Positions 1-64,000 of a stretch of 64,000 bases of DNA are shown here, piece by piece. The first letter of the stretch is position 1, and each line of letters starts with the position of its first letter. Source of the stretch: Octopus vulgaris (Eukaryota); the NCBI GenBank assembly GCA_951406725.2, contig OX597824.1, forward strand, positions 99,448,001 through 99,512,000. Direction: 5' to 3'. The position numbers were made by a program, and so were the translations under genes. The notes beneath the pieces were generated by a model that saw only the letters and a list, made by a program, of their open reading frames with translations, did not search any database and had not been told where the DNA came from.

Positions 1-59
1 AGCTAGGTTTGGCTGCTATTTCTAGCATCTGCAGTAATCATGTTGATTCTGTCTCTGTC

Positions 60-430
60 TTTCCCAAGTTGGTGATGGACACTCCTTTTTATGAAAGCAG
101 GCCCCTCATCTGGGATGCCAGATGCTGTGACACTTGCAGAGGTAACTTGGTGTGTTCAGCTACCAGCCCAGGCTCCGCAGCCCCTCGAACTGAGAAAAGC
201 AAATTGTCAAAGTATCAGTTACTCTCTGACAGGTTTATATTTGAGCCTGTGGCAGTGGAGACCTCTGATGTTCTTGGCCCCTGGACCATATCCCCGCTGC
301 TCATCACTGTCAAAGCAGAGACGGTTATCCTCAAGTGTGAGTCCCGTGAGTCAGAGTAGGTCTCCCTTCAAGCACATCTCCCTTGCCATCTTCCAGGGCA
401 AAGCCTTTGCCACTTTGTCTGCTGGGACCA
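60..430 (+). mobile_element. degenerate 3' end of a CRE-like non-LTR retrotransposon (restriction-like endonuclease domain)
   Basis: PLIWDARCCDT...SPGSAA...EKSKLSKYQLLSDRFIFEPVAVET..VLGP and, frameshifted, HISLAIFQGKA. Confidence 0.6.
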
Positions 431-975
431 TGAAGTGGTCTGAATGGTAGGAAATCATGAGAATGGAAGAATTTCATTGCTTTCCACATGCTTTCTCAAC
501 TGTTTTAAGTCCCTTTGCTTAAAGACATTTTTATATTATTTCCTTATATGTTTCTGGACAAACATTTGCACCACATTTTAGAATGGAACTAGTTGAATCA
601 ATTTAGTGGATGTGAGGTGGGGTTCCATTAAAAAAAATTGAAATTTTGAAAAAAATTCTTTATCTCTGGTTTTAGTCACCCAACTATTTTTGTATTTTCC
701 TGCAGAAATATGTTTCTAAAACGAAAGATCACTAAAAATATGATCACATCATCAAAACCAGAATCTTTGTAGGTTAAGCACAGGGAGTTGAAAAAAAAAG
801 TTTTGAAAAAAGATGAGAACCAAAGCAAAAAATAGAGGAGAGGAGATTAAATTAAAATCCCAAGAATGCTTTCATTAACCCTAGAAGAATCGGTTAAAAA
901 GCCCGTCCTTCCCACATCCAGTCTGGGACCAAATCATAATGGGAAGGGACGTAACTTCGTACTGCAAGATTTTTA

Positions 976-1890
976 TAATAATAATGAAATTATTGTATAC
1001 AGTGCTCAGGTGCACCACAACTTGTCAGAAAGTGCATATAAAGTACATACAGTGATGTAGAAATGTCTGGAAATTGAACATGCTTGTGTGTGTATGGAGG
1101 GGAGAAAATCAAGTGTAGTGTTGGCGAATCTCAGGAAGCATGGAAGTTTTGAAGGATGCAGTGCTCCGACAACTAACAACCGATGCCAGCAGTTTGTTCC
1201 ATGCTTCAGCAACTCTCAGCGTGAAAAAATGTTTCCTGAAGTCATGGGAGCTGTGCTGTTTTCTGACTTTGTAAATATATCCACGGGTGTTAGATGGGTG
1301 GAGTTTGAAAAGGTGCTCAGAGTTATTGTTTGTAAGATGGTTGATAATTTTATGGGTGTTTGCCAAGTCATCTGCCAGACATCGGAGTTTCAATGTGTCC
1401 ATGCCCAGGGAAGTAAGGCGTTCAGGATATGGCAAATGCCTGATGGAGGGTATTCTTTTGGTTGCACGTTGCTGAACAGCTTCCAGACGATTGATATCCT
1501 GGGCAAGATAGGGGTTCCAGACCGGTGATGCAAACTCCAGGTGAGGTCTTACCATAGCTATATAAAGCCGCAAATAGATAGCCGGAGAGCGGCTCACAAA
1601 GGATTTGGTGAGTGATGCCAAGATACCCTCAGCCTTCTTGACAATTTTAGCGATGTGTTTTGTCCAACGCAAATCACTGTCGACAATAACACCCAGGTCA
1701 CGTTCACATGAAGACTTTTTGAGACTAGTGTTGTGGAGGGAGTAGGTGGACACTGGGTTTCTCCTCCCAAAATGCATGGTGGTACATTTGTCCACAGCCA
1801 GCTTGAGTTGCCAGTTCATGATCCACTGCTGCAGTGTGTCCAGGTCTGCTTGCAATAGAGATCTATAGTGTACAGGATTTTTGTCAGTCA
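976..1890 (-). mobile_element. 5'-truncated CR1-clade LINE (RT C-terminus, 3' UTR, (TTA)n tail)
   Basis: ORF 1109-1891: LQADLDTLQQW..WQLKL..DKC, ERDLGVIVD, LYIAMVRPHLEFASPVWNP, LEAVQQRATK, FFTLRVAEAWNKL. Confidence 0.9.
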
Positions 1891-2323
1891 CGTGACCATT
1901 TCTTTGGTTTTAAAAAATTATGGTTCATTAACCCACTACAGAAGAGAATAACAAATGCATTCTAGCTGGGCAAATCCAGTCAATGTCTTCAATATACACA
2001 CATACACACGTGTAATCATTTAATGCCTACTTTTCCATCCAAGCATGGATCAGAGAGAATTTAAGGCAGATTTTCTAAGGGCAAATGCCCTTGCAGTCAG
2101 CAACCATCACTAAGTTTCCAAGCAATGGATTCTTTTTTCTATAGTTATCCATATTTTTCACAGAAGACTAGATATGCACAACCTTGTGTCTTTGAAGATG
2201 ATACTCATTTACAATCACCACGTGATATTCAGAGAAGATTATATATAATGACATACACACACTCACATGATGGGCTTCCTTCAGTTTCCGTCAATCAAAT
2301 CCATTCAGGTTGGTCCGATGTTA

Positions 2324-3759
2324 TAGCCTTGGCCAAAAGTATTAGGCCATCCCAGTGTTTGGGGGTTCTGCTATCTCAATGTTAATGAAACTCGTGCACA
2401 TGGTAGATTATGGTATATTTCACAATATACAGTAGTTTTAATATCTGGCTGACCCTCCTTTAGCATCAATTACCATTTTTATATTATAATGTACATATGC
2501 AACCAATTATGAGTAAGACCAACGTTCAAAGTGAACCTATGTTTCCTTGATTATTTCAGAGTTTTATACTAAAATATGTTGTAGATAAAGTTAATAAACA
2601 GTAAAATGCCTAAAACAAGGGAGTTGAATGAGTGTGAACGAGATCAAATCAGAAGCTCATCGTAAAGATGGAATGTCTCAAAGGCAAATTGCCCAGAAGA
2701 TGAAATGTTCTCGATGTGTGGTGCAAACAACTCTCAACCGCTTCAGAGAGACAAAAGATGTGAAGACAATACAAAGAACAGGCAGAAGAAAGGTTACATC
2801 ACTTCGTGATGACAGATCCATCATCCATCAGTCGCTCAGAAACAGAAGGAAAACATCGTCAGAGCTCTGTACAGACTTCAACAAGGCAAATACTTCACAA
2901 ATATCAACCCTAACTGTTAGAAGAAGGCTTGTAGAGTAGGGTCTGAAAGGCTGTAAAGTCAGGAAGAAGCCATGGGTTTCTGAAGCGAATATGGAAAAAC
3001 GTCTTCAGTGGGCCAAAACCCACTGAAATCGGACCAGTGAGCAATGGTTGAAAGTCATATGGTCTGATGGAAGTAACTATGAGGTAAGATAGTACAGGTG
3101 TTCAATCAACATATAAACTTAATGTAACTGGTTTGTTGCCAACAATATATAAAAACTCATCCAACATAAAGCTAATATTGATTTTCATGTTTTTACTCAG
3201 GTTTTCAGTGCATCTGGTGTAACTTTTGTGTGTCACAAAATGTTTCTATATCAGGGAATTCAGCTACCTGTGTTTCTATGTTATCAGATGTTTTAGAGCT
3301 ATTGCTAATTTGCATCCAGGAGTGTCGGAAAACAGTGTTATCTTTCAACAGGACAATGCTCCATGTCACACAGCAATGAATACTCATCAATAGTTTGAGA
3401 CACAAATTATTGGTTCCATGGATTGGTCAGCTCAATGTCTTGATCTAAATCCGATCAAACTCCTATGGGGAACTCTTGATGAAGCTATCAGGAACACAAC
3501 AATTAAAAATAAAGAGCATTTGTACCAACAGTTGAGAGAAGAAGGGAATAAAATTGCACCTAGCACCTGCAAGAAACTCGCTGATTCAATGCCTAACCGT
3601 ATAAAAGTGGTCATTGATGCTAAAGGAGGGTCAACCAGATATTAAAACTACTGTATATTGTGAAATATACCATAATCTACTATGCGCACGAGTTTCATTA
3701 ATATTGAGATAGCAGAACTCCAAAACATAGGGGTGGCCTAAGACTTTTGGCCAAGGCTG
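2324..3759 (+). mobile_element. Tc1-family DNA transposon, defective, with 160-bp TIRs (2324-2483, 3600-3759), TA target duplication and an intron at 3084-3200
   Basis: TIRs read directly. Transposase 2606-3645 has an HTH (GMSQRQIAQKMKCSR), VIWSD, FQQDNAPCH, DLNPIK and KGGSTRY, with stops and frameshifts. Confidence 0.92.
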
Positions 3760-5186
3760 TATATATGTACAAAACCCACAGAGTAAGAATTTTCCTCCAT
3801 GACCAAGTAGAGTGAATGGCTTTTCTATGGATTTGAATAGGATTCAAGCATATTTGAACAGGTGACAAGTTTACATACATGTCTGCTATGATCCAGGTGT
3901 GTACATCTAAGCACCAAGTGTCTACATGAGAGGATCTCTCAAGGATAATAACAGAGTATTTAATGTTCCAAATATATATAGAATCAGTTTTTGCACTTCA
4001 TCCTTGTATGATAATAATGTGTTCGTAAGACATTCAGCTCATTAGTGCAATGGACTCCGTGCCACGAATGTCTTCACGGCCACAAGTACCTGAACCTTTA
4101 AACCTAAACAAGCCAATAGCTTTGTTTCTAAATTCAGTGAACAAACTGTTTGCTTATCAGTTAAAAATCACACAAACACAACAGCACTCCCACATATTCA
4201 CTTTCTCTTCTTATATGTGCATATAACCACACACAACACACACGCACTTTTTCAATCCACCACTCGGCTTCATAACTCTGTATCACACTTTTCTCTCTCT
4301 CTATTTCTCACTTCCTCTTTACTGACACACACTTCTCTTACTGATTACCTCCCCTTACTCTCATCTCTGTAAAGTAATCCCCCCCCCACTTCTATCATGA
4401 CATTGATTTACACTATGGACTTTCAACTATTTTACACTCTTTTTCAGCTCTTAACTTGTTCAACACAGCTACCTCTTCTCCATTGGCCTTACCAGATTTT
4501 CCTCACTATTATCATTTCTCCACCCCATCAAACATCGCTGGACATTTTTTCCAGTTTGGTAGTTTTTATAAAAAAAATTTCTTATAATCCTCTCTCCTCT
4601 TCCCAGAACTAATAACTTTTCTCTCTTTTCCCTTTCTTCCATGTAAAACCATTTCCCACTCACACTAATCTCACCCTCCACATTCTTCTTCCTTTCCATT
4701 TGCCTGTTTCCACCTCCTCACATCCATGCTTTCTTCATACACACTAAATGATTACAAACATTCACATTAAACTATGTTACGATACTTTCACCCTTTCATA
4801 TCTCTACAAACACACATCACATTAGAATACAGGCACCACGCTCCACAAAAGCTTCTTTACAAACACACACACACACACTCCTCCACTTGCTCCCTCCTCC
4901 TTTCTTAGTTTGCTCCCACATTCCCATCTGCTTTCAAACTCCTCATCTTTGTGTTTCTTCTTTCACAGATTATTCTTGTCTCACATCTGTTATGCTTTTC
5001 TGTTCCTTCATCAGAAGGGACAGAAATGTTACCACTCTTTCTGTCAAAGCATTAACCGAGTATATTTGTTAAAACTTGCCCCTCTTGTGTTGACTTTTTT
5101 TATTCTTCATTGAATTTACACTGTGTGTGTGTGTGTGTTGTGTGTGTGTTGTGTGTGTGAAAAATCTGAGTAGAAAGTAAAATTAA

Positions 5187-5405
5187 AGGCAGCAAGCTGG
5201 CAGAATCGTTAGCACGCTGGGCAAAATGCTTAGTGGTATTTTGTCTGCCGCTACGTTCTGAGTTCAAATTCCGCCGAGGTCAACTTTGCCTTTCATCCTT
5301 TCAGGGTCGATTAAATAAGTACCAGTTATGTACTGGGATCGATATAATCGACTTAATCCATTTGTCCTCTCTGTATGTAGCCCCCTGGTGGGCAGTAAAG
5401 AAATA
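5187..5405 (+). mobile_element. tRNA-derived SINE (Nin-domain-like) with 15-bp TSD AGAAAGTAAAATTAA
   Basis: A/B boxes (TGGCAGAATCG, GAGTTCAAATT) and GCCTTTCATCC core; TSD at 5172-5186 and 5406-5420. Confidence 0.85.
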
Positions 5406-5597
5406 AGAAAGTAAAATTAATGGGGACTGATAAACGAAAAAGGAAATCAATATTTTAATCAGTTCCTTTAATTGATATCTTATAACAATTCATCATTAAT
5501 GACACAATAGATTCATTTTGTCAAGAATTTGGACACTCCCCCACCCCCAGTAGAGCTATAACAACCATTTGTTGACTATAAATTTGTTCAAAACACC

Positions 5598-5642
<45 letters not shown>

Positions 5643-5989
5643 CACATCTGGATTATGAGAAAACAGAACAAACAAAGGGGGAAAGTGTTGTTAACAAGAG
5701 AGTTGAAATTATCAAAATCTTTCACCATTACACCTGACTCCATTATTAGGGAACACTGGTGACGATGATGACAATAGGATTAATAATAATAATATTAACA
5801 ATAATAATAACAATGATAATCATGATAGTAATGAATAAGTGAAGAGTGGAGGCATGTCGACTGCTAACTACTCTAAACACCACTGAGCACCCCCCCCACC
5901 CCACACCACCACCACCACAACTGATCCATAAGAGAAAATCCTACTTGCTAATCCTGTCTCTCAGTAAAACAAGATATTATGGTAAAGTC

Positions 5990-5995
5990 TTTATT
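5990..5995 (-). terminator. candidate polyadenylation signal AATAAA of the V-ATPase C mRNA
   Basis: AATAAA on the minus strand ~175 nt downstream of the stop codon; the UTR could be longer. Confidence 0.4.
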
Positions 5996-6169
5996 GCATG
6001 CTCTCAGAAGTGTGTACTATGGGTGGTGTGTATATTGTGTATACACACACACACTGTTGTAGTGTTCATACACTATTATTGTACACAGCAGAAATCAGTG
6101 ACATTCACAAAGTTGTTTATGGAATGTTGTGAAAGTTTCAGACTTGTTTATCTTCTGGCCATAACCACC

Positions 6170-6274
6170 TCAGAACCTTGCGTTGCTGTCCAACATGTCT
6201 AGATTAATCTTGTAGAAAACGTAAGCATAATATTCATGTTGACCCATGTTCAGTCCTGGTATGTCCACAGCTGG
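6170..6274 (-). CDS. ATP6V1C1: V-ATPase C last coding exon
   Basis: [37 protein letters not shown]; acceptor ttttcag. Confidence 0.95.
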   Translation of the reverse strand, partial: PAVDIPGLNMGQHEYYAYVFYKINLDMLDSNARF

Positions 6275-6338
6275 CTGAAAATATAGAAATACAAAAATAA
6301 AGATAGTTTAGGCCAACTCCAACTATTTTCACTTAATA

Positions 6339-6371
<33 letters not shown>

Positions 6372-9300
6372 CAACAAAAACAAGAAGAAGAAAAAAAGCA
6401 AATTTTAAACAAGTGAGGGGAATCAAAAATTCTAACATCTTTTTTCTTTTCAGAAAGGAATCGGTAAATGACTTGTGAGAGCCATACAAGCCATGTCCAG
6501 GGATGCCATGAGTAATGTGAAAGCGTTAGCAACAAGTACAGCAATGAATTAAGGGTGCAGATAGGAGTTCAGAAGGGTTTGATTCTCAGTTCCCTACTAT
6601 TCATCATAGTCTGCCAGGCTAACAGAGAAATTTAACACTTTTGTCTATGGAAACTCTTATGCTGTTAACCTTCTTAGAGCTGAATCTGTAGGAGAATTAA
6701 AAGAAATTTCAGGTGTGGAAGCAAAATCTGAGCTCAAAGGACCTTGAAATTAACTTAGTAAAGACCAAAGTTCTGGTAAGCATGAAAATAAATTGCTACT
6801 CCTTTAGTAGTAAAATGGCTTTGATCAATATGTAGAAAAGGTGTGGGAGGAAATTCCACAGGTGTAGTCAGTGCAAGCTAAGGACACATAAGATGTGCAG
6901 TGGAACTACAGGAAGATTAACAGACGGAAAAAAAAACTTTGTCTGTGGCAGATGGTAGGAACCATAAGCACTAAGAGCATATCAGAAATAGACTTTCTGA
7001 AATACCCAGGAGGATCTTTACGAATTATTAGATAGTTTATGTTACCTAGCTGACTTAATTAGCAGTGGAGGAAGTTGTTCAGAAACAATAGCTGTTAGAA
7101 TGATAAGCTGGAAAAAGCTTAGTTATTACTCCTGTTAATAACAAAAGGTCTCTCTCTCTCTCAGAGTAAAAGGCAGACTGAAGTGTGTTGGTGAACGGAA
7201 CTTTAAAACCACCCTGTGATCTCTGGATGTCTTCAGTTGGGTGATTTAACACATTTTTTCATGGCATTCAGACCAAACCCTTCTGTCAGGTGTCAACCAC
7301 ATGCTAAATGATATTAAAATGTGGGCCAAAGTTTTCAACACCTGAGTACTATAATTTCTACTTTTGGATCAGGACGATGAACTGCAATAGTGTGGGTTTC
7401 AATAGATCATAGTTTTTCAGTATCTTCCTTCAAAATCTAAGTTATATACTAGAAATAGATGCTAACACTTAAATTTTTTGTGCCCACTGTTTCTGGTGCC
7501 AAAAGGCAAATGACAGAAGGGATAAAATCCATCACTTGGTTTACGAATCAGAAGCCACTGCAATGTTATCAAGTAGGTGTTTCGTCTTGTGTTTTACTAC
7601 AAATACATGATTTACAAAGTTTCTTGCACTGCCATCATCAAGAAGGGCAACCACTATTTTACTGTTTAGTCTATTAACAACAATAGTTATTGCAAAGAAC
7701 AATGGAGAAGAAGAGGAGAGGTTGTAGGATGGGGAAATGGTGTGAGTTTCTTGCTAGATTGATGTACTTTGGCAAAATGCTCCATTTTGTTACATAAGCT
7801 GCATCCCACATATTTGGCTGACTGCTTATTTTTACAGGGCCCAATAAACATTTTAGCCCTAAAACAGCCAAGGTTGAAGGTTCTGAGTCTGACATCATTA
7901 TTTCCTCTTCAAGTCAGTCGAGAGTTTCCCTGAGTAACCTGCATTGGTTGCGTAACACCTCTCATAGGTTCATCACTATTTTTGTGCATTTTACTCCTGC
8001 TGGTCCCCTTTTACAGCTTTTCCTCCCTCACCCTCTCTCTTGTCATTAGTGTCTCTTTCTCATTCCCCTTATACTATGACTGTCCCTGTCATAACATCCA
8101 TACCATTAGTCTCTCTCTTCATCACTTCTCTATTTCTCCTTCTTCTTCCCCATCATATGCTCCCTCTGTTGCTCAAGTTGCCTTCAATAGAGACAACCAT
8201 AGAGCAATGACAATCCTTTTGTCTTGCAGTGTACCAGACAACAACCTTTCTAGAGTTGGGGGCCCCAATAAAATGTACCCAGTATGCTTTGAAAAGTGGT
8301 TGGTGCTAGGAAAAGAAACCACGTCCCAAATGAGATATAAGCAAGATGTGTTCCTATTTCATCTACTAGGGCAGTAACTCTAAATAAGAACTGATTCATC
8401 AGACTATGACAAACTGCCCAATTTCTGTTAGCATGTAAAAAAAAGAGAGAGAAAGAGAGAGAGAGAAAAAAAGATATATAAATGGATACCAGGAGAACCA
8501 GCAATAGAGTGACTGGTATGGATGACAGCTGGGGGAAGAAGTGTGAAGTTATCCAAGATGTGGAAGTAAGGAAGACTAATCTAAGGATACTGGAGCTGAC
8601 AAAAACATAACCAAGGGCTATTAAGAGGGTGGGTTACTGTGCAGGGTAAGATCAGTCCAACCCATGACAGTATAGAAAAGCAGACATAAAATGACAATGA
8701 CAGTGATGACAGATATGGATCAATTAATAATTAAAAATATCAAGAATAACTTTGTTGAAAAAAATAACATTGCATTATTTATGATAATAATTTATTATAA
8801 TTCTTATCAAAGTAATCATCATCATCATCATCATTGTCATTTAACGTCCACTTTCCATTCTGGTATGAGTTGGATGGTTTGACTGAGGATTGGCAAGCCA
8901 GAAGGCTGTCCCAGGCTCCAGTCTGAGCTGGCAAGGTTTCTACAGCTGAATGCCCTTCCTGATGCCAACCTCTCCAAGAGTGTAGTGGGTGCTTTTTATG
9001 TGCCATCAGCACAAGGGCCAGTCAGGCTGCACTGGCATCAACTATTCCTTGAATGGTGCTTTTTATGTGCCACCGGCACGGGAGCCGGTACTGATAATGA
9101 CCACACTTGAATGGTGCTTTTTACGTGCCACTGGTCAAGGGAAGTCACTGTGGAGATGAGCTGACAATGGCCATAAAGATTCACTTAGATTGTATGATGG
9201 TTGATTAGATGTTGCCTGAGAGAACATCGTCACTGATGTGATAAGAAACTGAGACAGTGAAATTCACAACTGTTTTGTTCATTTTCCCTGCTGACCTCGT

Positions 9301-12300
9301 ATAAACTGTCCACTCCAATGGCCACGATGTTGAGTATTCCAGTTGATCCAATCAATGGAACCTGCAGGTGGCTGCCCTAACATGCTGTATGGGTCACAGC
9401 AGTTTCAAGCACCCACGGTACCCCTTTTAGCTAATTTAATTTTGAATTCATAACAGTTGAAGTCTGGGTAGAGAGAAGGATGGAGGGGTACTTAATGGTA
9501 ACGCCTGGAGACTTGAGTGGTACACAGGTGATGGTATTGGTAGTAGTAGTAGAAGTGGTGGAGGTAGTGGCTGATGTAGTAGAAGAGACAAAGGGTTTAT
9601 ATTGGTGAACCACTGGTTGAAGTGTGTTGGTGAACGGAACTTTCAAACCACCCTGTGATCTCTGGATGTCTTCAGTAGGCATTCAGACCAAACCCTTCCG
9701 TCAGGTGTCAACCACATCAATTTTACCAACCTCCATCTTGAGTTGAGCCCTGATCCTCCTCCTCCTCCTCCTTTCTCTGTTGCTGAGACTTATTGAAATA
9801 AATATTTGGAGACTTGAAAACACTGAAAAAGTAATAAATCACCAAAGATGCTTACATCATTACCAGCAAGTGCTGCACTGTCAAGGTGACTATAATGTTT
9901 ATTTAATTCTTCTCTCAGGCGACGTTGTGCCTTCTTGTGAGGATGTAGAAGCATGGCTTGAAAATTGACTGGTAGGCCATATCTGAATTGAAAACAGTTT
10001 GAATTAATTTAAAGATCACTTACAAAAGATTGTACTGTAAATAAAAGACAAGTACCACAGTTTATTAGGCTTTTAATGATGTATCTACTTTAGGTACAAT
10101 ATATAGATTGCTATTTTTAACTAATACTGCTTGTTGCACATAATGAAATTTTATTCAGCCTGCTGGCTAATTATGACATCAGTAATTTTGTATGCAGTTG
10201 CCAGTGGATACTTGCTATTGACAAAGCCCAAAGGGCAGAAATGCCCATTTAGCAATGACACCATTGCTGTGGGGCAATTTTTGTCTGCTACAGATAGATT
10301 TCTGTGTCTTCGTTTGTTTTTGTTTTTAAAGACTAATGTCTATAAGAGATGTTGCCTCAGGATGAATACTGCAGTTTATCAAGTTTTCAATGGTGTATCT
10401 GCCTTAAGTATGATACACAGATTGCTATTTTGAATGAAAACTATTTTTGTTGCTCATAACAGTATATATATATTTGGAGTCTGGTTCACCAGACCTCAGT
10501 CAAATCGTCCAACCCATACTAGCATGGAAAGCGGACGTTAAATGATGATGATGATGATGATATATATAAATGTGCATACATATATATTTCTGTTTAAAAA
10601 TAGTAAGAATATATGTAAGAAGTATATATGTGAGCACATATAAATAGATATATGTGTGTGTATATATAAAACTATATGCACTACCTTGAATGTGGATATA
10701 TGAAAGAATATGTAAGTATGAAGGGAAGAGTTTACCTACAAACTTATTTTTTTTAATGTTTCAAAAAAGGAGAGAGGCAGGAGTGGAAGGCACGAGTGGA
10801 ATGGCACTGGATGCTTTGTTGTAACAGGCAGAACGTACTTTGGATCATTTTCAAGTAAACAGTCCACAAGCACAGAAATGCTCTGTCTTTATCACTTTAA
10901 TCACATTACAATACATTACAATACATTATTATTTCTAAATACTTAATTTCATTTTTTATTTTTCAATAATACGATCATGAAAATAGAATTGCAATTTACA
11001 GTTTTCCTGAGACGGGAGTTTTCTTTTTTCTGTGTCTGTTTGTTTGTTTCTGTGTTTTGTCTGTCACTATATCTATGGGTTAGTTTTGTTTGCAAATTGC
11101 TGAAAATAACAGTATCAATTCTTGCACAAAGTGAAATAATGAAGGACAAATTCAAAACCACCACCAGACAAACCACATGTTCCAACTTTAATGGATGACA
11201 GTGATTGTGCAACTTGTTAATTATATCATCTCACCAACGGATTACGAGAGTAATGATACGTGGAAATAATTGTTGTGATTTGAAATAAAGAACGTTGTTC
11301 AATCTGTTTTCTCTTATCGATCTCTTTGTGTAAACTCAACGGATTCTATGGAATTCCAGATGCATATCCAGTGACAAGAGCATTCCAACTATATGATGAC
11401 ATCTGGTTGCCAATAACTATGGATGAGCTTTGCATAGCATATTATGAGGATTTAATCCAAATTTTATTCAACTACACAAATGTGTGTGTGTGTGTGTGTG
11501 TGTATATACACACACATATATATGACAGCAAACAACCAAATAATTCCAAATGAATAAAATAAATGAATGAAGTACTTTATACAAACCTTAAGACTGATTC
11601 AACAAAAACTCTTAAAGCTTTCACATGGATCCAAGCTGCAAAACACTCACCAAAATTTATTTTCAACCATTTCACCAAGGGACCCTAATAAAACAAAGGA
11701 ATATAAAATGTAGAGTTTACAAAAAAATCTATAAGTACAGACACCAACACATGACAGTGATACCAGGGTATCTACCAGAAATTGAGGGGTATTTCCAACC
11801 AATACTGAGTGGTCTAACTCATGACCATTAATTAGATATGTACCTTTAGTTGCAGCCACACATTAAGGGTTTATTTACCAAACACGGGGTAGCACACAAC
11901 ACTGGTGGTGTACCACCAATCCATACAATGTTGGATGTGCCCATCAGTTTTGTAATACGACCGATTAGCCATAAAAATACATTTACATATTAACAGTCAT
12001 ACCGAACAACATAATGGTGGATTCCATTGTATGTATGGAGGCCTGTGGATTTGGTTCAAGAAATGAAGTGGAATCAACACTCCTGGAGTTGTGCTGTTGA
12101 AGGAAACAAATGCAAAAATGATTTGACAATTTTTTCAGTACCAACTTCAGGAAACAGGCTTGTCACTTGATCGTCTACCAATCAGACAAACGCCAAAGAA
12201 AGATCGACTTCATTCTCACAAGGAAATGAGATAGACAAATGCTAAAGTTTTTTCCTGGTGAAGAATGTACCACTGACCATAGACTAGTAAATTCAGAGTA

Positions 12301-15300
12301 AGAATTAGACAAGGGAAGGAAGACTGAAAGCTTAAAGAACCATCAAACAGTTAGAGAGATTCAGAGAAATTCTACTTGAAGCATTTGACATGAAGGAAGA
12401 AGAGATGGAAATTTACAGCATGGAAGACCACATGGAAGACCACATAGAAAACGGACGCTAAATGATGATGAAGACAACTGAGAGTTGAATTCCTCTGAGA
12501 CACTGCACTGAGGGCACCAAACCAGATCTATGAATGTTGTAAGGCTGCTGCCAGATGGAAGAATGACATGAGACTGGAATAGTGCAGTAGACAGAGGCTA
12601 TAGAAGCTAAGAACAGTCCAGAATAAGCCAGGAAGGAAGGAGCCTGAAGAGAATTATATAAAGTAACAAGAAATGTAGTTAGTGAGGGGAGAAGCAGAAA
12701 GTAAAAGGTTTGGCAAAATTCTGTGGCATGAAGTGTTTTGAAAATAAAGCAGAAAATTAGAAAATGAAAACCTTGTTGGATTTGAAATGGCAATGGCATA
12801 CCTTCTCTTACAACAGTAAGAAAGATGCATTGAAAGGCTATTAAAAGAGATTACTAAACAAAAGGTGTCGACACAACAGAGTGTGTGTGCGTGTGAGGGT
12901 AATCCATTTAAGCAGTATGGTAGATAAAGTAATTAAAGATATGAAGATAGGAAAGGTACCTGGTCTATGAGGGATGGCCAGCGACATGATTAAAATATCT
13001 AGTGGAGTAGGGCAGAGTTGATCAGGTAGTACAAGAAGACATCAGAATGAAATAAATGCAGTAGAAGAACTTGACTAAGAGCATGCTCTATATTTAGTAT
13101 TTGTTGATTTGGAGAAGAGTTGGGTTGGCATGCTCTGTAATCTGGTCATCACTGATGTCGATTAATAGACTGTGAGAAGTGTACAAACCATGTAAAAGGC
13201 ATATCCAGGAATGAAGTCAGGGATTCCTCAGTCCTCACTCACTTCTATTTATTATTTTGTCCAACAGCAGTACAAGGTTAACTCTCGTATGTTGATGACT
13301 TCACACACAATAAAGCTGGATATATCTATATTAAACAGGGAAAGACTTTCGCTGCAGTAACTGTTTTGGAAGGGAAATTCTCCTTAAAGACAGTGTATTG
13401 AATGACAGCTTTAGCTTGCTGCCAATGAAGTGTAACATCACAGAAATACATATCCCACAGTCTAATAGTGCCGTTTATAGCCCAGATTAGTGTATTTTCA
13501 CACTGTCTATAAAGAGAATTTCTCTCTCAAGACAGTTACCACAGCAAAGATTTTTTCTTGTTTGAGTGTGCACAAACATCTCTATATATATAAAAGGCAG
13601 TTTGTCTGTCTGTCTGTGCGTGTGCCTGTCAGGTTGTACCCTCACCCTGACCACGGCTTTCAACCGATTCTGATGAAACTTGACACACACATAGCCCAAT
13701 GTCATAATTCAAAACTAACATAGCGAAATTTTTGAAAAGTTCCCCCAGTTCTGAAAAAAATCGATAAATTCGACATGGGGTCGAGAATCTAAGCTTTTCA
13801 TACGCAACACATTTTCTGTTGTAGTTTTCGCAACTTGCAATCGATTTTCACCAAACTCATGGTGAAGCTTAATGTTACCCTAAGGAACTTAATTCTGACA
13901 TTAGCTTTCCATGCAATACCTTACCATCAGAAAAAAATCGATAAAATCATGCCATTTTGGGAAATCGCGTTCAAATTCAAGATGATATATTTTCGACAAT
14001 ATCTTTAACAAATTGGCAGGAATTTTTTTTGAAATTCACAGCGAGCATCATGTCTGCTCCAAGTAGCTATATGGCCCTTTTGATTCCAATAGGATACGTT
14101 ATTACTGGAAAAAATCGGTTAATTACATCATATGTGGTACACATAGCAAACCGATCTTTCTGCGATATTTTTTGAAAGTTCACATAGAATTTCCCTACAC
14201 CGATGTTGGACATCAAGTTTGCATTAAATGTCAAACTAACGACCTTTTGTCAATGCAGTTAACAAGTATTGGGAGAAATCGACAAAACCATATCACTTTG
14301 AGACCGACCATGATTTTACAAAATAACGGTTCAATGAGTACAAAAAAGGGTAAAAAGGTAAAGGGCATTGCTTATCGACAAAGTTTCTTACATACCCGGG
14401 CAACGCCGGGCTATGTTGCTAGTGTTTAATATAAACGTATATAGCTTTAGCTTTATTGATCACCATTTTATGTGGTTTTAATTGATTAGTTCTTATAGCC
14501 AAATCTATTGGAAGCAAAATCAAGAGCAAGGACTAAATTTCAATTGGCAGAAAAGAAGGAGAAACCTGCTACGATAAGGAAATGGCAGTGTTTATTTAAT
14601 TTGGAGAAAAGGTGTAAAATATGGATAAACAAGGTGTAGTGAAATGAAAGAAGATAGGGTTTCATATGTGGCAGGAATACAGGAGGACTTATTAGTTGGA
14701 ATAGAGAGGGAAATATACTGTTTGGAATACTTGGAAAGCTTGTGAGTGAGTGATTGATTGAGTGAGTGAGTGATTGAGTGAGTGAGTGAGTGAGAGAGTG
14801 AGTGAGTGAGAGAGATGAATAGCAATATGAATGATCAATGGTCAGAAAGTTTAAGGGAGGTCAAGAGTGAATGACCTGGCAGGTAGGGAGTGAGGGAGGG
14901 AGGCAAGTGCTTCCATCATACTCAATCTTCTGTAATTCCTCTGTTGGTCATGTTACCTTAAACGAATAGACTTAATACAGAGTAGTGAGGACTTGTTTGT
15001 CTTGTGCTAGTGCTCTGATAAAAACACATGCAATGCACTTTCTAAAATGGTTGAGGAATGAACAGAGAAAATATAGTCAAAACGACCACTTTAGTGGATA
15101 CGACAGCCTTTCTAGTGCTGGTGGTTTCACAATATGTCACTGTTACACTTTGTAAAGTGATTGATAGGGCATGTCTAAATAGAACACAGAGCAAGACATG
15201 GTCCCTGCAACCCATCTAGGAGAGCAGTAACTCTGAACAAGAGCTGATTGCGATGACTCCCCTAACTCATGCCAACATGGAAAGTGGATAGTAAAACGAT

Positions 15301-18300
15301 GATGTCAACACAAAGTAAATCTAGGGATGCAGCAGACTAGAGACAAACGAAACTATTTTAGAGTTTGCTTACAAATTGTTTCTTTTTGTCAGCTTCTAGT
15401 TTAGATAATTCATTCTTGCCAGCAATCATCTCTTCTTCATTGTATGTGAAGTCTCGAACAGAAAACCTGCAACGAATAAATAAATCCACCTTTAAAGACA
15501 AAATATTAACGAAGAATATTTTAAACAAAATGAAGCAGAAATTTTAATTCAATAATTTATATTTCTTCTGCAAATTAATATTGTTTCTTCTCTCAACTAT
15601 CAATATGGAATAAAGTTAGTAACAGTCAGAATGGAACCAGAACGGTGAAAGTGAGACCACAATAACAGTCAAAGGACAGCCACTGCACATTGGACACAAT
15701 TTCCATTACTGACAAATTAAGTGGCAAAGTGGTTAAGAATGTAACCTGCATTAGAAATAGAGGTTCTAGGTTCAAATCCAGTCATGAAAAATATGTAAAA
15801 AAGAAAACACGTGAAGTTAATCGGAGGGCAGTTTTTGCTTCAGTAATGGTGTACATTAGTAATTCTTAACCATTTTTTACCTATGGACCCCTCTGATTCT
15901 TATTTTACTTGGGTGGGACCTAATAGTCATTCACAATGTAAAAAATCCTTTTATATTTTTGTAATTAAATATCATTAGGAATTGCAGAAGAAAATTGTTT
16001 AAATCTTTTGTGGATTGTAGAAGTGTAACCCAATTTATTGCAGATAAATTTTAACAAATCTTGTCTGAAAAACACAATATGGAAAATCTAAAATAGTTGA
16101 GCAATCTATGAGACTTAGAGGGAGGCATTAATGAAAAGTTTATCTTAATTAATCAGCATTTCATTTCTTTTAAATTAGTGTAAACATTTGAACCCTTCAG
16201 CGAGTAAGGGGTCAGAAGATTGTAAAAGAGAATTAGAAATGTAAAAGTAATCACAGATTTCTTGAGATTGATGTGATTAATGAGAGTGATGTGACCGATA
16301 TGATTGATGTTTCCTTTGAAGAGTTGCAAGTTGATGGCTAATTCCTGAGGGATGAATTTCAGGGGAAGAAAGATTGGATATATTGATGAGAAGAGAAGAG
16401 GTAAGTGAGTGGAGAGTGTCAGAATGGAGGTGGAAGAAGAGGTGAGTGGAGGTAGGAAAAGAGGCAAGTGAGTGGAGAGTGTTTGACTGGAGGTAGAAGA
16501 AGAGATGAGTGGAGAATGTATGAGTGGAGGTGGAAGAAGACCAGCTGCTGTGAGGAGCAGAGGCCACATTAGTAGCAGTAGAAAAGGTAGCAAGAAGAGA
16601 CACAACAGGTCCAGAGGTTGGAATGGGTTTATAAGTGGCCTTTCTTTAGATGTGGTTAAGGATCTCTGTAATGGTAATGCAGTTCTAACTGTGGGAGCTG
16701 CAGCGCTCAGCTGTGGCCCCTTACATGAGTTTTTATAGATTTTGTTAATGGAGGACAAAGTATTTTTGGGTTGGGAAGAAGAAGGCCAGAGTCTGTGGAA
16801 CTTTTTACTATGTTCAGTGTGTTATTTTTGGTAACAAAAAGTAGAGAGATGAAGCAGTTGTAGCAAACCTGAAGGTTCTACTTTCCTGATGCTCTTGGAG
16901 AGCAAACCTCAAATAGATATGGTTTTATGAAAATAATACTGCAGAGATTAGGGGAGGGGGATGATCAGAAGTCATGGAGATACTAGTTATAAAAAGATGT
17001 CACCATCACCATTGAGTCAGTGCAATAGGGTGACAGTAGGTAGGACCAGAGGGGTTCCTTTTCTTGGGATTAGGGCATACAACATAGCAGGGATATGTAT
17101 ATATATCTATATATATATATGGAGAGAGAGAGAGAGAGAAAAGATTAATAAAGAATGTGCCAGCTTTGGGGTGCAGTGTTTGAGGGCAATAGAAGGGATT
17201 GATGGGGCTGGTAGCATTGATATGGTTTGAAATTACTCTGCATGTATGGGTGGCTGGAGGTTAGTCTACTAGTGGACTGGACAGAATTTACCAACTCTGT
17301 TGTTGTTGTGTGTTTATAGTTGGATGCCATAAAAGTAGCTAATGTAGTGGCTTTCTTTGCAGGAATACTGCTTACAGAATCATCATGGTTATGAAGTGGA
17401 GGAAAGGAAGAATGCACAAAGTTGGCAAAGATTTTTTGAATAAGAAGCAAAAGAATCAGTTGTAGTTTGTGAGGCAGGAGAGCTTGGAGGCTGAGCAATT
17501 GACAGAGGCATCATTTGAGTTTTAGATGATGATCTTGCAGGAATTGTGAGGCTGGGTGAAGCTGTTCCCTTGGAAAGGAATAACAAGAGAAAGTGTTGTC
17601 AATTGTGTTATCTTACTTGCATTCCCGGCAGTGATGTTTGAATTCATCTGCAACTCGTTTAAAGAGTGTCACCGACACTAAAAGACTGTCTCCATCATCA
17701 AACAGAACTCTACAATAAAACAAGATACAATTAAATACATTTTAAATTTTGATTTTTCAGCCAAGGAAAAAGCAATTTACAACACACACAGCCTTAAATT
17801 AGTTATTTCATCAGCACAAACGCAAGAGAACAATAGTTAGCACCCACACACAAATATATGTTCATATAATCTATAAGTAGACCTTTCATACATACATTGT
17901 TCTATAATGGTTCATACAACATACTTTATAAGCTAAGTCTCACAAATAGTTTTTCTTTAAAAGCCAAAGAGTCACAGTCTCACCATCTCTACAGTGATCA
18001 AGTCTGGGACGAATGTCAGCTTGTATAATCAAGCATAATTATTTGTAACTTGATACAATAAAGGATCTGTTGTGGTTGAGCATCCATATGCATTTGCAAC
18101 ATCTATTGCACGGTTCCAAACAATAATTGTAAAACACATATAAGAACTTTAATATGAACTCGTGTCTGTCCTTATTCTTCATGTATGTGTGCATGCATGT
18201 ATGCATATGTACGTATGTATGTATGTATCTATCTTGTAATCCTGCCTAACATTATCTCCCTTTTATGAACTGTCCACTAGGGAACAAAACTTGCTTGAAA

Positions 18301-21300
18301 AACTTTGAATTGATCCATTTAAACCGTTGATGATCGTCAAGACATTATGTATACAAAGAGATGTCTCTTCCATAATATAACAAGGGATTATTATTATGGA
18401 ACACCAGCTTGAAACCAATACCTACACCTCAAGGAATATATTCTATGAATTTTTTCCATACTGTAATTATTTTCCATATCTAAGAAATGTCTTGCTTCAT
18501 AAAATATTTAATTAATAAAGTTCAGGTTATAGCATGCTGATGGTTTCTAAAAAGAATGAAATGGCGCTATGCATAATTACTACTGACTACAAATTTTAAT
18601 GATATTGTAATAAATAAACAAAAATTATATTTGTGTATTCTATGCATCTTTTTCCTTATTTCTTCATTTCAATTCAAACTTCTAACCCTCATATCTCCCT
18701 CATATTAACTGTCTGCTAGAAGACACATGTATTTTTATATATATATATATATATATCACACTGTTTCAATTATCTCTCTCTTGCAGCACCTACTTATCAT
18801 TCTCCCTTTCTCTTTCCCCCTTTTGCCTTCAAGATATGAATAGCCATGCCAGCCACTCTACAGGAACCTGCTCTGCTTCCCACCTAAACCTCTCATAGTT
18901 ATTTATACTTTTATCTGCTGGCATGGAGTTGACCCCACCTCACCACCACCAGGCTTGTGGACCTGCAAACTGCATGTCAACTGCAATAGTGCAGGTGGCA
19001 AAAAAAGAAAAAAAGGCACCTGGTACATAATGTAAAGTGATTGGTATTATGGAAGGATATCTAATCATAAAATCCATGCCAAAGCATCCAGCCTACACCA
19101 GCATGGAACATGGATGCTAAATGATGATGATAATACATATATATATATATATATCATCAGTAGCTCGAGCAATAATAAATTTTTTAGGAAGTTGATTGTT
19201 ATAGTTGATCAGACAGTGATCATTGGTTTTGCACCTATAAAGCGCTTAGCTGTATAGGCAATTTGAGTAGAATAAAAACCACAAGATATTTTTGTTTATT
19301 CTATAAAAGCTAACAAACAACAACATTACTAAAGTACGGCTAACTGAGACATACTTGCTGGAACGTGGAACGACCATGTCTGTCAATGTCTCGTACTTGA
19401 TTTGCCAATCTTGATTATTATTTCTGAAGTAGAAAAACAAAAATGTTAACAAAAATATAAAACGTTTTTGGAAAGGAAAGACTAAGAAAAGTTGAAGAGG
19501 AACATATTTTTACCAAAAAGGAATCAATAGATATGAAGTATTAACGAATGTGTAGGAAAATGTTGATGCAAGAGAATGGAGACATGATGATGTACAACAA
19601 TATATAACGTGTAATAGTGTATTAAAGAGGTGATGAAATACGGCAATGTATTATTATTATAGATATGTTTGTGATATTATATAAGATTGTAATACAGACG
19701 TGGCATAACAGTGTGTTTGTATGTGATATAAAAGTGATATAAGTGTGGTATGGTTGTGTAAAATAATGAATTTCTCTTACTTTGGAATAACAACCAACAA
19801 CGTTGTAAGATACTCAGAGTCAAGCACAAAGTCAGCTTTCTTGACAATATCAGCTAAATTGCGGGTCAACAGACTTCCACTGAAATGGAAAGTAAAGTAG
19901 AATGTGGTGGGCAGGATTGGAAAGTAGAGTGGTGTAGAGTAAAATGCAGTAATATTTACACATATTTACTTATATTTACTAACTCACATCACAAGAGATG
20001 TTAGTCCATATTTTACTGAAAGATAATTTTTGCTGTTGTTGTTGTTAAAGTCAACATAATGTTGTTATTATCAGCAAAATAATGTTTTCTTATTAGAAAT
20101 ATTGGGACTTACGTGGCTTTCCTTTCCAGATTCTGGAGGTTTCCTTTCAAGCTGTTGTAAGCATTAGATTTAGTCTTCAAGTCTGATTCCACCTGAGACA
20201 CTTGCTGGAAATATATCAATATATCATCATCATGATAATAATATCAACATATACACACACATGCACACACACACACACACAGAGGAAAATTGGTGACGAA
20301 TAGTGAATTCTAGAACAAAAACAAAAGCAACAAAAGTCAAATCCATGGAAACAGTGAATATGTTGAATGTTTGATGAAAGTTTTAGATGGAAAATTATAA
20401 GTGAAACTATGATGTTTCAAGCATGGCTCTTTGTTGGATAGGTGAAGAGAATCTAGAGAAAACGAGGAAGGAACAGAAAAACAGGAGAACAGCACATGAG
20501 TCGCTACATGGTCAAAGAAAAGAAGAAATTAATATTGGTTTCAAATTTTGGTACAAGGCTAGCAATTTCAGGGGAGTGGGTAAGTCGATTACATCAACCC
20601 CCAGTATGCAACTGGTACTTATTCTATCAACCCCGAGAGGATGAAAGGTAAAACTGACCTTGGTGGAATTTGAACTCAGATGTAAAGATGGATGAAATGC
20701 CACTAAGTATTTCACCTGGTGTGCTAACAGTTCCATCAAGGTCGTTGCCAGTGCAGGTGGCACGTAAAAAACACCATTTGAGCATGGCCGTTGCCAGTAC
20801 CGACCGACTGGCCCTCGTGCAAGTGGCACTTAAGAGCACCCACTACACTCCTGGAGTGGTTGGCGTTAGGAAGGGCATCCAGTTGTAGAAACTCTGCCAG
20901 ATCAGGTTGGAGCCTGGTGAAGCCATCTGGCTCGCCAGTCCTCAATCAAACCGTTCAACCCATGCCAGTATGGAAAGCGGATGTTAAATGATGATGATGA
21001 TAAAAATGTGATATATCAATTTGTTGCATCATTCATAGCATATTGCCAATAGTTTTAGTCATGTCTGCATAATGCACATTATTGCATAAATTTGTCACTG
21101 AATCCCTGAAACAGCTGTAAAGCATTACCATGGATTTTCTTCTTTTTTCTTAATGGTATTTTTGCTTATGTAACATATGTATATCAATTTGTAAAAGTCT
21201 ACACTGGACTATCTTCGTTCTTTCTGCTTAACTGTGAATGCATCTATGTAACTTATTTATAAATGTTTTGATGTTTGTCCATTTTTAGCTTTATTTTAAT

Positions 21301-21837
21301 CAGCTCAAGCTATGCGTTTCTTAAAACAAAACTCTTGTTCCGCTGGACTACAACCCTTATGATTAGAAAATTGAATTTTAAGAATTCAATCTGGTTTGAC
21401 CAATGATCAAGTCCTTATCTATCGTACATTTGTGATATTCTCACTCATTTTATATATATATCTATTATATATATATATATCTATCCCAGTTGAACTGTCC
21501 AACCCATGCCAGCATGGAAAATGGACATTAAACAATGATGATGAATCTGAAATGTATAGTATTATATTTCTATCACGGCTGATCTTACTAATCAGTTTTG
21601 CGCAAGGAATACAATGGAGTGTTAGGTAACAATCTGATTATATAACCTTACACTCATCAGAGTTAGCCAATATGGAAGGGAATATGGTGATTGTTCTCTA
21701 TTGCTTGTATGAAATTGATTGATAAGAATGGTCATGATGGATTTATAATACTGTACATTTTGGGTAACACACCCACTCTATTAACAGATATATGAGTGCA
21801 TCTTTACCGTGGCTTATGGACTCTTAGACAACTCATG

Positions 21838-21881
<44 letters not shown>

Positions 21882-21890
21882 CATGCATAC

Positions 21891-21939
<49 letters not shown>

Positions 21940-24900
21940 AACACACATATATATACACATGTACATACATATCTGTGCCGGTGGCACGTAAAAAGCACCA
22001 ACCGATCGTGGCTGCTGCTAGCCTCCCCTGGCACATAAAAAGCACCCACTACACTCACGGAGTAGTTGGCGTTAGGAAAAGCATCCAGCGGTAGAAACAC
22101 TGCCAGATCAGACTGGAGCCTGGTGCAGCCTCCTGGCTTCCCAGATCCCAGTTGAACCGTTGAACCCGTGCTAGCACAGAAAACGGACGTTAAACAATGA
22201 TGCCATATGTATATACACACACACACATACACACAATATATTTGAATATATAACACCCACCCACTACTACATCTCATAGCTTGAAGTGCCACTTTGACAC
22301 CTCATCACCATTATGTATCTCTTTGGAGAGACCGCCAATCCATTCTTACTCTCTCTCCCCTAAATGTGAGTAACCAGGCAGCTCCTCCACAAAAACCAAC
22401 CATACCCAACCTTTTCTCTCATACCCGAACCTACTTTCTGACAGAAAGACACCCCAACCCTGTTTCTTGCATTTTGTAGACTTGCAAGTTGCTGAGAGAC
22501 CTCAATAGTGCTGGTGGTATGAAAAAAGAATCCTGTACATACTATGAAGGGGTTGGTATTAGGAAGGGCATCTTGGCCAAAGTAGGAATCATGCCAAGGC
22601 AGACACTGAAGCATGATGCAGTCCTTGGACCTATCAGATCCTTGTCAAACTGTCCAACTTCAACATGGAGGAAAAGTAAAGATATTTTTGTAGAAGATTA
22701 TAGCAGAGCAAAACTGTTGGTAGTCTCGAATGGTTAGCAAGAGATACAAGCTTCTTTATAATACATAGAAAAGGGGAGGGAGCAAGCTGTTTCAATATGT
22801 TTCTCTAAAATGGCATTTGTAGAGGAAATGGAAACTATGTTTGATTAATTGTAATTGGAGATAAGAATGAATTACCTTTGAGATGATTTCAGCAATGTTA
22901 CGTAATGACTGCTTGATTGGATATTTAGCAAGATCCCACTGGAACCGTGACAGGTAAGTAACAAGGTCAACTGTAAATAGATCAAATGGTACTAGTTTGA
23001 CACTATACAATAGTAAAGACACATAATATATAGTTAAATAATATAGTATATAACAGTAAAGACAGTATATAATTAAACAATATTGTATACGGCAGTTGAG
23101 ACAGATAGCATATAATTAAATAATATCGTTAATAACAGAATCTATCCGACTCCTTCCCTCCTTCGTTACAGAATATCAAAAATGGTTTTAATGAATCATT
23201 AACATTGTTAAAACATTAAAATATCGTTTTAAAGAAAATCATATTTTTTTGTATTTATTGAAGATCTTAAAATCTATTTTAAAATAAATGATTAGATATT
23301 TAACCAACTGAATAACAAGAAAGAAGCGATACTGAACCAGTGTATATGTTTATCATTATTGGCATAAAGGAAAAAGACCCCATCCAGTCATGAATGACCA
23401 TGGGATTGCACCTAGGAAGTTCCCCTCCTAGGCACAAGTCAGAGCAAGGTTGTTTATGGAAGACCAACAGTCAGCCATGCATACCAGCCCCCTCTCTCCA
23501 TGCCACTGATATTATCCAAGGGAAAGGCAAAGGGGCCGATACAGCTTAACACTAGTGATGTTGCAACTCATTTCTACAGCTGAGTGGAACTGGAGCAACG
23601 TGAAATAAAGTGTCTTGCTCAAGAGCACAACACACAGTCCAGTCCAGGAATCGAACTCACTACCTCATGATTGTGAGTCCGATGATCTAACCACTGAGCT
23701 GAACCTCCCAAGACACAACAAGATTTCTAAATACATTTTGATAATGATAGTGATGATGATGAAGTTTATCTGTTGCTAAGTTGTTTAGCTCTGTAAATAT
23801 GCAGTTGATGTTACAAAAACTGGGTCTTTGGATCCACAAAGGCTACATTCCGTAAAAGAAGATATTTTAAATAAGAAGTATCAACTATCTCAATGAGAAA
23901 GATGTGGGATTAATTGGTAAATTAATTAGAAAGATATAAACCAATAGGAAAAGCAGGTTTCAAAGTTTCCAGCATGAGAAATGACTTGGTCAATCAAATA
24001 TGATTCAGGAAGCAAAGATTGGTCAAAAATACAAATCACTTTTCTTATTTAGATTAACATGGAAACATTTCTCAAAAATAAATATTACCATTAACGGTGA
24101 TGATGATTTTTACTGGAGAAAGAGAGAAAAATGTCAAATTCTAAATATTTTGGAGTAAACATAAAAATAATCAAGACACAGATTATCAACATAAAAAAAT
24201 AATAAATGAAAAAATTATTTTAATTAGGTCATTTATATTAAAATTTAAAATGAAACAGTAATTAATGTCATATAAGTGCAGAATAATATATATTTGGGTT
24301 TGGGTCTTACCTCCACCGGCTTTGAGGTTCTCACGGAGGTTTTCTCTTTGATTTTCCAGGACCTCACCAAGGTAATGGGCCAATTTTCGTGTTACCCTGC
24401 AATAATCACAAGACAATATAATGTGTCCCTAAGTATTTTACTTTCAGTGGTTGGCTGACAGAACAGTTTCTGGAATTTCAAAATGACCCCTGCTGGTGGC
24501 ACGTAAAATGCACCCACTACACTCTCAGAGTGGTTGGCATTAGGAAGGACATCCAGCTGTAGAAACATTGACAAATGAAACTGGAGCCTGGTGCAGCTGC
24601 GGATTCTCCAGACCTCACTCAAACCATCCAACCCATGCCATCATGGAAAATGGACATTAAACGATGATGATGATGATGATGGTGATGATGCTGGCAACCA
24701 AAATTTAAATCTTATTTGTTGTTGTTTAATGTTGTTAATCATCAACAATGCTTTAATATGGCAATATTTCAGGAGATATATCAACCGAGATGTTTAAACC
24801 TTTAGCATTTAAACTGGCCACATCCAGCCAAAATATTCCTGCTGTTTTATGTTCAAATTGGCCAGATCTGGCTTCTCACACCAATCCTACAACTTCATTC

Positions 24901-27900
24901 TAGTTACCTTATCAAAATCTCATAGCTACAAGATAATTCATGGTTAATTCAAAACAATGTGAATAAAAAAATATTTCTTCGAAAAATGCTAATACTAAAG
25001 GGTTAGACATTCTTTAAGTTCACATTAAAAAATGGTTTTCTTAAATCAGTCATTTTGTTTGATAGAAAGAAGAACATATTTTAGTAGATCATCATCATCA
25101 TCATCATTTAACATCAGTTCTCACCATGCTGGCAAGGTGAGAGCTGCACCAGACTCCAATCTGATTCGGTATGGTTTCTACAGCTGGATGCCACATGTAG
25201 AAACAACCACATACAAGATCCCTTTCAAAAGCAACAACACCCTAGCCTCCCTGCTATAAACAACTTCAGTTTATATTGATCAAAGGCACAAGCTATGTGG
25301 TTAAGAAACCTGCTCCCCAACCATGTGGTCTCAGGTTCAATCTCACTGCATGGCACCTTGAACAAATGTCTTCTATTATAGCTCTGAGTCAATCAAAGTC
25401 TTGTGAATAGATTTGGCAGTTGATGGAAACTGCACAAAGTCCATCATAAGTGTGTGTGTGTGTGTGTGTGTGTGTGACCCTTGTCTTGACATCATGTGTT
25501 GTAAACAAGCATCGCTGTGATGTTCATTTCCATTCCTCCTTATAACTAAGGAGTTTAAGATTGGTTACCTGTAGAAACTCCTATATATTGATGACCTGGT
25601 CCTTACAGGAGAGGAGAAAATCCAAATATGGAACCCAGAGGTCTCAAAATAAACTTAGCAAAGACCAATGGAGTCATCAGGCATTTCATCCAAGATAGTC
25701 AACGTAATCTATGGGTGCCTAACAGATGCAGTCGTATCAGAAGCAGGTTTAAAGTGAATAAAGAATTTTACATGTTGCGGATGTACAGGAGTGAGCTAGA
25801 AGTCAGAGTAAAATGCTCAGAAGGTTCCATGGAAGTAGTTGGTAGATTCTGATATACAGGTAAGCTAATCAGGGTTGGAGGGGAAGGGTGTTGTTAAAGC
25901 ATTAATAGCAAGAATTAGAACAGGGTGGGAAAGGCTAAGAGAACTATTGTCTCTGGCCATAGAAGATGTGCAGAGGTTAGAAAGAAATGAAGCAGGCATA
26001 GTACTTGGCATATTCAGGGGAAAAAATGGATATCTTTGGTTAAAATTATCACCTGATAGTGGTTGAGGGCTCATTTGAACCACAATTTTAAGGGCTATCA
26101 GCTAGAACCAAAATTATTTGTTTTTTCTTTGTTTATGGGGGTCTGGGTTCAAATAACCAAATCAGGGAATATCGACCAAAATTGCCTTTTTGGTATTGTG
26201 GCTAAAAATGATTATCTGCAAGATCTCGCCAGCTTTCAAGCAAGGATAACATCCATGACATCTTCAGAAGAATGTCCATCATGTCGCATCCAGCAATTGC
26301 TTTGAAATATCCCAGCTCAAGTAGTTCTGTTTGTGGTGAAGTTGGTCACACAGCCCGTTCTTCAAAACATAAGAACAATCAAGAATCGAATCACTATATT
26401 ACTGACTGGGCCCATCTTACGCATATTTATTGTTTGACATTGTTGTTTCAATATTTGTGAATAAAAAGTGATCAGTTTTCACAGTTTAGTGCAAATGATT
26501 CGGATTTTCTTTGTGAATCATGGAGGAGGGGGGGGTAGACTATGGTAAAGTTTTAATCCAGGGATTTGTTGGGAATATTTTCTTTTTTGTTATCTTGTGT
26601 TCTGGCCCTTCTTAAATTTTGGTTTAAGCAAGGCAAAATCCACCAAGCCAGAGCCTGACCTGCCTAATCAGATGTTTACCCCATAAAATAGGCTAAATAC
26701 AAAAAAAGTGCATTTAAGATCAATTATTTCAAGAAAGTTATTAGTTTTTGAGTCCGTTTTATGTTTCCTGTTTTCATACCTATTTAACCACGTTGGGGGT
26801 CAATAATTACCAATTTTACCCAATTTTGGTCGGTTTTGATGTTTGGTACCCAATTTGGAATTATACTTTCTATGTGGCCTTTTAACCCCTTTCAACTGAT
26901 TTTTTTCTACAGTTTACATAAAATGTTGAGGATGTCAAATATGTTAGCCCCTAATATGTCAAAATTTGTCATTAAAAAAAAATTATCAAGTTTGAGGGTG
27001 TTACAAAAAATTTGGATATTTTTCATACATCCCCTATTTTCTCAAATTTTTCAAATTTTTGTTGGCCTATGCACTCTGGACTGTAGCATGATTGAAAGAC
27101 AATAAAAAAGGCTTCTAAATAAGTTCAAAATCTCTTTTGTGAAAGAAAATATGTTTAAACCTATGATACTCAAAAAAAAAAGAGAAAAAAATATAAATTT
27201 CATTAAATTGGCTGACATTGAGCCGTACAGTATTTGAAACTCAGGATTTTGCTTTGTAATCTCTTGAGTTTAGAGAACTGGAAAATATGCATTTTAAACA
27301 TCTCAGGGAAACTTCCAAAAATGATAAATTCTCATTCTATGTGCATAGAAGGGTTGAGAGAAAAACTGGGAATAAGAGGAATTTGTTGTTGTGTTTAAAA
27401 GAGAGATAACACAGCTGGTATAAACATGTGTATGAAGGATAACAGATGAGTATACAAGAGTTGGGAGGAAGACTAAAGAAAGACATGGACAAAAGTGGTG
27501 AAGGCTAATCTCAGGATGTTGAACCTCATAAAAGAGATGATAAAGAGATACAAGTGTAGGAGAAAATCTGTTCAACTCATGCAACAAGCATGAAAAACGG
27601 ATGGATAATGATGATGAGGATGCTGTCAATATCTCATGTGTATAATTAAGTCTGGAGAATTTGTTTATCAAGACTAAATTGTGTATGTGTGTGTGAGTGA
27701 GAGCAAGAATGAGACAGGTAACATGAAGTTGTATTTAAAGAGGAAGAACTCACCTCTCCACATAGTCATCCAGTTTGCCAAGATCATCAGAGAGTCCCAC
27801 CAACACATCTAAGGTGCCAACCTAGAAGAAAGACAATATTTCCATCATCATCTACTATACATATATGAAGGGTCCATACAAACCCTTTCTCTTTCTCCTC

Positions 27901-29213
27901 TCACTCTCTATTATATCACTACTACAATGGCCATAGTCAGTGCATTCAGCCCTAACTTTACCCCCCACCACTGCTTTCCAAACTCCTTCTGTAATACTTC
28001 AACCCCCCCCCCCGCCCCCGGAAGTCTGTTACTTTGTCCATTTTCTAACCTGAAGTTAGTGAATCACTTCATCTGAGACGCCCTCCCACAACCCCCAGGA
28101 CATTGCAACATCTCCATGACCGCACAATGCTGTCACAGTTTTGTCATTGTCAGAAATATGACAAAGGCCTGCTCTATTCCTGCTCATGTAATGACTATGG
28201 CTTGTTAAAGAGAAACTTGTTATTCGAACTATTAAATACTGGACTACACACTTGGCCTTGTTTCATTTAGGTTTTACATCGGTTTTTCTATGCTGATATG
28301 CTTTAGATGAATAGATGTTACTGAGGTACTGTTGGACAGCCAGATGCCCTTGTGCGCTTGAGCATTTCCATTTTTTCAATATAGGATTCAATACTGGGGG
28401 GTGGGTGGTGATATAAGTTATTTCTGGTGTTGTAAACATCATAAATATTCAAAGCTAATGTTTAATTATTTAAATATGTAACCACCACCCTTTTCTCATT
28501 TAATTATTTATGAATATTTTTATAAACATTCTCTACAATAATCTATTTTTTACAGTGACAGCAAGCAATGGTGAAAGTTATATCTCCCAAGATGAAACCT
28601 AATAAAAAGCCAAACATTCCCTCTTTCAGTAAACCCATACTGTTTTAACTAATTACAATATCTAATTCTAGTCTGATTATTTCTCAAATCGGAAACATTG
28701 AAACTATTCAAACACACTGTTTTAAATACCTTGAACAATTTACTTACACACATTTACATTAAAGTTCAAATCTTGTGCTTTTTACTTCTTCAGAGTTGAT
28801 AAAATAAGTACCAGTTGTGCAATGGGGTAAATTTAATCACCAATTTCTGTTTACAGTTTTTGGCCTTGTACCTGTGACAGAAGGCAACATCAGAAGCTGG
28901 GGTACCACTGTTGCTGCCACCATCGCCGTAAGTGGAGGTTGGATAGGTTTGTACCAATACCTCCTCATGTATCTCTTTTCTGTTGTAAAATGCAACAGTC
29001 CCAACTCGTCGCAAACATCCCTTCTCATCCACATCACCACACATGCCAACAAACTTCACTGTTGTAATCTTTAGGACTTACTTTTAAATCAGGAATTTGG
29101 AATTTATAGTTTGTAGAGAGGTTGTTCTGTCTTGCTGTTAGATTGTTCAAACTCTCCCATGTCTGCGCACAAGTCTTGTCCCCTGGTGCTGAGATCAACC
29201 AAAATTCATACAT
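6170..29213 (-). CDS. ATP6V1C1: V-type proton ATPase subunit C, spliced CDS of 12 exons: 29213-29082, 27821-27754, 24396-24311, 22970-22876, 20204-20113, 19879-19781, 19423-19355, 17709-17617, 15466-15373, 11684-11587, 9982-9856, 6274-6170 (1158 nt, 385 aa)
   Basis: Manual splicing gives [15 protein letters not shown]...[26 protein letters not shown]...[15 protein letters not shown]...[24 protein letters not shown]...[44 protein letters not shown]...[20 protein letters not shown]. All introns are GT-AG, phases are compatible and there are no internal stops. Invertebrate co-orthologue of ATP6V1C1/C2 (Vha44, VMA5). Confidence 0.97.
6440..7178 (+). mobile_element. degenerate RTE-clade LINE fragment
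   Basis: Eroded RT motifs ([16 protein letters not shown]); the same family recurs at several places in the window. Confidence 0.6.
7179..9717 (-). mobile_element. relic Penelope-like element bounded by direct ~100-bp repeats (7179-7302 and 9618-9717), interrupted by SINEs
   Basis: The direct repeat is read directly. The minus strand of 7300-7900 shows eroded traces resembling the PLE linker and GIY-YIG region. Confidence 0.45.
8815..9135 (-). mobile_element. abundant SINE with (GAT)n tail
   Basis: Shares GGATGCCCTTCCT..GCCAACC..GAGTGTAGTGGGTGC with copies near 20740, 21975, 24490, 36915, 42620, 50125 and 63700. Confidence 0.8.
9856..9982 (-). CDS. ATP6V1C1: V-ATPase C coding exon 11
   Basis: (R)[42 protein letters not shown]; attcag / GTAAGC. 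Confidence 0.96.
11587..11684 (-). CDS. ATP6V1C1: V-ATPase C coding exon 10
   Basis: [32 protein letters not shown]; tattag / GTTTGT. Confidence 0.96.
11720..13300 (+). mobile_element. highly degenerate RTE-clade LINE fragments
   Basis: Eroded endonuclease/RT traces ([15 protein letters not shown]). Confidence 0.5.
13331..13565. mobile_element. MITE-like element with ~65-bp imperfect terminal inverted repeats
   Basis: AAAGACTTTCGCTGCAGTAACTGTTTTGGAAGGGAAATTCTCCTTAAAGACAGTG matches the reverse complement of 13501-13555. Confidence 0.65.
13579..14422 (+). mobile_element. non-autonomous Helitron
   Basis: Starts TC after A, ends CTAG before T, GC hairpin CCCGGGCAACGCCGGG at 14395-14410, (GTCT)n near the 5' end, no TSD. 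Confidence 0.85.
15373..15466 (-). CDS. ATP6V1C1: V-ATPase C coding exon 9
   Basis: (K)[31 protein letters not shown]; ttgcag / GTAAGC. Confidence 0.96.
16780..17560 (-). mobile_element. degenerate LINE RT fragment (CR1/L2/Jockey group)
   Basis: [21 protein letters not shown] and [20 protein letters not shown] resemble the PIPK-G----NYRPISL region of LINE RTs. Confidence 0.55.
17617..17709 (-). CDS. ATP6V1C1: V-ATPase C coding exon 8
   Basis: (K)[30 protein letters not shown]; ttgtag / GTAAGA. Confidence 0.95.
19355..19423 (-). CDS. ATP6V1C1: V-ATPase C coding exon 7
   Basis: (K)[22 protein letters not shown]; cttcag / GTATGT. Confidence 0.96.
19781..19879 (-). CDS. ATP6V1C1: V-ATPase C coding exon 6
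   Basis: (T)[32 protein letters not shown]; tttcag / GTAAGA. Confidence 0.96.
20113..20204 (-). CDS. ATP6V1C1: V-ATPase C coding exon 5
   Basis: [30 protein letters not shown]; tttccag / GTAAGT. Confidence 0.96.
20545..21000. mobile_element. two adjacent SINEs: Nin-like (minus, 20545-20735) and (GAT)n-tailed (plus, 20740-21000)
   Basis: Similarity to other copies in the window. Confidence 0.8.
22876..22970 (-). CDS. ATP6V1C1: V-ATPase C coding exon 4
   Basis: (V)[31 protein letters not shown]; tttacag / GTAATT. Confidence 0.96.
23375..23700 (-). mobile_element. tRNA-derived SINE
   Basis: Minus-strand head CTCAGTGGTTAGA...GAGTTCGATTCC and CTTGAGCAAGACACTT core. Confidence 0.8.
24311..24396 (-). 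CDS. ATP6V1C1: V-ATPase C coding exon 3
   Basis: (R)[28 protein letters not shown]; ttgcag / GTAAGA. Confidence 0.95.
24794..25006. mobile_element. piggyBac-type MITE
   Basis: Ends TTAAACCTTTAGCATT...AATACTAAAGGGTTAG are degenerate TTAACCCTTT TIRs. Confidence 0.65.
26015..27330. mobile_element. unclassified ~1.3-kb insertion, possibly a DNA-transposon derivative, splitting an RTE fragment
   Basis: RTE-like coding traces stop at ~26010 (RLERNEA) and resume at ~27340 ([10 protein letters not shown]); no clear TIRs seen. Confidence 0.35.
27754..27821 (-). CDS. ATP6V1C1: V-ATPase C coding exon 2
   Basis: [22 protein letters not shown]; ttcttctag / GTGAGT. Confidence 0.96.
29082..29213 (-). CDS. 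ATP6V1C1: V-ATPase C coding exon 1 (exon begins 29228; ATG at 29213)
   Basis: [44 protein letters not shown]; acceptor tttttctctag, donor GTAAGT. Confidence 0.96.
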
Positions 29214-29614
29214 GATTCACTGCGTGTTCTAGAGAAAAACAAAACAAAAAAAAAACAAGAGACAATGAAATATTTGACAAAAAGAGAAAACAAAATATTT
29301 CAACAAAAGAGTGAAAATCAAAAGAAAATCTTTGATGTTTTAAAATTTATTTTTCCAAAGTAACGCGAGAGAATGATTTTCATACTTAAGGATTATAACA
29401 TATGAAGTCTTCAAGCAGATATTTCACTGTCAGAAGCCCTTCCTGGTCTCAACTACTCAAACTTGAAACAATAAACTGAGAAAAGGGTAACAAACTAAGT
29501 CAACCTTAGAAATAGCAAAATGTCCCACTTATGGATACAATATATAGTACTTGTAATCATACTTGAACTAGAGATCCTTGGGTCAGTAGTTAAGTCCTTG
29601 ACAACCTTAAACTG

Positions 29615-29998
29615 CTGTTACTCATTTGCTTGTTTCAGTCATTTGACTGTGGCCATGCTGGAGCACCACCTTTAGTCAAGCAAATCAACCCCAGGACTTA
29701 TTCTTTGTAAGCCTAGTACTTATTCCATCGGTCTCTTTTGCCGAACTGCTAAGTTACGGTGATGTAAACACACCAGCATCGGTTGTCAAGCGATGCTGGG
29801 GGGACAGACACAGACACACAAACATATATATATACAACGGGCTTCTTTCAGTTTCCGTCTACCAAATCCACTTACAAGGCTTTGGTCAACCTGAGGCTAT
29901 AGTAGAAGACAACTTGCCCAAGGTGCCACGCAGTGGGACTGAACCCGGAACCATGTGGTTCGTAAACAAGCTACTTACCACACAGCCACTCCTACGCC
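29615..29998 (-). mobile_element. tRNA-derived SINE (CORE-like)
   Basis: Minus-strand head GTGGCTGTGTGGTAAG...GGTTCAGTCCCACTGCGTGGCACCTTGGGCAAG; relatives at 25285-25530 and 60860-61200. Confidence 0.8.
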
Positions 29999-30120
29999 TA
30001 TATGCTGTTATGGCTGAGTTTTTCACATTGCTAAGTGAACAAATCTATTGTGTGATTACTTGTGATTGCATCACCTGTTGAAAGCGTTCGTGTCAGATTT
30101 ATATGTTTATCCTTTACTGG

Positions 30121-30178
30121 TATTAATGGATGCCAATAGTAAGGGTCTTTATTAATGGATGCCAATAGTAAGGGTCTT
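30121..30178 (+). repeat. perfect 29-bp tandem duplication
   Basis: TATTAATGGATGCCAATAGTAAGGGTCTT x2. Confidence 0.9.
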
Positions 30179-30649
30179 ATAGTAGCAACTGTGTCCTTTC
30201 AAAAGAAAATGCATGGTTCCTTAGAAATAACAGACAGACGACGATGATGATGATGAAAGTGGAGAGAATACAATCTGCCCAGACATGTGCCACATACAAT
30301 TAGCTCTTGCATCTAATAATATACAATTTGGTCCTCAACCAGATGCAGGCGTGGCATATCTGGGTCTGTGGGTCATCCTTAGTCATTTATCTGACTCTAT
30401 ATGATGCAGAGGTTTGACCTGAGCTTACTTAGAAAAACTGCTATCAATGCCCTCAAACACAACATTCAAAACCATGCCAGGTTACAGAGCAGCCATCATT
30501 AAGGAAATAATTTGTTGTGTTGCCCCACCAACCTAGAGAAAATGTGATAGTATAAAGAGCAGCCACTGTTGGTTCCCTAATTTGGATGAGATGTGATGGT
30601 AGAAGAAACGGCCACTTATGAAGGCAGAGGCTAAAAATAAGCACTATGA

Positions 30650-30855
30650 GAACTGTTAGCACACCAGGCGAAATGCTAGATGCCATTCTGTCCATCTTTA
30701 CATTCTGAGTTCAAATCCTGCCGAGGTCAACTTTGCCTTTCATCATTTTGGAGTTGATAAATTAAGTCCCAGTGAAACACTGGGGTCAACGTAATCAACC
30801 AGTCCCCTCTCACAAAATTTCAGGCCTTGTGCCTTTAATAGAAAGGATTATTATA
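30650..30855 (+). mobile_element. Nin-like SINE
   Basis: GAGTTCAAATCCTGCCGAGGTCAACTTTGCCTTTCATC. Confidence 0.8.
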
Positions 30856-31849
30856 ACAGGGTTGGTGACCATGCTGACTGTGATGGTGGTGGTGGACACT
30901 TTTCTATTTTCTAATTTAATTTAAATATAATTCAACAGATAAACCCATTCTTATATATTTTATTAACGACAAAGTGTTGACCTTGAAAACAGGTGAAACT
31001 ATGACATCATCATCATCATCATGGTCTGTAGCTACAGATGTTACCTTGTATAAAATTTTAACTAGAAAAAAAACAAACAGTGTTAGTTCTGCCATTGTGA
31101 CAATATATGGAATTTTAAAATATTGCAAATAAAATCCTTTGATTTGTAATGTTTCTATTCATCTTTCAGACTGTTAGGTTTTATTTTAAAGCCTTAACAG
31201 AAATTTGAATATATTCAAATTTGTAAGTATTTGGGCAAAACAGACTTGGGCAAACTTTTGTTTTGTTGAATATTTACAAACTCTAACATGGAATGTCCAT
31301 TGAATTGCAATAATAATAGACAGATGGCAGGGCTATTTAGAGCTGCCTGTTGAATAAACAAATGTTCCTTCATTGTATTTTCAGTTAATTTAGTCCGAGA
31401 AGAAAGTTGGTAAGATATGGAGACAATGAAAGAGTAAAGTGAACCACAAACCATTGTTTAGTGTCAACAACAACTTGGTATTCTCTGAGGAAACATTAAA
31501 ATATTTACTTCAAAGACAATTTTGAGAAATGACCCCCCACGAGGTGAGGTGTTTGCTGCAGTGATACTTACCCATTTAGTCTGGGGTGTACAACCCTTTA
31601 CCCCACTTACCCACCCACATCTTCTGCTGCTTTATTCCACCCCCACTTTTTATTTCTTGGTGAGGTGGTTATGAGGGAATTTTTCTTGATAATTTGATAT
31701 TTTATACTTTTAATGTTTTTTCTTTCTTTTCTTCCTGTAAAAAATATGTTTTAAGGGAAAAGTAAAAGATACATGTAGCAGATTTTAGTTGACTATCATA
31801 GCCAAGTTTGTATTGGAAGTGGGTTTTACAGACATTGTCAGCAGTCTAT

Positions 31850-33332
31850 GAAGAATGAACCTCTCAGAAGACTGCGAGGAACAAGTATTACAGGAGAGTA
31901 AGGCTCATACCAAAAATTGAACTCGGCTCCAAAAATCGCATCGAAGCCATTAACACCCTGGCACTTGCAATAGTCCAATATAACTTTAACATCATTAACT
32001 GGAATCTTACAGAGTTCCAATGCCTGGATAGGAAGACAAGAAAACTACTAACATCTAAGAACATGCACCACTCAAAAGCAGACGCTGACCGTCTGTACCT
32101 ACCTAGAAGTAATGGGGGAAGAGGAATAATAAAAGTAGAACTGTGCTATAAGACCTCTACAATAGCAATGAACAGGTACTTGTTCAGTACAGGTGACTGG
32201 ATGCTGCGGCTTGTGTGCAAACATGAAAACAGCAAAAAATCACATTTTATTGTCAAGGAAGCTTGGAAATTCACAAGGGAACTTGGCATTAACCCTGAAT
32301 TAGACGGAGAACCTGAAACCACTGCAACCAAACAAGCAAAACAGATCAAACAGAATGCAAAAAAGAACAGGCAGAAAGAAACTGATGAGCAGTGGAGCCA
32401 GAAGCGTCTGCATGGACGGGATATGGACTTTGAAGGTGAAATGTTGATGTAGACCAAGCAACAGCCCATCAGTGGCCAAGAAGTTCAGGAAGAGACTAAA
32501 GATTTCATATTGGTGGCACAAAATCAAAGCTTGCTTACCAAAAACTACCTGGCTAATGTTCTTCAAAATGGTTCTGACCCTAAATACAGATTCTGCGATC
32601 AATTTGATGAAACAATAGACCATCTCATCTCAGGATGTCCTGTGCTGATACCAAATAAATATAAAAATCCCCATGATAGGGTAGGACAGTATTTACATTG
32701 GAAAATATGTAAACACGACAAAATCAGCACTCCTGCTTACTGGTATGAACATCATCCTGGGCCAATCATTGAAGGTAGAAATGTCACTATCCTCTGGGAT
32801 TTTCCAGTTAACACCGACAGAATGATCCTGGTTAATCGACTAGACATAATTATTAAAGATAGGGAAGAAAATATTTATACGCTAATAGATGTAAGTGTTC
32901 CACTGATAAAAATATGTAAAGGAATTTGACAAATTAAGTAAATATAAGGACCTGGAAATTGAAATACAAAAGATGTGGCATCTTAAAGCAAGAACTGTTC
33001 CTGTTATTGTGGGTACCATAGGTATGATAAAAAATGGGATGTCAGAAACATCTAGATAAGATCCCAAGAGAGCCATATCTCAGAGAAATCCAAAAGATTG
33101 TGTTAGCAAGTATTGCCCACATCCTTAGAAAAACCCTATCCACTTGAATGTCTGTGTTGTATTACATGAAAATATTTGGCTACTGTTCCTGCCACTTGCC
33201 CTCCACAGGCTTTCAGTCATGCTGTAACATCTCTTATCCTTCACTTGCCTTAAGATGCTGGGTGTGTCTCAGCAAGTGATTGTAGCAAATATGCAGATTA
33301 AAAGTAAATAATAATAATAATAATAATAATAA
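31850..33332 (+). mobile_element. 5'-truncated R4/Dong-clade non-LTR retrotransposon (RT thumb, zinc knuckle, RLE endonuclease) with (TAA)n tail
   Basis: HHSKADADRLYLPRSNGGRG, ETIDHLISGCP, HDRVGQYLHW, ILWDFPVNTDR..NRLDII..IDVSVP; frameshifted. Confidence 0.88.
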
Positions 33333-33548
33333 TCCTTTCTACTGAAGGCACAAGGCTTGAAATTTGGAGGAAGGAGACTAATCAATTAAATTGGCCCCAG
33401 TGTTTCAATGGTATTTAATTTATTGACCCCAAAAAGATGAAATCAAAGTCAACTTCAGTGGGATTTGAACTCAGAGCATGGAGATAGATGAAATAAGGTT
33501 AAGCATTTCACCAGGTGTGTTAATGATTCTGTCAGATCGCTGCCTTTA
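33333..33548 (-). mobile_element. Nin-like SINE
   Basis: Reverse complement of the 30650 family, flanked by (TAA)n. Confidence 0.75.
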
Positions 33549-34239
33549 TAATAATAATAATAATAATAATAATAAAGATAATGGTTGTAGTGGTGGGAAT
33601 GAATCTGTAAAAGTCCAATAACATTCTTCACCACACAAGCACCTTAACTATACTAGCAGAGTCTAGAAGAAGGAAAAGGGAAGGAGGTGAATGAGTTTTA
33701 AAAAGAAGACAGCAGATGTAGACCTTCATAGCAGCTACATATATCATCATCATCATCATTTAACATCCATTTTTCCATGTAAACTTTTCTACAACTGGAT
33801 GCTCTTCCTGTTGCCAACCCTCACCAGCCTTTATATATATATATATATATATATAGTGCTAAAAGTCGTGTACCGATATTGAATATTGAGAAAAGAGGTC
33901 ACCGGTCACCAGAATTTTGCAAAAAGAATTTATGTATAGAGTAGCTTATATATATATATATATATAAAATGCAAATAATTAGAAAATGGAGAAAAACATA
34001 GGTTAACTAGTACATCGATACGACTACATTTAAAGCTTGTTTATTGATACAACGCAAGACATAACAAAGCTAACAGCTGTTTCTGATCAGATTGCCAGAA
34101 TGCAGTCTGTACATAAATGTGAGAATAAAATTCTTCATCTTCATAGGGTATTCGAGTTAAAGCAAGTGATTTTCATTAGAGTGACAAACCAGAGCATACG
34201 ATGCCACTCAGCTGCCATCACTAGTTTCCAATGTTCATT

Positions 34240-36160
34240 TCTGCATAATTGGTTGGGTCTTCTCTAGTACTGCATGGCACCAACTGAAATGATCCATTGT
34301 CCTCTCCTTCATATGATGCAACAGCTTTAGATTAATTTTCATCACAAGTTTCTCTCGGTTCCACACCTCCATAGGTTCTATCTACATTAAGTGATTGGCA
34401 CATCCTTATAAAGCTGAAATCCTCCTTCAGCATCACATGGCCAGTACAATCTTCTCTCTAGCACATTATGCCGCATTCTTCTTATCTCCAGTTTGTTTCT
34501 CTCTCAGTTCATGCACACAAACACTATACATGCTGCAGAGCAGACTCCCTTCAATTCTTTCTTGCTTTTTCAAATCCTCTGCATTCAATGTCCACACCTT
34601 ACTTAAGCAGCATTACACTTTGTACACAAGCATCTTACAATCTGCTCTTCACTCTGAAGGAGAAACCCTTTTTTTGCTAGCAGAGGCAATAGTTCTCTGA
34701 ATGTTACCCAGCTTCTTACTCTGGTTTCTAGACTTTCAGAACACCCACTCTCACTGCCAATTAGGTCACCTTCAAAAGAAAAGCTCGCAAATACTACAGA
34801 TCCATTCAGAATTGAGAGAATCTAATTTTCATTCGTTCTGATTGCTTATTGTCCCTTTGCATCTGCTGTTGTGAAGTTGACCTTGTCTATGAGAATCCCT
34901 GCACTTCTGTTACACTTCTTGTGTGTTCATAGTTTAACTTAGGTAAATCATAATGAAATTTCTACCAACTCCTTTTCATAAGAACCAGACCACCAGCACA
35001 CAGGAATTTCCATAGACAACCAACTAAAACATTTCTATTAAGGCCTAGAGGATTATAAGGAATAGGAGGGAGCTGAAGGGTGAGCCCTTATTTCTTTATT
35101 GCCCACAAGGGGCTAAACATAGAGGGGACAAACAAAGGGATTAAGTTGATTAGATCGACCCCAGTGCGTAACTGGTACATAATTTATCGACCCCGAAAGG
35201 ATGAAAGGCAAAGTCGACCTTGGCGGAATTTGAACTCAGAACGTAACAGCAGACGAAATACTGTTAAGAATTTCGCCCAGCGTGCTGACATTTCTGCCAG
35301 CTCGCCGCCTTAAGGACCCTCAACCTTCGTGCTAAATTCATCCCTGTCCTCATTGCTGACTCTCAACTTGCTGAATGCATCATTGTACATGACTTGTACC
35401 ATCATTCTTTCACCTCAGTAACCACCAGATTACAAACTATAAAACCTTGTCAAAAGTCTTCTTTAGATCAAAAAATGCCAGCTACAGTGGCTTACTCCGA
35501 GCTAAGTACTTCTGCACTTCTTCCTGGTACAAACTAAACTGTTTTCCATCCCAATTAACCCTCTTCTCATTCAATTAAGCGGTAAGACTTTCTGTAACTT
35601 CTTTTCCATAAATTAGTCCAGCAGATTGGTACCTCTGTAGCTTCCTCTTTCTGGTGCACCTTCTTTGACTTTGTAGCAAGTGATGCTGCCAAGCCAATAT
35701 AATCCCTTCCTGCACTACCTGATTGACTTTGCATATGATTAATCCTATAATCAACTCTACCAGATATTTTATGCATCTCAGCAGTAATTCTTGATAGACC
35801 AAATGCCATCGCTGCGTTCATATCCTTAATTGCTGTATCTACCATACAGTTGTCAACATGAATGTGATGGCCAGTTGAATCTACCTTGGCAAAAAAAACC
35901 TTTCTCCTATGCACTTTCTCATAATAACACTTCCATGGTTCTTTTCAATGTCAAGAAATACAAGTGTGCCATTATTATTCTTTATAAACTTCTCAGGGAT
36001 GTCATGATGTTTTTTCACACTCAGCCTTGCAATCCAAGTTACCTCACACTTCTGATCCTCATATTGTAGGACACTGGCTAAGTCTACTTAATATCTAAGT
36101 TCTCTTCTTATGTGACACGACTCCCTTTTCTTCCAGTCTTCTCTTTGCCTTCATCGTGGT
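34240..36160 (-). mobile_element. degenerate RTE-clade LINE with a nested SINE (35091-35312)
   Basis: VDTAIKDM...GITAEM.KIS and QGS-like motifs; the SINE is flanked by a CCTTA repeat. Confidence 0.65.
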
Positions 36161-36184
36161 AAACACTTGGTAAACACCCACTTG

Positions 36185-36514
36185 GTAAACACCCACAAAG
36201 TTATCAACCACCCCACCAACAACAACACTGAACACCTTTTTGATCTCCATGTGTCTAACACACGTGGACATGCCTACAAAGTCAGAAAACAATACAGCTC
36301 CCATGACTTTCGGAAACATTTTTTCACGCTCAGAGTTGCTGAAGCATGGAATAAACTGCCTGCGTCAGTTGTTGACTGCCATGACACTGCATCTTTTAAG
36401 GCCCTCATGCTTTCCGAAATCCGCCGAAACTTCACCTGATTATATATACACTTTAGATGAGTTGTAGTGCACCTGAGCACTGTACACAATTATTATTATT
36501 ATTATTATTATTAT
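36185..36514 (+). mobile_element. short CR1 3' fragment, related to 976-1890
   Basis: NTHKVINH...NTRGHAYKVRKQYSSHDFRKHFFTLRVAEAWNKLP and a (TTA)n tail. Confidence 0.88.
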
Positions 36515-37869
36515 TTTTATCGTTCTTTCTACAGAATTATTCCACCCTTATTTTTCGGTTTGAACTTTGCACCAAACACAGATTTGGTACGCCACCTTCT
36601 GGAGGTTGTTCTGTACTAACTTCCAGTTGTCCTCTCTGTTAGAAACTTCTATTTTCTCACTTGCAACAAGTAATGCATCTCTGAACTAAATGCTGTCTGA
36701 TATTTCTTTCTACTTCCACACCCTCCATCACTCCTCATTTGTGTGCACCATAACAAAACCCCTTGTAATGTTGAGCATGTCTATTAAAATCACCTGCCTC
36801 AATGATGAGGAGGCTGTCATTCATACTGGAAAAAGGTTTTAGTCTTCCTGTTCCTGTACCAGCCCTGGATATAGTATGAGCACAAAAATATCACCACCAT
36901 CCTCCTCCTTTTAATATATTTTCCATGATGGCATGGGTTGGATGCTTTGACAGGATCTAATGAGTCACACCATTGTGTTGAGCTCCAGTGTTTTGGCAAT
37001 GCTTCCACAACTGGATGCCCTTCCTAATGCCAACCATCTGACAGTGCACACTGGGTGCACTTTTTATGGTACCAGCAATAGTGAGGTCCCCATGCAGTTC
37101 CCCTTTGACTGAGTAGGGTTACAACAGAGAGGGATGTGACCTCATGCTTGGAAATAAGGAGTTAGGACCAGAACAGAAATGAGGAAAATGGACCAGAACA
37201 AGTTTCTTGTCATGGGGGAGACACATGGGGGTTACTCATATTATAAAAGATAGGATAGTAGTAACTGGGGTGGAACTGGAAACAGAGATAAAATAGTTGT
37301 GATGAGGGGTTAAGGTGGGTGGAGGTTGTAATGTGGGTGGGGAGAGTGAGGGTTAGGGTTAGCAAAGGTGAATGGGGTGAATACAATGAACAAGGGTTGA
37401 GGGGTAGTTGATGATAAATAGACAGAATAATAATAATAATATAGTAGATAGGAGATGGATGAAAGTGAGGTAAATGATATGGGGATGGATAGGTTGCACA
37501 AGTGAGAAGAGAGATTGGCATAGTGTATGGGGTAAGTGATAGATGTATGGTAGTTGAGAAGGAGAGGTAATTTGATGGCATAGAAGGGTGATCAATGTAA
37601 AATGTGAGTGGAGAGGGATAGTATTAAAAAGTAAGGATGAATATCATGTGAAATGATTCCAGGTAATGAGAAAGATAAGTGATATTACAGAAAAGGCTGA
37701 TGAAATAAGCAGTTCTGCTCTTATTTAATTACAGCTGCAGAATAATACAGTTAGGCAGGTGATTGGTTGGGGGAGGCTTGGAAATCAGGTGAGGGACCCA
37801 GTTATGTGTGTATGTACACAACAACAATTAAAATAACATTAATGATTTGAGAATCTCAGTATTATTGAG

Positions 37870-39265
37870 ATAGGCACATTGTGAGCACTGCATATTCCCA
37901 GTCATTCTGGCCCCTTGTCCCTTTATCCATGAAGTTCAAAGTCCTCAGGTCAGCCTTTGCCACGTCATCTTGTATCTTCCTGAGTCACCCTCTTCCACAA
38001 GCTTTATCCACATTAAACGATTGGCACTTCTTTACACTGCTGTCCTCATGTATCACATGTCCACATGCCTTTTATGCTTTTCTTTCAACTTTGTTGTATA
38101 TGTTTTTTGTCATACATGTACACTGATGTTGGACATCCAGTGGAACACGCTGGCTTCATTTCTTTTCAGTCTTTACAATCCTCTGTATTTAGGGCCCACT
38201 TCTCATAACTAAACAGTGAAATTGGTCCCTAAATGTACACAAGCATCATAAAATCTGCCTTTCACTCTGAGAGAGACCTTTTGCTACCAACAGAGGTAAT
38301 AGCTTTCAGAACTTTTTCCAACCAGTTTGTATTCTAGCAACCATACTTTCAGAACATCGCCTTCCATAGCTAATTAGGTCAGCTAGATAACAAAAACTAT
38401 CAACTATCTTTAGAAATCCTTGCAGACATCTGAGAAAGTCTATTTCCAATGTGCTCTTGGTGTTTATTGCTCCTCTGCATCTGCCACATACAAACACTGC
38501 TTTCTCTATTAATCTTCCTGCCATAATACTGCACTTCTTATGAGTCCATAATTTGAACTGGGTTTATCATAGAATTTCTACTTATTCCTTCTCTACAAAT
38601 CAAGCAGAGCCTTTTACCTGACAGAAGCAGAGGGCTGTCTGCTTTCCTGTTTTATTAAAACTTTGATCTTTGCTAAGTTAACTTTATGGCCCCTTTGATT
38701 CCAGGTTTCACTTTTTTCCCTAATTATTGTTTTTTCTAATTATACCAGAGGTTCAACTAAAAGAACAAGTTAATCAGCATAAAGGCGTTCTCATGGACAG
38801 CCCTTAAACTTCTCTGTTATGGCATGAAGGACCATGATGAAGATGAAGGGACAGGAAACCAAACCAGAAAGAACTCCCTGTACATTACTCATTGTGCTTG
38901 CTTATTCTAACTTTATCTGACAGTGTCTCTGTACATGGATTGTATGGCTCACAAGCTATTTGTCTAACCCTAACTTCCTCAGTGGCCACCAGATCATAGA
39001 ATGAGGGATCCTGTTGAAAGCTTTCTCCAGGTCAATAAATGCTAAGCACAGCAGCTTTTAGCTAAATACTTCTCCTGTAGTTGCCCACCAGCACGAAAGC
39101 AGCAGTAACATGTCTCCCCAGCCACAAAACTAAACTGCACATCTCGTCTAATCTCTTCCTAATTAATTGACTACAACTCTTTTAGAACTTTCATTCACCT
39201 GGTCCAACAGTTGCCTACTTCTCAAAGACATATCTTTTACCCTTACAACAGTTGACTAGGATGGT
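37870..39265 (-). mobile_element. degenerate RTE-clade LINE
   Basis: FVCGRCRGAI...VDSFCYLADLI...ARIQTGWKKF; LAFIDLEKAF. Confidence 0.7.
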
Positions 39266-41181
39266 CATGTCTGGAACACCTTTGATCAGAGTAGACCTAG
39301 GGTTAAATGACAAGACTATGAGTGCTAGGGATTAATATGAGTGACTAAATACTTGAAGGTAGCAACTCAAAGACTGAAGGACTACAATCCAATACGTTCT
39401 TTTCCTTTTTTAAATAGTACAGAATTATCTGAGAGAGATTTGACTATTATTTCTAGCAAAGTGAGTAGGAATGGTAGCTAAACCTTCCTCCACAATCATT
39501 GGATTTCTCGATCACGGCTGACTTGTTGATAAACAACATCTAGTTCTAGTGAGTAATATAAACATTTATTTACAGATCTCTGCCCCGCCTTCACTGCATG
39601 GAAAAACAGATATAGTGGAGACAAGCTGGGAGTGTCTGGATGGATAAAGGATAGAACACTGATTGGAAATCTGTAAAGCACATAAATAATTAATCACAGA
39701 TCCCTTTCTATGAGAATCTTATATTCAACCCATATTATTTGATAAAAGTTATCCAGGCTCAGGTAGGCTCCGTCTCATTTCAGAAAAGACATCCTTTATC
39801 TATCTACACTCCAACACGTAATCATTATTTCATCTGTTAAAAATCGCAGCCAAATCTCTCTCAAATCACATACCATTGTCTTCTAAAGAAGAAAGCCATT
39901 AGATATTGCAACTTGAAGTGAACTGCGGCTATAAAATAGGAGAGTCATGTCTGGAGCATCTGTGATCAGAGTTGACCCGGGGCTAAACGACAGCAATAAA
40001 GCAGAAGTTTCTCCTTTTGTTCTAATTAAGAACACTCTCCGCTAATTACACTAATGGTCACATAGTTTAGTTTCTAATATATTGTTATCGCAGACTACAC
40101 TAATGATAAACTAACGGAGCATTTTAATTAACTTTATCAATACATTGACATCAATCATTCACTCAGGTAAACATGTGGAATGGACTGACATTATTTATCT
40201 ACTCTCAGAGTGACACATTTTTCTTTCAAAGACACACATTCCACGACAATCAAAACAATTGAAATAATTATGCAATAAATCCAAGACGAACCGAAGAACG
40301 GTTTATTGTAGAAGAAGAAGAAGGTGTGGAGGAGGACATGAATTGAAAGAATGCTACAACAACAATCGCCATCCGAGATTTCTTCACGGGCAACAGACAA
40401 GTGGTTGGCATCGAGGGTCTTCTTGTGTGTGAGAAGAAAATGCTTTTCTAGACTGAAATATTATTCTCAAAAATCATTAAAGGAGGTAAAACAAGGAAGT
40501 TAAATGAAGTAGAAGAATGATGTCCTGTTGTTGAGGGAGGGTTGATAATTGTGATAAAGGTCACACCTACACAAAAACAAACGAATTCTTCAATCTTTAT
40601 AGAACCAAAACAGAACTGAAAACTCTTCTCAGTCCATTAGATTTTGTCATTGGCTAATTAATATCATTTACCATTATTATCATCATCATTAATGTTATTT
40701 TAATTGTTGTTGTTGGGTTCAGAGAGGGAGACTGCGTAAAACATTTGGCCAATAATTAGATCACAGGGTAAATTATACAAATAAAATATTTTTTAACAAT
40801 AAATAATGTGTCATCAGAGAAAGAATATTCCATGCGAAACCTAAAAATAATTAAAATATACTTTTTTAATTAATAATCAAGAAAAAAAAAGGGATTGTGA
40901 CAACGACGACGACGACGGGAGATTGTGTGGAAGATGGAATATTCAGAGTTTAATAAAAATAATGTTGGTTTAAGGGAGTCAAACGTCAGGGTTTATGAGG
41001 GAGATTAGGGTTAATTAAAAAAGTGAATCTATTTTAATTAAAATATTCCTGTAATTTGTAATTAACAAACAATTACGTGTGGGGGTGGGGTCAGTCACTG
41101 AAGAGAGAGAAAAATATTTATGGACGAAACAGGTTTGAAATATAAGGGAGGGATTTAATATAAGGAGCGAAAAGAACTCAC

Positions 41182-41235
41182 CGAAAACTGTGTCGAAGGA
41201 TTGAAGTGAAGTGAGGATCAGGTGCTGCGAGTCGA
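41182..41235 (-). other. ATP6V1C1: probable non-coding first exon (5' UTR) of V-ATPase C; upstream boundary approximate
   Basis: Coding exon 1 has a splice acceptor, so an upstream exon is required. A strong donor CG|GTGAGT at 41181 lies in a CpG-retaining, TE-free island just downstream of promoter motifs. Confidence 0.65.
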
Positions 41236-41238
41236 TTG

Positions 41239-41271
41239 ATCACATGACGAGCGGAGAGAGGTCACTTCCGG
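41239..41271 (-). promoter_or_regulatory. proximal promoter: M-box/CLEAR-like GTCATGTGAT (41248-41239) and ETS site CCGGAAGTG (41271-41263)
   Basis: Motifs read directly. MITF/TFEB control of V-ATPase genes through such E-boxes is established in mammals and Drosophila. Confidence 0.65.
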
Positions 41272-42619
41272 CCAACTGACATTTGTTTATATTTCGTTCA
41301 TGTCGAGAATTCTGCCAACCTCCATCGACGACGCCTCAAATATTTGACATTACTGTCACTTTATTGGGAAATAAAATATATGGCCATATATTTTGGTATT
41401 GGGGTATTATAGATTCTATCAATCCAGTGCAAAACAATTTCTTTTATCGATCTCTGCACATCAATGAGTGGCAAAGTGAATCCCAGCTGGTTTGGGGGTG
41501 GTTTCTTTAAATTCGTTGACGGAGACGGAGGACGTAGGTGAATGCCACGAAGGGATTTTTGTGTAACGTTCAATGATGTCGATTTAAAAAATAATTATTC
41601 ACAACATCATCTGATGTCAAGCATTTCAGATGGAGAGGAACAAGGAAGAAACCAAGCTCAATGTCGGCGTTAATTGAACTCCCGACGCTCAACCGATTTC
41701 TGTCATTCACCGATTTTTGAAAATAATAAAAGTTTTTGAATTACTTGGAAATCAAAGGGAAATAATATTTTTATAGTCTTGTAATTTCCGATATCGTAAA
41801 TTATAAAATATTTCCCAATCTAATTTTTTCCTGTAGTTTTAATATCAATGACAAATCTATCACGGTCAGCATGTTTTCAGATCGTATTTTATATTCTCTT
41901 TATAATTCATATGACTTCTAATGTCGTATTTGTAAGTTAGCACAGGAGATTGTCGATTTCTGTGTCAACACATCATAATTATTTCAAATCATAGCGGTTC
42001 CCGCAATACACTGTTAACTTGTTCTTATTATTCACTACGAAAACCTAGTTTTCAAAGAAATTTCCCATCATGATATGCATCCTTCTTGTAGCACAAAAGC
42101 TAAGATGTGAGTTGGAAGTCAGCACTGTTGCATGAAGGAACAGTCGTTCAGTCTTTAGTTCTACCCAATATAAAACCTGTGGTACCTATTTATCTCTATA
42201 CGAGTACCACAGGTTGCACAAAGGCTACTGTAGCCTGAGAGGACTGTCGTTTTGTTGAGGTCATGTCAGCCTCTTTTAAATTGCTGTCGCGAGAAAATGT
42301 ACCTAGAACACTCTGTAAAATGGATGGTATTAGGCAGGGCATCGAGCCATAGAAACCAAACCCCATATGAAATGTATGAACAACCGAACCTGTGTACTAG
42401 GGCTGTAACTCCGAATAACAAGTGACTCAGATTGTGGCAACACCGAGGGAAAAATATACATAAGATGGTGATGACGACAACGACGGTGGTGGTGGGGTTG
42501 ATGATAATGATGATGATAATGATGATGATGATGAACTGATTATTTTTTGCGTACTTCTTTAATAGCCTAGTGGTTAGGGTTTTCATCTCATGATTGTAAT
42601 GTTGTGAGTTTGATTCCTG

Positions 42620-42875
42620 GCATGGGTTGGATGATTTGACAGGACTGGCAAGCCAGATGGCTGCACCAGGCTCCAATCTGATCTGGCAGAGTATCTACAG
42701 CTGGATGCCCTTCCTAATGCCAACCCTTCTGAGAGTGTAGTGGGTACTTTTATGTGCCACCGGCACAGGGGCCAGTCTGACGGTACTGGCTACGGCCATG
42801 CTCAAATGGTGTTTTTACATGCCTTCTGCACAGGAGCCAGTCTAGCGGCACAGCCAACGACCTCACTCGAATGCT
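42620..42875 (-). mobile_element. (GAT)n-family SINE
   Basis: Similarity to the 8815 and 20740 copies. Confidence 0.8.
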
Positions 42876-43105
42876 GTTTGTAATATAATTTAGAAATAAA
42901 GCTGTTGGAGTCTTTCACAAAGAAACCTCCCTTTCGTTGTTGTTCTTTTAGTTGTAGTCAGTCTCAGTGAAGCCAACTTATGATGACAGACGTGAAATGG
43001 GGAAAGCTTGACAGGAATCAATTTAATGCAGGGACATTGACATAAACATAATGCTTTTATTACTTCTCTTTTGCTCTGATGAACAGATCTTCTCAAGTAT
43101 AGCAA

Positions 43106-43845
<740 letters not shown>

Positions 43846-45013
43846 CTGTCTACCTGCCTGCCTCTCTGTGTGTGTGTTTGTCTTTATATATACATCCAGT
43901 TAAGCCCATCTTTGCAACCAACTTTTGGTCCTGCTCTCATCTACTTCTTCATCACTTTCTCTCTTTCATTCATCTCATCCCTCACTCACTCCAACTCCTT
44001 TATATCTTAACTTTCCACCCCTAGAAAACTTGCAAACCATGAATGACAGCCCTGTATACTGCTCCATCACTCTATCTTGTCATTCTCCATTAAGCTTAAG
44101 TATGACAGACTGAAATTCTTCATCTTCATCACTCGTGTCCACCGTCCATCTCACTCATTCCACTCTTACCTCTCCCACTCATTCACCCGCTGCCAGCCAT
44201 CACTTCCTCTCTCTTTCTTTTTTGTCTCCACACTTTTCTGCCTCCCACCTCAACATTCTCTCAACTCTCCCTCTCTCCTCTATCCATACCCAATCCTTTC
44301 TTTTCTCATCTATTTTCTCTCTGCCCCATCACTCTCCCCATTCCTCCCTTATAATTCCCCCCCCCCCCATCACTCTCACTTCTTTTCTCACTAAACACTG
44401 ATGTTAATTCCTTCCCTTCCCTTCTCCCCTCCATGCAACTCCTCCCCCAACACTGTCAATTCTCTTACTCTCCCCATTTCTTACATCTCTTCCTCTCATA
44501 CTTCTCTTATCATTTTGCCTAGAATCATCTTCCTCGCTCTCTCTTCCCTCTGTAAGGTGGTTGAGGTACACTCAGCCACAGAAACCATATCAGAACAGAT
44601 ACTGGCATATAGCTTAGTCTTCTGACTTGTTGGATCCGGTTGAACTGTTCAACCCAGGCCATCATGGAAAACAGATATTACCCACATGAACGTTGGCTTC
44701 ATATATTCTGTGGATAAATAGTTTTCTCCCATGCGTTATGAAAACAAATAGAATTCTCCAGGTTTTCTTCCTATTCCTCTCCTGCTGATTCGCAATTTCT
44801 GTCAGTCAAAATAATGAATTTGTTGTGTTGTAAAAGAGAATCGGTTTAATCAACTTTCCCCTTCCCTTTAAATTGCTAGCCTTGAACTTAAGCATCGGGC
44901 AATGTGCCTTGCAGCATAGTTATGACTCATTACGTTCTGAGATCAGTTCTGCTGAGGTTAGCTTTGCCATTCATCCCTATGGGGTAGATGAAATTAAGCA
45001 CTTATAATGTACT

Positions 45014-45537
45014 TTTTTTTCTGCCTTTAACCCTCCAACACAGAATATAGGCCACTTATAGTTGAATTCCATGTTGCATAATTTTTCGCTTCTGTACTTA
45101 TACTCTGCCACGAATATCCCTCTTTCTCTAGTTCCTTCTGTGTTGGCCTACACCATGAGTTCTTAGGCCTACCTTTCTTTCTATATCCATCTGGTTTCCA
45201 CTGCAAAACACTTTTCGTTACATTTGGTGTTTCTTTTCTAATTGTGCTACCAACCCACTTCCACTTTTTCTTAAATATTTGCTCCCTAATTGAAACTTGA
45301 TTTGTTCTTTGCCATAGCTCCATATTGCTTATGTGTTGGGGCCATCTAATTTTAAGTATACTACACAAGCATCTGTTGATGAATGATTGTATTTGCTTAT
45401 TTGACTTAACTGTTGTTCATCATGTCTCAGCCCCATACAATAACACTGCTTTTACGTTAGTGTTAAAAATACTTGCACTCCATACTTTTTTAACAGGTGA
45501 AAAGTGGTCCTTGCCTTACTTATTCTCAAAGCCCTAG
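45014..45537 (-). mobile_element. 5'-truncated RTE LINE nested in a Nin-like SINE, 9-bp TSD TAATGTACT
   Basis: ILKIRWPQHISNMELWQRT...WKWVG...LQWKPDGYRKKGRPKNSW; TSD at 45005-45013 and 45538-45546. Confidence 0.85.
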
Positions 45538-46196
45538 TAATGTACTGGATCACTTTAATCCATTTGTCCCTCCCCACAAATTGTTGGCCTTGTGCCTAAA
45601 TGAGAAACCATTATTAAAAATTTTCTTGGATGTCCCTCTTGATTTTTTTAAAAAACCAGAATTAGTTATTTAGTTTATATATCCTATTTATTTTATAACA
45701 TATAGTATTACTTGTAATGTTCTTTTTATGTCATTTATATACATAATGTTTTTAACGTAAAATAAAATTACTATTAGACGAACTGATTTTACTGGATATA
45801 GATTAGGAAAATCTTATCGGTTGGGGTGGGGGTGGAATCTTAAGAATTAATAAGCTGGTGGGTGGTGGTGGTTGAAAAATCTGAAGAAGTGATAAGCGAC
45901 AGGGAGACGGTTATTTCAGGACCCCAGAGCAGAACATTGGAATGAAAAAACACGGGAGATAATATACGTTAGAATACAAGTTATCTCCCTTTGACTGTAA
46001 ATAGAATTTCTTAATTTCTGGTTTCGTGAGAATTAGTTTCTAGCCGTACCTCCACAAGAGTTTCATACTCCTGTTTCGTAGTTTATTCCATAATCACTAT
46101 TCTGTTTACCGTTTTCACAGACACTAAAACAAGGCCCTTTATGCCTTCCTCATTTCACTTCCACTAACGCAAAAAGAAATCGTTGGTAATAAACGA

Positions 46197-46197
<1 letters not shown>

Positions 46198-46228
<31 letters not shown>

Positions 46229-46590
46229 AATTATTGTATACAGTGCTCAGGTGCACCACAACTTGTCAGAAAGTGCATATAAAGTACATGCAGTAATGTA
46301 GAAATGTCTGGAAATTGAACATGCTTGTGTGTGTATGGAGGGGAGAAAATCAAATGTAGTGTTGGCGAATCTCAGGAAGCATGGAAGTTTTGAAGGATGC
46401 AGTGCTCCGACAACTAACAACCGAGGCCGGCAGTGTGTTCCACGCTTCAGCAACTCTCAGCGTGAAAAAATGTTTCCTGAAGTCATGGGAGCTGTGCTGT
46501 TTTCTTACTTTGTAAATATGTCCACGGGTGTTAGATGGGTGGAGTTTGAAGAGGTGCTCAGTGTTATTGTTCGTAAGATGGTTGATAATT
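46198..46590 (-). mobile_element. CR1 3' fragment nearly identical to 976-1350
   Basis: Direct sequence match; (TTA)n tail. Confidence 0.9.
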
Positions 46591-46860
46591 GTCCCTGCCC
46601 TATTTAACATTGTCCCGAGGGAGATCAAAGAGGAAAAGGATCCCATCAACTTTAAACGGAGTCTGGAAAGATTCCTTCAAAGAATACCAGATAAGCCACC
46701 CATAATTGGATACAACTCACCCAACAAGAACTCACTACTTAAACAAAACTTGACTTAAACAGGATTCGAATAATCCTATCAGGTGGTGCTATTAAGTTAG
46801 ACATGGCCTGGACCAATCTTTGGTCGAAACATATCAAAGTTTATCTAAGTTTATCTAAGT
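46591..46860 (+). mobile_element. 3' end of a second CR1/L2-group LINE family
   Basis: PALFNIVPREIK...FKRSLERFLQRIPDKP..GY...NSLL; tandem tail (AAGTTTATCT)2. Confidence 0.75.
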
Positions 46861-47379
46861 GTAGCCTTGCATCTTGGTGGACATGAAAATTATTGATTTA
46901 TTTGATCAATTATTACAATTATTTCGATAATTTATGCTTTCAAACGAGATAATTAAAGACCACATGAACAAACACGCGTGTACATGCATCTACAAACATA
47001 CACCCGCACTTACACACATGCATACACACATACAATCAACCCCCCCACACACACACACACAACTAGACCCTTGGCCCAGAAATCTTCTTCTGACTGATCA
47101 GTTCTCTGTTTCAGTTCAGCCATCAAACTTCCAACCCTAATCGTGCTCTATCAAGATGAACTCCATCCATCTTGACTAATTCATAACAACATTTCCAGAT
47201 ATTGATTTTTACACAAATTAAATGTCAATAACTTGTTCTTTAAATCTTTTGTCTCTTCAGGAGAATCCATTCATTGGCAGAATTGATATAAAATAACATT
47301 TATTTATTCAATAATGCTGAAGATTCAAATCTGTTTTATGAGGTTTGATTTGTAGAGACTGGGGAACCTTACATTTCAA

Positions 47380-47685
47380 GAACATACACACACACATACT
47401 TACAAACATACACACAAACACATACGTACATACATACATACATATACATACATACATACAAACACATACATACATACAAACACATACATACATACATACA
47501 TACATACAAACACATACATACATACATACATACATACATACATACATACATACATACATACATACATGCATGCATGCATACATAAATACATACATACATA
47601 CATGCATACATACATACATACATACATACATACATACATACATACATACATACATACATACATGTGTATGTATATATATATATTT
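47380..47685. repeat. (CATA)n microsatellite
   Basis: Direct reading. Confidence 0.9.
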
Positions 47686-47708
47686 ATACACTCATACATC
47701 CACACATA

Positions 47709-48690
47709 TATTTTCCGTCGAGAAGATTTTGATGACTGCAGAATAAATGATAATCAGATGGGACAATGTGCAGTGAATATTGTGGGTGAGGTATCATTTC
47801 CCATTCAAACTGCTCCAGACTTTCGAATGTCATCCTCGCTCTATGTGGCCAAGCATTATCCTGATGGAAGAACACCTTTCGTCTTGAAACCAAAGATGGT
47901 CATTTTTCTTCTAGAGCTGACTTAAGCCACTCAAGCTGCTCACAGTAGATCTCCTTTGTTATCAGTTGGTTTGGCTTTAAAAGTTCAGTCAACTAAACCT
48001 TTCATATCCCACCAAACAGTTAACAACTCCTTATGTGGATGAAGACCTTCTTTAGCCTGGGGTGCCAGTGTTTCTCCTTTCCCTACCCACTGTCTTTGCT
48101 GCTTGACATTTTTATAGAGAACCCATTTCTCGTCACCAGTCACTATTGGGTCCAAAAAAGGTTCATTCATGAGATGTGGCAGCAAAGATGAGCACACATT
48201 CACTCTCTGTACACAATTAGACTCAGAAAGTTTATGAGGAACCCATTGACCCAATTTGCTGACTTTTCTCATGGCATGCAGGTGTCAATGAATGGTTGAG
48301 TGACCAAATCCAAGCTTCTTTGCTAGTTCTTCAACAGTTATGACTGGATTTTGTTCCACCAGGGTATGCAGATCTTTCAGGATGAGGCTTGTCTTCTAGG
48401 CTTCTGGCCCCAAATTTCTGGAATCACTGTTGACACTGGCTTACACTTGTCTAATCCCTTTATACTACATTAATACTCCTCACACTTTCCGTTGTGTTGT
48501 TGCCTTTAATGAACTCATAAAGCAAAATATGTCGAATATGCTCCTTTGTCACTTCCATTATAGCTTTGAAAAAAGTGATAAAATTACTACCTGATTTCAT
48601 AGCTTTTTGATGTAGGCAGTCTATCCCATCCCCCTCCGAATTTTAGTTCATGCAATTGAAAAAAACTGCATTATTTATGGGATGACCCAA
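47709..48690 (-). mobile_element. defective mariner transposon, 3' end lost
   Basis: WVPHKL, IVTGDEKW, FHQDNAWPH, HPQYSLHIVPSDYHLF; TIR TTGGGTCATCCCATAAATAATGC next to TA at 48691. Confidence 0.9.
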
Positions 48691-49199
48691 TATAGACATA
48701 TATACACATACATATACATACATATATATATAGAGAGAGAGACATATATATATATATATGTGCATGCACACACATGCACACACATGCACACACACGCGCA
48801 CACACACACACACACACACATATCAGAAAATGGAGAAATTGATATGCAGATATTAGTTCAGTCAAAGATATTCAAATGCATCTTATATGGATTTGAGTAT
48901 CTTTGAATAAACTGATATCGAAATGTCAGTTTCTTCTTTTTCTTCCTTTTCTCATTCATAAAACCAGAGAAGTAAGATGCAAGCATCCCTCAAAGGATTA
49001 TAGGTCCTTGACATAATTATATATCTCAGGTTGAGTAAAAAGTAAGCAATGTTTTGAACCATGAAGAATTTGTACCAGGTTTTTGCAGAATTTTGAATTT
49101 TTAAAAACATTTTTTTGCAATTATCTGATAATACAGACATAGACTTGCCCAAATGCATCAATAAATTAACATTGATATTTTTTACACCGTTGTTACAAT

Positions 49200-49590
49200 C
49201 ATCTGAAAGGGAAATGTCAAAGTGCGATATTCAAGCAATTTTGATATTCAACTTCAAAAAAGGACGTAAAGCAGCTGAAACTGTTCATGAAATCAACAAA
49301 ACGTTTGATGAGGAAATGCCCAGTGAGTGGTCAGCTTGAAAATGGTTAAACAATTTTGCAGTGGTGATCTGAGCCTTGAAGATTGTGAACATAGTGGACG
49401 CCCATCTGTCATTGATGACAGTCAATCAAAGACCATGATTGAGAAAGATCCACATAAAACCACACAGGAACTGACAAAAGATCTTAAATTAGCCAGAAAA
49501 CTGCCTGCAACCATTTGCATGCGATTGGAAAATCAAAGTAGCTCAACAAATGGGTTCCACACAAATTGAAGGAAAATCAGAAAATGTGAA
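49200..49590 (+). mobile_element. mariner transposase N-terminal fragment (second family)
   Basis: FNFKKGRKAAET..EIN..F, GDLSLED.EHSGRPS, WVPHKL-like end. Confidence 0.8.
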
Positions 49591-50593
49591 ACTTCCTTTC
49601 CTGTCAAGTCTAATCCTCTGAATCACTTCACCTGTATTCATCCCCCACTGTACCTTGAGAATATCTCCAGCCACATTTCCACCACCCTCTGTCTCCCTCT
49701 CTCTCTATCTTTCTCTCTCTCCCTATCTTTCTCTGCTTTCTTTTCCATCTACAATATCCCTGTATCTCCCCTACAGCAAGGCCCCTCTCTCTCTCCTTCT
49801 ATTATACTTTTCAACCTTTCATCCACTGGCACCCCCCCCCCCCCCACCAACACTACTCCCTCACCTCCCAGTCAAAGGTTCTTTGCCTTGCAAGTTACTC
49901 GGTGACCCTTCTGGTGCCGGTTCCATGCAAAAAGTATCCAGTACACTCTGTAGAAATGATTGATGTTAGAAAAGGTGTCCAGCTATAGAAACCATTCCAA
50001 ATCAGACAAGAGAGCTCGACACAGCCCTCTGGCTTGCCATCCAATTCATGCCAGGCATGAAAAGCAGATGACAAAGGATTATGATTTTATATACCACCAC
50101 CACCACCACCACCATCACCACCATCATTGTTTAACGTCCGCTTTCCAAGGTGGCATGGATTGGATGGTTTGAATGTAACTGGTAATCTGCAGGGCTACAC
50201 CAGGTTCCAGTCTGATTTGGCAGGGTTTCTATGACTCGATGCCCTTCTCCATGGTTGCTGGTTATGTGACACTGACATCAACCACAACTACGATTTCACT
50301 TGGCTTGAAGGGTCTTCTACTCAAGCATGGCATATTGCCAAAGGTCGGGGTCCCTTATTGCCTCCATGATGCCCAATGTTTGAAGGCTGCTTCTTATGTG
50401 CCACCAGCACAGGTGCCAGTTATGTAACACCAGCATTGGCCACTATATACATACATATATATATATATATATATGAATGAGTAGGCTGACAAAAGAAAGA
50501 AGCTGAAGATAGTGCCAGTAGCACCTCTTCCCAAAGCCAAGCTACATTTCCTCTAGTCTAATTCTGTTCCTAGTTAGTTGAGCTATAATATAA

Positions 50594-50676
50594 TGGTGGT
50601 GGTGGTGGTGGTGGTTATGGTGGTGGTGGTGGTGGTGGTGGTGGTGGTGGTGGTGGTGGTGGTGGTTATGGTGGTG
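50594..50676. repeat. (GGT)n microsatellite
   Basis: Direct reading. Confidence 0.9.
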
Positions 50677-51403
50677 ATATCTACTGGAAGAAATTAAGAA
50701 ATTATTTCAGTGACAGAGGGTTTGCTAATCCTGGTAAAAGGTAGACTGTATGAGATGTGGAAGCCATGTGATGCTACATGACAGTAAAACATGGAGCATT
50801 GATGTAAAAAATCTTATCGGAGCCTGGAGAATTGCCATCAGATCTCTTCATGGTGAATTTTCATAATGAAGAGAAACAAAAGGGAGTCGCAACATTCTGT
50901 ACAACACTTGAGTGTGTGCTGAGTGTGTGCTGAGTGTGTGCTGGAAAATTATCTTTTCTAAAATTTTAAAAATATCATTAAATATTTAATCATCGTTTAA
51001 TCACTATCAAGAAATGGCTGCCACTTCCAATTACTTCTTAATTATTGAGGATTGTCTGCGTTCTGGGATAAACAACAGTGTGTATCCACTTATATTAAAC
51101 TTATGTTTGCAAACATGGAACAATAGTAGTTATAAAGTATCTATCTGTCTGTCTGTCTGCTTCTCTCTCTCTCTCCCTCCCTCTCTCTCTCTCTCTATCT
51201 ATCTATCTGTCTCTGTCTGTCTTCTATCTGTCTATCTCTCTGTCTATCTGTCTGTCTGTCAATCAGTTAGTCTGTCTGTCTCTATCTGTCTGAGTGTCCA
51301 TCTATTCATCTATCTGCCTGTCTGTCTGTCTCTCTGTCTATCTGCTGATCTGTCTGTTTGTCTATCTACCTGCTTGTCTGTCTATCTTTCTGTCTGTCCA
51401 TCT

Positions 51404-52798
51404 TGATGGCAGAAATGATTTTGTCTGGTATCCCATAGAGCTTAAGGATTTCAAACATCTTGTACCTGCCTACAGAGTCGAACACTTTAGAAAAGTCTAC
51501 AAATACCATTGCAAGATCGCGATTAAATGCTTTTGATTCTTCAATAAGTCTGCGTAGGCATAGTATCTGGCTCAGCGTTGAGTGCCCATGTCTGAATCCA
51601 TTTTGGTTTTTTTGGAGCAAAGGTTCAACAAAAAGGACAAGACGATTTAGAATCAGTTTATTGTACAGTTTTGCAGCAATTGACATTAGAGATATACCCC
51701 TGTAGTTGGTGACGAGGGATAAATCGCCTTTTTTGGGTATTGGGATGATTTGAGACTGGTGCCAAATCTTTTGAGCAACAAAGGTGGAAAGTGTGTGGTT
51801 GCAAAGGTTGAGCAGAAGTGTGTGAAATCTATCATCCTTCCAAATTATAGCTGGGATGTTGTCAGGACCAAATGCCGGAATACTGCAAGGAGACACACTC
51901 ACCCCATTTCTTTTCATCATTGTTGTTGACTATGTGCTACGTATGTCAGTTGATACCATCTCTGGCAAGGGCTTTGAAATAAAACCAAGAAGAAGTTCCA
52001 GACACCCAGCTGAATACTTGACAGACATTGACTTTGCTGACGACATCGCTCTTATCAGTGATTTTCTCTCCAATGCCCAGTCTCTTTTACAATCTCTCGA
52101 ACAAGCCTCAAATTGTGTAGGTCTTTACCTCAATGAGGCCAAGACTGAATATATAAACAAGTGCCTGTCCAACAGTGATTGCATCATCCACACTCTCAAC
52201 AATGCGCCCTTAAATATGGTTTCTGATTACAAATATCTTGGGTCATACATAACATCATCTGGAAAAGACTTTCTAACTAGAAAGGGTATGGTCTGGTCAG
52301 CCTGTAATGACATGCATAAGATCTGGTCATCAAATCTAAGTAGAGACTTCAAACTTGAAATCTTCAAAGCCACAGTTGAACCAATTCTACTATATGGCTC
52401 AGAAACCTGGACGTTATCAAAGAAGCTTGAGACGCGGTTGGATGGAACCTACACTCGCCTCCTTATGAGAGCTCAAAATCTCTCATGGAAGCGTCATCCA
52501 ACCAAAATGCAAATATATGGGAAACTACCACCTGTGTCATCTCTTGTGAAAGGTAGGAGAGTCCAGTTTGCCGGACATTGTTGTAGAGCTGAAAAAGAGG
52601 CAATTTCTACTCTTCTCCTCTGGAAGCCATCTACTCGCAATCCCAGAGGGAGCACACTCTCCTACCCTGATGTAATCTCCAGGGAAACAGGCATCAAGCA
52701 ACAGGACCTCCGTAATGCCATGATGGACCATGAAGTCTGGCGTAGCATGGTAAATTCCATTGTCTCGACCACGGTCGAACAATGATGAATGATGGTGA
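51404..52798 (+). mobile_element. RTE-clade LINE with 5' inversion (51404-51875 inverted; 51873-52798 sense), 13-bp TSD TGTCTGTCCATCT
   Basis: Minus ORF: GPDNIP..IIPIPKKGD..NYRGISL..QNGFR..FVDFSKVFD. Plus ORF: GILQGD..FADDIAL..YKYLGS..LLYGSETW. TSD at 51391-51403 and 52799-52811. Confidence 0.92.
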
Positions 52799-53639
52799 TG
52801 TCTGTCCATCTATTTGTCTATCTGTCTGTCTATGTCTGCCTGTCAGTCAGTCTGTCTGTCTATCTTCCTGTCTGTCTTTCTATTTATCTACCTGCTTGTC
52901 TGTCTGTCTATCTGTATGTATGTATGTCTGTCATCATCATCATCACCACCACTATTGCTGCCACCACCTCCACTATTGTTATTGTCCTCCTCCTCCTCCT
53001 CCTCCTCCCCTCCTCTTCTTCCTCCTCCTCCTGTCCACAATGTCATAAAGACGCTAACACACACTGATTTAGTGTTATATTCATATTAAGAAATATATTC
53101 ACATTTATTGAAGTTTTCACCATTTACAGAGAGGCATCAGAAAAGGAAAAAGATAAAGAAATCGGGGAATTCTTCATCAACTTTAAAATACAGAAACCTC
53201 TTTGTTTTAATTTTTATTCATTATTTTTTTTTTTGTTGTATTATTAGTTCTATAATATTTTTATTGAAGATCTGTGCTCTGGATAACAATATATTTCTGT
53301 TGGAAATTCATTAAAATTCAAATAAAAATAAAAATATGAAAACAAAATGTTTTAGTCTTTCTAAATATGGTTGAAAAATTGGGGAGAAAAAGACTTTGGT
53401 GAAAAAGGGGTTGATTAAGAATGGACATTTACAATGGAGATTGATAAATATAGAAAAAATAGTTAATGGAAGGGAAAATATTTGGTAATTATTACATCAG
53501 CTCACAGCTAAAAGGTTGGGTAGAGTACAAGGGTGGGGTGTTATGAGATCAATCAATGGAAAAAAATCAAATATATTTAGTATCGAATACTTCCTCTCCT
53601 TCTCCCCCCCCCTCTCTCTCTCCAAACACTTAACACACT

Positions 53640-56145
<2,506 letters not shown>

Positions 56146-57591
56146 CTTTACATAGTCTAAGTGAAGAGAAGCCACTATTTTTCATGAGATCCTAAAAGTG
56201 TTCAAACAATCCAGTATTTGTGAATTAATTCAGTTTGTTTCATATTTCATACTTTTCTTCCTTTTTAACATTTTTTAAGGTCAAAGGGAAATTAAACAGG
56301 ATTCATTAGAGATTTGACAACAATTAAAAATAAGATCTTTAATGCCTGAAATAAATATTCCGGTTCTATATAGCCTCTTGAGAAATATGTTTGAGCACTT
56401 TTCTTATTCTACTGTAAATGAGCCAAGCAACTGGCTGAAACATGCTAAATATTTGTTTGGGATGAAGATATTGGATATTTTCAGTAAATCTCACTTCATC
56501 CAGCCTTTCAAACAAATTAATGTATTTATGTTTGAACAAACTTGTAGGAAATATGGATACTTAATACACTTTGTGCATGTGTGCACACACACACTCAATT
56601 CATCACTATGTTAATTGCCAAATACTCGGATATCCAAATCACAGTCATCAGTCAAGGGTTAACTCTTTACTTGGTGATTTACTTTGGCCACAAAAAGAAA
56701 AAAAACCCTTAAATCCTTAAAAATGTTTTAGCCCGAAGGCTGCGGCCATGCTGGGGCACCACCCTTATTTATTTATTTATTACAACTGTTAAGTATTTCT
56801 GTGGTGCAGAGAGGTTCTGAGCAACCCTTTGGAATTTGTTTTCAAATCTAAGTTTACTGCACCTAGTTATATTATATTAATTTACCATTTTTTCATTTGT
56901 GGGGATAAGCAAGTGTTAGGGGTTACATGTCAGTTCATCTTTGAATACACTAGCTTCAAGAGCATCACCTCATCATAAAAGCTTGCCTCCATCTCCAATG
57001 TTTCTTTAGTTAAAAACTGATCTATTATTCTTATTATTAATTTCACTTTCAAAAGTCGTATAAACCTGCGTTTATGGAATTGAAGTTTTACATTTGACTT
57101 TTTAAAAACTTTCAAGGAACCAGTTTTGAAATCTTGAGTGACAGGAAATTAACTGTGAATAAATTCATCATTATAGGAATTAGAAGACTGATAGAGCAGA
57201 ATGTTTGGATAATGTCCTCCTATGAGAGGGTTAGTATGTGACCCTTTGTGTTTTTAGAGATGGCTAAGCCCCCATATTTGTACAAACCAAAGTTTATAGA
57301 GGTGAACTTTTTCTTTTTAAGGGATCAATGATACAAAATCCTATAAGATCATGTCTATCAGTTATATTGATTGATCCCATACATCAACAGAACAACCTGA
57401 GTCAGATCTCTTAATATAAATAGAGGCCTTGCCAAAAAACAACAAAAAACAAAGTCTTTCTAGCATAGAAATACAGGTGCCTCATTATCAGCCATTTAGA
57501 GTGATACATTTGGGTGAATTCTATTGCTTTATGCAAAAATACTTTAGAGATAAAATCCTACAGTGTCAAAGTGGTCTTTATTTACTAATTT

Positions 57592-57622
<31 letters not shown>

Positions 57623-58057
57623 TTATGCATTCCCCTCTCACACATATGCATACTATTCAAATAGAGGATTGGTATGTATTGAGATACAGAAATAAGGGAA
57701 TTTTATAGATGACGAGGGGAGAAGGGACGAGGGGAGAAGGTTTAAAAATCTGCTCTCTGTCCTGACAACATCAACAGACCATTTATAAATTAACAAAGAT
57801 GTAGTCAACAACATGATAAAGTTCATGATATAGCAAGGAATATTAGATAAAAATGAACTTTTCACAAATATTTGATATAAATATCAAAGATAAAGAAATA
57901 TTTGCTAAATTTAAAAAATAAATTTTTAAATGAATTTTCAATTATTTAAAAATGTTTCTTATTTATAGCCAACAAATTTCTCTGTTTTCTTGTGTTGAGG
58001 ATTTTATGATGATGATGACTATGTGCATATGTGTGTATATATCTATATATATGTGTG

Positions 58058-58113
<56 letters not shown>

Positions 58114-58130
58114 TGTGTGTGTGTATGTGT

Positions 58131-58203
58131 GTCTCCATGATGTAGTGGTTTTCACATCTGCTTTACATACAGGAGGTCATGAGTTCGATTCTCAATGGAA
58201 CCT
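58131..58203 (+). pseudogene. tRNA-Val(TAC) pseudogene
   Basis: GTCTCCATGATGTAGTGGTTTTCACATCTGCTTTACATACAGGAGGTCATGAGTTCGATTCTCAATGGAACCT resembles metazoan tRNA-Val-TAC. Mismatches in the acceptor (2), anticodon (1) and T (1) stems; T-run at 58208-58213. Confidence 0.8.
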
Positions 58204-58231
58204 TCTGTTTTTTAAAGACTCATTAACATAG

Positions 58232-58277
<46 letters not shown>

Positions 58278-58572
58278 TTATTTATAGTGTATGTGTGTGT
58301 GTCTGTCTCTCTCTATCTCTATATATATATGTATATAAACCAGGGTGCATTCCGTTAATTGATAAGTAAAAATAAAGTATAGTAAATGAAAACACATGAA
58401 ATGAATGTACTCTGTCTGTCTTTTATTGTATGTTTTTTTCATTTGTGCATTTACTATACATTTTTTTTACTTATTATATCACTGACAGATTGATTCAGGA
58501 AATGACAACAGGAAGATGTAATTATATATATATATATATTATTTATTGAAAGGTCATAATACATGTATTAAA

Positions 58573-58625
58573 GTGCTACAAATAGTTTCATATGTTGAGA
58601 GAACTCAATCATATTCTTCAGGCAC
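58573..58625 (-). ncRNA. minimal type I hammerhead ribozyme motif
   Basis: GUGC-CUGAAGA-[AUAUG(A)UUGAG-UUCU-CUCAACAUAU]-GAAA-C-UAUUU-GUA|GCAC: full core, 4-bp stem I, 10-bp stem II, 2-bp stem III. Confidence 0.7.
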
Positions 58626-58695
58626 AAACCACAAATCATAACGAACAAAAGATTGAATAAATAGAAGAAATTTTGTAGTTTATGATATGTGGTTT

Positions 58696-58749
58696 GTGCC
58701 TGAAGAATATATTTCAGTGTTTCTCAACATATGAAACTATTTGTAGTGC
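58696..58749 (+). ncRNA. second hammerhead motif (opposite arm of the same palindrome)
   Basis: GUGC-CUGAAGA-AUAU...AUAU-GAAA-C-UAUUU-GUA|GUGC; stem I kept through two G-U wobbles, stem II shortened. Confidence 0.55.
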
Positions 58750-58858
58750 TTCAATATATGTATTGTGACCTTCAAATTAATAATATTTATCTCTCGCCAG
58801 GTGGAGTACTTTTTTGTTGAATTTTCTATCACAGATCAGTGCATTATATATATATATA

Positions 58859-59041
58859 AAAATAAGCAGCAAGGATATCCAGAGGTAATGCAGTACGATC
58901 GTTTCATGCAACTCCATTTGATTGAACAATGCAATCATTACATCAATTTTGAATTGATGTAATGATTGCATTGTTCAATTAAATGGAGTTGCATGAAACA
59001 ATCGTACTGCATTACCTCTGGATATCCTTGCTGCTTATTTT
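58859..59041. repeat. near-perfect palindrome, 90-bp arms, 3-nt loop
   Basis: Arms 58859-58948 and 58952-59041, two mismatches seen. Confidence 0.95.
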
Positions 59042-59126
59042 GATTTTAATCTCCTTATTTTGAAATTGTATGGATAATACCATACTAAATTCTGGTGCCT
59101 CAACACAAGTACCATATTCATCTGAA

Positions 59127-59181
<55 letters not shown>

Positions 59182-59227
59182 CGTTTGTAAAGAAACAAGT
59201 TTGTTTCTGAAGCATTGAAATGTATTG

Positions 59228-59275
59228 TAGAACAAGTAGAGAGATAAATTTTATTCAACGCTTTCATACAGAACA

Positions 59276-59309
<34 letters not shown>

Positions 59310-59375
59310 GATCAAATAACTTTTTTCTTTTTAAAAGCAGAAAAAGAATAAAGAAAGGAAAAAAGTTATTTGATC

Positions 59376-59413
<38 letters not shown>

Positions 59414-59459
59414 TGTTCAGTATCTATGCGTTGAATAAAATTTATCTTTCTACTTGGTC

Positions 59460-59461
<2 letters not shown>
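59228..59461. repeat. imperfect palindrome with symmetric internal (TA)n tracts
   Basis: CAAGTAGAGAGATAAATTTTATTCAACGC / GCGTTGAATAAAATTTATCTTTCTACTTG and AAGGATCAAATAACTTTTTT / AAAAAAGTTATTTGATCCTT. Confidence 0.9.
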
Positions 59462-59514
<53 letters not shown>

Positions 59515-60231
59515 CAGTGAGTGCATATACTGATACATACACACACATTTGTAGACATGCATATATAAACGTATAATGTACATATATGTACATATGTATG
59601 CATACATGTATCTATAAGTGTACAAATGTGTGTGTATATATATATATATACATGAACATCACACACACACACACACACACACATCGGTGGTAACTGTTGT
59701 TCATGTTTGAGAATTGAAGTTGATTCAGACTTGGTGTTTATAACTGAAAAGGGATCAATCTTCATAAAGATGGGAACAAACATCACCTTTCGGCCTATCG
59801 TTATATTTCATGAAAACACTCAACATTAACAACATTCTCCCGCAAACAGGTTAAAGGAACACAACTCTTATGCCCCTCATTTGCCCATCCACATTTCCCT
59901 CTTATTTTATTCTCGATTTCTCTCACAGAGTAGCCATGTTTTTTAGGGGCCTGAATGATTGCTGGATTATGCAGGGTACACTATACAAGCCCCCACCCCT
60001 GTACACTGAGCTATCTGAGCATGAAACTTAAAGTAGCTCACTGCTCGATTGAGCATGTTTTTTTCCATTATACTTTCAAATGAACAGTGCACTATACATA
60101 CATACATATATACATACATATAAACATACATACATATGTATATACACACACACATAATATATACATACACACATACATACATATATGCATACATACATAT
60201 GTATATACACACACACACATAATACATACAT

Positions 60232-60835
60232 TATGGTTGCCCCCTCATTATCGAGTATGGCCATTGCATGAAGCTTAACTGTTACTGGTGCTGTGATCGA
60301 ATGTGACTTTTTAGCCCAGCTAAAGATCAACAATGTCTTGTACAAAATTGGCAACTAAAACCTTTACCGGTAATATCCGGCTGTAGTTGTAACTGGGCTT
60401 CATGTACCTTTGCATGTCGTTTAAGTCCTTCTGCCGAATTACACTTTCTTCCACATGCCCGACAGATATGATTAGTATGGTGTGTTACACGACCACCAGT
60501 GGCCAGGTTGTCACTCATCTATCTCTTTTTATGACTACGAAGATGACTCATGGGTCCAGCTTTACTAAGGCAGGGTCTTGCACAGACATTGCATGCCAGA
60601 GTCAAAGGAAGACCCTTCACTTCTGGAAGTGTAACAGCGATGCCCTTCCTGACATCCCTCCTTACTTTCTCATGTGCAACTCGAATTTTCTCAAACGTGG
60701 CTGTCCCCTCATGCACAATCCTTCTCCACCTGCTACGATCAATAGCTATGCCTTCCCATGTGTCAGGAGAGATGCAAGCATCTCTTAAGGAAACCTTCAG
60801 CAAGTCCTTATACCTCTTTTTTGGTTTGTGGAGGT
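60232..60835 (-). mobile_element. RTE/BovB-like LINE 3' fragment ending in three C2H2 zinc fingers
   Basis: PKKRYKDLLK..WEGIAIDRSRWR, then CNVC..H..H, CRAC..H..H, CQFC..H..H in one frame with two stops. Confidence 0.8.
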
Positions 60836-61647
60836 TGTTCATACATACATACATACACTTCTTAACCGCACATCCACGTCTGTGTAGCAATATGGTTGCT
60901 TCTGAACCACATGGCCACAAGTTCAGTCCCACTGTGTGATACTATCGGCAAATGTCTTCTCCTATAGCTAGGCCAATCAAATTCACCTGGACTGGTCGTC
61001 AAAAACTGAAAGAAACCAGTCATATATATTTGTGTGTGTGTGGTTTTGTGTATATTCTAGTTAAGATATCATGTAATCATTCGAAGTGAGCATTATCTTC
61101 ATACAGGTAAGGTTGTTCATTTGCAGTGTTCTGTGCAAAACAAGTCTGGATTTGGGAACAATTATAGCTTGTTTGGAAAGAGATGAAGTTTGGCATCAGC
61201 CTCAACAAATTCCATCCAACCCATGAAAGTGTAGAGAAGTGGAGGTTAAAATGATGACGATGATGAGGATGTGTATAATATAGAAAGTTGTCATCATCAT
61301 CATCATCATCGTTGTTGTTTTAACATTCACCATTTCATGCTTGCATGGGTTAGACAAGGGTTTGTTGATGACCACATACTCTTCGTCAGCAACACTCACC
61401 TGTTCCCAAGCAAGGTAATAATCTCCCAGTCAAACAACAAAACAGCTGAGACATAATTATGAACCTCTTTTGTTTGCAAAAATCAGGCAAAATGTCAAAG
61501 GTCAAGAAGCTCAAGTGTCCTATTGTGGTTGACTGGAAGCTATAGCAAGGGGGTTGGTTTGTTTACATCCAACAAGTTAAAGTGAAATATATGCACACAC
61601 AAAAAATACATATATACACATGCATACATACACATTACACACACAGA

Positions 61648-61697
<50 letters not shown>

Positions 61698-62926
61698 AAG
61701 CCTCTTCAGGTCCTGTCTCCTAGTTTCACTCAGAAGACAGTGGTCAACCCATGGCTATAGAACGTTAGCGAACAATGTCCACATATTGCGGCTGAACCAC
61801 TCACCAAGTACTTCCAAAATAAACACCTGGACTGAGGCAATAATTCACAAAATATTTGTTTTAAATAACCAACAAAGAAATAAATCATATTTCCTGCTGG
61901 AAACAATAGTTGAATCACATCTTAAAAAGGAAGGACACATTGGAGAATGAATTCCTTGATACGCTATGCTTAAAAATGGAATGGTTACACTTTTGGTCAC
62001 CAGGATTGATTTAGGTTTAACAACAACAACAAAAAATGCATTGCATAATGTAGTCCACAAACAAGATGGTCACAGCTGGAATGTCTTTGATCATAGGTTT
62101 GCTGGATTTGGGCTGACCTGGGGTTAAACAACAACAATATATTTTTGAAATTAAAACTGATTTTGTGGGGAGATTTTATGATGATATTTCGATGACAAAT
62201 ATTTTTATGAAGAATATTCCAGAGTTGATGGAATGATTTCTTACATTGTAGGTTGGCATGAAAATTAAAGATGGGTTTGATGGGTTTAAAATCCTACATA
62301 TTCACGTACTTAACATCTTTTCTGATGTTTCTTTGAAACTTTCTTAGTTTCCAGTGTTGCAGCCTCATTCACATTTAGGCGTTTTCTTTTCATTCTTCAA
62401 CTTTCCATATATATTGGCCATTCTTTCTGCCCGACATTGTCAGATGTCAAATTCTGGCAAACCAACAGATGATAAACATTACATGTCTCCACAATTCCTG
62501 TTTTTGGAACAATTAAGTCAAAACAGATTCCCTAAAATAAAAAAAAAGAACTTAATGGAAAATTATTCAGAATTAATGCTTGAAATTAGTTTCATATATT
62601 ATTGAAAGAAGAGGTTTGTCACTTGATAGACACAGGTACCATGTTCAGGGCAAGAATCCACACACACACATGCACGCATGCATGCATGCATGTATGCACA
62701 CACACATGCACAAACACACACATGCATACACACACACACACAAACAATGTTGGGGGAAGAATGTACAGATGAACGCTTGAAGACAAAAGGAGAAAGACAA
62801 ACTCTGAAATAAGCCAAAATGTAATGAGGTAGCAAGATGCAGGTCTAAAATGTCAAAATAAAGGTGAAAACATGGAAAAAGATGTGACATGTATAGATAC
62901 ATACAAACATATAAATACATACATAC

Positions 62927-62963
<37 letters not shown>

Positions 62964-63699
62964 TTTTAGCCTGCTGAGCCAGTTCAACAAAGTTGGCTGA
63001 AACTTTGAAGTCACTGTCAACAACATTCTTGCATAATAAAAATAATGAATTTTCTCTCTACAAAAGTATAGAGCAACCCATCAGATTAATGTCAAATTGC
63101 TTTTAATTTAACTGAGCATAAAAAGTAAACAACAGTATATATATATACACTCACACACATATATATATATATATATATATACATATACACACACATAAAT
63201 ATACATATATATATATACACACACACATACATACATATACGCATGTATGCGTGTGTGTATGTGTGTGTGTGTGCATGTGTGTGTATGTGTGCGTGTGTGT
63301 GTGTGTGCATGTGTGTGTATGTGCGTGTGTGTGTGTTTGCTGGTTTGTAAGCAATGGTTACCTGTCGGTGTTTTTGTTTGCCTTTCCCTGTGTAAAAACA
63401 TGTCCACAATGGTTCACAGAAACGAGCAAGTGTTGGTGACAGGAAGGGCTGCTAGTCACAGTGAAACTTTGCCTCTAAAACAGTCCCTCAATGTATTCTT
63501 GTCTCACCAATACAAACATAGAAAAGTAGACATTTAAAGCTATGATAATGATGATGATAGTGACGATGACAATGATATATATATTCTAGGGAGTTCCCAA
63601 GAAATTCTGTGTGAAAAGCTATAAACAATACAAAATATATCTTGTTGGACTGTATCTCTCTTCTAATGCAAGGCACCCTTTTCTCTCTCCTACCAGTTG

Positions 63700-63930
63700 A
63701 GGGGTCTTGTCCTGCAAGTTACTTGGAGACCTCACTGCTGCTGGTGCCACATGAAAAGGGCACCCAGTACACTCTGTTAAGTGGTTGGCATTAGGAAGGG
63801 CATCTAGCCATAAAAACCATGCCAAAGTAGACAGCAGAGCTTGGTACCATTTTTGGATTTGTCAGTTCCTGTTAAACCAACCAATTCATGCTAGAATGTA
63901 AAATGGACATTAAATGATGATGATGATGAT
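63700..63930 (+). mobile_element. (GAT)n-tailed SINE
   Basis: Similarity to other copies in the window. Confidence 0.75.
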
Positions 63931-64000
63931 GTTATCCAACCATGATGATCATGGTCTACTTTGGGTTTCCTACTCGTTAGTTTTGCTAATTAAAGCTTTC

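What the first reader, a model, noticed from the sequence alone, without database searches (positions are those of the whole stretch)
58361..59461. Four unrelated palindromes packed into 1.1 kb among (TA)n tracts, three with hammerhead traces
Seen: inverted repeats at 58361-58474, 58538-58785, 58859-59041 and 59228-59461. They share little primary sequence, but the last three show the grammar GAAA-Y-(4-5 nt)-GUA. Inference: several families of ribozyme-bearing PLE-derived mini-elements repeatedly target (TA)n and integrate as inverted dimers. This would create a hotspot that could act as a hairpin-RNA/endo-siRNA or ADAR-substrate locus, and possibly a widespread undescribed repeat class.
Basis: partly seen in the sequence, partly recalled or inferred. 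Interest (0 to 1): 0.72.

Follow-up and report, generated by a model that had tools for sequence, protein, structure and literature searches.

The report
Stacked Penelope palindromes edited by ADAR
The four mirror-image repeats are cut-short end pieces of four different repeat families, likely inserted one after another into TA-rich DNA by Penelope-type jumping-gene enzymes; such palindromes are common across this genome, and one probable RNA copy of this spot carries the clustered A-to-G changes typical of the RNA-editing enzyme ADAR.

Summary
The four palindromes are real. Each belongs to its own dispersed family and has Penelope-like-element (PLE) anatomy: a 5'-truncated copy with a 45-115 nt tail, joined head-to-head to an inverted tail-less copy, beside (TA)n. 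P2 is the 3' end of a Hydra-clade PLE with a full hammerhead in each arm. P3's family has one, but this copy lost half of it. P4's 'trace' is not a hammerhead: its family is a 291-nt non-coding unit with a tRNA-like fold. P1's family carries a scrambled hammerhead upstream of the part kept here. Such palindromes are common (39 in 600 kb of random DNA), so this is a dense cluster, not a unique locus. One contig from a probable RNA run spans P1-P2 with 21 minus-strand A-to-G changes, all in the arms: an ADAR signature. The scan already noted PLE palindromes, the short/long-end rule, tRNA-bearing PLEs and scrambled hammerheads on other DNA of this genome. Known kind; the ribozyme-less tRNA-like P4 unit is the least described part.

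The parts
58340..58360 (-). P1 tail, cut short; family tail is about 45 nt
   Evidence: Matches the family tail; preceded by (TA)n
58361..58410 (-). P1 tailed arm, about 79% identical to family consensus (oldest of the four)
58425..58475 (+). P1 inverted tail-less arm, ending at the family's short end; 7 A-to-G-type changes in the X6 contig
58523..58538 (.). (TA)8 beside the short end of P2
58538..58670 (-). P2 inverted tail-less arm with a complete type I hammerhead (core 58621-58615, GAAA 58589-58586, position-17 A at 58577); X6 changes fall on A15.1 and A17
58680..58785 (+). P2 tailed arm with a complete type I hammerhead (core 58700-58706, GAAA 58733-58736); 3' end of a Hydra-clade PLE
58786..58844 (+). 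P2 tail, about 57 nt
58845..58858 (.). (TA)7 shared by the long end of P2 and the short end of P3
58859..58949 (-). P3 inverted tail-less arm with only the 3' half of the hammerhead (GAAA at 58905)
58952..59043 (+). P3 tailed arm, 97% identical to family (youngest); CUGANGA lost at the fold-back joint
59044..59130 (+). P3 tail, about 85 nt; other copies carry up to about 115 nt
59129..59178 (.). (TA)25 between the tails of P3 and P4
59179..59227 (-). P4 tail, about 50 nt
59228..59345 (-). P4 tailed arm of the 291-nt tRNA-bearing unit, truncated just 3' of the tRNA-like hairpin; internal TA run expanded (59277-59306)
59352..59461 (+). P4 inverted tail-less arm ending at the family's short end; internal TA run expanded (59379-59412)
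58422..58840 (-). Span of one contig of run X6 (RNA by the tool's guess) with 21 T>C (minus-strand A>G) changes, all within palindrome arms

Best explanation
The four palindromes are 5'-truncated end pieces of four unrelated dispersed repeat families, each a tailed copy joined head-to-head to an inverted tail-less copy, and they were likely inserted independently, one after another, into (TA)n by Penelope-like retrotransposon enzymes. Mechanism (inferred): the PLE protein cuts both strands of TA-rich DNA and primes reverse transcription from both ends, at two fixed start sites on the RNA. The two short cDNAs meet at their truncation points, which gives one long (tailed) arm and one short arm. 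The flanking (TA)n then serve as landing sites for later insertions; by divergence P1 is oldest and P3 youngest. P2 is the 3' end of a coding Hydra-clade PLE (shown). P3 is probably of the same clade. P1 and P4 are non-coding passengers whose driver was not identified. Read-through transcription folds each insertion into a ready-made hairpin whichever strand is read, and ADAR likely edits it (seen in one contig). No function for the host is implied.
For: Each arm is a multi-copy family (first-look candidates 515, 1045, 382, 27). Each family has two discrete 3' ends; among copies with an inverted partner, one arm is short and one long in 16 of 17 (P3) and 6 of 7 (P2); in P4, 15 of 18 partners end near the short site and none at the long site. 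In 10 of 29 P2 copies an RT + GIY-YIG ORF ends 281-388 bp upstream on the same strand, with the Hydra motifs CxCX5C, DKT, CxxC, CxH and no cysteines inside GIY-YIG (against PMC8557442). The hammerhead core pattern is intact in 23 of 29 P2 copies. 24 of 39 random-sample palindromes lie within 70 nt of (TA)4+, against 731 of 5000 random intervals. Two RT start sites defining the tail, and cleavage and extension of both strands, were shown in vitro for a PLE (PMC11167929). Editing: 21 of 106 arm adenosines changed against 0 of 35 outside (Fisher p = 0.002), none with a 5' G; locus-matching DNA contigs of other runs keep T at 15 of the 21 sites.
Against: No ORF was linked to P1 or P4. P3 is tied to an endonuclease end in a single locus, about 2.6 kb upstream (L177, E 3e-6). 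Family copies were the 25-30 best-scoring hits, and P4 copies were selected for their tail. Only 3 of 38 random palindromes hold a hammerhead by my descriptor (which also missed P3's), so most genome-wide palindromes are not shown to be PLE-derived. The editing rests on one contig of depth 5.6 from a run only guessed to be RNA, from another sample; 5 of the 21 sites are also common family variants and 4 of its 25 differences were not listed. No host gene or promoter was found for the minus-strand transcript.
Confidence: 0.85

Rival explanations
1. The palindromes are MITEs or fold-back DNA transposons with long terminal inverted repeats that target TA.
For: Short non-coding inverted repeats flanked by TA; some copies have two arms around a spacer.
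Against: The ends are asymmetric (one tail). Many copies have a single arm (23 of 30 P2, 12 of 29 P3), and the spacers are further inverted element sequence with variable joints. P2 continues into an RT-GIY-YIG ORF.
Confidence: 0.04
2. Single PLE copies inserted first, and the palindromes arose later by DNA breakage and fold-back repair at (TA)n cruciforms.
For: Long (TA)n tracts flank every arm, and joints show small overlaps or gaps.
Against: Repair after insertion would copy the same end into both arms. Instead one arm ends at the short site and the other at the long site in 16 of 17 P3 pairs, in either order.
Confidence: 0.05
3. The cluster is a selected hairpin-RNA, endo-siRNA or editing locus with a host function.
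For: Three scan-level palindromes lie within 1.2 kb against a maximum of 2 in 60 random stretches; there is a hyper-edited contig.
Against: 76-526 triple clusters and 1-14 quadruples are expected genome-wide by uniform chance; flanks of family copies hold 21 palindromes against 14 expected (p = 0.06). The arms have decayed in step with their age. The Rfam miRNA matches are generic hairpins below gathering score.
Confidence: 0.05
4. The palindromes are assembly fold-back artefacts.
For: P3 arms are 97% identical; no listed piece bridges the centre of P3, and P4 had no cover.
Against: Arms differ by 3-31%. DNA contigs of two other runs bridge the centre of P1, and one X6 contig bridges all of P2. 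The same architecture recurs at dozens of loci with different joints.
Confidence: 0.01

Closest known systems
Hydra clade of C-terminal EN+ Penelope-like elements (Craig et al. 2021, PMC8557442; passages read)
   Same: RT plus C-terminal GIY-YIG, CxCX5C linker, DKT, CxxC/CxH, no CCHH, canonical hammerhead, (TA)n insertion, inverted 5'-truncated copy and one-sided tail (P2; probably P3).
   Different: Tails here are longer (45-115 nt against the 30-40 bp described). P3's family has more than 2.5 kb of non-coding, internally duplicated sequence before the hammerhead. The paper's supplementary consensus files were not read, so these families may already be catalogued.
Minimal type I hammerheads of PLE pLTRs, including opposite-strand pairs 100-700 bp apart (Cervera and de la Pena 2014, PMC4209133; parts 1-2 of 4 read)
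   Same: P2 is such an opposite-strand pair; P3's family has a palindromic stem III.
   Different: P3's stem II starts with a U-U mismatch and has a loop of about 50 nt. P4 has no hammerhead.
PAc Poseidon element in vitro (Frangieh et al. 2024, PMC11167929; parts 1-2 of 4 read)
   Same: Two internal RT start sites define the tail; both DNA strands are cut and extended at AT-rich sites; hammerhead cleavage is not needed for insertion.
   Different: In the parts read, the paper does not state that the two arms of one inverted insertion use different start sites, which the copies here show.
Animal non-LTR retrozymes (PMC7229834, passages; bioRxiv 10.64898/2026.07.22.740005, part 1 of 5 and passages) and Schistosoma SMalpha SINE-like repeats (PMC8490949, passages)
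   Same: P4 is a 291-nt non-coding head-to-tail unit within the 170-400 nt range, with PLE-type ends.
   Different: P4 has no hammerhead, carries an internal tRNA-like fold with an 18-bp extended acceptor stem, and reached at most about 1.5 monomers in 30 copies.
ADAR hyper-editing of repeats (Porath et al. 2017, PMC5625713; passages read)
   Same: Clustered A-to-G changes in long hairpins with 5' G depleted; Penelope is heavily edited in lizard, a palindromic repeat in frog, and octopus has very high hyper-editing.
   Different: That study had no repeat annotation for octopus, so the share due to self-palindromic PLE insertions was not given in the passages read.
Type-SGC non-circularly permuted hammerheads (Eckert et al. 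2023, PMC10085705; passages and sections 13 and 15 read)
   Same: The P1 family shows block order S-G-C with conserved core bases and stems I and III.
   Different: Stem II does not follow CUGAUGA directly, the host is an animal repeat, and the motif is absent from the window's truncated copy.

Membership tests
Hydra-clade PLE (P2) | RT ORF with C-terminal GIY-YIG directly upstream of the terminal repeat | tested here: met
   10 of 29 copies, ORF end 281-388 bp upstream on the same strand; 63 homologues of about 700 aa. Pfam gave no family for these pieces.
Hydra-clade PLE (P2) | CxCX5C linker, DKT, CxxC and CxH, no CCHH cysteines within GIY-YIG | tested here: met
   Translations compared with the text
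Hydra-clade PLE (P2) | N-terminal RWK motif and placement in the Hydra clade by phylogeny | not tested
   No full-length copy was retrieved and no tree was built
Hydra-clade PLE (P3) | ORF linked to the terminal repeat | tested here: inconclusive
   One locus (L177) with a Cys-linker GIY-YIG end about 2.6 kb upstream, E 3e-6
PLE-type insertion (P1-P4) | Variable 5' truncation, inverted adjacent copy, one-sided tail, microsatellite target | tested here: met
   partners in 7/30 P2, 17/29 P3, 18/30 P4, 6/21 P1 (three of the P1 partners look spurious)
Type I hammerhead (P2) | CUGANGA, GAAA, NUH and stems I-III | tested here: met
   Both arms pass the descriptor; 23 of 29 copies keep the core pattern
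Type I hammerhead (P3 window copy) | CUGANGA core present | tested here: not met
   Lost at the fold-back joint; the full pattern is in 13 of 28 family copies
Type I hammerhead (P4) | CUGANGA core conserved on the sense strand | tested here: not met
   No descriptor hit on the consensus; 0 of 21 copies
Hammerhead (any) | Self-cleavage | not testable with these tools
   Needs an in vitro assay
Non-LTR retrozyme (P4) | 170-400 nt head-to-tail monomer | tested here: met
   291 nt; 26 of 30 copies run back into the preceding tail
Non-LTR retrozyme (P4) | Type I hammerhead in each monomer | tested here: not met
tRNA-derived SINE (P4) | tRNA-related region with cloverleaf | tested here: met
   Rfam tRNA above gathering score in 7 of 20 loci; 91% of cells paired, 7 pairs with two-sided changes, 25 of 30 copies aligned
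tRNA-derived SINE (P4) | tRNA region forms the 5' end of the element | tested here: not met
   It is internal (positions 71-144) and followed by T5 at 154, upstream of both 3' ends
MITE | Same terminus at both ends, both arms in most copies | tested here: not met
MITE | Fixed target-site duplication | not tested
   Not readable inside (TA)n; no empty sites available
Type-SGC hammerhead (P1 family) | Blocks in S-G-C order with core bases and stems I and III | tested here: met
   48 of 60 copies aligned; core positions 79-100% conserved; compensatory GC/AU at one pair of stem III (24/22) and one of stem I (21/18), which reflects one subfamily split
Type-SGC hammerhead (P1 family) | Stem II strand directly after CUGANGA | tested here: not met
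   The strand before GAAA pairs with the strand after stem III instead, with one-sided variation only
ADAR hyper-editing | One-directional A>G cluster confined to dsRNA, 5' G depleted | tested here: met
ADAR hyper-editing | Absent from the DNA of the same individual; read-level confirmation in RNA | not testable with these tools
   Only contigs from different samples were available

The most novel reading that the evidence does not exclude
The P4 family is a protein-less, ribozyme-less 291-nt RNA unit spread by Penelope enzymes in which a tRNA-like fold takes the place of the hammerhead: host tRNA-processing nucleases cut the multimeric transcript into templates. The longest copies begin at the 3' end of the preceding tRNA-like module (positions 138, 139, 149 against 144), none of 30 reaches further back, and a T5 run rules out simple polymerase III copying of the template.
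Probability: 0.15. Interest if true: 0.72.

Novelty: new variant of a known kind. Interest (0 to 1): 0.42.

Why it matters
The cluster itself is ordinary retrotransposon litter, but it points to two testable things. First, each Penelope-type insertion is its own long hairpin on either strand. Palindromes of this size occur at about 0.65 per 10 kb (roughly 1.8 x 10^5 per genome by extrapolation), and the one probable transcript seen is hyper-edited only in the arms. If most are PLE-made, they could be a main source of the very high non-coding A-to-I editing reported for octopus, and editing would hit the elements' own hammerhead cores. Second, P4 extends the range of passengers that PLE enzymes carry to a tRNA-structured unit without a ribozyme. 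The one-short, one-long rule also gives a genomic read-out of two-ended priming.

Tried and rejected
Reading P4's left flank as a minimal hammerhead: the CUGAAG there is private to this copy. Rfam found no hammerhead family in the window, only generic miRNA-type hairpins below gathering score (150 of 157 rows shown). I first called P2 Penelope/Poseidon from recalled motifs and corrected it to Hydra. Pfam did not label the P2 ORF pieces or four homologues. A search for a minus-strand host gene (123 ORFs of 55 aa or more, window 36-64 kb plus 40 kb beyond) found only transposon domains; short exons would be missed. No ORF was found for P1 or P4, and P4's tRNA module was not found outside P4 loci in 1.5 Mb. 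No RNA holder was listed on record for the stretch, which is no evidence on expression. P4 had no cover, and no listed piece bridges P3's centre. Isolated P2 hammerheads do not fold better than shuffles (z -0.3 and -0.07). The edited contig could be an edited DNA retrocopy, but the genome search with the P1-spacer stretch found it whole only at this locus. Literature searches for a tRNA-bearing PLE passenger and for permuted hammerheads in retrotransposons listed nothing that describes them; Lunse 2017 was not held, and supplements of PMC8557442 and PMC13282606 were not read.

Full report
Setting. The window lies on contig C11 of a 2.8-Gb animal genome in 227 contigs. I treat it as octopus-like, an inference from genome size and from earlier notes of the scan that say so.

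Observation. The four inverted repeats are present: half-against-half matches are 42/61, 101/126, 88/91 and 100/122 columns, and even P1 folds at z = -6.2. Their family consensuses share no sequence. A full descriptor finds a complete type I hammerhead in each arm of P2 and none elsewhere in the region.

Each palindrome is one insertion of a dispersed family. Genome searches gave 515, 1045, 382 and 27 first-look candidates for P3, P2, P4 and P1; at most 40 were scored and 25-30 fetched per search. Every family has two discrete 3' ends, a short one and a long one 45-115 nt further on. Many copies have an inverted partner at the 5' side (P2 7/30, P3 17/29, P4 18/30, window copies included). One arm is short and the other long in 16 of 17 P3 pairs and 6 of 7 P2 pairs; in P4, whose copies were selected for the tail, 15 of 18 partners end near the short site and none at the long site. 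In the window the tails lie at 58340-58360, 58786-58844, 59044-59130 and 59179-59227. This is the PLE pattern described by Craig 2021 (PMC8557442, passages) and Arkhipova 2013 (PMC3846280, passages). Frangieh 2024 (PMC11167929, parts 1-2 of 4) showed that the tail is the sequence between two RT start sites and that both strands are cut and extended. That the two arms come from priming at both DNA ends is my inference.

P2. In 10 of 29 copies an ORF ends 281-388 bp upstream of the short end. It matches 63 proteins of about 700 aa and shows RT and GIY-YIG regions with CxCX5C, DKT, CxxC, CxH and no internal cysteines, the Hydra-clade signature. The hammerhead core pattern is intact in 23 of 29 copies. 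Opposite-strand hammerhead pairs of this spacing were reported by Cervera 2014 (PMC4209133, parts 1-2 of 4).

P3. The family hammerhead has stem I, both core boxes and a palindromic stem III, but a weak stem II that my descriptor missed; 13 of 28 copies match the core pattern. The window copy folded back inside loop II and lost CUGAAGA. Upstream lie more than 2.5 kb of non-coding, internally duplicated sequence and, in one locus, a Cys-linker GIY-YIG end. Five clear copies in 600 kb suggest some 10^4 copies.

P4. No hammerhead. The family is a 291-nt head-to-tail unit: 26 of 30 copies run back into the preceding tail, to at most about 1.5 monomers. Positions 71-144 form a tRNA-like cloverleaf, above Rfam's gathering score in 7 of 20 loci, whose acceptor stem is extended by 18 bp. 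On 25 of 30 copies (5 truncated or deleted rows left out) 91% of cells pair and 7 pairs change on both sides, two of them in 7 sequences each; related copies can inflate such counts. A T5 run follows 10 nt after the module, so a polymerase III transcript would stop before either 3' end. About a third of tail-selected copies, and the window copy, stop at the 3' foot of this hairpin, which fits RT arrest. The three longest copies begin at the 3' end of the preceding module, which fits either arrest or RNase Z-type cutting; this is a weak hint. No ORF was linked. Searches listed no description, and the scan's notes had no look-alike sequence, though they describe coding PLEs with tRNA-type heads.

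P1. The window keeps only the last part of the family (79% identity). 35 of 60 loci fetched with the upstream motif continue into that part. Upstream, hammerhead core bases occur in the order cleavage site, GAAA, CUGAUGA, with stems I and III supported by one compensatory pair each between two subfamilies (48 of 60 rows; 12 with indels, truncation or near-duplication left out). This resembles type SGC (PMC10085705, sections 13 and 15), except that stem II does not follow CUGAUGA. The scan had noted this motif elsewhere.

Hotspot test. In 60 evenly spread 10-kb stretches the same scan found 39 palindromes (2 in 30 shuffled stretches); 24 of 39 lie near (TA)4+ against 14.6% of random intervals, and at most 2 fall within 1.2 kb. 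The window cluster scores 3, with P1 below threshold. Uniform chance predicts 76-526 triples genome-wide, and flanks of 138 family loci show only a weak excess (21 against 14, p = 0.06). Full hammerheads are enriched in palindromes (5 in 13.5 kb against 3 in 586 kb; shuffles 0.01) but occur in only 3 of 38 (one 5.9-kb case left out).

Editing and artefact test. One 456-nt contig of run X6 (RNA by the tool's guess, depth 5.6) spans 58422-58840 with 25 differences, of which 21 are listed, all T>C. All 21 fall in the arms (21/106 against 0/35 adenosines, p = 0.002); the 5' neighbour is never G (13/106 expected pool) and is U in 11. Locus-matching DNA contigs of X1, X2 and X3 keep T at 15 of these sites; 5 sites are also common family variants. 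Two changes hit A15.1 and A17 of the minus-strand hammerhead. This matches ADAR hyper-editing as described by Porath 2017 (PMC5625713, passages), but it is one contig from a different sample. The same call bridges the centres of P1 (DNA, two runs) and P2 (X6), against an assembly artefact; P3's centre and P4 were not bridged. No host gene was found.

Verdict. Four independent PLE-type insertions of different age, stacked in shared (TA)n tracts and probably edited when transcribed. The architecture is known, and the scan has met it many times in this genome. The P4 unit and the possible genome-wide contribution to editing are what remain open. Unread supplements of PMC8557442 and PMC13282606 (passages only) may already list these families.

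Noticed in passing
window 58131-58203 (+): Decayed tRNA copy (Rfam tRNA 30.8 bits; not called by ARAGORN) between (TG)n and (CA)n; about 85% identical to members of a dense array of similar sequences on C25 near 30.58-30.70 Mb.
   Followed up: partly
L243-L302, around position 1500 of each: P1-family scrambled hammerhead in two subfamilies, hundreds of candidates (577 and 338); L095 and L101 show it in a non-coding head-to-tail unit of about 790 nt.
   Followed up: partly
L221:909-2384: 1.5-kb palindrome, 97% arm identity, with three identical canonical hammerheads; looks like a young retrozyme-type array.
   Followed up: no
L205:613, L211:7049, L213:451, L225:3683, L228:2738: Further hammerhead families in random DNA, at least three sequence types.
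   Followed up: no
L030:1654-2646 (+): PLE-type RT and a CX4CX2C linker next to a P3 copy across (TA)n; probably a separate PLE clade using the same landing site.
   Followed up: no
window 13333-13563 and 48825-48943; L239:4447-4626 and 6981-7168; L241:9624-9806: More palindromes of the same size class in and beside the window.
   Followed up: no
window 59515-59545 (+): Short hairpin directly after the (TG)n tract that follows P4.
   Followed up: no
window 51369-52782, 47988-48642; L240:571-1641, 4072-4723, 8163-9356: LINE-type RT fragments and mariner-type transposase fragments; no host-gene domain seen on the minus strand.
   Followed up: no
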